From: Eutreptiella sp. 'Long Island Sound 2002'
Taxonomy: Eukaryota; Protista; Euglenida
DNA length: 64,000 nt
Assembly: GCA_964036045.1 (NCBI GenBank)
Contig: OZ038379.1
Coordinates: 3,348,001-3,412,000, forward strand
Reading direction: 5' to 3'
Shown here: piece after piece, positions 1-64,000 of the stretch
Numbering within the stretch: the stretch's first letter is position 1
How the letters are laid out: each line of letters begins with the position of its first letter
The notes under the pieces: generated by a model
Database searches by the model: none
What the model was told of the DNA's origin: nothing
The model's input: the letters and a program-made list of their open reading frames with translations, nothing else
Made by a program: the position numbers and the translations under genes

Positions 1-101
1 GTCCACTGTGCTGTCGGTGGTCGCGGGGGCTGAAGCCCACGGGTTCCGCTGGAGCTCTTGTGCTGGGAGGGCACAGAGGGGGTTGGGGTTGGGGCTATAG
101 T

Positions 102-214
102 TATGGGAACAACCAACAAGCCAATTGCCCTTCTGAACTCAATAGTTTGAAAATCTGTTGTACCTCTGCACTGCTAAGTGGTGTGTATGGCAGTGGGCTG
201 AACACTGGTGTTTT

Positions 215-251
<37 letters not shown>

Positions 252-723
252 GATAGTGGCAGGGGCAAAGGCCGATTAAAGTCCTTGACGCTGTGCGACG
301 GGTGAAGCGCGGGGGTTATGGGTCAGGGACTGGCTGCGCCGCCCCGCCCCCGCCCCCCGCCCACCCCTGGTGTCGCGGCGCGACGGAAGGACTGGGCGCC
401 AAGGGTCAGGTGTCCGCCCCCTCTGCCCTCCCATGGCCCCGTCGCAGGCTCCCCGAGCGCCCTGTGGGTGCCGGCGCGGCGCCCAACCCCTGCGAGCCCC
501 CCCCCCCCCCCCTCATCATCGTCGCTGCCCCTCCCCTTGGGGAGGGGGGGAGGACACGCATAGGCCCCCCATCCCAAATAGCGTGCGCTGCTATGGGAAC
601 AACCAACAAGCCAATTGCCCTTCTGATCTGAACAGTTTGAAAATTTGTTGTACCTCTGCACTGCTAAGTGGTGTGTATGGCAGTGAGCTAAACACTGGTG
701 TTTTGGGTGTGTGTGTGTGTGTG

Positions 724-801
<78 letters not shown>

Positions 802-1089
802 ATAGTGTCAGGGGCAAAGGCCGATTAAAGTCCAGGCCGATTAAAGTCCTGGACGTTGTGCGACGGGTTAAGCGAGGGGGTTATGGGTCAGGGACTGGCT
901 GCGCCGCCCCCACCCTTGGTGGCGCGGTGCAACGGAAGGACTGGGCACCCAGGGTCAAGTGTCCACCCCCTCTGCCCTCCCATGGCCCCGTCGCGGGCTC
1001 CCCGAGCGCCCTGTGGGCCGGTGCCGCGCCTGACCCCTGCGAGCCCCCCCACCATCATCGTCATCGCCGTCCCTCCCCTTGGGGGGGGG
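102..1089. repeat. Diverged tandem duplication (~102-549 and ~592-1089), each copy with a (GT)n tract
   Basis: TATGGGAACAACCAACAAGCCAATTGCCCTTCTGA starts at both 102 and 592, and the same downstream blocks follow in order. The GT tracts differ in length (217-248 vs 707-799). Confidence 0.85.
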
Positions 1090-2854
1090 ATGGGATGGGA
1101 TGGGAGTGTGTCCAACACCTGCCAGACACGTCGCTAGGCCGACCCTATGTGTCCGCGGCTTGTGCCGCAAGCTGCCGCGCGCTGGACTCGGAGCCACGCA
1201 AACCACCACTGACCCAGTCCGAGACCGGCGGGTGAAGTTTCCATACCCACACTCCTTGGGGACCCTGGTCGGCGTCACGTCCGGGGCTTCCGGCCCACAC
1301 TCACGCACACACACACACACCATGTCATTTCATGGTCCTGACCGGGGGGCATGGCGTGCCCCACGCAAAGCAGTCAGTGGAGTATCCACGCTCGCCCGCA
1401 AGCAGTGGCAGTCACTGCAGGTCCCACACCGTGCCGCGGCGGCTGAGGCACACAGGCGGCGGTGCACAATCCGAGACATGATGCACGAGGTCAAGGCTGA
1501 ACCACTAGACCACAGGACCACTAGACCACACCCTATCTCTCCATACCATTTCTTTCGGACACATGCGGACTTGCCCAGGCGGGGGTATAAGCCGCCACAG
1601 AATAAATGAATGAATGAACTAGACCACAGGACCAGGTCTGCAGGTATTGAGACTGGTGAGGTTTGCCAGAGGACATCACACTCACCGCGGCTCCAGGTGT
1701 GTAGCACTTGGTATGGTAGTGGTAGTGCTGCCCCATCCGGATCGCACCTTCCCCAGGGGAGGCATCCGCTAAGCGGTTCCTGGTGGTGGAGGCCCCCTTG
1801 GGGGGGGGGGGGGCACGCACAGGCCCCCCATCCCAAATAGCGTGCGCTGCCGCACACCTCCCGCCCCTGGCACCAATCGAGGGTGCCCCTCGTGGTGCCG
1901 GGAGCAGCAATGCCGCACACCCCGGTGCCCCCTGCATGACTTGCACGCGGGGGCCCTGTGCGCGTCGCACAGGGTCTGCATGGGGCGTTGCTGCCCTACC
2001 CTCCTCGTTCCCGCCCGCTGCGCCGGCGGTGGCAGGGGCAGCTGGGGGTCATGGCTGACGGGCGCCTGTGGCGCGTCTCCGTCCGGCGCCGGTGCGCCCG
2101 CGCCCGCGCCACGCGCCGGCTGCACCTCTGCGGCCTCTTGTGGGGGCAAAGGAGGGGAAGGGGGTAAAGGGAGGATGGAGGTAGGTGCCTCCTACATTGC
2201 GCTGTCTGTCCCACCTCCCTCCTCTTCTCCCGCGCGGTGCGGTGGGGGCGGGGGGGAGCCGGGCGGTGCCCGGGTCGCTGTCAGCGCGCCCGATATCGCA
2301 GAAAAAACGTTGCACATGGGACGCGCGTCCCCGGGCTCCGCCACTGAGGGCGGCGCTGCCACCGGGGGCGCCAGCGCCGGGGGGAGGGAGGGGGGGTGGT
2401 TCAGCTGCCCTCTCAGCCCCATCAACCCCGAGCCACCGAGGCTCTCCACCCGTACCGGGCGCCCCCCCCCCCTGCCGGGGCGCCCGCTGGATCCAAGTGG
2501 GGGGGGGCGCGGTGTTCCGTACCCAGGGCAGTCCGGCCGTTGTTGGCGGCCAGCCGCTGCCGGTGCCGGCGCCACGCAGGGGCACTTGGCTGGCGGCTCC
2601 GGTGGCGGCTCCGGGGGCACCAACCAAGCCTGCAGGACCCTTGACGAGGCCGCTGCCCCCGCCACTGCCACTGGGTGTCCCTCGTGACCCTGCGCGCAGC
2701 AGTGCGCCACTCCCCGCCGCACCAGCCGGCATTGCTCGCATTGCGGCTTCAGGTGGATGGGGCACAGGCAGCACGGTGCCGGCCTGACGTCCGCCGATGG
2801 CAGGCGCGGCCGAGCCACTCCCATTGCCCTCGGGCGCTGTGCGCTCACGATCTC

Positions 2855-3587
2855 TTACGGGCGCGCCAGGGCCCCCCCTCCCGGGCGGCGCGGCAAGTAC
2901 CCCGCCAGGAAATAGTCCTTGCAGCCGGCCCCTAGGGTCAACAGCCGGCACACCCAGAGCTCTAGGCAATGCTGCTGGAGCTGCTGCATGTGCTGCCGCA
3001 TGTCGGGCCGGCGCGCAAACACCGGCCGCTCCATACGCCCCATGCTGCGAAAGCCCCCCAGGGCTACCAGAGAGGCGCACAACCACCGGAAGTCGCCCTC
3101 CAGCAAGGTTCCGCCGCCGAGCAGGGGCTGCAGCAGGTCGACCACCTCCCGCAGCACGCGTGCCCGCTCCCTCGGCGGCACCACTTGTCGGGCGTGGCGA
3201 TGGCCCGGCCTGGCCGGGAGCGCCCGGTGGCCGTGGGACTCAAAGTCCAGGGCCAGCTCGGTGTAAGTGACCTGGCCTTAGCCCGGTGTCCACCATAGCG
3301 CCAAGGCCTGGTGCACCAGTGCCTCCGCAAAGCCGCGCTCCCACGGCCAGCCCGCCAGCGGGCCCCGCGGCAGCTGCAAGGGGGTCCCGCGTTGGGGCGG
3401 GGCGCAGCGGGCCGTCCGCCAGCTGCTCCCACCCGTACCCCTGTCGCGAATCCAGACCCCGCCCCCGTGCCGCGCCAAACACTGTGGAGGTCGCGCCCCC
3501 GCCTGACCGCGCCGCCTCCTCCGCCGCACGGCGGGCCAACAGCACGGCAAGGTACATGCCGTACAGCCGGTACAACAACCGCCCCGC
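2855..3587 (-). mobile_element. Frameshifted coding relic, probably the 3' part of a non-LTR retrotransposon ORF
   Basis: GC3-rich segments in two frames: LYRLYGMYLAVLLARRAAEEAAR...YGWEQL and YTELALDFESHGHRALPARP...RARVLREVVDLLQP...RPVFARRPDMRQHMQQLQQHC. Joining them needs a frameshift near 3270. The family assignment is an inference. Confidence 0.4.
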
Positions 3588-4050
3588 CTAGGCGTCCTCG
3601 CCCTCACCCACCATGCGAGCGGCAGCAATCCCGTGGCCCTCAGGCACACCGGCCATGCCGTCGGCAGTGCCAACGCCGGTAGCGCCCTGGCCTCCTACAG
3701 CACCCACGGCATCCATGCCCGGCGCGCCGATTCCCAGAGCGGGCGGTCCCACAAGATGTGTGTCTCCGTCTCCGGCGCCCCGCGATAGAAGGGGCACCCA
3801 TCTGACCGCGGAATGGCGTGCCCCGCCGCCCTGCCCGCCGTCCACGTGGCCCCGGCTAGCAGCCCCCGGAGGATGCTGCGCTCTCCCTCCGTGGAGGCCA
3901 CCTGCAGGCCCTCCCGGCTGGCCTGTCGGGGATAGTGGCAGGGGAAACCCGCATTATGTATAAGGAGGGACACAAGCATGGGTTAGTGGAGCCAGTACTC
4001 GTACGGGATATCCGGCCATTCTGAGTCCGGCAGTGTGTGTGGATTGCTAT

Positions 4051-4411
4051 AGTGGGAGTGGAAGGGGTAGTGGGAGTGGGAGTGGGAGTGGCAGTGGGAG
4101 TAGGGTTGGTAGTGGGGGTGGTAGTGGGGGTGGGGGTGATAGTGGTAGTGGTAGTGGTGGTGGGAGTGGTAGTGGAAGTGGTAATGGTAGTGGTAGTGGT
4201 AATGGTAGTGGTAGTGGTAGTGGTAGTGGTGGTGGTGGTGGTAGTGGTAGTGGTGGTGGTAGTGGTAGTGGTGGTGGTGGTGGTGGTGGTGGGAGTGGGA
4301 GTGGGAGCGGGAGTGGTAGTGGGGGTGGTGTTGGGAGTGGGAGTGGTGGTGGTAGTGGTCGTGGTAGTTGTAGTAGCGGTGTAGCGGTGTAGCGGTGTAG
4401 CGGTGTAGCGG
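4051..4411. repeat. Compound G-rich microsatellite (GGGAGT/GGTAGT/GGT mosaic) followed by (GTAGCGGT)x~4.5
   Basis: Directly visible. Confidence 0.95.
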
Positions 4412-5068
4412 CATAGCACAATCCTAGGACCACTGTTTGGCCCTAAGAACCAAACAGCAACGCTACACCGTCTCACCGCGGCGCACCTTGTGCTATGCAT
4501 GCATGCCAGTTGGTGGCTTTGGGTCATCATTGGTGGAGGTCACTGAGGCCAGCCGCCTCTGTGCATGACCTTTGACCTTGGTACACAAGCGGCACTGCAA
4601 GGGCTCTTGAACAGCTCGTCATAAACTGAGCTTTCCAGACTAGACGCACAGTATCGCTGATGATGCATTCGTGAAGCCCTAGCGCTTATTGTGCACATCT
4701 CGGCCTCAAGCTTCCGTAGTAAAGCCTCATGCTATCGCACGGGCACAATGTGCAACACACTAGCAGCCTATTGGCCACACCTCAGTTAAATCATGCACAT
4801 GCCCAAGGGCGCAGTCAAGCTTCCCAAACCATGTGCAAGATCTTGCGGTTGAACTTTTTCTGGTCTCCCCTGCTTGCACATGCTGATCACATCTCGACAT
4901 CGAGTTTCCTGGACCAGACCTTGATCCCGACAAAGGCCTACCATTCACACCTTTGGTCCGCTTGAGGCAAAAGGGCCTTACGCCACTCGACACAGCTACT
5001 AGCTACTGTATCCACTTGTTTGTAGCCCTGCCAGCAACCGTAAGGGGAAGGTGTCCCTGGGTGAGGTG

Positions 5069-5246
5069 TAGTGGTAACAGTAGTGGTAGTGGTAGTGGTG
5101 GTGGTGGTAGAATGGGTAGTGGCACTGGGAGTGGGAGTGGGTGTGGGAGTGGGAGTGGGAGTGGGAGTGGGAGTGGGAGTGGGAGTGAGAAGTGGTGGTG
5201 GGAGTGGGAGTGGAAGTGCTAGTGGTTGTGGTAGTGGTGGTGGTAA
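5069..5246. repeat. Second compound GGTAGT/GGGAGT microsatellite
   Basis: Directly visible, with the same units as 4051-4372. Confidence 0.9.
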
Positions 5247-5947
5247 TGAGGCTTGTTTCCAGTGATAATGGTCGTGGTGCTGGACTGTGGGATGCTCTCG
5301 TGTGGGCTCAGTTGTTGCCCAGCTCCAAAAAGGGGCGGGACTCAGGACCTGTCCACGGCGTCATTTTCGTTCTTAGCTCCCTCCTCTGGGAATCGCCCAC
5401 ACAACCGTCATGCAAATTACACGGCAGGCCCCCCTTCACCCAAATGGGCTGGTAGTGCAGTAAGGGGGTCTCCTTCAATGCCAAACTGTCTGCCCCCTAC
5501 AAAAGGGCCTAGTGCCACAAAATATCCGCCAACGGCTCCCTCCGCCATCAATTACCCCCCGACCGCCGTCAAGTCCCATCAAATGCCCATCAGTGACCCT
5601 TCCACTGCCGTCACTTACTCTCCTGACGCCGTCGGTAACCCTCCAACGACTGAACATTGGTGCATATGTACTGGATGGCAGTTGGAGGGGGATCGACGAC
5701 GGTTGGAGGGCGACCCACAGCGGTTGGAAGGTGAACAACGTCGGTCATCAAGGGCAGCGGGGAAGAGGGGGAGGGGGGGAGATCCCCACACCACGTCATC
5801 ACAACACCCGCACACCCCACCTGCCCCCTGCACTTCTCCCTACAGACCCCTCCTCCTCAAGCGCAGCCCATCTTCCCCCCTGTCCCATCCCCGTCCCCCC
5901 ACCTGCCCCCGTCCCCGCCCGCGACAGCCTCTCAGGCAACTGCACAC

Positions 5948-6828
5948 CTGCTCCACCGGGCGCGGGGCCCGCAGCGACGGCACCCACCCCCGATGCCGGT
6001 TCTCCGCCCGCACCCACTCCACCACCGCGGCCCTTGTGACGCCTGGCTCGCACTCCACCACCTCCCGCCACATCCCCAAGAGCTCTGCACCGCGGGGGTG
6101 GGGGGTCCGCTCGAACTGCGCCAGCAGCACCTCCACGGCCTCAGGAGACAGGCCCCAGTGGTGCGGCGCAACCGCCCGCCGCCAGAACCACGCGTCCACG
6201 GCCTCACGGTGCGAGCGGAACTCCTGCCCATCGGGGGAGCAGAACACGAGGCCCCCAGTCGCCGCGTGCGCCTGCGCCGCGCCGCACGGCCCGGGGCCGT
6301 GTCGGGGCGGTGCCGCGTCGTCGTGGGCCCCAGCCGCTGGCCGCACGTGCCACTCGTCAACGGCGGCCACGCCGAGCCGCCGGGCGGTGCGCACCAGCCG
6401 CTCCAGAGCCACACGGCGAACGCCGTCCGCGTCCAGGTCCGCCTGGTCCGCCCGCTTCATCCGCAGCCGGGGCCTCTTCACTCGCCCCCCGTTCTCGGCC
6501 TTGACTCTGCCCGGCGCCCCCGAGGGAGGGCTGCTCCCGGGCTCGGGCTTTGGCGCGGGCGCTCCGGCAGTGTCTTCGGGGGGCACGCCGTCCTCCGGCT
6601 TGACGCCTCGCGGTGCGGGCGCAGGGGCAGTGCTCCTGGGCTCCGGCTTTAGTGCAGGTGCTTGGGCGGGGCCCTCAGGGGGCACCGCCGGCTCTGTCTG
6701 TGGGGCTCCGCCGTCGCACTCGGACTTGAGCAGCAGCGCGGGACGTGAGGGATCGTCGTGGGGGGGTGGCCCCGATGCGGTGGTGGGGCTGTCGCAGACC
6801 TGCACCTCCTCCTCGTCCTCATCCTTGA
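5948..6828 (-). CDS. Internal exon (881 nt) of a putative chromatin protein: psi-K-x-E-rich linker + MBD-like domain + divergent homeodomain
   Basis: Polypyrimidine acceptor ...cctcctctgccgcag|TC AAG GAT and donor GAG CAG|GTGTGC, open frame throughout. MBD-like motif: EWHVRP...LVFCSPDGQEFRSHREAVDAW. Homeodomain-like motif: LSPEAVEVLLAQFERTPHPRGAELLGMWREVVECEPGVTRAAVVEWVRAENRHR. Other exons were not located. Confidence 0.7.
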
Positions 6829-9779
6829 CTGCGGCAGAGGAGGCGAGGAGGGCCGGACGTTGTGAGGGAAGTGCACAGGCCCCAACACCCGAGACACCCA
6901 TAAAAGAAATGGGGGGACTGGGGGATGGGGGGTTGGAGCTGGTGCTGGAGCTGGAGCTTCCGTCCCGCCCATCGCAGAGGGCGGACCCCATGCCTGCGGT
7001 CCACACGGGAGGCCTTGTCAGGCTTCGGGAGGAGATTATTTGCGACTGCATCCGCCGGGTCACACATGATCCGAAGAGGCAACCGACGGCAGCGAGCGCC
7101 CAACCGATGGCAGTTGGCGTTGGCCCGGCAGTGTTCAAGGCGCAGGGCCACAAATGGTCAGGGGTGCTTTCTGCAATCGGCCCCCGCCGCGCCTGCCACA
7201 CCATCGTCTTCACTGCCCTTCACGCCAATTCACGTGTTCAAATTCGTGTTCCAGTTGGTACAGTTCATTGGCTGCGGTTCAGGATTGCAAACAGGAACAA
7301 ATTGGGGCGGGGGAGGGGGTCGGTGTCCAGAAAGACGGGAAATCAGAGGTGCAGAGACTGGAGGCCTCGGTCGCTTTTGCACATGGACTCAGAGCGTCGC
7401 ACACCCACAGGGCTGTGGTGACGCTTTCATTTACAGTGCCCATGGGGGGACCCATTGCCCCATTGAGTGCGGCGGTGTACTGAAGGGGCCCATTTCCACA
7501 CTTGTATCGTCTCTACGGCCGTTTGGGGCGAAAGATAGCTGTTTGGCCCAACACTGTGCTGATTTGGGGGGGCACAGTTAGATAGCCGTCTGCAGCGCAG
7601 ACTGTGGGACTTTGCGCTGCGCTAAACGTCGTGCAGCCAGTCACTCCCAAACTGCTGGTGACACCACAAAGTACAAAGACTGTGCATAGGCCAGGGCAAC
7701 GCACACTGTTTGAGTGTCGGCAGCAGCCGTGCACCCACATCGAGCGGCACAATGCAGGCGGCCCCTATTTCCGGTATCCACCTCAGACGGGAGGGGCAGG
7801 CCATACAATGTCCCAGGCGGAGTAACGCACTTGTGTCGGAGTGACACAATTTTTTCATAGCAACGCGCTTGTTCGGGCGTGAAATGCTTGTCCCGGAGCC
7901 AGACACTTGGGCACTTGTGCTGCAGTGATGCATATGGTGCAGTGCATGGGCTGCCTGCAGTGAATCTGGTATGAATTGCCTTGGGTCTTATTCTGACGGA
8001 GGTTTCTGATGGAGGGCAGATGTTCAGGGGGGGCGGAGGGCCCGATTTTGGGTTTGAAATCCCCACAAATGATAATGTAAATCCGATGAGCAGTCGACTC
8101 ACCCTCCCACCCTGAAAGCCTTCACTCTTATGGCGTGTTGGTAGTTGCCTCAGAATTACAGAAAAAATGGGGCTGACCAAGCCCCCGTCCCATTGCAGCA
8201 GGTGGTCCCGGAATGAGCAGCATGAGGGGCATGGAGGTTTAAGTAAGAGATCCGCAACTGTATTCCCAGGCGATGGCCCCACGAAGCTTTACGGTGCCCG
8301 GCACTTCCAGAGCCCGCCTATTTGCCAAATACATATTCTGTTCTGATGAGTATCGCACTGCTCAGCACATTTTTTGACGCCGAAAAACCAGTGCCTGGCT
8401 TCAACTGGGGCCCAGGATGCCATCGTTGAGTTTTGAGCATAGGGGTCTTCAGCAAAACCAGCCCCGAAATGTGCTGTCGTTGTTGGTGTGTGCTTAGCAC
8501 GCACTGTTTCCGGCAGAGAGTAATGCTTGAAGCATCCCAGTTCCGGGGAGGCAGTGCCCTCCAGAGATCGTGAGGGCTGAGGCAGGGCCAGCCCCAGTGT
8601 GCTCTTGTATCTTTCTTGAGCCTTTAGGAAAGGAGGAGAGACAAAAGCATCAAACTGCAACATTTTGGGTATTGTGGGGGGTAGAAAAGGGGTGGGGGCC
8701 TCAAGCCCCCTTCATTTATGTGGTGGGGCGTGACAATGTGATGTCCCGAAGGGATGAGAGGACTGGGAAGGCGTCCTTCTTTGGCAAGCGGATGAGAAAC
8801 AGGTTTGGGTGCCGGGGGGGGGGGGGGTTCAAGCCCCGGTTCCAGGCTGCCACACCCTTCAGGGGGACCAAGAAGAAGAAGGCCGGTTAGGGCCTGCGCT
8901 TGAAGGGGGGTGTTGTAACTTCCCTCCCAACAAACGGGACTAGCTGGCAGTTCCGCCCCAACCGCTTCTGTCCGTCCCCCATTGCCCTCCAACCGCTTTG
9001 CAACCGCCAGCACCGCTACTGAAACCGCCTCTCAACCGCCAGCAACCGCTCTTGCAACCGCTTTTGGGAACTTCTCATCAGCCACTCTCCTCCCCAAGCG
9101 CAGCGCTGGTCAGGGGAGGGGGGGGGGGGGGGGGAATGGTACTCGAACATACTCCCATCAAAATGATCCCCGTGAGGCGGTGGTCATTTTGAGGCATCTG
9201 TTGGCAATTGCTGTCCTCTGGGCCCCCTTGTAAACCGGGTTTTGAGCCGTCACCAGCCGTCACCAGACGGCCTGTTGACAAGGGTTGGTCACGTGCTTGC
9301 GTATTGTGTTGTTGGTTGTTGCTGTCTGGATTTGAGGGGAGAGAGGTGGGCAAGGATGCGTCTGAATGCTCATGCACCCCCCATATGCGCTCCGGTAATC
9401 ACGAGAAACAATGCAGTACGGCCGGATGAGTGTCATTGGTATCGCCCATGCCTTGGCATGTGCCCGTGTCCGAGGCCCTCACACGGCCACAGAGATGCCC
9501 GGCCCCATCCAGCACAGATTGCCTCCGTGGGCGTCCTCCAGTGCCGGCACAGACTTTCTCGAGGGGCGGTTTCCTCCAATCCGCTGGGCGCAAACCTGGC
9601 GCGCTGCGGCACAGATTATCTCCAGTGGACTACAGGTGTTTCCCAGGTGCCCCTCAGTAATATCCGCCCCCGTCCCGTCCAACTCAGTAGGATTCAGCTG
9701 CCAATGAGCCTACATCTACATCTACACACGCACCTGCACATGCACCTGCACGCTGACATGAGGACCGATCGACTACCCT

Positions 9780-10200
9780 TGTCCCCCCTTGCAAACTCCC
9801 GGGTTAGCGCGTGACGGTCTCCCGGGTGGGGGGGGGAGACGGTCGCCAAGTGACGGCCTCCCGGGGGGGGGGGGGGGAGATTGCAAGGGTATCTCAAGGC
9901 AAACTGTGGTACCCTCCACCGATGCAAGCAAAGAGAACACGTGTGAAGCGACTTTCGCATTGATGCGGTGCCAATGTGTTTCATCCAACACTAATGTTAT
10001 TGAGGATCCAAAGGAACGGTGAAGAACTTCTGGGTACGAGAATAACACACTTTGAAAAAATGGGAAAGCAATGCAAGGCCATGCGTAAACCAGATGGGCA
10101 ACACAAACCAGCACAATACATGCTAACTAGAAAAACATGGAAGTGACGGTCTCCCGGGTGGGGGGGGGAGATTGCAAGGGGGGGGAGTTTGCAAGGGGGG
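9780..10200. repeat. Clustered GTGACGGTCTCCC...GGGAGATTGCAAGGGG motifs (dispersed repeat, probable element ends)
   Basis: The motif recurs at ~9812, ~9851 and ~10143. Related copies lie at ~55010-55050 (reverse) and ~55586-55655. Confidence 0.6.
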
Positions 10201-10249
10201 GACAGGGTACAATGCAGCACAAATACCTGAGAAGAGGGTGGCACTGCGC

Positions 10250-10720
10250 AGGACCGCAGCCAAGTGCCTCTCTTGCTCCTCAAGCTTCATCGACTTCCTC
10301 GGGCCCTCGTCCGAGAACGCTTCCCAGTACTTCCGTTTGTACGGGCCATCGCTGCTGTCATCGGACGATGTGACGTCCTCCTCGACAACGATGGCCTGCT
10401 CGGATCGTCGTCCTCTCTCACGCCACATGCCATGGCTCAGTGCGGTGCTTGAGCTCGAACTGCTGCTCCGTGCGGTCTGGAGCGGTTGCAGAGACATTTG
10501 GATGGCGAATTGGAGTTCTTCATCCGAACTGTTCTCATCGCCACTTACGATTTCCACGGGCTCCGAGGCAGATACTCCAGAGGATTCGGGCACCATGGCT
10601 TTAGAACAGGTGCCACATTGCGGCACAGCACTGCGATATGCAGAAACGTCGAACAGACAGTGGCTAATTCAGGCGCAGATGAGCAGCAGACAGAGAATGC
10701 CGATTACGCAGAAGGTTTTG
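10250..10720 (-). pseudogene. Frameshifted RING-like finger followed by SIM-like and UIM motifs
   Basis: UIM SSDEELQFAIQMSLQ (~10486-10535). SIM-like PVEIVSGDE and AIVVEEDV. Upstream Cys motifs SVCC / RFCISQCC / PQCGTC are spread over three frames. Confidence 0.45.
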
Positions 10721-11254
10721 TCTGTTGTCTTGTGGCAACTACCCGAACCCTGGTTTCGGGCGTTCTCCACAATGCTCAAGAAATAGCGATACCTCCGCCG
10801 GTGCATGTGTTGTTTGAGGGTTGGATCCCATATTACAAGGATGATACACATGCCCATGTGGGCGGAATTGCACTGTCATGAGTTTGTTGAGGATGCCTGT
10901 CTAGTGGGTTCCCAAATATGCACGCAGTGCAACGGCATTCCCTAAGAGGAAGCGGCCGGTGTCTGCTCTGGAACCTGTAATGCGACAAGCAGGCAGAACA
11001 TCGCACAATGGGTTGGTGAGCATGGTGTACGTGGTCCCGCCGCATGCCATGAATGGCAGTATCCGCCATGGGCAGCACCAAATAGCTGCAGTGGAGCAGA
11101 TGGGATTGGGGCTTGCACCCCCCCCCCCCTGTATAAGCTATGCAAAAGTCCCACATTAATACATCCCTAGGCCCACTGTAGCTGGGACAAGGTCGTAGAT
11201 GCGCAGGTTCAAAAAGAGAATGCATGATGAGCTGGTGCAAGAGAGGGGAACATA

Positions 11255-11440
11255 ATGCACAAATACGCCCAAAAGCAGAGCTATGTGGGTTCAGGTGGGC
11301 AAACACTCACAACAAATGTGTCCATGACTCTATGTAGCTGGCAAATTTGTCACCAAACCATGTCTTATGTGGCTGCACTACATTTGGTGCCGAATAAATC
11401 AGGTCCCAAATCAATACGGTCCCTACGCCTATTGTAGCTT
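11255..11440 (+). repeat. Dispersed repeat homologous to 54770-54950 (opposite strand)
   Basis: KYAQKQSYVGSGGQTLTTNVSMTLCSWQICHQ here vs KYPQNQSSVGSNGQTITTNLPMTPCNWQICHQ at 54748-54948(-). Confidence 0.75.
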
Positions 11441-12717
11441 GGACAAAGCTGTCGCTTATACCAGGGGGGGGGGGGGAGTTGCACCCACCCCACCCATTGT
11501 GCAAGCACCGGAAAACGACCCCCCCCCTTCCTGTACAAACTGACAATGGTTCTTCTGCATGTTGCAGAGACCCGTGGAGCTCTCCACTGATCTCCCCTCC
11601 GGTTTGCTGAGGGTCCATCCACCGAGGGGGCGCCCAATGACATTGCAGGTGCGGGTGGGGGGGTATACAACTTCACGCCAACTCCCTCGAAATGGGGGTT
11701 TCATGACAAAATTGGACTTGGACGGTCAGGTTCGAGCAATTTAAGCCGATCTGAGCACAATTGTTATGTTTGCTCTGCTGATTTGCCCTGGGCAACCAGC
11801 TGAGGGGCGCTCCAGGTGGTGTTACTGCTGTTTTGTGACCTTTTGTGTGGTCTTTACAGCAACACAATGCAAATCTGCCTGCAAACCTCTGCATCGCAAC
11901 ACTGGACAGCCATCGAGGTGGATGTCCAGGTGGCTGGGACAAACTCACAGTCCTGCCCAAACGGACTGCCTGCCAGAGCCCTACACAAAAGGGGCTGCTG
12001 TCTGCCCATTAGTGTGCAAGCAAGTACCGCTCAAATCATCCTCCAACATGCAGATTACGCCCATGCACCAGGGAAGCAACCTAGCCCCCCCCCCCCCCCC
12101 AAAAGAGCTTGGGCCGGTAGTGTGGGGGATGGTCCCTAAAGATGGACCGGGCACTGCCGTGCACTCTTGTGGGGCGTGTTGGTGGGCGGGGCTGCTCACT
12201 ACCGCCAGCAAGGAAGATACTCCGCTGTGGACAGAGTGCGAATACTCTGAGCGAAGATATTTCTGCTGCGCGCTCGCCATGAATGGCGCAGAGCGCAGAA
12301 GATATTACTGCAACGCACTACCAGCAAGTCACACATTGGTGAGCTAGCACCCATGGCCTTGTGTGACATTCACGTTGCTGGTTGTGGTGAGCACCTCCCG
12401 GCCTAGGGTCTTCGTGATGACCGCATACCGGGCACTGATCAGGCCGTCAGGGGAGGGCGCCGTGGGCAGAAGTTGCATTCTGGATTCCCACCCAGGAAGG
12501 TGGATGCCCGCGGCAGTACAGATGCCCGCAGTAGGGGGAATGTTTGCCCGGCGCGCTACTTTTCTATTAACTATCCCGACTTCAGCCCCAGATTTACCCT
12601 CCCATGAGAAGCCCCCCAAGTAGACCACATTGCACTGCACACCTTCCCTACAAAGCACGTTGCAAAATAAAGCAGGATCTGTGAATTCAACCACTGCAAC
12701 TGTCATTTGTAGTGTAC

Positions 12718-12860
12718 TTAACAAACAACATTGGTCCCACAAGTGTGGGTGTCAATACATTCATTACAATAGTGCTCCTTACACTCATCACAAACTGCAA
12801 CGGTGGAGCGCCGTTGGCAACACAACACACACACTTCCGCCTCATCCTCTACCTCATCTT
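12718..12860 (-). CDS. B-box-like zinc finger coding segment ending in a stop codon (gene context unresolved)
   Basis: DEVEDEAEVCVLCCQRRSTVAVCDECKEHYCNECIDTHTC: CxxC...CxxC-x4-CxxC-x3-H spacing. Confidence 0.4.
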
Positions 12861-13114
12861 GCGTGGCGGCCGAGTAGCTTTGGTCAGTCCATACCTGAGG
12901 CGGGACATGCTCCCATGGTCCGTAGGGGGGGTGACGGACTTGCCTCCGGATGCAAAACTGTGTGAAATGCAACAAAATGCGGACTGACTGGTGCAACTCA
13001 TTGGGGCCGCCACGCCAGATGTTCCTAACCAAACCCCAATGCCACAACCGAGCAAACAGCTGCTCAATGTGTGCCCTGTACCACCCATGCACATCATTGT
13101 AACATTGTTGGCGG

Positions 13115-13529
13115 GCATTCTCGGGGGTCCCCAACAAAGGGGACAAAATCAGAAGTCAAAACCTACGCTGGGGGTCACCATGATGCTCCACGCAACAAAT
13201 CGTGGATTCAAAGATTGTCCCGGTTTCCTCAATAGCACCGGAAGGTTGGGGCCCAAAAGAGGGCGGAAATGCTACGTCACCCCTGCATTCTCGGGGGTCC
13301 CCAACAAAGGGGACAAAATCAGAAGTCAAAACCTACGCTGGGGGTCACCATGATGCTCCACGCAACAAATCGTGGATTCAAAGATTGTCCCGGTTTCCTC
13401 AATAGCACCGGAAGGTTGGGGCCCAAAAGAGGGCGGAAATGCTACGTCACCCCTGCATTCTCGGGGGTCCCCAACAAAGGGGACAAAATCAGAAGTCAAA
13501 ACCTACGCTAGGGGTCACCATGATGCTCC
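13115..13529. repeat. 170-bp tandem repeat, ~2.4 copies
   Basis: GCATTCTCGGGGGTCCCCAAC starts at 13115, 13285 and 13455. Copies are essentially identical. Confidence 0.95.
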
Positions 13530-13781
13530 TAGTATCTCAAAGTGTGGGTCTCTAGTACAGCCGAGCGCCCAAATAGCTGCACTGCGCTAAGTGCGCCCCC
13601 TTAGTGCACCCCCTAAAAGGCCACTGGAGGGGCACGGGTCCAAAAAGATGCCCGGCGCGTGCCCGGCACGCGCCCGGCGCGCTAATGTTCCCCCGTAGTG
13701 CGGTTGCCTGCTTGTCATAGCAGAAGGTTCAAAGGCGAGAGGCCAATAGGCGCCGCCACAGGCTAACAGAGCCAACCACCA

Positions 13782-14137
13782 AGGCCTTGTGCCAAACCCC
13801 CCCCCCCCCCAAGACACTGGTCTTGTGGGGGGGGGGGGGGGATAACACGACACCGCGGCAGCCGCTGCAGCAGCAGCCATGTCTGTTATAATTTGTCGTT
13901 TTGCAGGGCAGCATGTCAGATTACCTACTATTTGTGGCATCTACAATCCCCCAAAAGAATTTACATCGGAAGCTACAAACAGAAAATGATGACTCGGTGC
14001 TAAAACTGCTAGGGAGGGGGCATGGGTGTTTACTCCGGCTGGGTGGGGGGGCATTTTGGGGGCCATGATTGTCTGTTCTACCAGGGTGGGGGGGGGGGGG
14101 GCATTAACACGGGAGCGGGGGGTTTGGCACAAGGCCT
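13782..14137. mobile_element. MITE-like element with 20-bp inverted repeats
   Basis: AGGCCTTGTGCCAAACCCCC (13782-13801) and GGGGGTTTGGCACAAGGCCT (14118-14137). No clear target-site duplication. Confidence 0.5.
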
Positions 14138-14884
14138 CGGTAGCGGGGGGGGGGGGGTACATGCTGCTCCTCGTGTCCCCACAAGCACATGAGAGGGGCC
14201 AAAAAAGATGACAATCTTGCCGCTGAAAAAGAGTTGCAGTGCATACAGTGCCTCAAACAGCCCCACTGAATCATTAGACTGCTTGAAATAGTCCAGGACA
14301 CATGCTGCCATGGAGGCATGACCCTCACAGAACTCCTCCAAAAGCCAGCCAGCCCGCCAACACCTTCGCCATCTGTAAAAACAAGCAAGTCCCCCTTAAA
14401 GTTCCCTTTCACTACAGTGACCATACGCTCCTTCTTGAGACGGGCATAACAACAATGGTGCTTTCAGGAGCCGTGCCGAGTGCCCTGAGGGGCAGAGTGC
14501 CTCACAAAGGGACACATAAACTCGCCCACAGTGCAAGTGGCCGCCATTGCGGCATCAACACCAGCGAAACACGACGCGAGAGGGAGGCGACAAGGCGCCC
14601 AAAGGGCCACCCCTCGTTTGTTTTGTTGAACAGGCCACTGACAGTCCCCCCCCCTCCCCCTTCATTGCGAATGTTTATGGGGTCACCGCGAGGGTACCGC
14701 TTGTATGCCCCCGTCTGATGGTCGTCATGCCCGAGTCCGAAGGCCATCATGCCCCAGCGGGGGGTCGTCCTCACCCCTGCCTACCCCCCCAAAGGGTGGG
14801 TAGTCGGGACTGGGGGCACCAACACACGTCCACCGTCGTGTTCCACAGCACCGGTGCCCGCGACCTCGTGGCTGCTGTTCACGG

Positions 14885-15340
14885 TCACTGCCGGATCCAG
14901 GGACCCCTGCCCAATATGCTTTGGGCTTTGGCGCTCTTGAGGGAGTGAGCACTGCTGTCATCGGGGGCCACATACATGGCCTCTCCCTCAGCTACGGAAA
15001 AGAATGTCCCGTCCGGCGCGGCGCTCTTGGCGACCTCCAGCAGCGTGCGGGCGTCCCGGCTCTGGTTGCAGCGGGGAGTTTGTGATGCGTACCCACTTTG
15101 AACGCGCAACAGACGTGGCGGTGAAGCGGCGCCCGGCGTTGTGGAGGACCGAGCGAGACTAGGGAAAAGCCACGGAGCCGCGGTGCGAGCGCCGAGGCGT
15201 TGGGGACCGAGACCACGACCTTGAGCCTGCGGACTTGGGACAACAGACCACTGAAAAATGTGCGCGGCACAACAGAAGGCAAGGCGCGTGCCGTGCACGT
15301 CTGTGTAGTTGAAGGTGTCGTCCAGGAGCATCAGCCGCAT
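14885..15340 (-). pseudogene. Unidentified GC3-rich coding relic, likely frameshifted
   Basis: Starts MRLMLLDDTFNYTDVHGTRLAF and ends DARTLLEVAKSAAPDGTFFSVAEGEAMYVAPDD. The middle reads more protein-like in alternative frames (LLSQVRRLKVVVSVPNA; VLHNAGRRFTATSVARSKWVRITNSP). Confidence 0.3.
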
Positions 15341-16239
15341 GAGTGATACAGCGCTGCTGTGCCCACGCTTGCCGTCGCCAGGCAGCAGCCGCCCAACTGC
15401 GCTGGCAGCGGTAGCGGCGCCGTTGGGCTGATGGCCAGCCCATCTACATCAAGGCGCCGTGTGACAACCGCAACTGGCCCTCAGCAATGGACAGATCCCC
15501 GCTTCCCGGAGGCAAGAACGCATGGCCATCGCGCAGTATTGAGGAGGTGCCGAGGTCCCGCTCCAGCGGGACACAGCACATTCCATGAAACGTCGCGTCC
15601 GGAGTCCGGAGGTGCGTCAGGCGGGGCATGTCCTCGCACCGCGGCTTTGCAAAGCTCCAGGCCCTTCCCCCGACGGCCCGTCGGCAGGCCGCAGGCCACA
15701 ACACCCGGGGCACTCTGCCCACCTGGACTTCCAGCGCAAGGCCCCTGCGTTTTCCACGGCATGCGGCAGGAAACCGCTTGTCGGGCAGCCGTGGGAGAGG
15801 CCAGAAGGAGCCGCACTGCTCGCCGCAGCACGGGATGGAGTGCGCTGCCGGGAGGATGGGGGAAGTAGCAGTGCGATGCCGGACTTGCAGGCACCGGTCC
15901 ATTTTTTCTGATTTGGATTGTCCCATTAACAGCTGCGCCCAGAGCACCCGGGCATGAACGGATTCTGCTCAAACCGCGCGCTTCTCTGCACAAATTTGTT
16001 CACAAGGTTCACCTGTGATTTCTGGAGCGTAACGGCTGATGGCACACAGCGTCACTGCTGCTGGATCCAACACCTTGCTTTGCTATTCTACGTGCGATTT
16101 CCCGGTGATAGGGCTGTCTGTGGCATCTCTGTAGTGCAACTGGTAGGTGCGATTTCTGTGGACAGTGATGATCAAGGCCGAACACTTACACACACGCAGA
16201 TGCCCACACACACACACACACACACACAAGCAAAGGTCT

Positions 16240-16790
16240 GTACTCTTCGGCATCTCGGTCGATCCGGGCTTGCCGACGCACCGCGGCGCCACGGGCCTCT
16301 ACGGTGCCAACGACGGGGAGGGTTTTGTGATCGAGGGCTGCCTGTAACGCCCCATGCCAACCCGCCCTCACATGGAAATACATGCTGCAGATCGCACAGG
16401 CGTGCCACGTTGCCAAGCCGAATGCGGCTTACCAGCTGTTGGTGCAAGCGGCTGCACAGCAGAATAGCGGTGCTGACTCAGAATGTGGATGGCCTACATT
16501 AGGCCGCAGGATCATCGGACGTTGCACCACTGCATGGGGACCCTTCGCAGCTCGTCTGCTCCAACATCCGCTGTGGTTGGGGGGAGTGGAGCTACCCTGC
16601 CATTGAGCAGAGAGGTCGGCCGCCGCCTTGCGCCCCGTGTGGGGGGCACGTGCGCCCACGCGTCGTGCTCTTCGGAGAGATGCTGTACGACGAGGTCATC
16701 CGATCGTACGCCCCAAGGCTCAACGGGATATGGGATGTCTCCGTCGCCATCGGCCAGAGCAGCCCGTTCCCGTACGTCGTGTTGCCACCC
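16240..16790 (+). pseudogene. Intronless sirtuin (Sir2-family NAD+-dependent deacylase) pseudogene
   Basis: Motifs in order: GISVDPGLPTHRGATGLY; PALTWKY...AKPNAAYQLL; IAVLTQNVDGLH*AAGSSDVAPLHGD; CSNIRC...PPCAPCGGHVRPRVVLFGEML; DVSVAIGQS. In-frame TAA (16345-16347) and TAG (16500-16502) plus two frameshifts. Confidence 0.85.
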
Positions 16791-19732
16791 TGCCTCATAC
16801 CCCCCCCCCCTGCCCTCGTCCGTACTCCTCAAGGTGGGGTTGGCAGATTGGGCACCCTCTGGGGGTCATTCTATCTCAACCCAAGCCCCCCTACTCCATA
16901 TACATTGTGTGGCAATTCAAGGCCAATTCCCCTTACTTGATTGCTCCACGTGCCAAAGCCCAAGAGACAATCTATGTTGCGCAATACGGCCCCTGTGATC
17001 GGCTGAAGATTCCGAATTTGTAGAAGAGACCTACCCTCAGTACCCCTACGCACACCCTCTCTCCCTGGGCTTTTGCAGCAGGATGCACTTTGGCTGACAG
17101 TGGGCTTTTGCTGAGAGGCACACCAGTCAGTCAGCAGGTGACAGTTAGCAGCCCGCAGACTCAGGCTTTCAAGAATGCGTCGCCCTCTCACAAATGATGA
17201 AGAGAAGGTGCTAAGGGCAGGTCCCCTCTTTGCCCACATGGGCAGCCATGTTGGCTACCCTGTGCACCGGCGCAGTATCCCGACAAGGACTCTGAAAGGA
17301 TGGCGACCACGCTTGAACAACGCAAACACGTGGGGCATCCAGGTCTGGGAATGGCATCGTGTGCATATTGTGTTCACATATTTGCCCCCACTTGAATGAT
17401 GGTCCCACGATTGCAGCTACTATGATTCTTCCTATGGGGCGCCAGTCAAATACCATGACACCTGTAAGCAGAGAAGAATACATGAATGATTCAACGCTAC
17501 TCCAAATAAAGAAAGCAAGAAAGAAGCCCGGCAGCCAAGCATGCCCGCCTTTCAACTCCTTTCCAACCTTCTGGAGAGTAAAAGCCTACAACACCACAGT
17601 TCCAACTGAGTGGTATTGTGAGCAGATCAACCAAGACAGGCCTATCCCCATATTCCCATATTTGTCCGGTGTCCCTTTTGTTTTCCTTGGAACCCTATCG
17701 GATATTGCAGAAAGATAGGTGGTTGCTGATGATAGGTTGACGGCCGGTCAGTATGCCGGTTTTCTGCTCTACTGTGCTCACTCCTGATTATTCTCGTTTC
17801 TTTTGTGTGCCTACATAGTCGCACCGGGTGCACCCACGTTAATTTTGGGGCCTCCTACCTGTCCTTGTCGGACAGCCCAATGATGCAGTCAGACACATGG
17901 CTAATTATGTACACCACCATTGCCCCTAGGAACACGAATGTCTTCGCGGTTAAATCCCCTTGCCAGTTGCAGCTGTGCATGTACCACCATAGCAACCTGT
18001 TGAATACAACTGCCAAGCGAAGGCTGCCACCACTCTCATGGCTACGCACTGGCTTCTCCAAGCAGGCTGGACCAGGTTTTTGGGGTGGTCCACCCCATCT
18101 GTGGTCGACTCAGAGAGTGGGAACAGGTACACAGGCGTCTCAGACCATATCTGTCAAGCACGGCGTTGTCTAATTACAGTGGTCTGTTTTGCTGACCACA
18201 CTTTTCATGCACTTTTCAAAAATGTAAGATGATCGATGTGTGTACCCATTGTACTCACAATGAAAGGTTGGGTGATGCATGTGAGAACAGTTTGTGCTGG
18301 GGACAACATTTTGCTGTGGAATCCAATCTATTGCTATCTGTCTTAATGTGCTTTGCAGCCATGGCCACTGTTGCTATCCCCCATTGTGTGTTGTCACGTG
18401 CCCCGCACAATCATACGCTGCTGGCAATCAAGGACACACTCAAATTATCCCTTAACTGTCATGCGGCTGACGATACCAAGTGATCGAGGAGGGGCTTTGG
18501 CCATTATTTGTTGTGGAAACTATTCACCTACGCAAAAGAAAAGGATTCATGGAGCAGCTGCTCTCAAGTACCATCTCTCAATGTACATGGAATCCCATGC
18601 AAATTTGACGGCAACCGGAAGATATTGCACGGCGCTTCTGCCGCAATCACCATTTCGTATGCAGCGGAACATGTCGAATGGAGAGCGGGAGAAACCCAAA
18701 TACCGCAATGGCACTGCACGTTACTGCTACTGATAACCGGTGCCGCTGGCTGCCCCCCATGGCTGCAGGCAGATGATTGGCTGGGGTGCCGCAGAACTGC
18801 CAGGGTTTCGTGTGCTGGAAGTGGCGGGAGGACGCTTGCGCTGCTGGCTTCTCCGGCTGCGCTCAACGGATCCCGTGCGGTGTCCTGAATGTGTGGTCAT
18901 CGCAGCCATGTGCCAGGTGAGTTGAAGCTGTGCAAAGCACAGTATCGTGTTGTCCAGGGCAAGGATCGTACGCACCGCCTGCTGCACTGCACAATCGTCC
19001 CCTCTCTCCTTTCGGCCGTTTCCATCTGTCCGTATTTGGATTCCCCTGCACCTGCCGTTGACATCCCTGTCCGTGTCTCGTTCACTCGGTGATGAGGACA
19101 CCTGTGCGGATGGATGTTCTCTAACCCGATGCCGCGTGCGAATCTTCCGTGTCAGAAAGAGCCAGGGGTTGCTATGCAAATAAGGCGTTGTCTGAAGCCC
19201 TCTGGTTGGCTTCCGAGTTGTGTGCGTGCGTGGGGTTGAAGACTGGCCTCCCCCGCCGCCATCCATTGCCGGTGCGTCAAATCGCGCTGGGCCGTGCGTC
19301 TGAGTGGGAGAGGAATTGGATGCCTCTGTGGAGCAGGGAAGCGGCGAGCACACCGTAAACGTGCTGTACATCACCGGGGGTGCACATATTAGTGGGGCTG
19401 GCGCATGTTGCTGGATGCGTGGAATATGCTCACAGGCCTTCGGGTGCACAAGTGGCAGGAGGCAGGGCGTGTGCAGTGGAGGCCTGAGTGTGAAACCACC
19501 TGGAGATGTACCCCGTCATCGACGACTGGCGTCCCACAACCCGCCAAGAACCAAACCAAGGGATTAAAAAGCATGTTCCGCGAGCTGGAAGGGTTCTCTG
19601 GGCTCCAATGTACCCATTTCAAACCAGCAATTTTCTGTCCCGTCAAAAAGAGTCATGAGACCCTCTTTCAAAAAGACGCCCCTTGTTGTTTCAGGGACCA
19701 ATAAACAAAACGGGCAGAGAAAAAGGTATCCT

Positions 19733-19805
19733 CCCCCGCGCAGGGATTCGAACCCTGGTTGCCCGAGTCATCCAGCGGGAGTGCTACCATCTGCACTACG
19801 CGGGG
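19733..19805 (-). tRNA. tRNA-like sequence with a defective anticodon arm (probable pseudo-tRNA or SINE head), copy 1
   Basis: Reverse complement: CCCCGCG TA GTGC AGATGGTA GCAC TCCCGCTGGATGACTCGGGCAAC CAGGG TTCGAAT CCCTG CGCGGGG G. Acceptor, D and T arms pair perfectly and A/B boxes are present. The anticodon arm forms only 4 bp around an enlarged loop. Confidence 0.6.
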
Positions 19806-20505
19806 GTGCTGAGAACCATGCCCTGCCCTGCCCTGCCGTCCCAAACCGGGGGGATGTTAGGAGTTGTTACCATCATTTCCACTTTCTAGGACCCAAGGGA
19901 AAATGAAAAAAAAGAAATGAAAAATCTGCTGCGGACGGGTGTCGTCAACATCCTGAAGGTAATGGCGGACGGCGACCATCTTCAGGCCTGTTGTACACCG
20001 TTCAGACCATTGCATAGCCCACTTGCAGCCCGACTGGGAGCAACAAACGCAGGTCTCACAGTACCGATCTGACTTGTGCAACGTGTCCACTGTCCTTGCA
20101 GTTCGAGGCAACAGCGAGCGCAAAGAGCACATCTGAGGGAACACAGAACAAAAGAGGTGGTTCCTTGCTCTTAGTTATAACCGACCAACCACTCCGATCA
20201 TTAGCATGCCCCAACTCTGCAGTCGATGCGTTTTTCGGGATTCTTTGCGCTGGTGCGAAAACACAGAATGAAAATAAAACCCTGCCCGACTGGCACTCGT
20301 ATGTGCCTCCATGCACAAGAGTCAATTCTAAGCAGACGCGGGGTGGCCCTGGGTTGGTATGACCCATGCAAGCGGAGGTGGTGGCTTTGGCCCCAGACAG
20401 CAATTTTCTGTCCCGTCAAAAAGAGTCATGAGACCCTCTTTCAAAAAGACGCCCCTTGTTGTTTCAGGGACCAATAAACAAAACGGGCAGAGAAAAAGGT
20501 ATCCT

Positions 20506-20578
20506 CCCACGCGCAGGGATTCGAACCCTGGTTGCCCGAGTCATCCAGCGGGAGTGCTACCATCTGCACTACGCGGGG
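20506..20578 (-). tRNA. tRNA-like sequence, copy 2 (one acceptor-stem mismatch)
   Basis: Same as copy 1 except C->A at 20509. Confidence 0.55.
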
Positions 20579-21278
20579 GTGCTGAGAACCATGCCCTGCC
20601 CTGCCCTGCCGTCCCAAACCGGGGGGATGTTAGGAGTTGTTACCATCATTTCCACTTTCTAGGACCCAAGGGAAAATGAAAAAAAAGAAATGAAAAATCT
20701 GCTGCGGACGGGTGTCGTCAACATCCTGAAGGTAATGGCGGACGGCGACCATCTTCAGGCCTGTTGTACACCGTTCAGACCATTGCATAGCCCACTTGCA
20801 GCCCGACTGGGAGCAACAAACGCAGGTCTCACAGTACCGATCTGACTTGTGCAACGTGTCCACTGTCCTTGCAGTTCGAGGCAACAGCGAGCGCAAAGAG
20901 CACATCTGAGGGAACACAGAACAAAAGAGGTGGTTCCTTGCTCTTAGTTATAACCGACCAACCACTCCGATCATTAGCATGCCCCAACTCTGCAGTCGAT
21001 GCGTTTTTCGGGATTCTTTGCGCTGGTGCGAAAACACAGAATGAAAATAAAACCCTGCCCGACTGGCACTCGTATGTGCCTCCATGCACAAGAGTCAATT
21101 CTAAGCAGACGCGGGGTGGCCCTGGGTTGGTATGACCCATGCAAGCGGAGGTGGTGGCTTTGGCCCCAGACAGCAATTTTCTGTCCCGTCAAAAAGAGTC
21201 ATGAGACCCTCTTTCAAAAAGACGCCCCTTGTTGTTTCAGGGACCAATAAACAAAACGGGCAGAGAAAAAGGTATCCT

Positions 21279-21351
21279 CCCACGCGCAGGGATTCGAACC
21301 CTGGTTGCCCGAGTCATCCAGCGGGAGTGCTACCATCTGCACTACGCGGGG
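21279..21351 (-). tRNA. tRNA-like sequence, copy 3 (one acceptor-stem mismatch)
   Basis: Same as copy 2. Confidence 0.55.
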
Positions 21352-22064
21352 GTGCTGAGAACCATGCCCTGCCCTGCCCTGCCGTCCCAAACCGGGGGGA
21401 TGTTAGGAGTTGTTACCATCATTTCCACTTTCTAGGACCCAAGGGAAAATGAAAAAAAAGAAATGAAAAATCTGCTGCGGACGGGTGTCGTCAACATCCT
21501 GAAGGTAATGGCGGACGGCGACCATCTTCAGGCCTGTTGTACACCGTTCAGACCATTGCATAGCCCACTTGCAGCCCGACTGGGAGCAACAAACGCAGGT
21601 CTCACAGTACCGATCTGACTTGTGCAACGTGTCCACTGTCCTTGCAGTTCGAGGCAACAGCGAGCGCAAAGAGCACATCTGAGGGAACACAGAACAAAAG
21701 AGGTGGTTCCTTGCTCTTAGTTATAACCGACCAACCACTCCGATCATTAGCATGCCCCAACTCTGCAGTCGATGCGTTTTTCGGGATTCTTTGCGCTGGT
21801 GCGAAAACATAGAATGAAAATAAAACCCTGCCCGACTGGCACTCGTATGTGCCTCCATGCACAAGAGTCAATTCTAAGCAGACGCGGGGTGGCCCTGGGT
21901 TGGTATGACCCATGCAAGCGGAGGTGGTGGCTTTAGCACATTCTGCGGTGGCTGTGGGGTGGCAGGGACAAATGGTGGTATTATGGCAAAAGGGTCGCAC
22001 CGGTAAGCAGTTTGCATGAGGGCATGTGCGATCCCACACCTTGAGAGGTCCCGCGTGGGGTGGG

Positions 22065-25000
22065 ACAGCAAAATAGAAATGCTGTTGGCGGCTTGTCTTT
22101 CCGCTTGCGATGCAACTTGCAAGCGTGACCGCGCCGCGCCGGGTGCCGTCGGAAAATCGCGCAAAAAGATGCTGGTCTTTTTCAGCCTCACTCCGATACC
22201 CGGGCGTACCACTCAGCCGTGTGTTCCCCTCACTGGCGGCCGCGACAGGTTTTGGCTGCTCCGTTGCCGGCCTGGCCCCGTACCCTGTTCCTTCGGCCCC
22301 AAGACCCCGGCAGCTACCCGCCGGGACCAGTGGACACAGTCGCCTTGAGTGGGGCACAGCCTCAGCGTGGCGGGCACGGGCGTGAGAAGCGAGCCATCGA
22401 ATTCCAGCACCTTGTAGTCCCTCGCATGAGTTACAGGTAATCGCGACTTACCCGGACATTACGATAGGGTGGATTTCTGCTCTTGGGGCTCAGCGAACTT
22501 GTTTGAAGTAATATTGTGGTTCTTGGCACCGCTCCTGCTCCAATAATCGCATGCGCGTAAATGTTCCACCGCAATTTGCACAAAAAATGGTGCAGCCTTG
22601 TCGAAAAAATGTTGGCATTCGCTGATTTACAACTTGAAATTCTGTGCATATTTTCCAGAATGATATTCTGGTTCTGCCCAAATCACCGGGAAAAAATGCA
22701 AACAGCTGCCGCAAGACATTTGTAGGGTGCAAGGGCGGAGGTTCGACGCGCAATATTGCCAACCATCTCCGACAACGCATATCCATTGTTCAATTTGGAG
22801 CCTTCATTCCGATTTTGGTTGTGGTATGAAAAATGTGCACCCGTTCAATCCTTGCCTTTCGTTGGTACCTTGACAACTCGCACTTATTGTGTCATGGTGG
22901 TTTTACACTCTCTTCATGTGCACATCATATCACAACAAATGAGTATGACCTCTTCGGCTTTATGTCCGTGTACTGTACAAGGTGCGGAAAGGGTCGCCGA
23001 AAAATGGACAAACCAGCAAACGACCATAGTGCGTGTAGGGGCAAGTGGGAGGCTATCATGGGGAGGTGCGGTGCCTTAGGTAGTGCCCCATGTCAAGGGA
23101 TGACACAAATTGCATACCTTTGCAGTTTGGGTGGTTCCTACGACAACGCCGCTTGCAAACGAGAGGCAGGGCAAGACTCACGACAACATCCCATGTTGGA
23201 TAGCCGTGGCCCTCGAGTTCTACATTTCCATATTGGTAAGAATGAAAGATGGTAGGCTGTAGGCGGATGACGAAGAAAAGCAAAAAAACGACAAAACAAT
23301 GTTCGGCCGTAACTTACGATGTGTAAATTTTGGGCGTGCAAGTTACGTAACTTACACCCTAACTTACGACGTAGTTACGTTTGTAAGTTACGTTGCAATC
23401 CAAGGGGAGACCCGAGGGGTTCGTGGCAGTGATCCGTCAGTTATGGATCAATGAAGCAAGCTTTGTCTTCTTTTGATGGGCATGAGAACACAACATGCTC
23501 GCTGACATATTGAGACATCTCCGAGGTCACCATACATCGTACGTTGACATGGGAGTAACATGGCAAACACATTCGTGAGCATACGATGAGATGGCGCTCA
23601 TGGGAGAGTGTTTGGGACCATGTCACTGTTGTTGACTTCGACGCCAAGGGGAAGGCCAAGACTGTGAAATGCAACCACTACGACTACGGAAAGGCGGCAA
23701 ACCACACTCGCACCTTGCAAATTCTGTCTCCTCACTTGCAACTTTGGGAAGGTGGTAGGTTTTGGCTCTCCCATGGGGAAACACAAAAGGTGCCAACAAC
23801 TCCTTAGGATTGGTGCGCGCTGCCAACCCCCCCCGCCCGCCCTCTTTGCAAAAGCGGGAAAAAAGTCATTTTTGGCAAAATCACATGGTTTTGGGGAACA
23901 TGCGTAGTGCACCTAGCAAGTGGTGGGGGGGTTGCCCAAAAGCGATCCGAATCGGTTTGAATATGTTAGGTAGTCGGGGGGACTAGCATTGCAACGCCGT
24001 AACTTATGCCGTAACTTACCAAAACTACGTAATTTTTGGCGACGACTTTCAACCTCGTTGCAAATTGCCCCCCCTAAGGAAACCGAGAAGTCGCTCCATT
24101 TGCACATACGGTGAGTGGCGCATGGACCGCGTGCGCACAAAAAATGGTGGTGGCAGGGGAGTCCTCCATCGCATGGCATGACAAGAGAACATCGCATGGC
24201 ATGACGAGGGAACGGCATCGCACAAGAAGAGGGGAATGGGGAAGCGGAGCTCAAAACGCTCATGCATGACTCACACGAATTTCAAGTTAAACTGATTTAA
24301 ACACGGCTTCACCATCCACGACAAAATTCTTTTCCACACTATCATGCGATGTACCCATGGCATCACGTCTTCTCATGCCCTTGCACCACCCGACATAGTG
24401 TTGGAGACATTAAGAACAAGCATCCACCAACGACGCCACACACCAAAGGATTTGATAAAGAAGCACTTTCCCGGCCAACCATGTGTTTGGCCAACTTCAC
24501 AAAACAACAGTTTTGCTCCTTTGCTGCTTGGGCTGGCACATTTCTACGCTGCTTGCACAAGGGAGCGGGGATGCCTCTACTCCGCATGTTTGGCCAACTC
24601 TCCCGTTGTTGTGTCCTCAGGTAAATTACCCACCATCTCTGAGGCTTCCGTAGATGAGCCCCAATAGCAGGTTTGGGTAGATGAGCCCCAATATGCACAA
24701 GCGTGAGTTGCCGGGGATTGGGTTGCCGGAGATGGTTGGCAATATTGCGCGTCGAACCTCCGCCCTTGCACCCTACAAATGTCTTGCGGCAGCTGTTTGC
24801 ATTTTTTCCCGGTGATTTGGGCAGAACCAGAATATCATTCTGGAAAATATGCACAGAATTTCAAGTTGTAAATCAGCGAATGCCAACATTTTTTCGACAA
24901 GGCTGCACCATTTTTTGTGCAAATTGCGGTGGAACATTTACGCGCATGCGATTATTGGAGCAGGAGCGGTGCCAAGAACCACAATATTACTTCAAACAAG

Positions 25001-25433
25001 TTCGCTGAGCCCCAAGAGCAGAAATCCACCCTATCGTAATGTCCGGGTAAGTCGCGATTACCTGTAACTCATGCGAGGGACTACAAGGTGCTGGAATTCG
25101 ATGGCTCGCTTCTCACGCCCGTGCCCGCCACGCTGAGGCTGTGCCCCACTCAAGGCGACTGTGTCCACTGGTCCCGGCGGGTAGCTGCCGGGGTCTTGGG
25201 GCCGAAGGAACAGGGTACGGGGCCAGGCCGGCAACGGAGCAGCCAAAACCTGTCGCGGCCGCCAGTGAGGGGAACACACGGCTGAGTGGTACGCCCGGGT
25301 ATCGGAGTGAGGCTGAAAAAGACCAGCATCTTTTTGCGCGATTTTCCGACGGCACCCGGCGCGGCGCGGTCACGCTTGCAAGTTGCATCGCAAGCGGAAA
25401 GACAAGCCGCCAACAGCATTTCTATTTTGCTGT
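22065..25433. mobile_element. Foldback structure: ~712-bp inverted repeats (22065-22776 / 24722-25433) enclosing hAT-like BED-finger relics
   Basis: Identical ORFs on opposite strands (e.g. 22213-22410(-) = 25088-25285(+); 22431-22649(-) = 24849-25067(+)). The inner end of each arm encodes KTFVGCKGGGSTRNIANHLR, resembling a BED-finger C-terminus. Confidence 0.8.
23586..23730 (+). mobile_element. Degenerate BED zinc finger (hAT-type transposase N-terminus relic)
   Basis: SVWDHVTVVDFDAKGKAKTVKCNHYDYGKAANHTR, flanked by GTAACTTAC-rich subterminal-like repeats at ~23305-23395 and ~23995-24035. Confidence 0.55.
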
Positions 25434-25640
25434 TGTTTATGGAGCTGTGTGAATGCGCAATGCAAGTACAAGTGGGAGGTTTTATGTGTGCAATTTGTCT
25501 TTTCGAAATTTTCGCAGAAATCCCGGCTGGTGCCAAAAGCGCAGCAATGCAGAGTTGGCGCATGCTGGTGCGGGAGTGACCAAAAACGACGGCAAAGGAA
25601 TATATGTGTATTAATATGTGCACACACAAAAGATGCACAT

Positions 25641-25761
25641 AGGTTATGCAAGGAAACAATGACCCATGTTGTCCACTTTGTGGCCCTTAAAATACCCGTC
25701 AGGTTATGCAAGGAAACAATGACCCATGTTGTCCACTTTGTGGACCTTAAAATACCCGTCA
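25641..25761. repeat. 60-bp tandem duplication
   Basis: AGGTTATGCAAGGAAACAATGACCC...AATACCCGTC occurs twice with one mismatch. Confidence 0.95.
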
Positions 25762-26374
25762 CCTTTCTTTGTCGCTTAGCCCGGTATGCATGGCCGTTTC
25801 GAGTATACGAAGGCATACGAAGGCATCTTGCACAACGCTTAGCCGCATGAGCACACATTGCATGACGTGCATACGGAATAAGGCTGCAATGGCAAAAAAA
25901 ACCCAATGTACACAATGCTACTCTTCATAGCTCCGGTGTCATGTGTCCTTGATAAGCCTTGTTGCATTGCATTCAACCTATATTGCCCGCGTTTTGCATT
26001 GTGGATATTCAATTCAGTGTCCAACTCATACACAAAAAATGAACCAATAAAATCGAGCCGTAACACGTGTAGTAGACCGTCACGCTTTGTTTGGCCCTTG
26101 GGTAAATATCACATGAGTGTTCGCACATTTCCAAATTGATCCCCGAGTGGTATATTTTTCTCGGTGGCGGCGGAACTTGCATTTTCCGCATCTGGTTGTC
26201 CGGAAGTCCACAAGGTTTGTTGCGGTCCAAGAATGGTTTTGTTGTTTCGGGACCTTTCATATGTTGGCTCCTTGGCATTTGGTCAATCGCCACTCACCGG
26301 ATGCGTACATCCCGTCCAATAAATCATGGTTGAACCAAATGACGCGCTACCCGGTGACTTCCAAAGCCTTCGGT

Positions 26375-26387
26375 GTTGTTCTGTAGG
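26375..26387 (+). promoter_or_regulatory. Candidate spliced-leader (trans-splice) or upstream cis-splice acceptor of the pseudokinase
   Basis: gttgttctgtAG at 26385-26386, 46 nt upstream of the first in-frame ATG. Confidence 0.3.
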
Positions 26388-26432
26388 CTTTTCACGCTGT
26401 CTCCCTCACTCTACTACGGTGGTGCCCCCTCC

Positions 26433-29366
26433 ATGCCAAATGAATGTATGTATTTTGTGCTCGCAAACCGCTCGGGACGAAAGACAAGTCGCCGTGTAAT
26501 GTGTATTGGAATGACCCTAATTGTTCGTAGCACGTTACTCGCCGATGTGGGGCAAGGTGTGGTGGTCGAGTAAGCTTTGATTCTTTTGCAGGTGAAACAA
26601 GCCAGCGTAGTTTGCAACGGGATGATGTCAAAGTACGTCTTGGCCATTACGTTCTAAAACATACATTGCGGACTTCATTTTTTGGCAAAGTGAAGTTGGC
26701 CCAACACGAGATCACGGACCATCTCCTTGATTTGTTCATTGTCGATAAAAGGCGAACGAGCAAGTATGCGCGGTTTATGGTCACAGAAGCTTCGTCTACT
26801 TCCTCTTCTCCGCTTACTTGAATCACCCTTCAACCTGTGCAGGCATAATGTGTCCGATAAGATCAAGCGCGAGATTGGTCTTCTCAAGTTGTTACGACAT
26901 CCACATATCTCGCGCATCTTTGAAGTAATTGACACTCCTTCTGATGCCGTTGTTGTCTCGGAGCATTGTACGGGCGTGGAGGTTTTTGAGTACGTCCATG
27001 AGCACGGTTATATACTTGAAGGTGTGCGGTCTTAGCTCAATTAGATTTAACTTTGAGCAGAAGGACGATTGCGGCGTGATGCTTGCTTCATGGTGTAATT
27101 GTGGCGGTCGCTCGTGATGGCATATTTTCATTCGCAGACGAGGCGCGCTCTTTGTTTCAACAACTATTCCTTGCTTTACTGTACCTACATTACCTACAAA
27201 TCCCATTTGGCGGCTTGGCTCAAACCAACATTTTTGTGGAGGAAGGTCATCATGACAAGGTGTGTGTGTGCAAGTGATGTCAATTTCTCCTTGACGTATG
27301 CGACGCGATGTTTGATCGTGTGTTATGTATGTTATAGCGTGTCTATTAATGTTATGTATGCCTCTCGTCGTCAGGGCTGCTACTTGCTCCGTTCCTCTGT
27401 AGCCTCAAATGAAGCTCATCGTGGCACCATTTTGCACGTTGGAGCCAAGCAGTGGTAGTGCATTCATGCAAACAACCACTGCCGGTGCCAATCCATATGC
27501 CGCTCCGGAGTGTCTAAAGTCCACCTCTCGAGTCCACCCAAGCTCGGCCGACGTGTGGACGTGTGGGACAATTCTGTACATGCTTGTTAGCGGATACCCA
27601 CCTTATCAACAGGTATGCATCTCATATCTCACAGCCACGCTAACCATCTCGCGTTACCGTTTTCTTTCCGCATTGCATTTGAAAGTAGCCCATCGCATTT
27701 AAGCCACAAAACATTCGGACACTCTTAAGGCACCGGTTTGCCCGTTTCAACTATTTGCTATTTGCTTGTGGCTTACTCTTAACTGCAGGAAAATGTCATG
27801 TTGTTGGTCGAACAAATGGAAAACGAGTCTTACAGCATACCCACCCATGTGTCGGCGGAGTGCCGTGAGCTCATCATGTCGATGTTGCAACCCGATCCCA
27901 TCCGGAGGCCAACATTGCTCCAGATTTTGGACAATCCGTGGGTGAAGGTATGCAAAAGAATGCCGTGTTCATCTTCTTTGGAAAGATGTTGAGTCAAGTG
28001 GAACCTTGCGCGGGGGCTAAGGTTTTGATTGGGATTTCTTGGGGGTTGCGGGGGCTGCGCGGCTTTGAAGTCAAGGTAGCACTCCCCTGGAGAACGGTTA
28101 CCCATCGACGTGAAGCACCGCAAGTCGACATACGATGCTCAAAACAAAACGGCATTTCGACGGTAAAAGGGATAATCCATTTGTGCATATCTTCGCACAT
28201 GAGTGCACGTTTTTCTGACGGCGAGCTAATAAAATCAATAATTCCGCTCATATTATGCAACGCTCCAATAAGTTGAAGCAAACGAAACGATGTTGAAAGA
28301 CGAAAGCCCAATGTAGCACGAGGTGGCGTCGTAGTTCAAAGCATCCATTTCAGGGCAAGTCGGGCGCGGTTGCATCGTTGCAAGCGCTCTTGTTCACGGA
28401 GTGTGTGGACAACTGAGTTGTCCCATAACACGACGCGGTCCCGGATTGCTAATGTTCATGGGTCCAGGAGCCAGCTGCAACAAGGCGTGCACTTGGGGCG
28501 TGGTGGTTAGGACGATCAGCGGGCCCGAATGGGCGCACAGCAGATGAGCTGTGGACGGGATGCCGAGTTCATGGGCGGACCACGAACGGGACCTGGGGGG
28601 CCTTGGGGTGAAGGGGGGGGGGATGCGCACAGGGAGCAGGCCACCATACTCCAGGCCTGAAGGTGGCACGCCATGAATGCCACGGACAGAGGCAGAACGA
28701 CCCGTGTGGTTAAGACCGACACATGAGGTTTGATGGTTTGGCAGACGATACCTACCATAAGTCGCATTCATTCGGGTTGTGTCGTGAACTCATACTTCCA
28801 TTTTCAAATCCTAAGCAATCAACACGAAATCGTTGCAAACCCCATGAATGGTGGTGAACTGGTGTGAGACGGCGTGTGCTATGTGATCCAAAGCGGAGGG
28901 AGGGGGCAAGCGGGTTATGGGCGCCAATTCACACGACAAAGTGCACGATGGGCACGTTTGGTGTGTGGTGGGCGCAAGCTCCGCTCCCCAAACCCGCTAG
29001 CGGTTCCACCGCTGGCACGCTTTCGCTTTATATAAAACGGTGCTCATCCACGCACGCTTTGTTAATATGTGCAGTATAATGTGCGGCCGACAATTTGTTT
29101 TTTGTTGAAATCAATTCAGAAAAAAAATTGTATCGCTCGCGTTTCAATGTCGCGGCGTTGGTACCCGATCGGAGATGGATGATAGCTTTGTTAAAGGGAT
29201 CCTTGGTATGTCGTGAGGATTGCTTCTTGTCACGATGCAGGCTAATTTGCCAGAGGAACTCGTGCATTTGATGCCCGAAGTTAGTTGTGACGATCCTTGC
29301 ATTGACCATCAATTATTGCGATACGTTGCACACAAGTGCGACATACCGTTTGAAGTGGCATTAAAG
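26433..29366 (+). CDS. SNF1/AMPK-alpha (SnRK1)-like pseudokinase with a UBA/autoinhibitory-like segment; 3' end not resolved
   Basis: Exons 26433-26445, 26592-26763, 26843-27021, 27138-27259, 27403-27612, 27789-27947 and 29241-29366. All introns are GT-AG, phases are compatible, and they give 327 codons with no stop. SNF1-type segments: LGHYVLKHTL..FGKVKLA, KIKREIGLLKLLRHPHISRIFEVIDTPSD, DEARSLFQQL, YAAPE, DVWTCGTILYMLVSGYPPY, ECRELIMSMLQPDPIRRPTLLQILDNPWVK, ANLPEEL...IDHQLLRYV. Exon 1 is the least certain. Confidence 0.85.
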
Positions 29367-30175
29367 GTATTGTTGCAATTGTGGTTTGGTTGGAATGGAT
29401 TGAAAGTGGTCGATGTTGTATGGGAGGACCTCGCATTTTGTTTCTTGGCGTCACCCTACATTGCTCAAAACCCCATTCCGTGAGCTTCAGCTTTATCTTA
29501 GCTCATCCTAGAAAGCCCACTACGCCCAGCAACCAACACCGTTGCGGGAACATCCCGTCCCGGTGCAGCCCACTGCACGGGAGTAGTCAACTGGTCGCGC
29601 TATGTCAGTCAGCAGCAACGGGCGGTTTGTCAACGACGCCCTGGGGCTGATCCAGACAAGCAACACAAAGGCCAACACTAGCAACAACTAGCAGGAAGGC
29701 GATGAGAGCGGGCGGTGTGGGCATTGTGCGAGACGGATGAGAAACGTGGCCCTCAGTGTCCCTCTGACGATCGGCAAGGGTCGCAGCATTCCGACCTTAC
29801 CCGCCCACTTGGGGGAGGGTGCTCCGTAGGGGCGTCCTCTGGTGGTTTGTCAGGAGCCGTAGGGTTGCTGCCACCCCAAGTGGGCACTCCCTCCACATCG
29901 GATTGTGATCAGCAAAAGGCGGATTCTTCACTGCGTGTTTGCAGATGTCTGCATTGCGAGACGCTGGTTCTTTACCGCGATTCGATACCGCAACCCCACA
30001 CCCAAACGACTCTACTCCCACTCTACACAACAACTCTATACCGTGACTCTAGACCACGACTCTGCACAACAACTCTACTGTGTGCGCGCATATGTAGGGC
30101 TCCGCCCTGCTCTGCACCAGAGGGAGCGCGTGGCGCAACTGAGTGGGTCGTGGGAAATGTGAGTGTTTCCGGGGA

Positions 30176-30320
30176 CGAACGCGGAAACGACACCAGCAAG
30201 AGCACCGGCCGCAGCGGCCGACAGAAAGTAGCGACCCGACGCAACATGCGAAGGGAAGAACGGGTGACTGTCCAGGGCCCCGTAAAGGAGCAACAACCAG
30301 ACGGAATGTCACACAGGGGG
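30176..30320 (+). repeat. Dispersed repeat (SINE-like 3' segment), also at 32966-33110
   Basis: CGAACGCGGAAACGACACCAGCAAGAGCACCGG...CGGAATGTCACACAGGGGG is shared by both copies. Confidence 0.85.
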
Positions 30321-30354
30321 TGGCATCTACACTCTGCTGCACATCTTTTTCCAG

Positions 30355-30477
30355 ACCGAAAGGCACCTCTGGTACCACTTATGAGGATTTTGTTTTGCTG
30401 AGCTTCCGCACTTGCCGGGAGAGCCGCCTCAAAAACGCGCGCGCGGCGCGCGTACTGCAAGACCTCCACCTCCGCAG
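30355..30477 (+). CDS. Candidate symmetric phase-2 exon (possible continuation of the pseudokinase)
   Basis: catctttttccAG|A CCG AAA...CGC AG|GTTCTG; PKGTSGTTYEDFVLLSFRTCRESRLKNARAARVLQDLHLR. The linking exon was not found. Confidence 0.3.
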
Positions 30478-31555
30478 GTTCTGACAATGTCGCTGCGCAC
30501 GGGAATCAAGACCGAGATCAGTGTGGTGTATCATGTTCTGCTCGACAGCAGCTTGCGAGCGAGGAGCCAGAGGATGAATACGCGGTGGTGCAAAGCCGAC
30601 CCGCGTGACGTCTCCGATACACACTGTGAATCAGCGATGTCGACAAGGCCCATTTCGCCGTTTGCAAGAGCATGCAGCGCGAGCTTGAAGGCTCGGGAGC
30701 CTTGCGAGTTGAATGGAAAGATCATTCCAGTGACCCTCACTCTTCCTGACCCGAATGAGGTCTCGTGTAGCGGAGCTGCAGCCTCAGACCCAACGGTACA
30801 GTTACTGAGCTCTCCTTCGATGGTGGCAGCCGGGACATTGGGTTGTGCGGTGACAGGGACCGTAATGCCTGAGAGATCTGCAGGTGTGCGCCGTTGTGAA
30901 AGATGCGATGGCCGCGCGGCCACTGCTTCCATTTGGGGTGGGCGTGCCATCGTTTCACGGATCATACCCTGACCCTTGCAGCCCCTAGGGCTTCTCCTGC
31001 ACGGCGCGCGCGATCCATGCCTGATCCACGGTCTTTCCCCCGTCCGCGAGCGCCACACCGGCACCTGATGACACACAGCCAGGGCAGCATGTGAGCCGCA
31101 GCAGGGCCCCTGATGCTGCGTCACCGTAGCACGTACCCGGGGGCAACGCAGGACCGCGTGCTGCTGCTGCATCCCCAGAGCATGCAGCTCAGGCGCCATC
31201 ACCACATCGTGCGGGCATTTGCACCGGCTACAGACGGGTCGCGGCGGCTCGGGACTCATCGGCGTCCGAGGCCTCGCAAGCGCGGAGGGCCCCACAGGAA
31301 TGCACACGGAGGTTCATTCGTGAGAGATGACAAGCGTTGCCTGAGTCTCAGAGGGCACAACGGCTCGCACCGGCGCACCGGGCGGGGGCTCGGGTGGAGA
31401 CCGTACCCCGACAGCCCCCCCCCCTTGCAGCCGCCGGCCGAAAGTGTTAGTGTGGGCATACCCAAACTTGGCGCTGCAATATTGTCAATATCAGTACTTC
31501 TGCTCCCAAATTTCCGCTGCCCCCCTTTGTGTGGACTCAAAAATGGTGATAGTAT

Positions 31556-32231
31556 GCACGAAGTCGCCCCCCCCTACCTCCCCCCCCTACCTACCCCCCC
31601 CCCTACCTCCCCCCCCTACCTCCCCCCCCTACCTTCCCCCCCCTACCTCCCCCCCCTACCTTCGGCTCGCTTCGCTCGACAGACGGCTCGCTTCGCTCGA
31701 CGCGGGGGCCAGCCCCCGCACCCCCCTTAAATAACATGACTCCTGCGGTGGCCACAGACCGCCTTGTGTGTGCACCGCCTTTTGTGTGTACCGCCTTGCC
31801 TGTGGCCCCTTAAATAACAAGACTCCTGCGGTGGCCACAGGCCGCCTTTTGTGTGTTCCGCCTTGTGTGTGCACCGCCTTCTGTGTGTACCGCCTTGCCT
31901 GTGGCCCCTTAAATAACAAGACTCCTGCGGTGGCTACAGACCGCCTTTTGTGTGTTCCGCCTTTTGTGTGTTCCGCCTTGTGTGTGCACCGCCTTCTGTG
32001 TGCACCGCCTTGCCTGTGGCCCCTTAAATAACAAGACTCCTGCGGTGGCCACAGGCCGCCTTTTGTGTGTTCCGCCTTGTGTGTGCACCGCCTTCCCCCC
32101 CCATACCCCCCCCTACCTTCTCGACCCCCCCCCCTGACTCCCCCCCCTACCTCCCCCCCCAACCCCCCCCCCTACCCCCCCCCCCAACCCCCCCCCCCCT
32201 ACCTCCAAGGTAGGGGGGGGCGACTTCGTGC
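31556..32231. mobile_element. MITE-like element with 23-bp terminal inverted repeats enclosing C-rich repeats and a minisatellite
   Basis: GCACGAAGTCGCCCCCCCCTACC (31556-31578) and GGTAGGGGGGGGCGACTTCGTGC (32209-32231). A TA target duplication is possible if a 1-nt indel is allowed. Confidence 0.65.
31728..32095. repeat. Hierarchical minisatellite (~80-120-bp units built from CCGCCTT-GTGTG subunits)
   Basis: TAAATAAC(A)...GACTCCTGCGGTGGC recurs four times. Confidence 0.9.
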
Positions 32232-32365
32232 GATATATGAAAATGGTTAGAATTTGGGGGGGGGGACGCAAATATGGCATGAGGGTGAGACGGTATCTGC
32301 CCCTGGATAGTCACGCACACACCGGACCAGGCGCTGTCTATTAGGAATTCATACATAAGTGGGGG

Positions 32366-33193
32366 GGGGGGTGTCTGCGTGTGTCCCCCAAAAGCGCCGC
32401 TGATTCAATTTTGATTTTCCCTCAGCCAATTTTGGGTGAAGATTTTTTGGGGGGCAGACAAGGAGGAGGGGCACAGCAAGGCAGGAGAGGCAACCAGAAC
32501 AGCGGGAACAGGGAACCAGAATGGAGCAGATGGTGGAGCGTGCGCATGGGAGGCAGCGACAATAAAGGGGATGTCTTGGCCAGCCAGCCCCGTCGCTACC
32601 AGGTGCCAGGGCAACCCCTGCTCAACCGGCATCAGGTGGGGGGTGTCTCCCGCAGCCCAGATGGGCTGTTTGCGCAACAGGAGCGGGAGCCCATCAGGGG
32701 CAGACCAACCGTGAGGGGGAAAAGGACATATGGTAGACGGCCGGGACAGCGCGTGGAGGAACAGGGCACCTGGGCCTCACAGAAACACAGCGAGGCAGGC
32801 TATGGACGGCCTGTGGACAGAGGTGTGTGGACAGCAAAAACAGTCAAACAACCCCGGCAACAACCAGCACATCCTCAATACGCCAATTATTGGGCGCCGC
32901 TGACGCGCAAACGGCACACCATGCCACATTCAGCACAGTCCCAACACACCAACTACTGGGCTCCGCGAACGCGGAAACGACACCAGCAAGAGCACCGGCC
33001 GCAGCGGCCGACAGAAAGCAGCCACCCGACGCAACATGCGAAGGGAAGAACGGGTACCGTCCAGGGCCCCGTAAAGGAGCAACAACCAGACGGAATGTCA
33101 CACAGGGGGGTGTCTGCGTGTGTCCCCCAAAAGCGCCGCTGATTCAATTTTGATTTTCCCTCAGCCAATTTTGGGTGAAGATTTTTTGGGGGG
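32366..33193. mobile_element. ~650-bp insert flanked by 89-bp perfect direct repeats (32366-32454 / 33105-33193)
   Basis: GGGGGGTGTCTGCGTGTGTCCCCCAAAAGCGCCGCTG...GATTTTTTGGGGGG on both sides. The insert ends in the dispersed repeat also seen at 30176-30320. Confidence 0.75.
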
Positions 33194-34349
33194 TGGGTCA
33201 GTCTCAGAACCAAAAGGATTCCCCCCCTCTTATAAACAAAGCTCTCATAAACAAAGCCTGCACCGGACCCCAGCCGTAGTGGTGTTCATGCAACGAGTGG
33301 GAGCCCTCGAGCCTTGAGCGTTTCTTTTCGTGTTTTTCCAGCAGAGTGTGGGTCGGCAGAGATAGAGCAGATGCAATGGGGGCAAGGGACACTCGAGGGG
33401 CACGGGTGCCAATGAGGTCGATGCCTTCATCACGCCTGCAGTGTGAGTGCACTCAAGCATGCGCCCTCGAACGCTGTGAGCATTGGCTGGCACCTCCTTT
33501 GGCGGGGACATCCAGTCGCTAGTACCCACCACCGATGGTGCGGACCCCTGCCAGACCCTGCCCCACCACGTTGTGTGTGGACTGCTCTTCAGCCCCGCCA
33601 TGCCTTCGTGGACCCATCCTCCCCCTCTTGTACCGGTGCACGTGGTTTTGTGACAGGAGCCGTGCAATCCCAGCCGGTCAGCTACCTGGTGCGTCACGAC
33701 GGGGTCCCACATCGACGGTGGAACTTAGCGGATACTCGTGGGGTATCTTGTCTCTCCCTGCCTTTGTACGCCTGCGAGTAGAATGCATCAACGGATTCCT
33801 GTTTTCATGTGCCCGTGTGTCGCGTGCTCAGGTGCTTCTTGTTTCTGGAGCGAGCTCGCGGCTGATGGCAGTTCAGCGACTGGTGCAGTTAGCTTCCCTG
33901 ATTCCATTTTCTTCCATCTGCTGTCCTCGCTACCCGCAGTTAGCTTCCCTGATTCTATTTCTTTCTCTTTTGCAGTAGGTTGCTGTTTCTCTTTTTGCAG
34001 ATGTGTTTTGGGTAGAGTGATGCACTGCCAGCATCATTGGCGACGGATGTTTGACTGAGTGTCAGGGGTGCTTTTGGCGTTGGACGCATATCGTGATTTG
34101 GCTGCAGCACGGTACAGTTCAAAGGCAACATCCTGTTTTGGAGTCATTCACACGCGTTTTCCGGCCGCAGCTGGCTGCTGCTGGTCACGGCGAAACTGCT
34201 TTTTGTTGGGCTGTCTGCTGCACGGTGCTGTGCTGCTGTGTCGTGCTGTGCTGTGTTCTGCCGTGCTGTGCCCTGCCATGCCATGCCATGCCATGCTGTA
34301 TTGTGCCGTGCCGTGCTGTGTTGTGCAACGCCCTCATTTTCGTTCTCAG

Positions 34350-34697
34350 AGCCCACCTAAACGCCGCTACCGTCCAAAAAGTATCAGTAACCCCATACTC
34401 AAGGGTGAGAACACGTCTCTTTCGCCGTTCCCCCCGTACCGCTTGGGGCTGCACACAAGTTTCTCGGCCGATCTCATCGCCTTCCGCGACAAAGAGCGGC
34501 CCGGCCCGGGAAAGCCGTCGCTGTTGCCGGCGTACCGCCCCAAGTCGATATCGGAGCCTGTGATGTCGGAGCAGCTGAAGGAGCAGTTGAAGCGGACGGC
34601 GCTCCCGGAGCGAAGGGATGCTGACGTGCTGAAGGACCAGTTCAAGCGCAGTGCCATGGACCGCCAGGAGTTGGGACAGTCGCTGCGGTGCTACAAG
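34350..34697 (+). CDS. Candidate exon(s) with duplicated YRPKSIS(N/E)P and LK(E/D)Q(L/F)KR(T/S)A motifs
   Basis: Acceptor ctcattttcgttctcAG at 34348-34349 and donor AAG|GTGCTG at 34698. A possible internal GTGAGA donor lies at 34405. Confidence 0.5.
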
Positions 34698-35857
34698 GTG
34701 CTGTTGTGGACGGAACATCCTCCAGCCCCCCCTCCGCCCCCTGGGGAGAGGGAGTATGCCACACGGTATCGGCAAACCCCGCCATCACTCGTGAGCAGAC
34801 AGACAACCGTCCCACTCTCATCTGCCACGATATTGCCCCCCAGTGCCTTGGGATGGGTGACGTACACAAGCCTCCTGAACGCCCAAACACGTGCGTACAC
34901 CCGGCAGTACCAACCGCCACACTTACTGAGGCTTGGTGGCACGGGCCACGGCCCCAGAACACAGAACAGTGGGCCCCATGCACACGCAAACAAAGCAACG
35001 CGCACCGGGCCCACAGCCGAGCGAGCAACGACCACCCGACACAACCTGCGGGGGGTCAGAACCGGTGGCTGTCCCGGAGGAAGCCAATCGAAGGACGAAA
35101 TGTCACGAGGGGTGGGGAGGGGGGGGCTCTCAGCAGCAAGCAGCGGGCAGCTATTTGCGGCCGTGCCGGCAAATGCATGGTGTCCTTGCTCACATCCAGG
35201 GCGGTGAGCGGCTTGGCGCTCTCTTGATGCCGTGCAGTGTGCATGCCGGGAACAGGGCGAAAAGTCGGTATGCAGCAGGCTCTCGCTCTGAAAGTGCGGC
35301 TTTGGAGTGCGGTTTTCACACAGAAATTGTCGGTCGTTCCTCTTCCCACTTCGTGTTGTGCCTTTGAGTGATTGCAATCCAGTAAGGGAGGTGGCTGTTC
35401 TAAACAGGGTAAGTCTGCCGCAGGTTCCACTTTCATTTTCGCCCTCCCCCCCCCCACCTGGGGTGGACCGCAGAGCAACAGGGGAGCAACAGGGAGGTCC
35501 CCTAGCCTGGGCTGGCCTCCAAACCAAGGTTTGGCCCCTGCTCCCCCCCCCCCCGCCCTCCCGACCACCCTAATGTGTATTTGACCCAATGCAGTAGATA
35601 TGTTTCCACAGCGAGGGATGGCTGCATGTTGATGTGCACCACCCTCCCTTGCATTGCGCTTTATGGGTTGGTGTACACATTGTCAGACTCAGCTCCCAGT
35701 TGGTTCATTTCGATCGTGCGGCACAGCACCTGCGCTGACCCAGGTGCCCGCGAAAATGGTGTGTCTGATCCGCAGTGTGTCATATTTGAGAGTTATGTCG
35801 CAGTTTCCTGGACCTCCAGATCGCATGCATGACATTTGCACCCCCTCCTCTTTGCAG

Positions 35858-36003
35858 TCAACACCGCTGCTCAATGACGACGAGAGTGATGACGGTGATG
35901 ATAGTGGAGGACAATTGCTTGGTTCAGTGATTCGATGGGTGTCTTCTTGGTTCAGTAAACTCAAGTCGATGGACGCTAAGCCCTCTGTAAAAAGTTTTGA
36001 CAG
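35858..36003 (+). CDS. Candidate exon (acidic stretch followed by an amphipathic helix)
   Basis: cctcctctttgcAG|STPLLNDDESDDGDDSGGQLLGSVIRWVSSWFSKLKSMDAKPSVKSFDR|GTACAT. Confidence 0.5.
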
Positions 36004-39000
36004 GTACATGGGTGTGGGTGTGGGTGTGGGTGCACCTGTTGTTGTCGCCCTGTGTGTGTGGCCTGCACACCCATATTGCATGCCATGTCGGAGCCTGCTG
36101 TTGTGCACGTGTCTGGAGCATGGCACTGCCGCGGTATACAGGGATGTCACATTTGTGTCGTGTGGTGAAAGGAGCCCACTAGGTCTGAGGGGGGGGGGGG
36201 GCTATGGACATGTTTCACTGACGAGCTTTTCTTTGTGCTGTCGCGTGCTGACGTGCTTGCTTTGCCCCTCAGCTACCCGCGCAGCAATCCCAAGGGTCGT
36301 CCTTGGCTGTCTGGCAAGTCCAATCCTCCCCTGGGCCCTGTCGAGCAGTACTGCTGATTTTGACCGCCACCCCAGTTGCCTGACCAGCTGCCCTACTTGG
36401 CAGCCCAGAGAGAGAAACGAACGTTCTGTGCGCGCGGTGCAATGCACGGTGTGCACGGTTTGGTGCATGTTGTTTTATGGGCACGCCATTTTTTCATCCA
36501 ATCACAGCGGGCTGCAAACACCACTCTCCTGCAAGCATAAGTAGAGCTTGTGGGAGGGCAGCGGGATCAAAAATTTGCGCTCACCCACCTCCTTCGGCAA
36601 GGGGAGGCACACCTGGAGACCGTCACCCCTGATGATGATGGGTGTGGAGTTATGATCATTTCCCGCACGAGACCTTCGGCCAGCCAAAGGCAACCGGGCA
36701 CCGGGACTCGGATTCGGAATCATCGGACTCGTCATCCACATCGGGCACATCCCTTCTGCTGAGGAGGGGTGAAGAGAACAAGGAGGAGGACTCCATTTAA
36801 GGGGCACCTTACGGGAATGAGCAACCCGTGAGGTTTGAACCGTGAAACATGTCGAAACAAATGCTCCATGGGCTTGCGCAACTTGTGGGCCACCTTATGG
36901 GAAAGAGCAACCCATGAGGTTCAAACCGCGAAATGTGTCGAAACGAATGCTTCACAGGCTTGGGCACCCTGTGGGGCACCCTCTTTGGTGCGGGCCGTGC
37001 CGAGGAGGCCTCTTTTTGTTCAACCCCCCCCCCCCCGCGGCAGGGGTTGTGGGCAGTTACAACCGCCATGACATTGGTGAGGAGGTGGAGTGGAGGCCTC
37101 CGTTGTTGTATGCTAACCCCTTAGGCCACAGCGTCCCTGCCACCCTGAAAAACTGACAAAAATGCGTAAAACGCGAACCAAAAAAGAGCGCACGGTGCAA
37201 TGCGCGGTGCTTTCGTTTCTCTCAGAAATGATGCTTGGAAGCTTCCTGGATGGTCCTCCAGTCCACAGCGCTCACAAATTTTTCGTAGCCTCCTTTAGGC
37301 CCAGCATCATGGGCTTTCGGGCAGGCCATTGCTTGGTGGCCAACAACCTCCTCCCCGGAGACGCCAAAAACAAGTTTGTGTGTCCGGCCTCCAATTGTGG
37401 GCCTCTTTAGTAAATTGTATTCGCCCGAGGAAAAATTTTCTGATGTGGGAGGGTCGGTCAGCTGTGGCTGGCCAGGGGGTTCATTTGGACCCCTGTGGGC
37501 AAGCTTCAGAAATCGAGCTATTTCGCAAGAGGGGGGGGTCTGGGTGGGTGGGGGTTTGCTTTGGTTGGTGCGTTATTGGCCCAGGAGCCCCCGCTGTTAT
37601 ACACAGGGGGATCTCAGGGTTGCATGTGGCTGGGTCAAGATGAAGTGATGTATTATTTTTGGTTGCTGTTTCCCCCCCTGTTGCATGCATACAAGACCTC
37701 ATTGTTGGATGATGGTTGTTTGTGGCTGTGGGGCTACTATTTCCAATGTGGGCAATGCAAAGCGGGAGCCCTTGGAAGCATGATTAGCATGTACAGTGGG
37801 AGAAGGCACGGAAAACCATGTGTTGCCTCAATTTTCCCAAGGCCAAACCAATGGAAGCCAATAGCAGCAACACAAATTGTAACCCTCCCAACAACAATGT
37901 TTCAAGCTGTTCCAACAGTAGCAGTGGTGGGAAACAGTGGGTGCGGTGGGAAATAGTGGGAAACACCCGAGGTACTGTGCTCTTACTCGTGACCAAGTGC
38001 CATGCATAACATATTTCAGCCAACGCTCAACCAACATTCAGCAGTAGCAGAGTCGGATTTGCTAGTAGCAACAGCAGCCAGCAGCCAGCAGCCAGCAGCC
38101 AGCATCAGTTGTAGTGAAGTTGTAGTGAGCCAACCAGCAATAGTTTCAAGAGCTGAGTGAAGAAGTGCACACAGTCGGGTTGGGATGCCACAACTGGGAT
38201 AGTACCAGTGCTGCCCGTATGCGCAAATCTATTCCATACCATACCATCCATATTCAGTACCATTGCTGCCGGCGGGTGGTGGTCAGCTTGGATGCATGGG
38301 GGTTGGGATGGGGTACCCTCTTCTGTTTCTTATATGCAAAGCTTGGTCAAATGAATGGCCAATTTTGGTTTACGAATTTTTGGGTCTTTAGACCCCATTT
38401 TCATACCTCCCAACAGGAGCCCAAGGGCCACCATTGTGGGATGGTCACCCATCCCCCATATGCTCGAATTCCTAGGCACTAGCAGAATGACAGCTTCCAA
38501 ACATGTCTGCAGTGGGCTGGACACGCCCTCGGGGTTGGTCTCCACAGAAATCTTGAGGTTTGCCTGTGCCATTGTCATTGTGCTAACATGAAGCTCAATT
38601 GCGTATTGTTTTTTCTTGTAGGTTGCGCGCACTTTGTTTTGTTTTTTTTGTGCGCAAGTCGCACATAGAAAAAAAACTGAAAGTTTGCCTTTTTTTTTTT
38701 AAAGGCAACCTACATCCAAAAAAAACTAAGCAACCTTCATTCAAAAAAAAGGGGGCACAAAGCACAGTTTCCATTAAAAAATGTACATGACCTAGAGCAA
38801 AAAACAAAACAACAATGAATGGGGCCAACTTTTCTCTCTTTTTAGAGAGCTTTGTGACCACTTGGATTCCTCCCCACTCCAAGGACCCCGAGATAGCATG
38901 TGTTTTGTAGCCACTCAGGTTCCCTCTCCATTTTGGGGGAGTCCTCCCAATGGCAGGGATTATTTAGCCACGTTGATTTTATCCCCCTTTGAGTGACAAG

Positions 39001-42000
39001 GATATCACGGCCTAGCCTACCAACAAGTTGTATGACAATGAAGTCAGTGAGCCACATGCATGGACTATGGCAATGACATACATTGTGTCCCGTCTACAAA
39101 AAAATGAAGAAGTATGAAAGCACTAAGGCAGCCAGTGATGGTTTGTCTTGGAGGCGGCACCATATATTTATTGTTAATAGTGACGATCATGCAAGGCTCC
39201 ACGAGTTTGATTCTGCCATGGATTGCAATGTGCTAGTATGGGTGTTCAAAGTGTGGACTTTGGGAGCCATTGCCTAGCACCTCCTTGATTCAACCAATGT
39301 GGAAATGCCTGAGACAAAACAGGGTTTCCATGCATGCTCAGCATTGGGTCCAAGGACTGTTGGTTTTGTGGATACCAATCCTTTCACATGTGCCATGAGG
39401 TGATTGCCCACCGGGGAAGCTTGGAGGACATTCACGTTACTTTGCTCAAGTGATTCATCCTAATGCGCATCATCAATATGGATCGCTCTATCTGACTCCT
39501 GGGCACTATCCTGCAAAATGGATGGGAGAAGGACGTGATTTGCTAGACAAGTGAACAGTCTCCTCGCGCACCAACCTCTAGCGCTGAGGCCCTTGCCCCA
39601 TCTACTTTGCCCCGTGTTGTTGAAGGTGACCATCATCTTTCAAAGCCCAAGGAGAATATTGCACCTAGCCCTCCTTGGAGCCGAAAGTTGGAGACTCTCC
39701 TCCCTCACTAGCCCCCAACTCTCAGGAACTGCCCCCATTAAGGCAGTGAGCGAAGGACAATGTTGACCCCCCCCCCCAAGCCCCCCCACACAAGGCAAAG
39801 TTGCCTCCTCTAATCCCACTACAAATGATGACACCCATCCGTACATCCGGTTGTGGAAAGTGAGTCCAGCTCCCAAAGGGGTAGACAATGGATAATGGAT
39901 GCACAGGGTTGGTTAGAGCATGGCCAAATGTTTATTGACGACCTGACCAAGGACATCAAGAATATCTTTGAGGCTTGTGCACAGAACACCAACCCACGTG
40001 CAAAGCCTAAGTCATTAGACTCGAGGTCTGATTTGATCTACCAACCTACATTCACCAACTTCTTGTAGTTGGTGAATGGACAAGTCAGTTTTCCCTTTTG
40101 CGAAAAAAAAGCACATGTCTTACGCCAATAAAAAAAGTTTTGAGCATTTTTTCCTGTATGACCTACGCAAAAAAAAGTATGTGTTTACGCCAAAAAAAAG
40201 TGCAGAATTTACACTTTTTCGCGGCTGCGCTTTCCTCTTGTGTACAGGTCAACGGTCACGTATTGGCAAACAAAAAGAGTTCCAAAGTTGGGCAGGCAAA
40301 ATATGGAATCGATGGTCCCTGGGGCTGATGGTTAATTTTTTTGTGGTGTGCAGCAATTTGTTGTCAGTCGGCGATGAGCTCTTCCAAACAATTGTGTGTT
40401 TGAGGGCCAGCTCTTGCATAGGCCTTTCTGCACATCAAATTTCATTGTTTTCCTCTCTTGCACATTTGCTGTGATATGTCAGAGCGCTTGGCTGTACTGC
40501 TCAGCAGCAACAGCCCATGTGCTGTGTTGCAGGCCGAAACGCCGTCTGCACAGGCTACCCCAGCTGGGGTGACCCGAATTATGATGCAATGTGTTCATGT
40601 ACAGGGCAGGGGGTGGGTTGGGCGGGGATAAATTGATGGAAGATTGTGTGTTTAACGAAGGTGGCGCAATTTTCCCCTGGCGAAATTTCGGGGTGCTGGC
40701 AGGGCAGTGAAGATGCCAATGGCACTGCTTACTGTGGCAAGTGTTTGGAACAGCAGATTGTTTCGGATGTCGTGATCTAGTCTGCTTTCAGTGGCAATTC
40801 GATTAAATCGTTCTGACTCTGAATGGAGCATGGGCTTGCACGCTGGGTGTGCATGAGGCACTTGGAGCTGTGTGATTTCCAAGGGTGGTGAAATACCCCC
40901 ATGGAATTTCCCCAGCGAAATCATACCTGTACAACCCCCCCCATACACACTTTTGCACGTCTTTGTGTTTGTATGTGCATTCCCATTTTCCGCCTCTGCA
41001 GGAGAGGAAGCGACCCAGCACTCAAGCCCCCGGTGATACCGCCATGGCCAACGATGCCTCCTCCCGTCTGTGTGCCCGACTGCGAGATCTACTCGGGTTT
41101 CGCTGAGTTGCTGCCTCTCGACGCTTATCCTTCCGTGCCGCTTTCGCCCTCCCTGTGTGGGTCCAGGGTGTTCCAGAACCTTGCGTCCCAGGGGTCGCTC
41201 ACATGAGGATGGGTGTCCCCATTGTTCCGTCTGTGCCTCCTGCGGGCAGGTGTGCAGCGGGCATACAGGTGCACACATGAACCTGAGGCTCCGTAACTGC
41301 ACGCCCGCCACAGCAGGGACACACCCACCATTGCACGCACAGCACTCGCAATGCTTCGCGCGACACACAGGTCGTGATGGTGCTCATTGAGCTCTTCAAC
41401 ATCTGTTGTAGGTAGCCTTAGGGAAGGGTGCGTCTCGCAACACTTCATCCTTCGGGGCTGGACCAAGGCCCTTCTCCAACATCAATGCTTGTAAACATTG
41501 CGTGGTCATCGACAACAGTTGTCATCGTTGTGCAGAAGGCTGCGTCAGGTGGTGCGGACCTCGCCGCTCGGCCACGCCCACACACGGAAGCAGACACATG
41601 CGCGCGCGCGCTCAGGAACACAGCCGACAAAACACCTGTGCAGGCGCATCGATGCGCACCGTCAGTATGCGCCTGGGCATGCATGCGTACGTCGGCTGTG
41701 TCCACTGGTGCTGTGTGGATTGCTTGGTCACCAAGAAACGTTCTCATGGTTGCGCAGAAAGTTGCGTCAAGTGGTGCCGACCTCGCAATCACCATACGGC
41801 TTCACCCACCCACCACCCACCCACGCACGCGCGCGCGCATTCAAAGCTGCTGCCAAAGATTCTGCTGTGATTTTCATTGTGGTGGAATGGAAAGCAGGAT
41901 TATTCAGTATCACATTTACAAGCACCCACCCCAGTCGTTCTTGCACAACATGAGAGTGGTATGCCACACCAAATTTAAAGCACACGTTGAGGACGCCGAG

Positions 42001-42428
42001 ACGTCATTCAAAATGTTTGCAATGTCCATCAATGATGGCCTTGTGTGTAGTTTTAATTACTTGGATGGACCTGTGATTTCCGATTTGTGTTGTTTCCATT
42101 GATCTTCTTGCTTGTCCTTCAGTCTATCCATTTTCCTTGGCACTGTGTGCTGTCTATAGTATTTGACTGGCTTCCAGCACTGGATGCTGCCACCATGGGC
42201 CCCGTATTTGGGTGTGCACACTCAAATCACAAACACCCCGTCCCCGCATGGCCCGTGGTTGGAGACAAAGCTTTGGCACAAGCAGATGACGAGGGTTCAA
42301 GAACCCATGCCCACATTGCAGCGCTTGGCGGCATGTGTTTTGATCCTCAAAGTTTTGCTGCTCTATGCTGAGCCGAGGATGCGGGTCATCGCGCTGTGCC
42401 ATATTCTATAATATCTCCCTGCCTCGTA

Positions 42429-42550
<122 letters not shown>

Positions 42551-45322
42551 TCTATGCCGCAATGTTCTTCTGTTTGAACATTGGGTACTGATGTGAGTAA
42601 AGCAAGTCACTCGGATCCACAGGCACATCCCATCGCTGTCCCATCGCTTTGTTCTTCGCTCTGCACGTGGGATCCGGGTGTTCGCATCCGTGTTCGTGTG
42701 GTTGCGTGCGTGTGCGTGTGTGGGCGTATGTCCCATGGTTTATATCTGTGCCATGGCGTATATCATCATCACGCCACTATACACCCCTTCGTACCTGCTG
42801 TGGGTTGTCTCTTGTGTTCGTCTGGCCGCCTGACCAAGGCTGCCAGGTGCCATTCTATTGAAGCGCTGTTCGCAGTTACTGCCAGTTCAGTCTTGAGGAA
42901 GGATCTGGCTCTGCGCCTGGCTTCTGTGGGTCCATTGCCACTTGTCGCTTTGGTTGTCAGAAGAATCTTTGCCTGGCTCTGATTTGAAGACATCTGGAAT
43001 GGAACATTTGAGGTCTGAGGTGCAGTCCTGCAGATTGCTGCACATCCCTGTCCCAATCTTCTCCGTGTAACAGGGCTGTCCCGACTGAACGAGGTATTTC
43101 CTGTTTTTTCTTACGAGAAGGACGGCCGGAGGTTGCCGGTGGCAGGATTCGGGTTACCGACGGCGGTTGACACTCCACCGACGGAGGTTTGGCACTTCAC
43201 CGACGGCCAACCGACGCCGGTTGCGGTGGCCGACTGCATTCGCTTGCCGGCTGACGCGCTGCTGAGGTCCAAGCACACCAGAGGCCGGCTTTTTGGGGGG
43301 GGGGGCATTTAGGACAGCCCTGCCATGTAGTCCATGATCATGAGTTTGTTAGATTGCAGAATGTACATCAATATCCGGGTTTGAGGGTGAATGGGCTTGC
43401 TCGACCGTGGGCGGGTGAGGCCCCTCATAGGAGAGAGGGGGGGGGTGGAGCCGAAAAGGGGGACATAAAACCTTGCTGCGTACAGCTCAGTAACCCGGTG
43501 CCCTGACGCCAGAGAACTTCCCGTTGCGTCATTCGTTCTGGTTGCGAATCCACTCCGTGTTGACCCGCAGTACATGCAGACTGCAGACCAATCTCGTACC
43601 GCCCGCAACCCCAGCGGTCGAAACAAGCTCCCAGCGACAAACAAAGGCATCAACAGCCCGGCCGTCCGCACGGATCCATTTTTCTCCCCTTGGAAACAGG
43701 GATTATGGACGGCGCCCCGTTGGCGGGTAACCGACGGCGGTTGGTGGGTACCCGGTGGCGGTTGGAGGGTGGGTGACCGTGCGCATTCTATTTTATCAGA
43801 GTGATGGGGGTATTTTTTCCCCTTTTTGTTGCCCTTACGGACGCCCCTGGGCGACATAAACTCCCAGCAGCAAGGCATGCTGGAACAGTGCACAAGGCCG
43901 CACTCCCAAGTGCCCACAGTGTCCACTGGTTCCAGCGGGCAAGGCAGCCTTCCTTGAAGCGTGGCTCAATCTGGAGGCTGCGGACTTTGGGGAGGAAGTT
44001 CGGCCCCGGCCTCCAAGTGTGAGGCATTTGGCTCAGTTTGCGTGCATTGTCAGGGGTTTGCTGCTTCCGGCGGTTGCGCGTGATTGACCACCATTCTGTG
44101 GTTCCGCAGGGAACGTAAGGTCCACCCACAGGCAGTGCACAGGTGCGTTGAAGCGTGTAGTGAGTGATCACTGTCAGTACATGTATTCTGTCCACCTGAC
44201 TGCGGGCGTATTGGTTTGTGACTGTAAATGCCAGAGCAAATGCAGACTGCAGGAGGTGCAGCCGCGGAAGGATCGCAGCCGGGGGCAACCCCCCCCTTGA
44301 GTGCCTTGCGCAAGGTACGGCGTCTCGGAGCTGCAAGAGGCCCATGCACCCTGTTGAGTTGGGACATGGCCGTATCCCGGACACCCGGGGGGTGGGGGGT
44401 GCAAGTCCGGCCTGCCACTGGTTGCCGGCAGCCCACAGGCACCCGTCCGAGTTGCCTATCGTTGTCGGTTGTGGAATCGTTGTCTGCGGCTGTGACGCCT
44501 TGCAGGTGTGTGTGGTGGCTGCAGGCTCGGCTCCTTGCCAGGATCCTTGTCTTGGGTACAGGGTGTCCGGGGACATTACGCCGTACAGGCGGCGTGGTAC
44601 CATGTCTGGGGTGTCCGGTTGGTAGGCACCGGTGCCCGCAAGAGCAACAGTTGCGTTGAGCGTGTGGACAGCGGAGTGGCGCATGGCCTCCTCCCACCAC
44701 CGCACCCTCTTCCTCATGGGACCCCCGGGCGCGGCAGGTCCTCTCGGAGCCCTCCCTTCCGACATCTCGGCAACGGCCGGTCTCATCTCTGCCCCCATTT
44801 GCTGACCCATGCCCGGACCTCCAGCCACACGACACGATCGGCCCATGAAGTCAACGCCGGCCAGTGCCAAGCGTGGGAGACGCACAGGCACAGACTCACA
44901 GGTGCCCCGTGGGCGCCGCCTGGCGTAGGGAATTGCCGACAGCCGCATTTCACGCCGTCGTCCCGGCAGTGCCAGAGGTGGGGTTTGCTTTCGGTGGATT
45001 AGCGGAAGGTTTCGCGGGTCTCCAGTTGTTTTTGTATCGTATCGGTGGCTTTCCAAGCCGTGGCTTGTGTGCATGCTCTCGTATTTGCCATCGGTTGAGT
45101 GTGATCTGAAGCAGGGGCGGTCCCGAAGGGCCTTCATACTTTCCCTTTTTGTTAATCAAAGACCAGCCCCAGAGACCGCTGTTGTTACCATCAAACCGCC
45201 GTCGGCTGTTCTCCAACCGTTGAGCTGGGCATGACGGACCCCAGCAGTTGTTTCATTGTTTTTTTTTTTTGTTCGTAACGACTGCCCTCGTCTGAACCAG
45301 ACAGCGAATTTCTCATCTGCAA

Positions 45323-45607
<285 letters not shown>

Positions 45608-46215
45608 GACTGTGGTGTGGGTGGGTGGGTGGGTGGGCGGGTGTGTGATTGGGTGTGGGGGCTCATCCAGACATAAGTGTTGCGGATCCACCCGGGTCAG
45701 TGCAATGCAACAAAGGCCAGGTTCATGGCATGTTCCCAAAACCACTCGGATCCCCATTGTGCCTTCAACGGGAATTCCGCGTTAGACAATGCCGTTCCTG
45801 AGGTTTTTTTTTGTTCCCCCCCCTTCGGTCCTATTGCAGGACCTAGGGTTGCGAAGGGACTGGGTATCCGACCTTGGATGGTTGACTGGCAACCACCCAA
45901 GGGCCAAGGACTTCCCCCAGTAGCCCCGCAAAGGGACATCTTTATACTATCTTTGGAACCCCCCCCCCAACTGTCGTGCAAACAATGCGTTGTCTCACCA
46001 GATGTTGTTTCCGCGACTTTTGGAATCACAGCGGAGAGGATCTCAGGAGAATGGGGGTTCTGTCTAAACAACCGTAGGTGTCGCCGTAACCTTCAGTGGT
46101 GATGCCTTTGTTGGCGCAACAGGGGACGGGGGAGGGGGGGTTGTTGGGTGGCCCGGACGCCAGTCTGTCTGCCCTGTCCTTGCCATGACCAGAACACATG
46201 CCAGCACGGAGTGAT

Positions 46216-47298
46216 TCAGCCGGTGATGAAGCATTTCTGTTTTCTCTTTGGTGCGGACGGGAGCGGACCAGCCTGGGGACAGGGGGGACCATCCTTGGGG
46301 CGGGGGGCGGGGGGCTGGGGGCGGGGTTCATCCGGGGGTCCCGCAGATTGCGGCTGATGCTGTTCAAGCTGAAGTTTGGCCGCTGTTTTGTTCAGCAGCA
46401 AGTCGTCTGTTGCAGACAAGTCCCTGATATATTTCTATTTGTGTACGCGCGTGTGCGTGCGCGCACGCGCGCGCGCGCGTGTGTGTGTGTCTGTGTGTGT
46501 GTGACCTTGCCAACCGTTTGTGGTCATGGCCTGATAAAATTTGTTTCGGTGACCAGTGCTGTGCCTTTGCTTCTCGTTTTCGTCTTCGCTGACGTTGTGC
46601 GACTCGCATTTGATCTCCCTGGTTTCTCGCAGGAAGTGTGTGTGTGTGTGTGCGCGCGCGCGTGTGTGTGTGTGAGTTGGGTCACCAGGTTGTAGTAGGC
46701 CCAGACCACTCGCTGATTTTGAGCTGTGTCTCGTCGGTTTTGCCAACCGCCGGTGACTGTATGTATGTGTGCGTGTCGGTGCTGAGCCTTGCCCCGTTCT
46801 GTTTGTGTACTGGCAGTTGCTGACTACACATCCCCTGTACTCTGGAGCATTCGTTCTGGAGGGAGATTATGTCGCCGTCGGACTTCGGTGATGGTCGTAA
46901 CGTAGGTTTATGGGGGTGCGTATGATGTGCACATGGGTCTTAGTTCGTGACGTTCACAACGGTGTGTGTGTGCGTGTCTGTGTGTGACATACCTCAGAGG
47001 GCTGCGGCATGCAGTTGCATGGTATTCGCACCGTTCGAGACATGCCGATGGAATTTGGAGATGGGAGACACTTCTCACGTCGAAACACCCATATTTTCCC
47101 GGCCCCAGTCTCCACCCCAAGCAATGTGGCGCAGTCATGCACTGGGACCATTGAATTGTGGACCCCCCCCCCCTCCCCCCACACACACACCCCGCCGCTG
47201 CTCTGTCTGCCATGTCAATGTGGACCGCTTATGGACCAGCCTTACCACAACCTCCGATGGTCAATAGCTCTCACATCAGGGCCAAAGGGTGTGGGTCT
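46216..47298 (-). CDS. Cluster of candidate small exons of an unidentified gene
   Basis: 47246-47298 (caacAG|RPTPFGPDVRAIDHRRLW|GTAAGG); ~46986-47142 (..LLGVETGAGKIWVFRRE..|GTATGT); terminal ~46216-46406 (..KLQLEQHQPQ..KRKQKCFITG*). Phases could not be reconciled. Confidence 0.25.
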
Positions 47299-48477
47299 CT
47301 GTTGCAACAGCAACAGCAACAGCAACAGCAACTTCTCCTGCTCCGACACCTGCCGCAGACTGCAGCGATTCTTCCATACACGGAGAGCGTTGCGGGCACC
47401 ACCGCTGATGTGGAGTCCGGGCACCTCGACCGGGGGCCTGTATCATGCCGCTGGTTTCAACATTGGCCTGAACAACAAAACCACTGCTGATTGACCAGCC
47501 CGCCCTGCCAGGCGTCGGTTGTCACTGCGTCGGAACTGAAGATGCCCCCGCAGTTTCGAATGGAGTGTTTCGAATGCCTCCGACCCAGTCCGAACAGCAG
47601 GAGTGAGGGGTTCTGTGGGGAATGGTGCATGCCCTTTGCTGTTGTTGTTTGCCGCACGTTTCGAAAACTGTGCTGCACTTCTTCCTTCTATAGCCACCCT
47701 GAGTGCCCAACGTCAGCAAGCAACAGCACCAGAGGAGCAGCCCTCACAACCAAGGAGTTGAGGTTCCCATATCCCCCCCCCCCCCCCTTCCCCTGCGCAG
47801 GCACCGCCCAAAGCACCAAAACTGACGGTCTCACCACTGCACAAGGCGGGGAATTTTGAATAGGCAAAACGGGGCATGGTTCTAAAAATGACGGTTTCAC
47901 TGGGTAGTGGTGCATGCGCAAGGGAGGGGGGGGGGGGGGGGGGTACAGCTGATTGATGCCAAAAACAGGCAAAATGACACTTTCTACTTCTAGGGCCGCT
48001 GCTGTGCCCATGTTTGGCAACGATGATGTGGAGGGAAGGTTTGCCAAGCAATGAACACATTCGAGAACAAGCAGCAGTCTGCAATGTGGTTGCAAACCGT
48101 ATTGGCGCCACAGATTTGACTTCTCAAGCATTCCGAATATTTCCTGATCAAGAGTTTTTAGCAATTCTTCATCTGTTGCAACTCCTGTGCCAGGACCCCA
48201 CATGACCCCCCTTTTCTGCCATACATTGTTCGACCTGCCGATCGGTGGCCCGTCTGTTGTTTGATGGATGTCGCATGGGAACAGCTGATGAAATGGGGAC
48301 ACGTTTTGCTGTTTCCAGCAGTGCACTACGACTGGGCAAGGCTTCCAGCATCCTTTTTTTTTCCTGCAGCAGTACTTTACCCTACCATTGAAACCCCTCC
48401 CCCCCTTGCAATCCCCACTGGAGCGCTCATCTGGTGATTGGATCATTTGCTTGGTTCTCCCTGTTTGCAGGGACGTG

Positions 48478-48570
48478 TATTCTGAAGGTGATCGTGTCTG
48501 GTACCATCCCCGAACGCTTTGTGACAAGGGGTCTGGCAAGCGTTGTTGGTCCATCCCCCTCTGGGTGGGC
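48478..48570 (+). mobile_element. Tudor/SH3-like module relic, copy 1 (frameshifted)
   Basis: YSEGDRVWYHPRTL, then a frameshift, then LASVVGPSPSG. Confidence 0.5.
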
Positions 48571-51500
48571 ATTGAGTACCCCCGTGGGAACATGTTCGAT
48601 AATTCAAAGTGGTGTGGTCTCCTGATAAGAAATCCCACGCTGCATGATGGGAACGAGTCATCAACTGTTCTTGGGGTTGGGTGCGGGCACCATTGCTATC
48701 ACCCCCCCCCTCCCCCGGGCGCGGGGGCCTCATTTGGGTGCGATGCCCGGGGGGTGGGAGTGGGGGGTGTTGCGTGCTAGGGGAAAGATGTCAAGGGGGG
48801 TGTAGGGGGTGCTTTTGGCAGTGGCCATGGTGGCAGCAGCTGCCCACTTTCTTCTGTCCCCTTGCTCCAGCTGTCTTCAGCCTTCGCCCAATTCAGGGTG
48901 CAAGTGCCCATCGAGGGTCTGTTTGCCCTGGCGTTTGCGTCCCACCAGGGCCCGCATGCCCCCCTCTGATTGGCTGGTGTATGAATGTGTGGGAGTTAGG
49001 GACGCCCTGTTCCTGATCAGGATGCAGTATGTCTGTCAAGATGCCTGCTCTGAAACGGGCTGCAACAGCCACCAAACCCCTGGGCTAAGGTCATTTTTCT
49101 GCTTTCCTTCAGTGATGATGCTTTGCACGCTAGCAGTGCAATCTCAGTCTCGAATACTTTGCATCGCTATTTCGCAACTGATTTAGAAAAATGGGTTCCC
49201 AAAAGGACGGATGGCACTGGTTACGCACGAGCTGTGCTCTCGTCGAACCTTCAAGAGATTTTCCCCTCTTCAATTGGGCAGAATGTGGGTGCGAGGGGAT
49301 CTCCCAAAGCCTGCACGTGCCCAAGCAGTAGTGGCTCCTGCGGTCCTGTTGCAATCCTCCACGACACGGAACACTTGTGTGGGCATTTTGAGGCCCCGCC
49401 TGACTCGAAATTCCACACTGAGGCATTCAGGTCCAGTCACAGGTATGGCCTAGTGTTCTGCTGTCACTCATCCATCATGGGGCTATGTTGTGGAATTTGT
49501 GTCTGACACCTGTTTGGGGGCCCCTTTGGCACAGTGTGGCACGAGGGTTCTCTGTTAAGGCACTAAGTGAGCGGGGGCACAGGCTGGCAGCTCCCTGCAG
49601 GCCATATTCTTGCAGCTGGAGGCGGGCCCTGTACCTTTGAGAGGTCAGGAGAATGGGACTCTTATGAGTACTGGAGCAATGTATGCAGTGAGGGCACAGC
49701 CCCAAAGTGTGCTGTGGAACAATGGACATTTTGTGGGTCAGACCAATGCAAATTTTAGTGTCTGTATCTGCATGAGCTGTTGCCCCCAGCGTTTCAGTGT
49801 TGTTGATGAATGCCTCAAAGCAAGGTCCCAAGTTCAGGGATATGCTCCAACCCACAGAACATCCTGTGGAGTGAAAATCCGGGGAGGATCAGATAGAAGT
49901 CATGACCTTCACCATCGCTTTCACACTCGCCATCACCACCACCATCCCCCCCCCCCCCCCCTCGAGCCCCATGGAGAGCCCACCCCTTTCCAGTGCACAG
50001 TTCCCCAGGGGGGGGGGGGGGTTCAGTTGCCCCAAACGTCCATGCGCGGAAGGCGCTGAAGAAAAATCACCTCGAAGAGAGGTTGTTAGATCAAGCGCAG
50101 GCGCGGGCGTCATATACCCCCCTTTTTTGGGGTCATTCGCGTAGCATACCCCAAGGCATGATATTGGATGTCCAACCCCTTGTAAAATCATTATTTTGCC
50201 CAATAAGAGCATCCCCCAATGGATTTTTTGATTTTGAGGCCTCTACCCCCTAAAACTGGATATCACTTTTTTGAGGGGGGGGGGTGGGGGGGTGGGGGGG
50301 GTGGGGGGGGGGGGGGTCAAAAGTTTTTGCTTAACAGGCTAAAAGCAGTGGGGACGCACGGTGATGGTAACAGGGCCAGCGGTCCAATGGTAACCCAGCC
50401 GACACCAAAATTGCAGGCGCCGGTTCGATTTCTGATCTGCTTACTTTTGGCGCCGCCGGCGGCGGCGGCGCCAAAGTGGACAGACTGGGGTTCAAACCGG
50501 CGAACGCGCGGATGCCGGCCGGCTGCGTTACCACTCGGCCACTACTTAGATTGCGGCAAAGGGCATCCCTGCTGCTTGGGCCCGCATCTGCCACTGCAAA
50601 AAAAACCCAAACTGTGTGTATCTGTCTGACTGCCTACTTGCTGGCTCAGGGACTGATTGGCTGACTGTCTACCTCTCTTCGAGGTGCACTGCCGAAGGCA
50701 ATAGAATTTTCTCTGGTTACAATGCAGTTGCAGTGGAAAGGTCAGGTTTGGGTCCTCGCGCATGGTTCTTTCTGATGGGGGGGGGCAGGGCTGGGGCGTC
50801 ATTTGGTGGCCCCTCCTTCCAGGGGTTGGGGGGACCGTCGCACGTTCCGGGGGTATCTTCATGGGGGCGAAGGGTTGCCATCCCAAGTGCCTTACTGTGA
50901 AATATTGATGTGTTGTCATCTTAGGGCAGGGGGGGCGTGGCAGAATCCATCCACCGGCCTCCCCCATATTGGCTCCGGCTTCCGCAGAATTGCGCATGGT
51001 ACCCGCACGTGAGAGAGGAGGGAGCAGGGGTCACGGAAGCAACCAGTCGAACCAATCTAGGATCCGGACCAGTGGTAGTAGAGACTGTAAAGCAAATGGC
51101 CTCCAAACCCGCCCTAAGCAACATACTCCCAGAGTATCAATGGATGACAGAGAGATTGGTGCGCCATAGTGCACTTTTGGTGGCCTTTGCTCGCATCACT
51201 TTATACACTCCTGGTGGGGGGGATCGGGGTTCCGATGTGGGGGCAGCCTAGCTCGGACCCTGACCCCAACACCCCCACCCTCCCCAAGCCCCGCAGGAGG
51301 TCCAAAATGCTGAGGAGGTCCAGACCACATTTGGCCCCCAACTTGGCGCCAAAGAGACCAAAAAAACCTTTTAGCATACATGTCGTTTTTATTGAATGTG
51401 TGTATACTCAAAATGCTCAGAATTTTATGGGAAATCCAATTTTGTATGCAAAACATGAACTTTGTTTTGACCTCCCCCATCCAGCCCTCCAAACCTGGCT

Positions 51501-52339
51501 GCTGGGACGAGACCCCCTCGGAGGTAATTTTGTTTTCAATAACCCTGCATATCTGTCTCCAAAATGATCAGCGCAACGAGGGGATCATTTTGAGGTATAT
51601 GTTTTGAGGTACCCAGGCCCCAGCCTGGCGCCCCTCCCCCCCCCCCCCACCCACCCACCCCCCAAAGGGCCTAAATCGTTGCCCGATAGGTCTGAGCCTA
51701 AGTGCCCCCCACAGTGTCCAGAATGGCCGAATTATCAGATTCACATGGTCTCTATGTGAGGCTCTATGTGCTGCATCCTGATTCCTTCCACCGTGTGGAG
51801 AGAGAGGACTAAGTGTGGAAGGAAATGCTTTATGATGTCCGACAGTGTATGCTGGTGTGCATGCTGGGTTTTGAGTGGTTGAGTGGTTGAGTGGTTGAGT
51901 GGTGAGGTTGCTTCACGTCTGAACGCATTGATGACAAAGTATGAATACCCTCTCCCGAGTAGCATGTGAAGCTGTCACTGTCCATTTTCAAGCACAGCAG
52001 CATTCTGCATGCAACAGTGATTGCTATCAGTGGTTGTTGTTGCCACTCATAGAGGCCAGAGTTGCACAACAGCATGCACCGAAAAGCACTTGTTTTGGGT
52101 CTCCATGCGACTCTGCACAATTTTGAGCGAGCTCTTTCTTTACCCTGGCCCTCCCTTCGTGTACACCAGTCCTCGCAACAGCAGACACGGAACACCACCT
52201 TTTTTTTTACCCTCATCCTTTGGAGATGCCAGCCGTGGCAACCACAGGGACTTGTACAACGGTAAAAGAAGAAGCGGTTGGAAAGTACTGCAGCCGTTGC
52301 CAATTGCAGCAGCAGGCAGGCAGGCAGACCAGCAGCAGC

Positions 52340-54600
52340 AGCAATGGATCAAATAACACCAGAGCCTGTCATGCCGTATCTGCCCCCGTTTGGGTAAGCC
52401 AATTGTGCCATATTTCTATGCATCTTCGGTTCCAGACAGTTGCGTCCCATGGTGGGTGTGACTGCGTTTCCCGCTGCTTGATCACGCAGATTGTGTGATG
52501 GTTCGGGTATCGCCCTGCGAGGTGTACCGGAACCCATGGCGAAATAACCAACTCATAATTTTTGAACCTTTCTGGTGGCCCCTGATGCATTTGTAAATAA
52601 TTGTGGTGGGAATCTCATCGACAAATGCCGTATTCATGGCACCAGAAAGAGGTGATGTTCGAAAGGCTTGCATACGCATGTACTGCACCATTTTGCAGTG
52701 TGACCCTGTTTTCCGTTTTGCATTGTGGGCCCCTCATGTTTCCCTAACCCTGCCCACAACCAGATTTTGCATATTGTCACCCCCTTCCACTCAAAGCTGC
52801 CAGCTGTTGCTCATCTTCGGCACCATTGTGGTCTCTGATTGCCTGTTGGGAAACTGGATGTGTCATGCTGTAAGAGTATGTCTGCCATCCTGCTATGTTG
52901 CACTGACGGGCTCGACCATGCATATATTTTTCTTGACTTTATAAAGGAATGAAGAGGGTGCAGGGTCGTGCAAGGCAGGGATGCCAGGTGTAGGATACAC
53001 AATGCTGGCAGGTCGGGTGGGGCATATCCACTGTACCGAACTATTATATTCCCACCTTTCACAGCGGCACAGTTCATATTTCGAGGCGATTTGCTGTTTT
53101 CTTGTGTACTTAAAAATCATCTGTCCTCGCTGTGGTAAATCGTGCATCATCCTCATGACACCATCATACCCAAGCTCTCTTGAGCCCCCTTGTGGCCGGC
53201 ACCTTTTGCTCAAACAGGCCAGAAGGTACATGTGCTCTTGCTGATTGTGTAGGTAAACTTGCCCAAAAAAAATTGAAATTGCTGTTTATCAAATTAAAAT
53301 TCCTGCAAGAACTCCTGTGGACAGACCGGCTGTCAGAACAGTAAGAGACTCGTGCCCATTGCGAAGTATCAGCCAGTACAGAAATTTCCCTGACCGACCA
53401 CCAGCCAAGTTCCTATAATTGGCGACACCACGTGTCCCAGCTTTGGATCCAGTGTGCTGTTGCACTATCCCCGGCTAATTTCTGTCCTTTTTCCCTGGTT
53501 GCCTTTGCTTAGAGTGGAATGTCCCTGACCATAGTCTACCCCTTTCCAACTTCAGATTGATGCTTGTATCTGGGGCCATTGTCCGGAACTTTTGCAGTCT
53601 CACATTGCATCTCACTGTCCACAGACAGATCCCCCCCAGGGGAAAAGTCTCTTTTGCTTGATTTTTTTGCTGTTTTTTTTTTTTTGAAACAACAGGCTCC
53701 AGCACATTGTCATCCTACGACACTGTTCTCTTGCAATCTTGTCACGCCCAATAGGGTGTGGGGCCTGTGGTGTCTTCACTGATTCATGCAGTTTTCGGGA
53801 AAGGCATTTCATGATTTGAGAAATGAGGATGAGAATGGTTTGTCAAGTAGCTTCTGTGGTTGTGACGCCTTTTCTCCTAAGGTTCATTTGGGATAAGCCA
53901 GGGTTATGGGGCACAAGTTTTAGCTTTTTGGATGAGGGGCTGAGGGGTAGTGCTTGCCTCTTGGTTGCAGAGGGAAGTTATGCAAACAATTCTACGTCTG
54001 CCACATGTGCAGGGTGTGACGGGCCTGTGTACCCAGGGAACAGGCGGTCCATGTGTGTGTGTGTGTGTGTGAACACTCCAATGCACATAGTAGTATTGGC
54101 AAAGTGCAGAGGATGGTGCATGAGGATGATTGTTCTTTGTTTGTGCATGTTTGCGAGAAGGGGTCAGGGGAACACACTGGGCACACAGGGAGCTCTGAGC
54201 ACGGTGCGTGCACTTGAAGTGCAGATTTCGGCTGTGCAGAAATCACTGTGAGGCGGACCATAGGGAGCCATTGGTTTCAAGGGGTTGGGGGAGAGAATTG
54301 CATGCATCCCTTATTTGTGTCATCTGTGGGAACCCTTTTGGGGTGTCCCCAATGCACGAGGAGTAATGGGTGGTACATTGAGATGCGGTATTTGCTGGTG
54401 CTGAAGCATTGCATCATTGTGGTATGCAGTTTGCGGCTGGTTGTGGGGCTCTCTGACTGCATGGGCAAAACAGGCCTGTTTCCCAGTGAAGTAGTCTAAA
54501 AGGTGCAAGCAGTGCTGGTAGAGTATGCATGCTGCAAGACAGTTTCCTAGGCTTGGGTTGGTGAAAGGTGAAATGTTGCATATGGGGTGATAAGGAGTCT
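52340..54600 (-). mobile_element. Heavily decayed Ty3/gypsy-like pol (RNase H, integrase zinc-binding and core fragments)
   Basis: GGSRELGYDGVMRMM...QMIFKYTRKQQIASKYELCRCER resembles the H2C2 region. AFVDEIPT and LFRHGFRYTSQGDTR resemble the rve core. FHSKQRQPGKKDRN resembles the tether. Many stops are present. Confidence 0.4.
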
Positions 54601-54769
54601 GCTAAGTGGCTTTCTAATATCATCTTTATGAGAGATCACAATGCACTGTGCTGTGCTTAGGGTTTTGATTTGTTACCACAGCACAAATCTAGCAGCCGTG
54701 ACTACTGTGCATAACCTCGCCAGTATCATTCCCCCCCCCTGTCTCAGCTACGGCTTTGTTTTAGCTACA

Positions 54770-54950
54770 GTGGACATAGGGACCATATTCATTCCGTACC
54801 TATTTAATTTGGTACAAAATGTAGTGCAACGGCATAAGATACGGTTTTGGTGACAAATCTGCCAATTGCATGGAGTCATGGGCAGATTTGTTGTGATTGT
54901 TTGCCCATTTGAACCCACGGAGCTCTGATTTTGGGGATATTTGGGCATTA
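54770..54950 (-). repeat. Dispersed repeat homologous to 11255-11440
   Basis: See 11255-11440. Confidence 0.75.
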
Positions 54951-55251
54951 TCTTCCGCTTGCTTGGTGGTGGTGTGTGTGCCGGTTACCGCCCCCCCCTG
55001 TTTTTGAAATACCCCCCCCTTTGCAATCTCCCCTCGGGGGGGGGGGGGGGGAGGCTGTCATTTTACTGTTTTGTTGGGCAATATCTTTTGTGGTGGTTTG
55101 TGTTCCCCATCTGTCACACACACACACACACACACATCTTTGCATTGCTTTCCCATTACTTTGAATCAGCCACTTGTGTGTATTCCGTGATATTCTCTCT
55201 CCAAAGGCGGTGTATAGGGTGTGGTTTCCGTTTTTCAGACCCAAGATGTTT

Positions 55252-55420
55252 TCTCCCGGTGACCGTGTATGGTACCATTCGCGCACACTTGGTGCACATG
55301 TTTTGGCCACTGTTGTGAGGCTTTTACCAAATGGGCCGTACATTCTGCCACATTCCGTACATACGCCCTAGTGAGGTCACTCAAGTAGATCATGAGAGTG
55401 CTCAATTGTCAAGGCTCGGG
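55252..55420 (+). mobile_element. Tudor/SH3-like module relic, copy 2
   Basis: FSPGDRVWYHSRTLGAHVLATVVRLLPNGP, then a frameshift, then FCHIPYIRPSEVTQVDHESAQLSRL. Confidence 0.55.
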
Positions 55421-58400
55421 GCTGTGGTGGTTACATCACCCAAGTCTCCAGCATCGCCGGACATTACCCCCAGGGCTTTGCAACCCCAAACGCCGGTTGT
55501 TTATTTGCGTCAGTGGAGGGTACCACAGTTTGCTTTGAAATATTTTGGCAATCTGACCCCTTTATGGGAGGAGACTGTAATTTGGTGACGGTCTCCCTCC
55601 CATGGAGGATGGAAACCGTGGCGCGCTATGGGGGGAGATTCCAAGGAGGGGGGGGTAGTCGTATGTGTCGCGCGCAAGCTACGACAAGCGTAGGGACTGT
55701 GTTAATTCCCTCTTTTTGTGTAGCTTAGACAAGGGGGTCCAGTTGCTTGGTCCATCTGCGGGGGCGGGGAGAGGGGGGGAAGCGTGGCGCAATCCACAAG
55801 GGCCTAAGGGGAAACCAGTATATATAAGGTGGCACACTTAGAAGCACCATTTTCAGGTCAGCCAGGCAAACAGGAACGACTGAAAGTGAAGGCTGTTGGC
55901 GGCAGTGTAGTGGACGCCACAAGGGCAGAAGCAGTACTTGCGTGCAGAGGGTCAATTGTCCCACTCTCACCCACCGAAATATGATCCTCCACTATCTGAG
56001 GACAAACACCTTGTTCGATTTCCTCTTCGGAACCTGAACAGTTGCACACTTCTGGAAGTACCCTGCAGCATACTTATTTAGCCTTGTTCTTGGGGTGCAC
56101 TACGCGCACACGTAGGTGGGTCAAGGCCCTCCAAGTGAGAGGCGAAGAATGGCTTCATATCATTTGTACAAGTTTATTTTCCAAGATTCTTACCTCAATG
56201 TTAAGCAAGTCAAACACCGGGGATTGTATTTTTTGTGTTCGCATGTTGTGAACCATCCCAAGATGTACCCCAAACAGCCCACACAAGCTCAGAAAGCCTT
56301 AGCTGCATGCACACCCCGTGTCTCCGTAGGATTTTTTTTAGGTTTCTGGATCGTTTGTAAAGGATTTTGGGTAGTGTTTGTTCCTCTTTGGAGGCTTTTT
56401 GATGGCTGCAATTATCACTAGGACCCTATGGTGAAAACGTCAAGTTATGGGTCTCCACCCAACTGCTACACAAAGTGCCCTGTGGCGATTTTTATCCAAT
56501 TCAGATGTTATTGATAAACTACAACTGCTAAGGTCGGTTTACAGCCGTGGCCTGACCCTGACCCACTCTGCTGATTTCTGGCACAAATACAATTACCTAA
56601 GGCATTTTTAGGATAATTCACAACAAAAAAAAATCGCTAAAAAACATCCAAAATTGCCATAAATTAGCCCACCCAGAGCCTCAGCCACGACATTTTTCAT
56701 GAAGAAATAATGTCGTCAAAATGACGGCGGCGACTCGTGACGACAGCCCACGCGCCAGTTCTAATTACTTTGAAGGTTCAATGAAACTTCAAATGCACTT
56801 AGTCAAAAAAAGTGTATTATAATGCCTATATAATAGCTTTAGTTGTATTAAAGACATCTTGAGGCGCACCACATTTTTATCCTAGTATTTGTCTCCATCA
56901 AAATGAGGATAATGCATTTTGACCTATAAAACCAAACACTCGTTAGAAGATGTTGTGAGGATGTACCCCTGCCCCCCAAACTTTGATGAGACTATCACAG
57001 AGGATATCGTGAGTTTGCTGACACCCTGCTCTAGTTCAAAGCCTATACATTTTTATCTATTTTATCATAAATGCCGACTTATCCTAGTAATATTCACCCT
57101 ACGGGCTAGGGCACCTCTTTTTGAGAGGTCTTGGGTTCAAACCCCAGTAAGCCTAGCTAAGTAGGAAGATTCCTGGTGACATGGCAGAGACCTTAGTGCC
57201 ACAAGCCATGCCACCTCAACACCTATGGGACCAAAAAGAAAGGATTCACATCTCAGAGTGAACCTACCTTGAGACCCTTTGTACTACAGCCCTTCATGTT
57301 TGGAGTTATTTGATCCTTATCACCTGCATTGCCTTGCGTGGTTTTGGACTATTTGGTTTTATTTCTGCTGAAAACCATTTTGGAATAAAACCTGCGAAGG
57401 AACAAGCATCAACAACAAAGCAGCATGCAATGATACCAAGAAGCACTTGGGATACTTCAAGAACCAGTGCATCAAACTTTCTTACTTAAACTCTCCAAAA
57501 CGGATAAAAACCTGTCAAAATGACTACAAATAAAGCTATCTGCAGCTATTCTTGAATGCCTATGCTGGCGACAATGAATCACTAACGCCTTTCTGGGGCA
57601 TTTTTACCTCAGCTACATATGGGTGAGGGGGGGGCATACACATCACTGGTTCACATTACAAACAACAGACAAAAACAACAAAGCACCGATCACAACATTT
57701 TCCGGCCGACATACAAAACACATATAAGCACCAAAAGCACACAGTGGCATTTAAGTTGTGAAAGCAAAAGTGTGTGACAAAACAATACCCCCAAATGAAA
57801 TGATGTAGAACACAATAACACGCGCACAACAATGACAGTACCGTGTTTCGCTTTTAATAAGTGCCGAAAAATGTAAAGATGTACAGCCAAGATGAATAAA
57901 ACAAATGCGCGCACGCCGCCAGCTAGCATGCCTCTGTTGATGATTCAGGCTGAAGATATATTCACATCCCAGGCGAACCTTTGGATAGATGTCCAGTTCA
58001 AGGTGTTTTTCAAGCTTGGCGCAATGTCCTAGGTTTTCACCTCATGCGACCACATATTTTGAAAATATATTTCGTGTCCTTTTTCAAGCTGAAACCAAAG
58101 CCAAAAAATGGTTTTTCTCTGTGTTTGTCTTTCTCTTTGCCAAGGTTGAAACCTTTTTATAAACCAAACCCACTTATTGTCGCCATTAAAAACTTCTATA
58201 CTAGTTGTCTATTTTTCTAAAAAAAAAACAAAACCGGCTGTTGGTTCACATCCGTCGCCCTCAATAAGTAGGAACTTTGAATAACGTGAAATGCAATCTT
58301 TTCATTTATGTAAGTTTTGTGCACTGTCACATCACACTTGGCTTTTTTTGGATTTGATGGTTGATCATTGCCTTCATGCAACAACATAAAATGTGTTTTG

Positions 58401-60663
58401 CAGTTTTTATCACAGAACTTAACCGGTTTTTAGTTACAAGCCATGAGACTGAATAGGTACCGGTATTTGGCAGTTAAAAAAACGGTACCAAGCATTGCAT
58501 GTGACCACACTTTTCAACAAAGGCAACATTGAGATATGATTGGCTTGCTCTTTGACATTGGTTGGAATCTTTTACTTCGTCGTATTGACCCTTTGATCGA
58601 ATCATTGGGCAGCCTTTTGGTCTAAGTGTTTTCTGCACTTCAAAGCTTCCGCCAGGCCATCTTTCATACTATGCTGCAAATTCTTTGGAGATCCCGGTGT
58701 CAGCTCAAAAGCTGCACCATGACATGGCCATTGTTGAACACAAAAATGGCGACGGGCTCGTAAGCAAACTCACTGAGTTCATAGCTTGCCCATGACGTCA
58801 TGCCTGGGCTTGCCTTCAATTTGCCACTGGTAACTCCTCACTAGGTAGAGAGCGAAGTACCACAAATTTAAATCAACTTGAATTGTACGAACAGATGAAC
58901 AATGACGCACCGCAAAAAGATCACCTAGCTGCAACATAATCATGGTTCCAACCCTTTTAATATATGCTGCATCTTCTTGAGTGAACCTGAAAACATTTCA
59001 CACGATCAAATATACCTAGTTTCACCAATTTTTCTCCAAATAACAATTTGGAACCTTTTTTGCATCCATTCTGTTTGACAAAATTTGTTGGGTCGCAATG
59101 CATTGCGACTGTGTTCCAAAGCTGCAGTGCCCGGAAACATTGAAAGAAGCAAATTTATCAAAAGCAAACATGGTAAGTGAAATCATAAACGTTGAAATCA
59201 GTTTTTTATCATTTCCTATCAATGTTAATTAAAAGTGTGCAAATTTTATGCTTTGACATCAAAGGTTGGAACAACTTTAGCCTTGAAGTGCCAAATGCTG
59301 TACTCACACGGACCTTGCCTAAAATGCTGTCCGATAAGTTGTTGCTGTGACGAATCATGTGGATCATTTAATTGTTTTATGTGTCATGAAATCACCTTTA
59401 ATGCATGTTCAATGTGTGATCTGAATGTGTTATCCGTGTTTTGTCATAAATCCATCTATCCTGGTTGGCTACACACTAAAGACCTAAATTTTTTTTTTCC
59501 AGAAGCAACTGATTGAAATCCTAAAAGTCTATCTTAGTATGATCAGCCGCACATCATGCGTATGATGTTGCATGATATGTCCTGCCACATCCTATGCCAC
59601 CTCAGCAAAAAATGCAAAGAATCTCTCTTGCACGTAAATCACACCTTAGTGTGACCTAAGATCTATGCTTGGACTGGCACGGTGTGATTCCATGCCATTG
59701 TGCAACTCTTTTACTTGAAAAAAGTAGATATCTTTTCAAATATGCAATGAAGAATGGGAATACTTTTGTAACATCTTTCTCATCTTGTGGACTGTAGACC
59801 CCTTTATGATGTTTGTGGTCATGATCTTCTTGGTTGCGCACAATAGACTTTGAGTGCCTTTTTGCACTGAACGGCGCCTTTTGTGGCTGGCCAGGCCGCA
59901 GACTTTGAGTGCCTTGGGGTTATCTACTTTTGTATTGAGCTGCAGCACACTTTGCAAATGTGCCAACAACCGCGGAGGACACTTCTTGTCCAACAGTGGC
60001 CCAATGATATTAACAAAACTCGGAATACTGCCGGCAGCCCTTGCTTTGCAAAACAACACAATTTCACACATTACAATGAAGAGCACATTGCAGAATATCT
60101 GTTGCGAGAAAGGTAATCAGGTTGTCGGCAAGGAATGGCATGGAGAAGAGAATTGATGGTTGGCAGTTTGACATTCCACCTTTCTACCCCCCCCCCCCCC
60201 AGGGACGGCAGTTCCCCACCCTCCCCCAGGGAAGAATGGACACCACTGCCCACCAACCACTTACCGGCGCATACTATGCAGAATTCACGGCCAATCAGTT
60301 GCTTGTTGTAGGTGGCCCAAGGCTCTGGGATACACGCTGACGTGCATAGATGCTAATGGTGCCACGCACATGGTGCTAATATGCAAAATTCTCAATGCAC
60401 TGCATCCATTTATCAGTTTTCTGCCTGCCCCTACTGCCGAACAGGAACAGTGAAAAACTTCCTCTTACGGTCCCACATAGACTTGAACAGCTGCACATGC
60501 TGCCCATCAGCAACAGGGATGGACGAACTGGCTGCAGCAGGCTGCTTTCCACGTTTGGATGCAGGTTTGGGTGTAGGTTTGGCAACTGTTGGTGTCTCTA
60601 GCTTTTTTTAGGGATCCACTTTTCCTCCAGGATGTCCTGGGTAAAAAATAAGTTGTCCCCAAA

Positions 60664-60830
60664 GGTTTGGCCTGACCCACAGAAGCGCGGTCATGCACAA
60701 CTTCAGTAGCACCACGTTTGTACACGATGGTTCTGTACTGTTCACCATGGGGAGAAGGGCCTTGTACAACAGCCAGCACAGGCTCCTTTGTGGAATGGAC
60801 ATAGTGCACAACAGCACCTTGAGGGAACAT
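60664..60830 (-). mobile_element. Tudor/SH3-like module relic, copy 3 (more diverged)
   Basis: FPQGAVVHYVHSTKEPVLAVVQGPSPHGEQYRTIVYKRGATEVVHDRASV. Confidence 0.5.
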
Positions 60831-63315
60831 TTTCAGAGGTCTGAGAAGTGCAGTGGGTCAGAACAAAGAAGGTGCACATTAGCTCTGACAATGAGGTTTC
60901 ACAGTTGCGCAGTCCTGTGCAATATGACACATGCATTTTTTTAGGAACTAGCCAGTGATCCCCCCCCCCTGGGGGGGGGATGGACATTGGTATTGGTGGT
61001 GTTGGGGGGGGGGGTACCAACCACTGGACTGACCAACATTGGAAAATTGGAGGGAACTGGAGGAAAACTAAAGAGAGAGGGAGAGAGAGAGAAGAAACTA
61101 CCTGCATAGCGCTATGTATGTCAAGTCGATACACAGCGGACACACAGCCACCTTAGGGCCACACGATGCTCTATGCGTACTTTTCACTCTTTTTTACCCC
61201 CTTCTTGTCTGTTGTAGGTGGAGATTGCAATACGATAATTTTTTTTGCTCAAACTTACGTGTGCCTCGTAAGTGCTTGGTCAGACAGACCGGGTCAAGCT
61301 AACAGTCACAGTACAACATATTTGTCCCGTGTGAGCCGACGCTCACATACCGCCTGTGGCGGTGGGACGTGTATTTGGACTCTGGTTTCCTGTGACCTGT
61401 CTGTGCAGTGATATGTTGCTGCCACGCCACGGCGGCAACTGAATGAAAGTGGAGATTGCAATATGAGAATGAAGAATCCCGTGATGACTAGTATGTGCAT
61501 GATGCAATGGCTATTTACAGCCAGCTCATGCAAGCCTGATTGCTGGGTACAGGTTTTAGAAGGTATCATAATGTCACAATGGAATTGAAGCATAAAACAA
61601 AAGCAGCGGATAATGTCATCCAATTTGCGCTAATCCTTGGAAACAGTGCCACACTGTGATAAATGGCTCCATGCGCCACCAGGAGACGGCTGTGAAATCA
61701 AGAAGAGCACCCTCAGAAGCAAAAGCAATGGCAAACAAATTGCAGGAGTTGCAGAAAATTGCCGGAATCGCAAAATTGTTCAAAAAGAGGGGGGGGGGGG
61801 GGGGGCTCGATTCCCCTTCCCCCTGGCCTCTTTCCTCCAATCCTGTTTCATCACCAATTTGCGTCAGGGTTGCCCACAACAACCACCTGTCATCCATGTA
61901 GGCATCCAAGAAACAACTGGAAAGTACATTTAGTGCAACAATATATAATATTTGGCGTTTGTGTAGTTTACACATGTCTTTCGTCGAAGTGCAGTGTTGA
62001 GAAACCCAACTTCAATGAGGGCTGGGGCTTTGTCCATTCGGCTGTCTGGCAAAGGCTGCCCCCCCAGAGTCAAAATCATAAGACCTGTGCGATAATATAA
62101 CAGACTCAAATGCCTCACCACAACACAGGTACTCCAGGGTATGCTGCCAACTGACCTTTCCTCACGCTCCAGCAACTTGACACTCCATAGAACGTTGTTC
62201 TTTAATCCCGAGACAGACTCTCAACGGCGCTCTCAGCTGAGAGCGATGACCGCGTCTCGGGCACAATCAAGCATGAATCGGTTACACAAAAACAATGGAT
62301 AGGTCTCGACCAGATGGCCGGGCAGGCAGTAAAATACCTGGATTTGTGTCATAAAATGGAGCAACCTGTCAAACTCCGAATTCCCAACTTGACACATTCC
62401 GCATCAACCAGGTGTATTCAATGCACTGAAGCCTAAGGCTGTCATGTGCCAACTGGTAATGGGCAGACAGCACCAGAAGCAATAAATGGATGCTCAATGG
62501 TTCAAAAGAGGCACAAAAGTCGCTAACATTCAGGATGCACTCAGGGTGCATTGCCACCTGTCAGGTATGGTCCAGTGCATCATGACCAATTGCAGAAAAC
62601 GAAAACAAGAAACAACTGTCCACCATTCCTGTGGAAATCTAAAAATGTATTCCCCTGGCATTGGCTTTAGGATAACAACGCACTTGGGGGATAATTGCCC
62701 AATAATGAGAAGGGTGATTGTAAACAATCAGACAAGTCGTGAATGGTGTGGTCCGCATATTCAAGCAGAGGGATTTCCAGTGCTGCTGGAGGGCACCCAT
62801 CTTGCTGAGAGGGCGTGATCTGCAGAAAATGTGAGCAGAAGCAGTTTCGTGTGCAAGAGAGGGCGATTTTGATATGAAATTGGGAACAACAGACAATCCT
62901 GCTGCCTCAATTTGAAGTCTCAGAAGACTTGAGAGTGGTCACCAATGAAAATCTACCGTGGAATGGGAAGGACTCCCGGAAAATTGAACAGGGCCGAGAT
63001 TAGAACACAACTGATATGTGTAAGAATAGCCCCAGACCCAAGCCCAAATCGAAAACTGCACCCCAGCTCACTGCAATCTCAATAGCAACAAGAACAGGAT
63101 GTGTAATGCAACATGTGGCTGTTGTGTGAGGGTCCATCTGCCTGCCTGCCAGAAACATCTGCTGATGACCTGAAAACTGCATCTGTTGTCAGCTATTTTG
63201 GTCTTCCAGATGCTGGCAGTCATGCTTGAATATCGTGTAGGCATAGCACCTGGTTCCCTGGCACTACGCCATCATAATGCCTTGGACTCAGTATGCCGTC
63301 ATAGTGCCTTGGGAC

Positions 63316-63573
63316 TCAGATGCTCTTCATGTACTCAATAATGTCTCTGCGATCTTTCTGCTTTTTCATGCCGGCAAAACCCATTTTGTTTCCTGGCAGG
63401 AACTTTTTGGGATTTTCGAGAAACTTATCCAAGGATTCCTCGTTCCAGATGACGTTTGTTGCATTTCGGTTCGCAATCGAGTACGCATAGCCCGGCACAG
63501 TACCAGCTATACTTCCGAAGATTTTGTACAAAGAAGGCCCAGTCGTGTTGTCCCCTTTCTTGATGGCATGGCA
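63316..63573 (-). CDS. cytC: Cytochrome c (class I, mitochondrial type), terminal exon; the 5' exon was not found in the window
   Basis: ccttcatttctccacAG|CHAIKKGDNTTGPSLYKIFGSIAGTVPGYAYSIANRNATNVIWNEESLDKFLENPKKFLPGNKMGFAGMKKQKDRRDIIEYMKSI*. Heme Cys-His, GPxL, W, LENPKK and the axial Met are present. GYAYSxANxNA matches Euglena-type c558. Confidence 0.92.
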   Translation of the reverse strand, partial: CHAIKKGDNTTGPSLYKIFGSIAGTVPGYAYSIANRNATNVIWNEESLDKFLENPKKFLPGNKMGFAGMKKQKDRRDIIEYMKSI

Positions 63574-64000
63574 CTGTGGAGAAATGAAGGTACTTGACAG
63601 AATCCTCATGTGAAGCACCGAACACAAGGCAGTACGTGCCGTCTCTCTCGTCGCCTGCTCATCACCTGTGGGCGATTGCCATCCCACACCAAACCAGACA
63701 CCAACCTCAGAATTGAGGACAAACAGCGGACTATGATACACGCAACCAGCCTGACAACATTTGTTACACGTGGCCCCCGCGCCAAAGAGCATTGGCCACA
63801 TCTTGCAGACAGCCCCCGCACAAAAGGGAGTAGTAAGGCAGGAAGCCATGTGGATGGACATCCATCCGAGAGGAACGGCAGGGAGCATGAGAAATCCAGT
63901 GAAAATAAACACTGCATACCCACAGGAGACAGGCATTGCACCCCGCAGCACGGCGCCCCCTAATTGAAAAAAAACAGAGGCAAGTGGGTGCCCATACACA

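Follow-up and report, generated by a model that had tools for sequence, protein, structure and literature searches.

Degenerate reader-like modules in an expressed Eutreptiella exon that probably heads a large SF2 ATPase gene

Background

Can an exon whose product recalls two families of DNA-binding domains be taken for part of a reader of modified DNA, and to what kind of protein does it belong? The question is raised by an open segment on the minus strand of a stretch of 64,000 nucleotides of the Eutreptiella sp. genome (hereafter the window, at its full length). A reading made from the sequence alone had proposed that this segment encodes an MBD-like domain fused directly to a degenerate homeodomain, that the product might recognize modified bases (5mC or base J) and that it might be an accessory subunit of ISWI, i.e. 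a hybrid of BAZ2 and RLT. To our knowledge, almost nothing is known about euglenid readers of 5mC or base J and about euglenid chromatin remodelling, and the gene described here provides a concrete, expressed candidate for mark reading or remodelling in this group.

By comparing the locus with RNA and DNA contigs, with family and structure databases and with the one relative that could be detected, we arrive at a different picture, namely, that the gene probably encodes a large ATPase of superfamily SF2 (SNF2/ResIII-like) with a long N-terminal accessory region of degenerate reader-like modules. The protein looks chromatin- or DNA-associated, and its modules resemble MBD and homeobox domains too faintly, and in too degenerate a form, for the label 'reader of modified DNA'.

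Results and discussion

Expression, splicing and copy number of the exon

The segment in question is exon 2 of the gene model, of which the following parts lie within the window (a slash marks a splice joint here and below):

Exon 1, 10227..10596, minus strand: 370 nt (123 codons + 1 nt), from the first in-frame ATG (10596, preceded by a TGA) to the donor CAG/GTATTT
Intron 1, 6829..10226, minus strand: 3.4 kb, GT..AG, RNA joint; contains a high-copy repeat at about 8790-9190
Exon 2, 5948..6828, minus strand: 881 nt, 293 codons; RNA contigs across both ends; open frame with coding-type GC at codon positions 1, 2 and 3
Pro/Ala/Glu-rich low-complexity linker in exon 2, 6470..6828, minus strand: about 120 residues with 28 Pro (by composition); not kept in the relative
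Basic patch KRPRLRMKR in exon 2, 6452..6478, minus strand: NLS-like as judged from its sequence
Intron 2, 5' part, 1..5947, minus strand: about 6.45 kb in total, with the acceptor 506 nt beyond the window start; microsatellites and repeats

The open frame around exon 2 extends over 5843..7213 of the minus strand, and direct reading of the translation confirmed the motifs at the sites where they had first been described. Contigs of four public runs, i.e. three DNA runs of the same organism and one estuary metatranscriptome, were aligned to window positions 3389-9388. Two short contigs of the metatranscriptome form the basis for expression. The first follows the window over 6714-6831 and continues with 33 letters that are unique in the window and lie at 10230-10259, with 0 mismatches; the exon 1 donor at this joint is CAG/GTATTT at 10227 and the exon 2 acceptor is CCGCAG/ before 6828. 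The second follows the window over 6003-5947, again with 0 mismatches, and continues with 105 other letters. Thirty of these were searched for in the window, where they are absent, and were found at positions 17408-17437 of the adjoining sequence L001, directly 3' of TTTGCAG/ and 506 nt beyond the window start, so that the contig leaves the window at 5947 and arrives at L001:17407. Here the exon 2 donor is CAG/GTGTGC after 5948, with TTTGCAG/ as the acceptor of exon 3. The reading frame is open through both joints. The proposal of a single coding exon bordered by 6828 and 5948 is thus borne out by RNA that crosses both splice sites without mismatch.

DNA contigs from the three runs are colinear across 5251-8972 at the depth of unique sequence, and tblastn over about 100 kb of sequence found no second copy of exon 2. 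For these reasons the segment is not a multi-copy transposon ORF, an outcome that the original proposal had itself envisaged. Exon 2 is expressed, spliced at 6828 and 5948, and present in a single copy.

The opposite strand of the same DNA holds an open frame of 722 codons (5253-7421, plus strand), without a family match and with a non-coding GC pattern. This frame is accordingly an artefact of GC-rich DNA, and in this genome the length of an ORF means little by itself. The existence of so long a frame could suggest that exon 2 itself is no coding exon but a chance open frame of the same origin. Exon 2, however, is spliced in frame at both ends, its codon-position GC (0.82/0.59/0.85) is coding-like and the same as that of the other exons of the gene, and it has a relative at the protein level (E 3e-8 to 5e-8). 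The RNA joints and the collinear relative rule the chance frame out, and we assign it a negligible probability.

Gene model and downstream helicase exons

The first in-frame ATG of the model lies in exon 1, which also encodes a short motif:

Candidate UIM (ubiquitin-interaction motif) DEELQFAIQMSLQ, 10486..10524, minus strand: Pfam UIM

Against Pfam UIM (PF02809) the motif DEELQFAIQMSLQ reaches E 0.0012 and 18.9 bits, slightly below the cut-off of 21, and it agrees with the UIM pattern of an acidic run followed by hydrophobic-x-x-Ala-x-x-x-Ser. A spliced-leader pattern was searched for in the window and is absent there.

The exons beyond the window were read on contig ena:ERZ25074135:ctg9567_39x_l (456,663 nt), which was reached via an ORF product (P0001) of the same DNA. 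An in-frame GT..AG pair connects exon 3 to an acidic exon (GCTG/GTGTGC at L001:17855, CTCAG/ at L003:1926). Further downstream and on the same strand, the SF2 motifs GSGKS, STPQN, DESH, SGTP, KHFVYSS and QATGRAVR follow each other in order. Motif I lies within GCLYWWTPGSGKS, motif Ia is VVSTPQN, motif II is IIDESHELFN, motif III is LLSGTPG, motif IV is KHFVYSS, and motif VI, QATGRAVR, is followed by a coiled coil. Assignment to superfamily SF2 rests on this ordered series on one strand and on its conservation in the relative. Exon-by-exon scans of the helicase pieces gave SWI2_SNF2 at E 0.047, DEAD at 0.043, Helicase_C at 0.23 and a PHROG DNA helicase at 0.0046; the weak matches of the downstream exons are helicases throughout, and the single scores are low because the exons were scanned apart. 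The SNF2_N model did not match, with only SWI2_SNF2 (PF18766) responding at E 0.047 (window gene) and 0.32, and neither the scans of any exon piece against Pfam, NCBIfam and PHROGs nor a comparison of the helicase exons with solved helicases gave a significant match.

It is, on balance, likely that exon 2 and the neighbouring SF2 helicase belong to one gene, mainly because the order of modules is collinear with that of the relative. The RNA covers the first two joints (exon 1-2 and exon 2-3), and the connection of exon 3 to the helicase follows from strand, frame and the architecture of the relative; the exons after exon 3 are accordingly presented here as inferred parts of the same mRNA. The gene would then span some 26 kb of the minus strand as a single-copy, expressed unit, beginning at window position 10596 and ending about 15.7 kb past the window start.

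A single compact relative

Exon 2, the exon of motifs II-III and that of motifs V-VI served as queries of a word-index search. It returned self matches and, for the third query, one relative (P0007), which is 64% identical over motifs V-VI. It is encoded on a metagenome scaffold of 4,539 nt (ena:ERZ23498659, scaffold_37342; hereafter L004) and matches Helicase_C at E 1.7e-4 (22.2 bits, against a cut-off of 23.5). When all open pieces of L004 were compared by tblastn with the merged contig, seven collinear matches on one strand were obtained (E 3e-8 to 1e-36), which extend from the three-helix module of exon 2 (window 6133..5933, E 3e-8) over motifs I, Ia, II, III and IV to motifs V-VI (E 1e-36). 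The order of modules in L004, i.e. small alpha/beta module, three-helix module, winged-helix-like module, acidic run, SF2 ATPase and coiled coil, is the same as in the window gene, packed into about 3.9 kb with short introns. Upstream of its three-helix piece, L004 carries LPDGWGVRE..GRRCFCAPAGG..LFRT between two helices, the first of them conserved; between that piece and the ATPase it encodes an exon 3-like piece (..KRTFVQV..) and the acidic run. The three-helix modules of the two genes are 29-31% identical (E 3e-8 to 5e-8). Since both modules of exon 2 are conserved in L004, they would seem to be real domains, though degenerate ones.

L004 has the features of a eukaryotic nuclear gene, with GT..AG introns of about 50-160 nt and a GC content of 61%; its intron after the three-helix module lies at most 5 codons from the position of intron 2 of the window gene.

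The search for relatives covered 5.8 billion sequences at 90% identity (length-limited word search) and 1.84 billion at 50% identity (full search). In a phmmer search of the latter representatives, the 174-residue domain region had no true homologue: three matches, to bacterial repeat proteins, Ig-like and beta-propeller, were rejected as spurious sums of SPDG-type turns. No further relative was found among 2.9 million viral contigs (searched with a single exon and a 2-sequence profile) or in JGI metagenomes, and two protein-language-model look-ups came back blank. The searched clusters stand for roughly 15 billion proteins, and among these the gene has a single detectable relative.

The alpha/beta module

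The first of the two modules of exon 2 comprises the following elements:

Small alpha/beta module, 6176..6418, minus strand: helix, W strand, insert, hairpin, helix; about 60 residues
N-terminal helix, 6371-6418, minus strand: AlphaFold secondary structure
W strand DEWHVRP, 6338-6358, minus strand: exon translation
Ala/Pro/Gly insert of 24 residues, 6257-6328, minus strand: exon translation
FCSPDG..FRS hairpin GGLVFCSPDGQEFRS, 6212-6256, minus strand: exon translation
Helix SHREAVDAWFWRR after the hairpin, 6176-6214, minus strand: exon translation

L004 shares the N-terminal helix, the W.VR strand and FC[SA]P.G with the window gene, and its module does without the 24-residue Ala/Pro insert. 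MAFFT misplaces this insert and the FRS/FRT register, and the FRT of the relative comes into register with FRS only with a 3-residue gap.

AlphaFold2 without an alignment modelled exon 2 residues 249-422 at a mean pLDDT of 47.5. This low-confidence model places a strand-strand-strand-helix order at the MBD-like part, with elements H14-31, E41-44, E74-77 and H87-99 at pLDDT of about 50-59. In a Foldseek search of the PDB with this poor model, about half of the top 50 chains are MBDs, all at E 2 or worse; the best such row has E 2.1 and a TM of 0.31 by target, and the local rmsd of the MBD alignments is 0.9-2.4 A over 20-26 residues. As these chains belong to one family, they count as one weak match rather than many. 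A structure-only search (VIA-align) with the same poor model listed no MBD at Z 2 or more and no homeodomain, while dsRBDs appeared at Z 3.3-3.5 and other small alpha/beta folds at about 3.5. At the sequence level, Pfam gave no match for exon 2 at E up to 10; the MBD model (PF01429) matched neither the ORF nor its 87-residue piece nor the insert-free piece of the relative at E up to 10, and phmmer against the PDB listed no solved MBD for either homologue. The best PDB sequence matches of the insert-free module are WW domains (Su(dx), YAP1, SMURF2 and NEDD4-2, E 0.17-1.5), and its spacing from W to the aromatic residue is exactly that of WW domains. A small beta-rich module is present at the place where an MBD had been read, but its identity as an MBD is not supported, with no HMM match and Foldseek MBD rows at E 2 or worse; the MBD fold, a three- or four-stranded sheet packed on one helix, is at most suggested by the model at pLDDT 47.

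MBDs such as those of MBD1 and MeCP2 contact mCpG through two Arg fingers, an Asp and a Tyr. Alignment of GLVFCSPDGQEFRS by eye with these residues leaves only the Arg of FRS in place, with Gly for the Asp and Val for the Tyr. In MBDs about 18 residues separate W from F; here the distance from Trp to the aromatic strand is 12 residues (L004) or 36 (window), and we know of no MBD with a helix ahead of its strands. The window copy has a net charge of +3, to which its C-terminal half contributes 0, and the copy of the relative one of -3, so that neither has the basic DNA-binding surface of an MBD. An MBD-superfamily fold for this module is possible at somewhat less than even chances; a working 5mC pocket would be far less probable still. 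Reading of 5mC or base J by the predicted modules is likewise disfavoured, in view of a pocket that has lost its Asp and Tyr and of a net charge that is about 0 or negative.

The three-helix module

The second module follows directly:

Three-helix homeodomain-like module, 5984..6157, minus strand: about 65 residues; predicted helices
Helices 1, 2 and 3, 6107-6148, 6047-6094 and 5984-6037, minus strand: AlphaFold H109-121, H125-140 and H146-160, pLDDT 51-57
WVRAEN in helix 3, 5999-6016, minus strand: exon translation

The sole match of exon 2 in a phmmer search of the PDB at E up to 10 is the homeodomain of POU6F1 (E 0.22), which a 2-sequence profile finds again at E 0.2. Pfam Homeodomain (PF00046) does not match the window copy and matches the copy of the relative at 12.8 bits (E 0.11, positions 13-52 of 57), as against a gathering threshold of 22.9 bits. 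Both copies conserve an F..R.P.P loop after helix 1, as is typical of homeodomains, and E-P-x-V-T before helix 3. Relative to the 60-residue homeodomain both have 5 extra residues before helix 3, a feature that occurs in atypical homeodomains. Searches with the exon models (Foldseek against the PDB, a second look with VIA and a wide VIA search) returned nothing significant.

Helix 3 reads W-V-R-A-E-N in the window and Y-F-E-E-E-R in the relative. Set against the homeodomain residues W48, F49, N51 and R53 (Antennapedia numbering), the positions of Asn51 and Arg53 are occupied by Ala/Glu and by shifted Asn/Arg; the loss of Asn51 noticed at the outset is therefore real, holds for both homologues and extends to Arg53. 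The helix is acidic in both (WVRAENRHR, YFEEERKQR), with one Glu conserved between them, and the net charge of the module is -2 and 0 in the two homologues. A homeodomain-like fold is plausible and, in our view, probable. Membership of the homeodomain family is not supported, and canonical homeodomain DNA reading is unlikely. Of the proposed succession of an MBD-like part and a homeodomain, the arrangement stands, with a three-helix module directly after a beta-rich one, and the name homeodomain is not supported, given that no homeodomain model is significant.

The missing Asp and Tyr of the mCpG pocket, the missing Asn51 and Arg53 and the non-basic character of the modules therefore make contact with proteins or nucleosomes the more likely predicted role for exon 2, in preference to sequence- or modification-specific reading of DNA.

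Exon 3 and the question of an ISWI partner

Exon 3 was modelled by AlphaFold2 without an alignment at a pLDDT of 43.3. The corresponding piece of L004 matches HARE-HTH (PF05066) at 13.4 bits (E 0.1, positions 13-71 of 71; threshold 25.9 bits), and exon 3 of the window gene itself does not match that model. We regard exon 3 as a winged-helix-like, possibly a HARE-HTH, module. All modules of exons 2 and 3 stay below the curated family thresholds.

DDT and WHIM were looked for in exon 3, in the acidic exon and in every ORF of L004 between the three-helix module and the ATPase, and found in none of these. The idea of an ISWI accessory subunit that combines BAZ2 and RLT is accordingly wrong: an SF2 ATPase follows in the downstream exons, as it does in the compact relative, and none of the pieces scanned holds DDT or WHIM.

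Alternative readings

Several other readings of the modules and of the motor deserve consideration. We hold it improbable that exon 2 encodes a true MBD and a degenerate homeodomain which read 5mC or base J, be it in a BAZ2/RLT-like accessory subunit of ISWI or as the head that targets the ATPase. This reading gains from F-C-[SA]-P-x-G ... F-R-[ST] plus helix, with W-x-V-R ahead, being kept between homologues of about 30% identity, from the share of MBDs (about half) among the top 50 Foldseek chains and from the two independent weak homeodomain matches; it loses by the lack of any MBD HMM match for either homologue at E up to 10, by Foldseek values of E 2 or worse throughout with no MBD at Z 2 or more in the structure-only alignments, by the Gly and Val that stand (by eye) for the Asp and Tyr of the pocket, by W-to-F distances of 12 (L004) and 36 (window) instead of about 18, and by a net charge of -3 to +3 together with the absence of DDT and WHIM from every exon scanned and from L004. 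Its further arguments come from other organisms: plant HB1/RLT likewise have a homeodomain with HARE-HTH after it (PMC8536118), Euglena possesses base J (PMC3141245) as well as DNMT1/2/4/5 (PMC7463849), and JBP1 recognizes base J by means of an acidic residue of its HTH recognition helix (PMC3141245), to which the conserved Glu of helix 3 may be compared. Carried to its extreme, this line of thought yields a euglenid-restricted motor whose degenerate MBD-like/HTH/winged-helix head reads base J or its precursor hmU via that acidic residue, in the manner of Asp525 of JBP1, with the UIM adding input from ubiquitylated chromatin. We give this version very little credence; if true, the head would make the protein a J-guided remodeller unrelated to JBP1-3.

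A family-level chance resemblance, which we think rather unlikely, would turn the alpha/beta module into a WW-like, a dsRBD-like (alpha-beta-beta-beta-alpha) or an AP2/integrase-like domain, the three-helix module into a generic contact bundle and the S-x-x-E of 'FRSHRE' into a helix-capping box after a strand. The WW domains that head the matches of the relative (E 0.17-1.5), the dsRBDs at Z 3.3-3.5, the conserved helix before the strands (not known from MBDs), the spurious matches to bacterial repeat proteins produced by SPDG-type turns and the acidic helix 3 of both homologues are all in keeping with it; the second Trp and the Pro of WW domains are absent, however, both weak sequence matches of the three-helix module are homeodomains rather than members of unrelated families, and the F..R.P.P loop is homeodomain-typical. 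As to the motor, the helicase part could be a captured gene of a giant virus (NPH-I or D6/D11-like) that later gained introns and host reader modules. The wording of DESHELFN, SGTPG and QATGRAVR, the last followed by a hydrophobic ..IY strand, resembles that family, and the family of the window gene is nearly absent from cellular databases; yet no relative came from the 2.9 million viral contigs (single exon, 2-sequence profile), no poxvirus or NPH-I family of Pfam matched, and both known members have spliceosomal introns. Such an origin, which seems to us improbable, is compatible with the explanation as an SF2 ATPase and does not exclude it.

The predicted protein and known systems

Under the preferred explanation as an SF2 ATPase with an N-terminal accessory region, the encoded protein would have roughly 1,300-1,500 residues, in the order UIM (exon 1), Pro/Ala-rich linker, NLS-like patch, alpha/beta and three-helix modules (exon 2), winged-helix-like module (exon 3), acidic run, helicase motifs I-VI and C-terminal coiled coil. 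The SF2 motor may translocate on DNA or remodel chromatin, with the N-terminal modules targeting or regulating it; the UIM might engage chromatin or repair factors that are ubiquitylated, the small modules might engage DNA, the nucleosome or partner proteins, and the coiled coil would serve pairing. An SF2 motor combined with a candidate ubiquitin motif and three small modules that resemble nucleic-acid readers is an architecture of which no earlier description is known to us. Should these modules turn out to do no more than contact proteins, they would still show how far a reader fold may decay under conservation.

The nearest functional parallel is provided by the SNF2-like ATPases of the SMARCAD1/Fun30 type, which carry N-terminal ubiquitin-binding and DNA-binding modules. 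The window gene resembles them in having a candidate ubiquitin motif and small modules N-terminal to an SF2 motor (DExH, SGTP-type motif III, QxxGRxxR motif VI), and both probably follow the principle of a translocase that is directed to its targets; it differs in lacking a match to SNF2_N, in its candidate UIM where they have a CUE, in its other accessory modules and in a family of which two members are detectable. With the helicases of poxviruses and giant viruses (NPH-I, D6/D11-like) it shares a similar wording of motifs and, behind motif VI, a short conserved strand, whereas its introns and its eukaryote-type N-terminal modules set it apart, and no viral relative was found.

The JBP2 protein of kinetoplastids combines a thymidine hydroxylase with an SNF2 ATPase. 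The window gene likewise has a euglenozoan SF2 motor, and its acidic recognition helix within a helix-turn-helix recalls JBP1, which reads base J through such a residue (PMC3141245); unlike these proteins it has no hydroxylase domain and no detected sequence similarity to DB-JBP1. A link to base J, which has been found in Euglena (PMC3141245) alongside DNMT1/2/4/5 (PMC7463849), would be pure speculation.

BAZ2A/B and plant MBD9 combine MBD/TAM with DDT, WHIM, PHD and bromodomain (10.1101/404152, PMC8600091). A degenerate MBD-like module for which no need of 5mC is expected, in a context of chromatin remodelling, is common to them and the window gene, whereas the latter is without DDT, WHIM, PHD and bromodomain, has its own ATPase in place of an ISWI partner and holds an MBD only as a candidate. 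Plant HB1/RLT and chlorophyte HDZ1 have a homeodomain, HARE-HTH and DDT (PMC8536118, citing Aravind and Iyer 2012); the succession of a homeodomain-like module and a HARE-HTH-like winged helix, separated from the rest by low-complexity linkers, recurs here, but with both modules below threshold (E about 0.1), without Asn51/Arg53, without DDT and with an SF2 motor following.

Repeats and RNA genes of the window

Both introns contain high-copy repeats, at 8789-9188 (intron 1) and 4389-4988 (intron 2), where summed contig depth rises to 800-2300 from about 10 in the flanks and many contigs run on into unlike sequence. Microsatellites of (ACC/GGT)n-like and (GT/AC)n type occupy 3990-4420 and 5000-5250 in intron 2, and L001 17070-17280 just before exon 3. 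By eye, 12721-13155 (minus strand, upstream of exon 1) and 2858-3277 (minus strand, in intron 2) look transposase- or retroelement-like and the ORF at 1772-2191 transposon-like; none of the three ORFs matched Pfam at E 0.01. Elsewhere in the window there is an inverted pair of full-length SRP RNA genes, about 2.6 kb apart:

SRP RNA gene, 22164-22456, minus strand: Rfam Metazoa_SRP, 133.6 bits
SRP RNA gene, 25042-25334, plus strand: Rfam Metazoa_SRP, 133.6 bits

Follow-up and report, generated by a model that had tools for sequence, protein, structure and literature searches.

A candidate AMPK/SNF1-like pseudokinase gene, split by introns, in the euglenid Eutreptiella

Introduction

Active kinases are often regulated by pseudokinase paralogues, as with STRAD and LKB1, the Tribbles proteins, and the JH2 domain of JAK. 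We define a pseudokinase by sequence, as a kinase domain without at least one of three residues: the beta-3 lysine, the aspartate of the HRD motif, and the aspartate of the DFG motif. STRAD alpha, a member of the STE20 group that is conserved across eukaryotes and binds ATP, is an allosteric, non-catalytic partner of LKB1, the kinase that acts on the AMPK T-loop. The predicted euglenid protein described here resembles STRAD alpha by functional analogy only, as a candidate pseudokinase in the AMPK pathway. Unlike STRAD alpha, it appears to be CAMKL-derived, it is without the ATP-binding residues, and no orthologue was detected.

Tribbles (TRIB1-3) and STK40 form a CAMK-derived pseudokinase family (PMC7586955, PMC5382568). 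Like these, the euglenid protein appears to be a non-catalytic descendant of the CAMK group in which the C-lobe is kept as a docking platform. In Tribbles, however, the Asp of the catalytic loop is retained, SLE stands where DFG would be, and a COP1-binding C-terminal tail docks on the N-lobe, whereas the euglenid protein has FGG (with the Asp lost), PFC for DFG, and a UBA/AID-like segment after the domain; a DQxVP-type (COP1-binding) motif was not found in its tail.

The closest similarities are to the alpha subunits of AMPK, SNF1 and SnRK1 (KIN10). The euglenid protein shares with them the N-lobe including its lead-in, the alpha-C region (..KREI..LRHPHI..), the T-loop Thr in a ..T..YAAPE context, the core of the C-lobe, and a UBA/autoinhibitory segment that follows the kinase domain directly and contains an intron. 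In contrast to these proteins, its ATP-binding and catalytic residues are replaced, so that it would not be catalytically competent; it carries two insertions, one of 6 residues before beta-8 and one of a single residue in the T-loop; its kinase domain is only 34-38% identical to the SNF1/SnRK1 references, compared with about 77% among the references themselves; and the AMPK C-terminal domain (PF16579) is not detectable in the DNA around the gene. Trypanosomatids are described as having two distinct AMPK alpha subunits, alpha1 and alpha2, of an AMPK complex (PMC8177656), so that AMPK alpha-type genes do occur in more than one form in euglenozoans. The gene described here is, by prediction, catalytically dead and is without a detectable C-terminal domain. 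Our literature search turned up no report of a catalytically dead AMPK/SNF1 alpha paralogue.

Results

Gene model and exon structure

The DNA analyzed comes from Eutreptiella sp. 'Long Island Sound 2002' (GCA_964036045.1, contig OZ038379.1, positions 3,348,001-3,412,000, forward strand). We refer to this stretch of 64,000 nt as the window, and all gene coordinates are window positions on the + strand. A preliminary description had reported an intact, apparently live gene of seven phase-compatible, stop-free exons. The seven exons hold up: between 26433 and 29366 they join into 981 nt, or 327 codons with 0 stops, and the introns between them all begin with GT and end with AG; the donors fit the pattern GT[AG]T[GT], and the acceptors finish in YAG. 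The model does not end in a stop at 29366, however, which means that the gene is not complete there, and we found an eighth exon at 30478. We therefore call the gene only putatively intact, given that exon 1 is a guess and a clear terminal exon is missing.

Exon 2 (26592-26763) is without an in-frame ATG, and its frame is closed on the 5' side by a TAG at 26528-26530; a start exon is therefore required further upstream. The putative exon 1 (26433-26445) consists of an ATG plus 10 nt and ends in phase 1. It has a donor, GTATGT, like the others of the gene and joins exon 2 in frame, but at 13 nt it is only a plausible guess at the start exon. Exon 2 carries the N-terminal lead-in, a degenerate glycine loop and the beta-3 strand. 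Exon 3 (26843-27021) runs from the alpha-C helix to beta-5 and the hinge, exon 4 (27138-27259) holds alpha-E and a degenerate catalytic loop, and exon 5 (27403-27612) contains the DFG remnant, the activation segment, APE and alpha-F. The kinase domain ends in exon 6 (27789-27947), which spans alpha-G to alpha-I. Exon 7 (29241-29366), in phase 0 on both sides, encodes a linker and the first part of a UBA/AID-like segment. In the model, introns follow codon 4 (phase 1), codon 61 (phase 2), codon 121 (phase 1) and codons 162, 232, 285 and 327 (all phase 0).

The secure part of the newly found exon 8 (30478-30579) would encode the third helix of the UBA/AID-like domain (..EISVVYHVLLDSSLR..). Its acceptor AG at 30476-7 is in phase 0 and lies exactly where the similarity begins. 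We rejected a read-through of exon 7 into 29367-29483 as a terminal exon and preferred a splice to 30478. A tblastn alignment also extended 5' of exon 8 (30352-30477); this extension is interrupted by a stop, and we attribute it to chance. Beyond the secure part, the frame stays open from 30580 to 30972, up to a TGA at 30970-30972, but its coding status is doubtful: GC at second codon positions is 0.646, higher than at the first and third positions, which is not a coding pattern. The exon 8 tail had no match in Pfam or PDB and low Atlas recognition, and single-sequence AF2 modeling of the exon 8 ORF was uninformative (pLDDT 30). The sole donor of the gene's own type in this frame is at 30884, in phase 1. 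We thus leave the 3' end past the UBA/AID helix as an open frame without coding signature, a doubtful part of the predicted gene.

Repeats are abundant in introns 6-7 and in the downstream DNA. Our repeat search (families D5 and D6) placed one interspersed copy inside intron 7, at 30176-30320 (strand unassigned), and a second, 98% identical copy at 32966-33109. The long ORFs adjoining the gene belong to no Pfam family.

Kinase domain: lost and kept residues

Database searches (Pfam, PDB and protein collections) used the exons one by one rather than the spliced protein; the joined exon model, built from window coordinates, was used locally in the alignment, in profile scoring, in the tree and in the drift simulation. 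Exons 3-6 matched the Pfam Pkinase profile (PF00069) in order, at positions 43-95 (exon 3, 31.2 bits), 99-133 (exon 4, a weak match), 154-198 (exon 5, 35.3 bits, the only match above the Pfam gathering cut-off) and 221-263 (exon 6). The elements of the bilobal kinase fold and the docking core of the C-lobe are thus conserved in sequence.

The active site, on the other hand, is not kept. Alignments bear out each of the motif replacements listed in the preliminary description. The glycine loop reads RTSFFG (26669-26686, exon 2), with two of its three Gly lost. The beta-3 Lys position is occupied by Phe53 (26735-26737), and the Ala of VAIK is replaced as well. In exon 4, which aligned both to the CaMKK2 segment 'iihrdikpsnllv' and to the HRDLKPEN of SNF1/SnRK1, the catalytic loop has become FGGLAQTN (27206-27229), so that the catalytic-loop Lys is also lost. 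DFG is replaced by PFC (27427-27435, exon 5), without its Asp and Gly. With none of the three defining residues left, the protein is a pseudokinase by sequence, as had been claimed. Because the residues for nucleotide binding and phosphotransfer are all replaced, canonical ATP/Mg binding and catalysis are excluded for the predicted protein. The residues described earlier as retained are likewise found where expected: alpha-C Glu72, T-loop Thr186 (27472-27474, aligned with its counterpart in the SNF1/SnRK1 references) and, in the C-lobe, APE, the alpha-F Asp-x-Trp-x-x-Gly motif and the alpha-H/I Arg272; the catalytic-loop Asn152 is also kept. The HRD Arg, which normally reads the phospho-Thr of the T-loop, is lost although Thr186 is kept.

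Some kinases compensate for missing residues, WNK by a relocated lysine and CASK by Mg-independent catalysis. We considered whether the euglenid protein could be an atypical active kinase of this sort, given that Lys37 and Lys39 follow the remaining loop glycine and that Asn152 and Glu72 are kept. However, active AMPKs have the Lys37/Lys39 pair too and make no catalytic use of it, and the HRD Asp (the catalytic base), the metal-binding DFG Asp and the catalytic-loop Lys are all gone; we know of no kinase that works without these three together. Residual activity thus appears extremely improbable.

Relationship to AMPK/SNF1 and other CAMKL kinases

Having set aside an active enzyme, we return to a pseudokinase and its origin. 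The gene had been described as an AMPK alpha paralogue; its product could instead be a live pseudokinase derived from another UBA-carrying CAMKL kinase (MARK, BRSK, SIK or SNRK-like), with no particular link to energy sensing. The two N-lobe exons speak against such an origin. The best PDB matches of exon 2 were only AMPK alpha1/alpha2 (E 6e-8), with SNF1 at 4.5e-3 and MARK at 1e-2, and that of exon 3 was AMPK alpha2 (E 1.7e-13), with MARK at about 1e-9. AMPK alpha is therefore ahead of MARK by 4-5 orders of magnitude over both exons, pre-domain lead-in included. Our local AMPK/SnRK1 profile also gave the top total score for the joined kinase domain (198 bits versus 184, 169 and 156), a lead driven by exons 2-3. 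The C-lobe exons, in contrast, lean toward other CAMK-type kinases: exon 5 matched CaMKII, MELK, CIPK, SNRK and AMPK in the PDB, CaMKII and MELK being best, and exon 6 matched the SNF-related kinase SNRK best (E 1.8e-8), with TRIB1 among its weak matches.

The tree leaves room for both origins. In a whole-domain tree of 31 rows, the model falls within the CAMKL-type clade with support of 100/99, on a branch of 3.2 changes per site, but its place inside that clade is a polytomy. A quick ML tree made it sister to the SNF1/SnRK1 clade with low support, and the AU test did not reject a clade of AMPK plus the model (p 0.34). Of 77 AMPK-specific columns, 23 are kept in the model, which is within the range seen in KA1-type CAMKL kinases (21-28). 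The CAMKL-type placement is thus firm, though the tree does not give a sister relation to AMPK proper. Of the earlier claim, the CAMKL-level relationship and the AMPK-like character of exons 2-3 stand, while membership in the AMPK subfamily is not given by the phylogeny. Overall, these comparisons support what appears to be an AMPK/SNF1-like origin.

UBA/autoinhibitory segment and C-terminal domain

The preliminary description also placed a UBA/autoinhibitory-like segment in exon 7. Exon 7 alone scores an insignificant 3.1 bits against the linker+UBA profile and has no PDB or Pfam match; it is only together with exon 8 that the segment emerges, at 19.1 bits against the SnRK1/SNF1 linker+UBA profile in an end-to-end alignment. 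None of 2000 shuffles reached 19.1 bits, the maximum being 7.8. Exon 8 was itself recovered by tblastn with SnRK1 C-terminal parts (E 1.4e-4), and its secure part has coding-like composition (GC3 0.735 versus GC2 0.41). The predicted protein thus carries a UBA/AID-like segment directly after the kinase domain.

Such a segment does not by itself point to AMPK, since most AMPK-related kinases have a UBA domain after the kinase domain, and this arrangement fits another CAMKL origin as well. Its third helix, ..VVYHVLLD.., however, resembles the VAYHLIID and VAYYLLLD of AMPK/SnRK1.

The beta-subunit-binding C-terminal domain of AMPK (PF16579, AdenylateSensor) was not found in six frames of the window by tblastn or with a full-length profile. 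This search used 97 C-terminal parts as queries, drew on plant, diatom and red-algal references, and reached 33 kb downstream. We dismissed weak collinear tblastn matches near 57.5 kb and 62.2 kb (E 0.14-0.44) as chance, with profile scores of at most 3.5 bits and no Pfam match. A very divergent C-terminal domain, or one past the window end, may exist and is compatible with the search. The absence of the domain from these results is a further point for derivation from another CAMKL kinase. Balanced against the exon 2-3 matches, the profile score, the quick tree and the third UBA helix, we consider that derivation quite unlikely, and an AMPK-like pseudokinase remains our preferred reading.

Indirect evidence for selection

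A different concern is whether the gene is alive. It could be a dead or dying partial duplicate, an unprocessed AMPK-like copy of the kinase domain and AID only, whose expression or function is gone and whose open frame is a leftover. In line with this possibility, exon 2 has no in-frame start and the start hangs on the guessed 13-nt exon, no C-terminal domain or clear terminal exon is recognizable and the tail is without coding signature, introns 6-7 and the downstream DNA are repeat-filled, and the gene is an orphan among very large collections of proteins and contigs.

The searches behind this last point were extensive. Against 1.84 billion representatives, exon 5 found nothing above 59% identity over 43 residues; the best full-domain relatives were about 35% identical, and only generic CAMK-like or multi-kinase proteins appeared. 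A word search with exon 5 among candidates of 38-122 aa found none, and 481 pattern matches in JGI metagenome contigs included 0 true relatives. A word search with the exon 8 frame returned only P0270, a prokaryote-style ORF call on ENA ERZ25074135 contig 9567 that is identical to the window; the collection therefore has this genome as ORF fragments only. Two short exon 5 matches do not come from this genome: P0112 lies on a contig in NCBI assembly GCA_001179505.1, and P0149 adjoins EF-hand ORFs on a metagenome contig from ENA. We found no orthologue or close relative in the collections searched.

Four lines of evidence oppose decay. First, the 361 secure codons contain no stop or frameshift at about 63% residue divergence, which is very unlikely in a neutral-drift simulation of these codons: among 2000 replicates, 1.6% were stop-free at 80% residual identity and 0/2000 at 60%. 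Second, 14 of 14 splice dinucleotides are intact. Such extreme divergence, combined with an open frame and undamaged splice sites, indicates that the sequence evolved as a translated gene. Third, the losses center on catalytic positions. Among 31 columns conserved both in the AMPK references and across other CAMK-like kinases, the model keeps about 2 of the 11 catalytic or ATP-binding residues versus 17 of 20 structural ones (Fisher p 4.6e-4), the remaining three structural positions being conservative changes. Fourth, GC by codon position in the exons is coding-like (0.557/0.349/0.517), whereas the short introns are flat at about 0.47. Together, the frame, splice-site, loss-pattern and composition evidence points to long selection, with which very recent death is still compatible. 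The open frame, the selective losses and the codon-position composition argue for a pseudokinase probably maintained by selection over a decaying pseudogene, and we regard a dead or dying partial duplicate as possible but improbable.

Discussion

Based on these observations, we give a probability of roughly one half to the reading that this is a live AMPK-like pseudokinase encoded by a nuclear, intron-split euglenid gene. It would be a non-catalytic offshoot of an AMPK/SNF1-type (CAMKL) kinase, in which a pseudokinase domain is followed by a UBA-like autoinhibitory segment. Phe53 in beta-3, Phe34/35 in the glycine loop and Phe145 in place of the HRD His are bulky hydrophobic residues that may occupy the adenine pocket and the spine and lock the conformation of the domain.

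How such a protein might act is more speculative. A role inside the AMPK heterotrimer would be without support, because no beta-binding C-terminal domain was found. Since the protein retains the T-loop Thr, the P+1/APE region and the AID while that domain was not detected, its role would most likely lie outside the heterotrimer. The scaffold or dominant-negative role proposed earlier is one that we can only infer. The protein could act as a decoy, or compete, for the docking partners of the kinase domain of AMPK alpha, either the T-loop kinase or phosphatase or the substrates, and its binding would modulate energy signaling; we consider this specific decoy mechanism unlikely. A broader version, which we advance tentatively and regard as doubtful, is that of a euglenid-specific, AMPK alpha-derived pseudokinase, kept by selection without its active site and apparently without a beta-binding domain, that would serve as a free-standing decoy or allosteric partner and tune the T-loop phosphorylation or substrate access of true AMPK.

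As one orphan gene in one genome, the case has modest weight. If the broader version is true, the AMPK alpha lineage would have in this gene its first dead paralogue, and the energy sensor a naturally occurring dominant-negative form. If expressed, the protein would offer a naturally occurring, non-catalytic version of the AMPK alpha kinase domain plus AID, which could reveal catalysis-independent surfaces of AMPK alpha and could show how a photosynthetic euglenid tunes its energy signaling.

Results

Seven exons on the + strand (26433-26445, 26592-26763, 26843-27021, 27138-27259, 27403-27612, 27789-27947, and 29241-29366), rebuilt from the window coordinates, join in compatible phases into 981 nt (327 codons) without a stop, as the preliminary description had it. 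Search tools were given single exons, and the spliced, joined model was analyzed solely by local scripts on window coordinates. The exon translations match successive stretches of the Pfam protein-kinase profile (43-95, 99-133, 154-198, and 221-263, exon-wise). Introns are GT..AG throughout; their donors are of a single type (GTATGY, GTGTGY, GTATTG), and their acceptors end in YAG. The frame has no stop at 29366, and the gene runs past this point; the range 26433-29366, previously called an intact gene, has an open frame, and both gene ends are uncertain. No ATG lies in frame in exon 2, and a TAG at 26528-26530 closes the frame upstream, making a start exon necessary. The 13-nt exon 1 is plausible in this role, and nothing favors this particular candidate.

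Searching with SnRK1/SNF1 proteins (tblastn), obtained via a relative of exon 5, gave a + strand match (E = 1.4e-4) to an eighth exon, which begins at 30478, in phase 0, exactly after the AG at 30476-7. The encoded segment, ..SLRTGIKTEISVVYHVLLDSSLR.., is helix three of a UBA-like autoinhibitory domain (AID) that is interrupted by a 1.1-kb intron. Exon 7 on its own had no PDB or Pfam match and scored a nonsignificant 3.1 bits against a linker+UBA profile, whereas exons 7 and 8 together align to it end to end with 19.1 bits (shuffle maximum 7.8, n = 2000). Thus, the UBA-like segment claimed earlier is recovered with exon 8 but not from exon 7 alone. In Fragilariopsis cylindrus, the SNF1-type gene (locus L004, 501-3079) likewise carries an intron in the linker/UBA-like region, near residue 303. 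Relative to Thalassiosira, about 20 residues are missing from its annotated protein at this point, which may indicate a mis-annotated exon edge or a similarly placed intron.

After exon 8 the frame continues to a TGA (30970-30972). This tail (30580-30972) bears no mark of a genuine coding domain: searches of Pfam, PDB, and Atlas gave no match, its predicted fold has a pLDDT of 30, and its codon-position GC (0.546/0.646/0.562) is highest at the second position, compared with 0.557/0.349/0.517 in exons 1-7 and 0.47/0.41/0.735 in the helix part of exon 8. The sole donor of the gene's own type within it is at 30884. The AMPK C-terminal beta-binding domain was not found across the window with 97 C-terminal queries and a full-length profile; weak matches at 57.5 and 62.2 kb were rejected as chance level.

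In alignments, the glycine loop is replaced by RTSFFG, VAVK by LDLF (Phe53 taking the place of the lysine), HRDLKPEN by FGGLAQTN, and DFG by PFC. The alpha-C Glu, catalytic-loop Asn, T-loop Thr (..QTTTAGANPYAAPE), alpha-F D-x-W-x-x-G motif, and alpha-H/I Arg are retained. These motif replacements, and the retained alpha-C Glu and T-loop Thr, agree with the preliminary description. The losses are non-random: of the universally conserved positions, about 2/11 with catalytic or ATP-binding roles are kept, versus 17/20 structural ones (Fisher p = 4.6e-4), the remaining three being conservative changes. P0140 and its relatives P0151-P0155 form a small stramenopile-type group of SNF1-like kinases; P0140 has a degenerate glycine loop (..HPFHFNIHLQVK..) and retains VAVK, HRD, and DFG. 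This pattern may mean that ATP-site motifs have been partly lost in another SNF1-like lineage, or else that the gene models are truncated.

An AMPK/SNF1 origin had been proposed. Against solved structures, the top matches of exon 2 were exclusively AMPK alpha1/alpha2 (6e-8; SNF1 4.5e-3, MARK 1e-2) and took in the lead-in before the kinase domain; exon 3 matched AMPK alpha2 at 1.7e-13 versus about 1e-9 for MARK. The joined kinase domain scores highest with the AMPK/SnRK1 profile (198 bits versus 184, 169, and 156). Exons 5 and 6 are generic CAMK/CAMKL, the former matching CaMKII, MELK, CIPK, and AMPK and the latter best matching SNRK. A careful maximum-likelihood tree places the pseudokinase inside a CAMKL-type clade (support 100/99), in a polytomy, where its branch is 3.2 changes per site long (AMPK tips are mostly 0.01-0.2). 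Constraining it with AMPK costs 0.96 lnL (AU p = 0.34). It retains 23/77 AMPK-specific columns, against a median of 7 in unrelated CAMK-like kinases; KA1-type CAMKL kinases keep as many. The gene thus appears to be AMPK/SNF1-derived or very close to AMPK/SNF1, as a candidate member of AMPK proper, and an origin from another CAMKL kinase seems improbable.

Three indirect lines favor a gene maintained by selection: the open frame, the non-random losses, and codon-position composition, which is coding-type in exons and flat in the short introns. The kinase domain is 34-38% identical to SNF1/SnRK1, which are about 77% identical among themselves (diatoms, plants, red algae). Under neutral simulation of the 361 secure codons, with substitutions only and no indels, 1.6% of replicates were stop-free at 80% identity and 0/2000 at 60%; splice dinucleotides are intact in 14/14 cases. 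These observations argue against a dead duplicate, which is nonetheless a contender, if an unlikely one: no orthologue or close relative was found in 1.84 billion representatives, a word-indexed collection, or JGI contigs, both ends of the gene are uncertain, and the locus is rich in repeats. The gene may have died recently after long function. We place a live AMPK-like pseudokinase at about even odds (roughly 0.5).

This nuclear DNA of a euglenid alga is identical over 20487-40972 to ctg9567 (456,663 nt) of ENA assembly ERZ25074135. Public protein collections hold that genome only as prokaryote-style ORF calls, so its spliced genes are invisible to protein-level searches. There, the pseudokinase appears as separate "proteins" of 89, 64, and 161 aa, two of the three weakly tagged Pkinase.

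A 145-bp interspersed repeat occurs within intron 7 (30176-30320) and again at 32966-33109 (98% identical), and an exact 89-bp duplicate lies at 32366-32454 and 33105-33193, 739 bp apart; both point to nested fragments of mobile elements downstream of the gene. A 676-bp foldback-type element spans 31556-32231. Its termini are perfect 24-nt inverted repeats (31556-31579 and 32208-32231), C-rich CCCCCCCCTACCT arrays lie immediately inward of each end, and its interior contains tandem repeats of about 99-115 bp (31676-32095). At 42420-42540 and 45330-45600 there are long dinucleotide microsatellites of the (GT)n/(CA)n type that translate as poly-Cys-Val frames.

Discussion

CAMK-derived pseudokinases, namely, Tribbles, STK40, and PSKH2, have been reviewed (PMC7586955), and Trypanosoma cruzi is reported to have two AMPK alpha subunits that are distinct from each other (PMC8177656). 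We found no description of an AMPK alpha-derived pseudokinase in a literature search of incomplete coverage, and novelty is hence unproven. Because the glycine loop has been lost along with the Lys and both Asp residues, canonical nucleotide binding and catalysis would be ruled out, judging from the sequence; the pocket and spine could be filled by the Phe residues that now occupy positions of the beta-3 Lys, the glycine loop, and the HRD His. Since the T-loop Thr, P+1 loop, C-lobe, and AID are kept and the beta-binding domain is not detectable, the likeliest role, itself doubtful, would be a free-standing one, in which the protein serves as a decoy for, or an allosteric partner of, proteins docking on the kinase domain of AMPK alpha.
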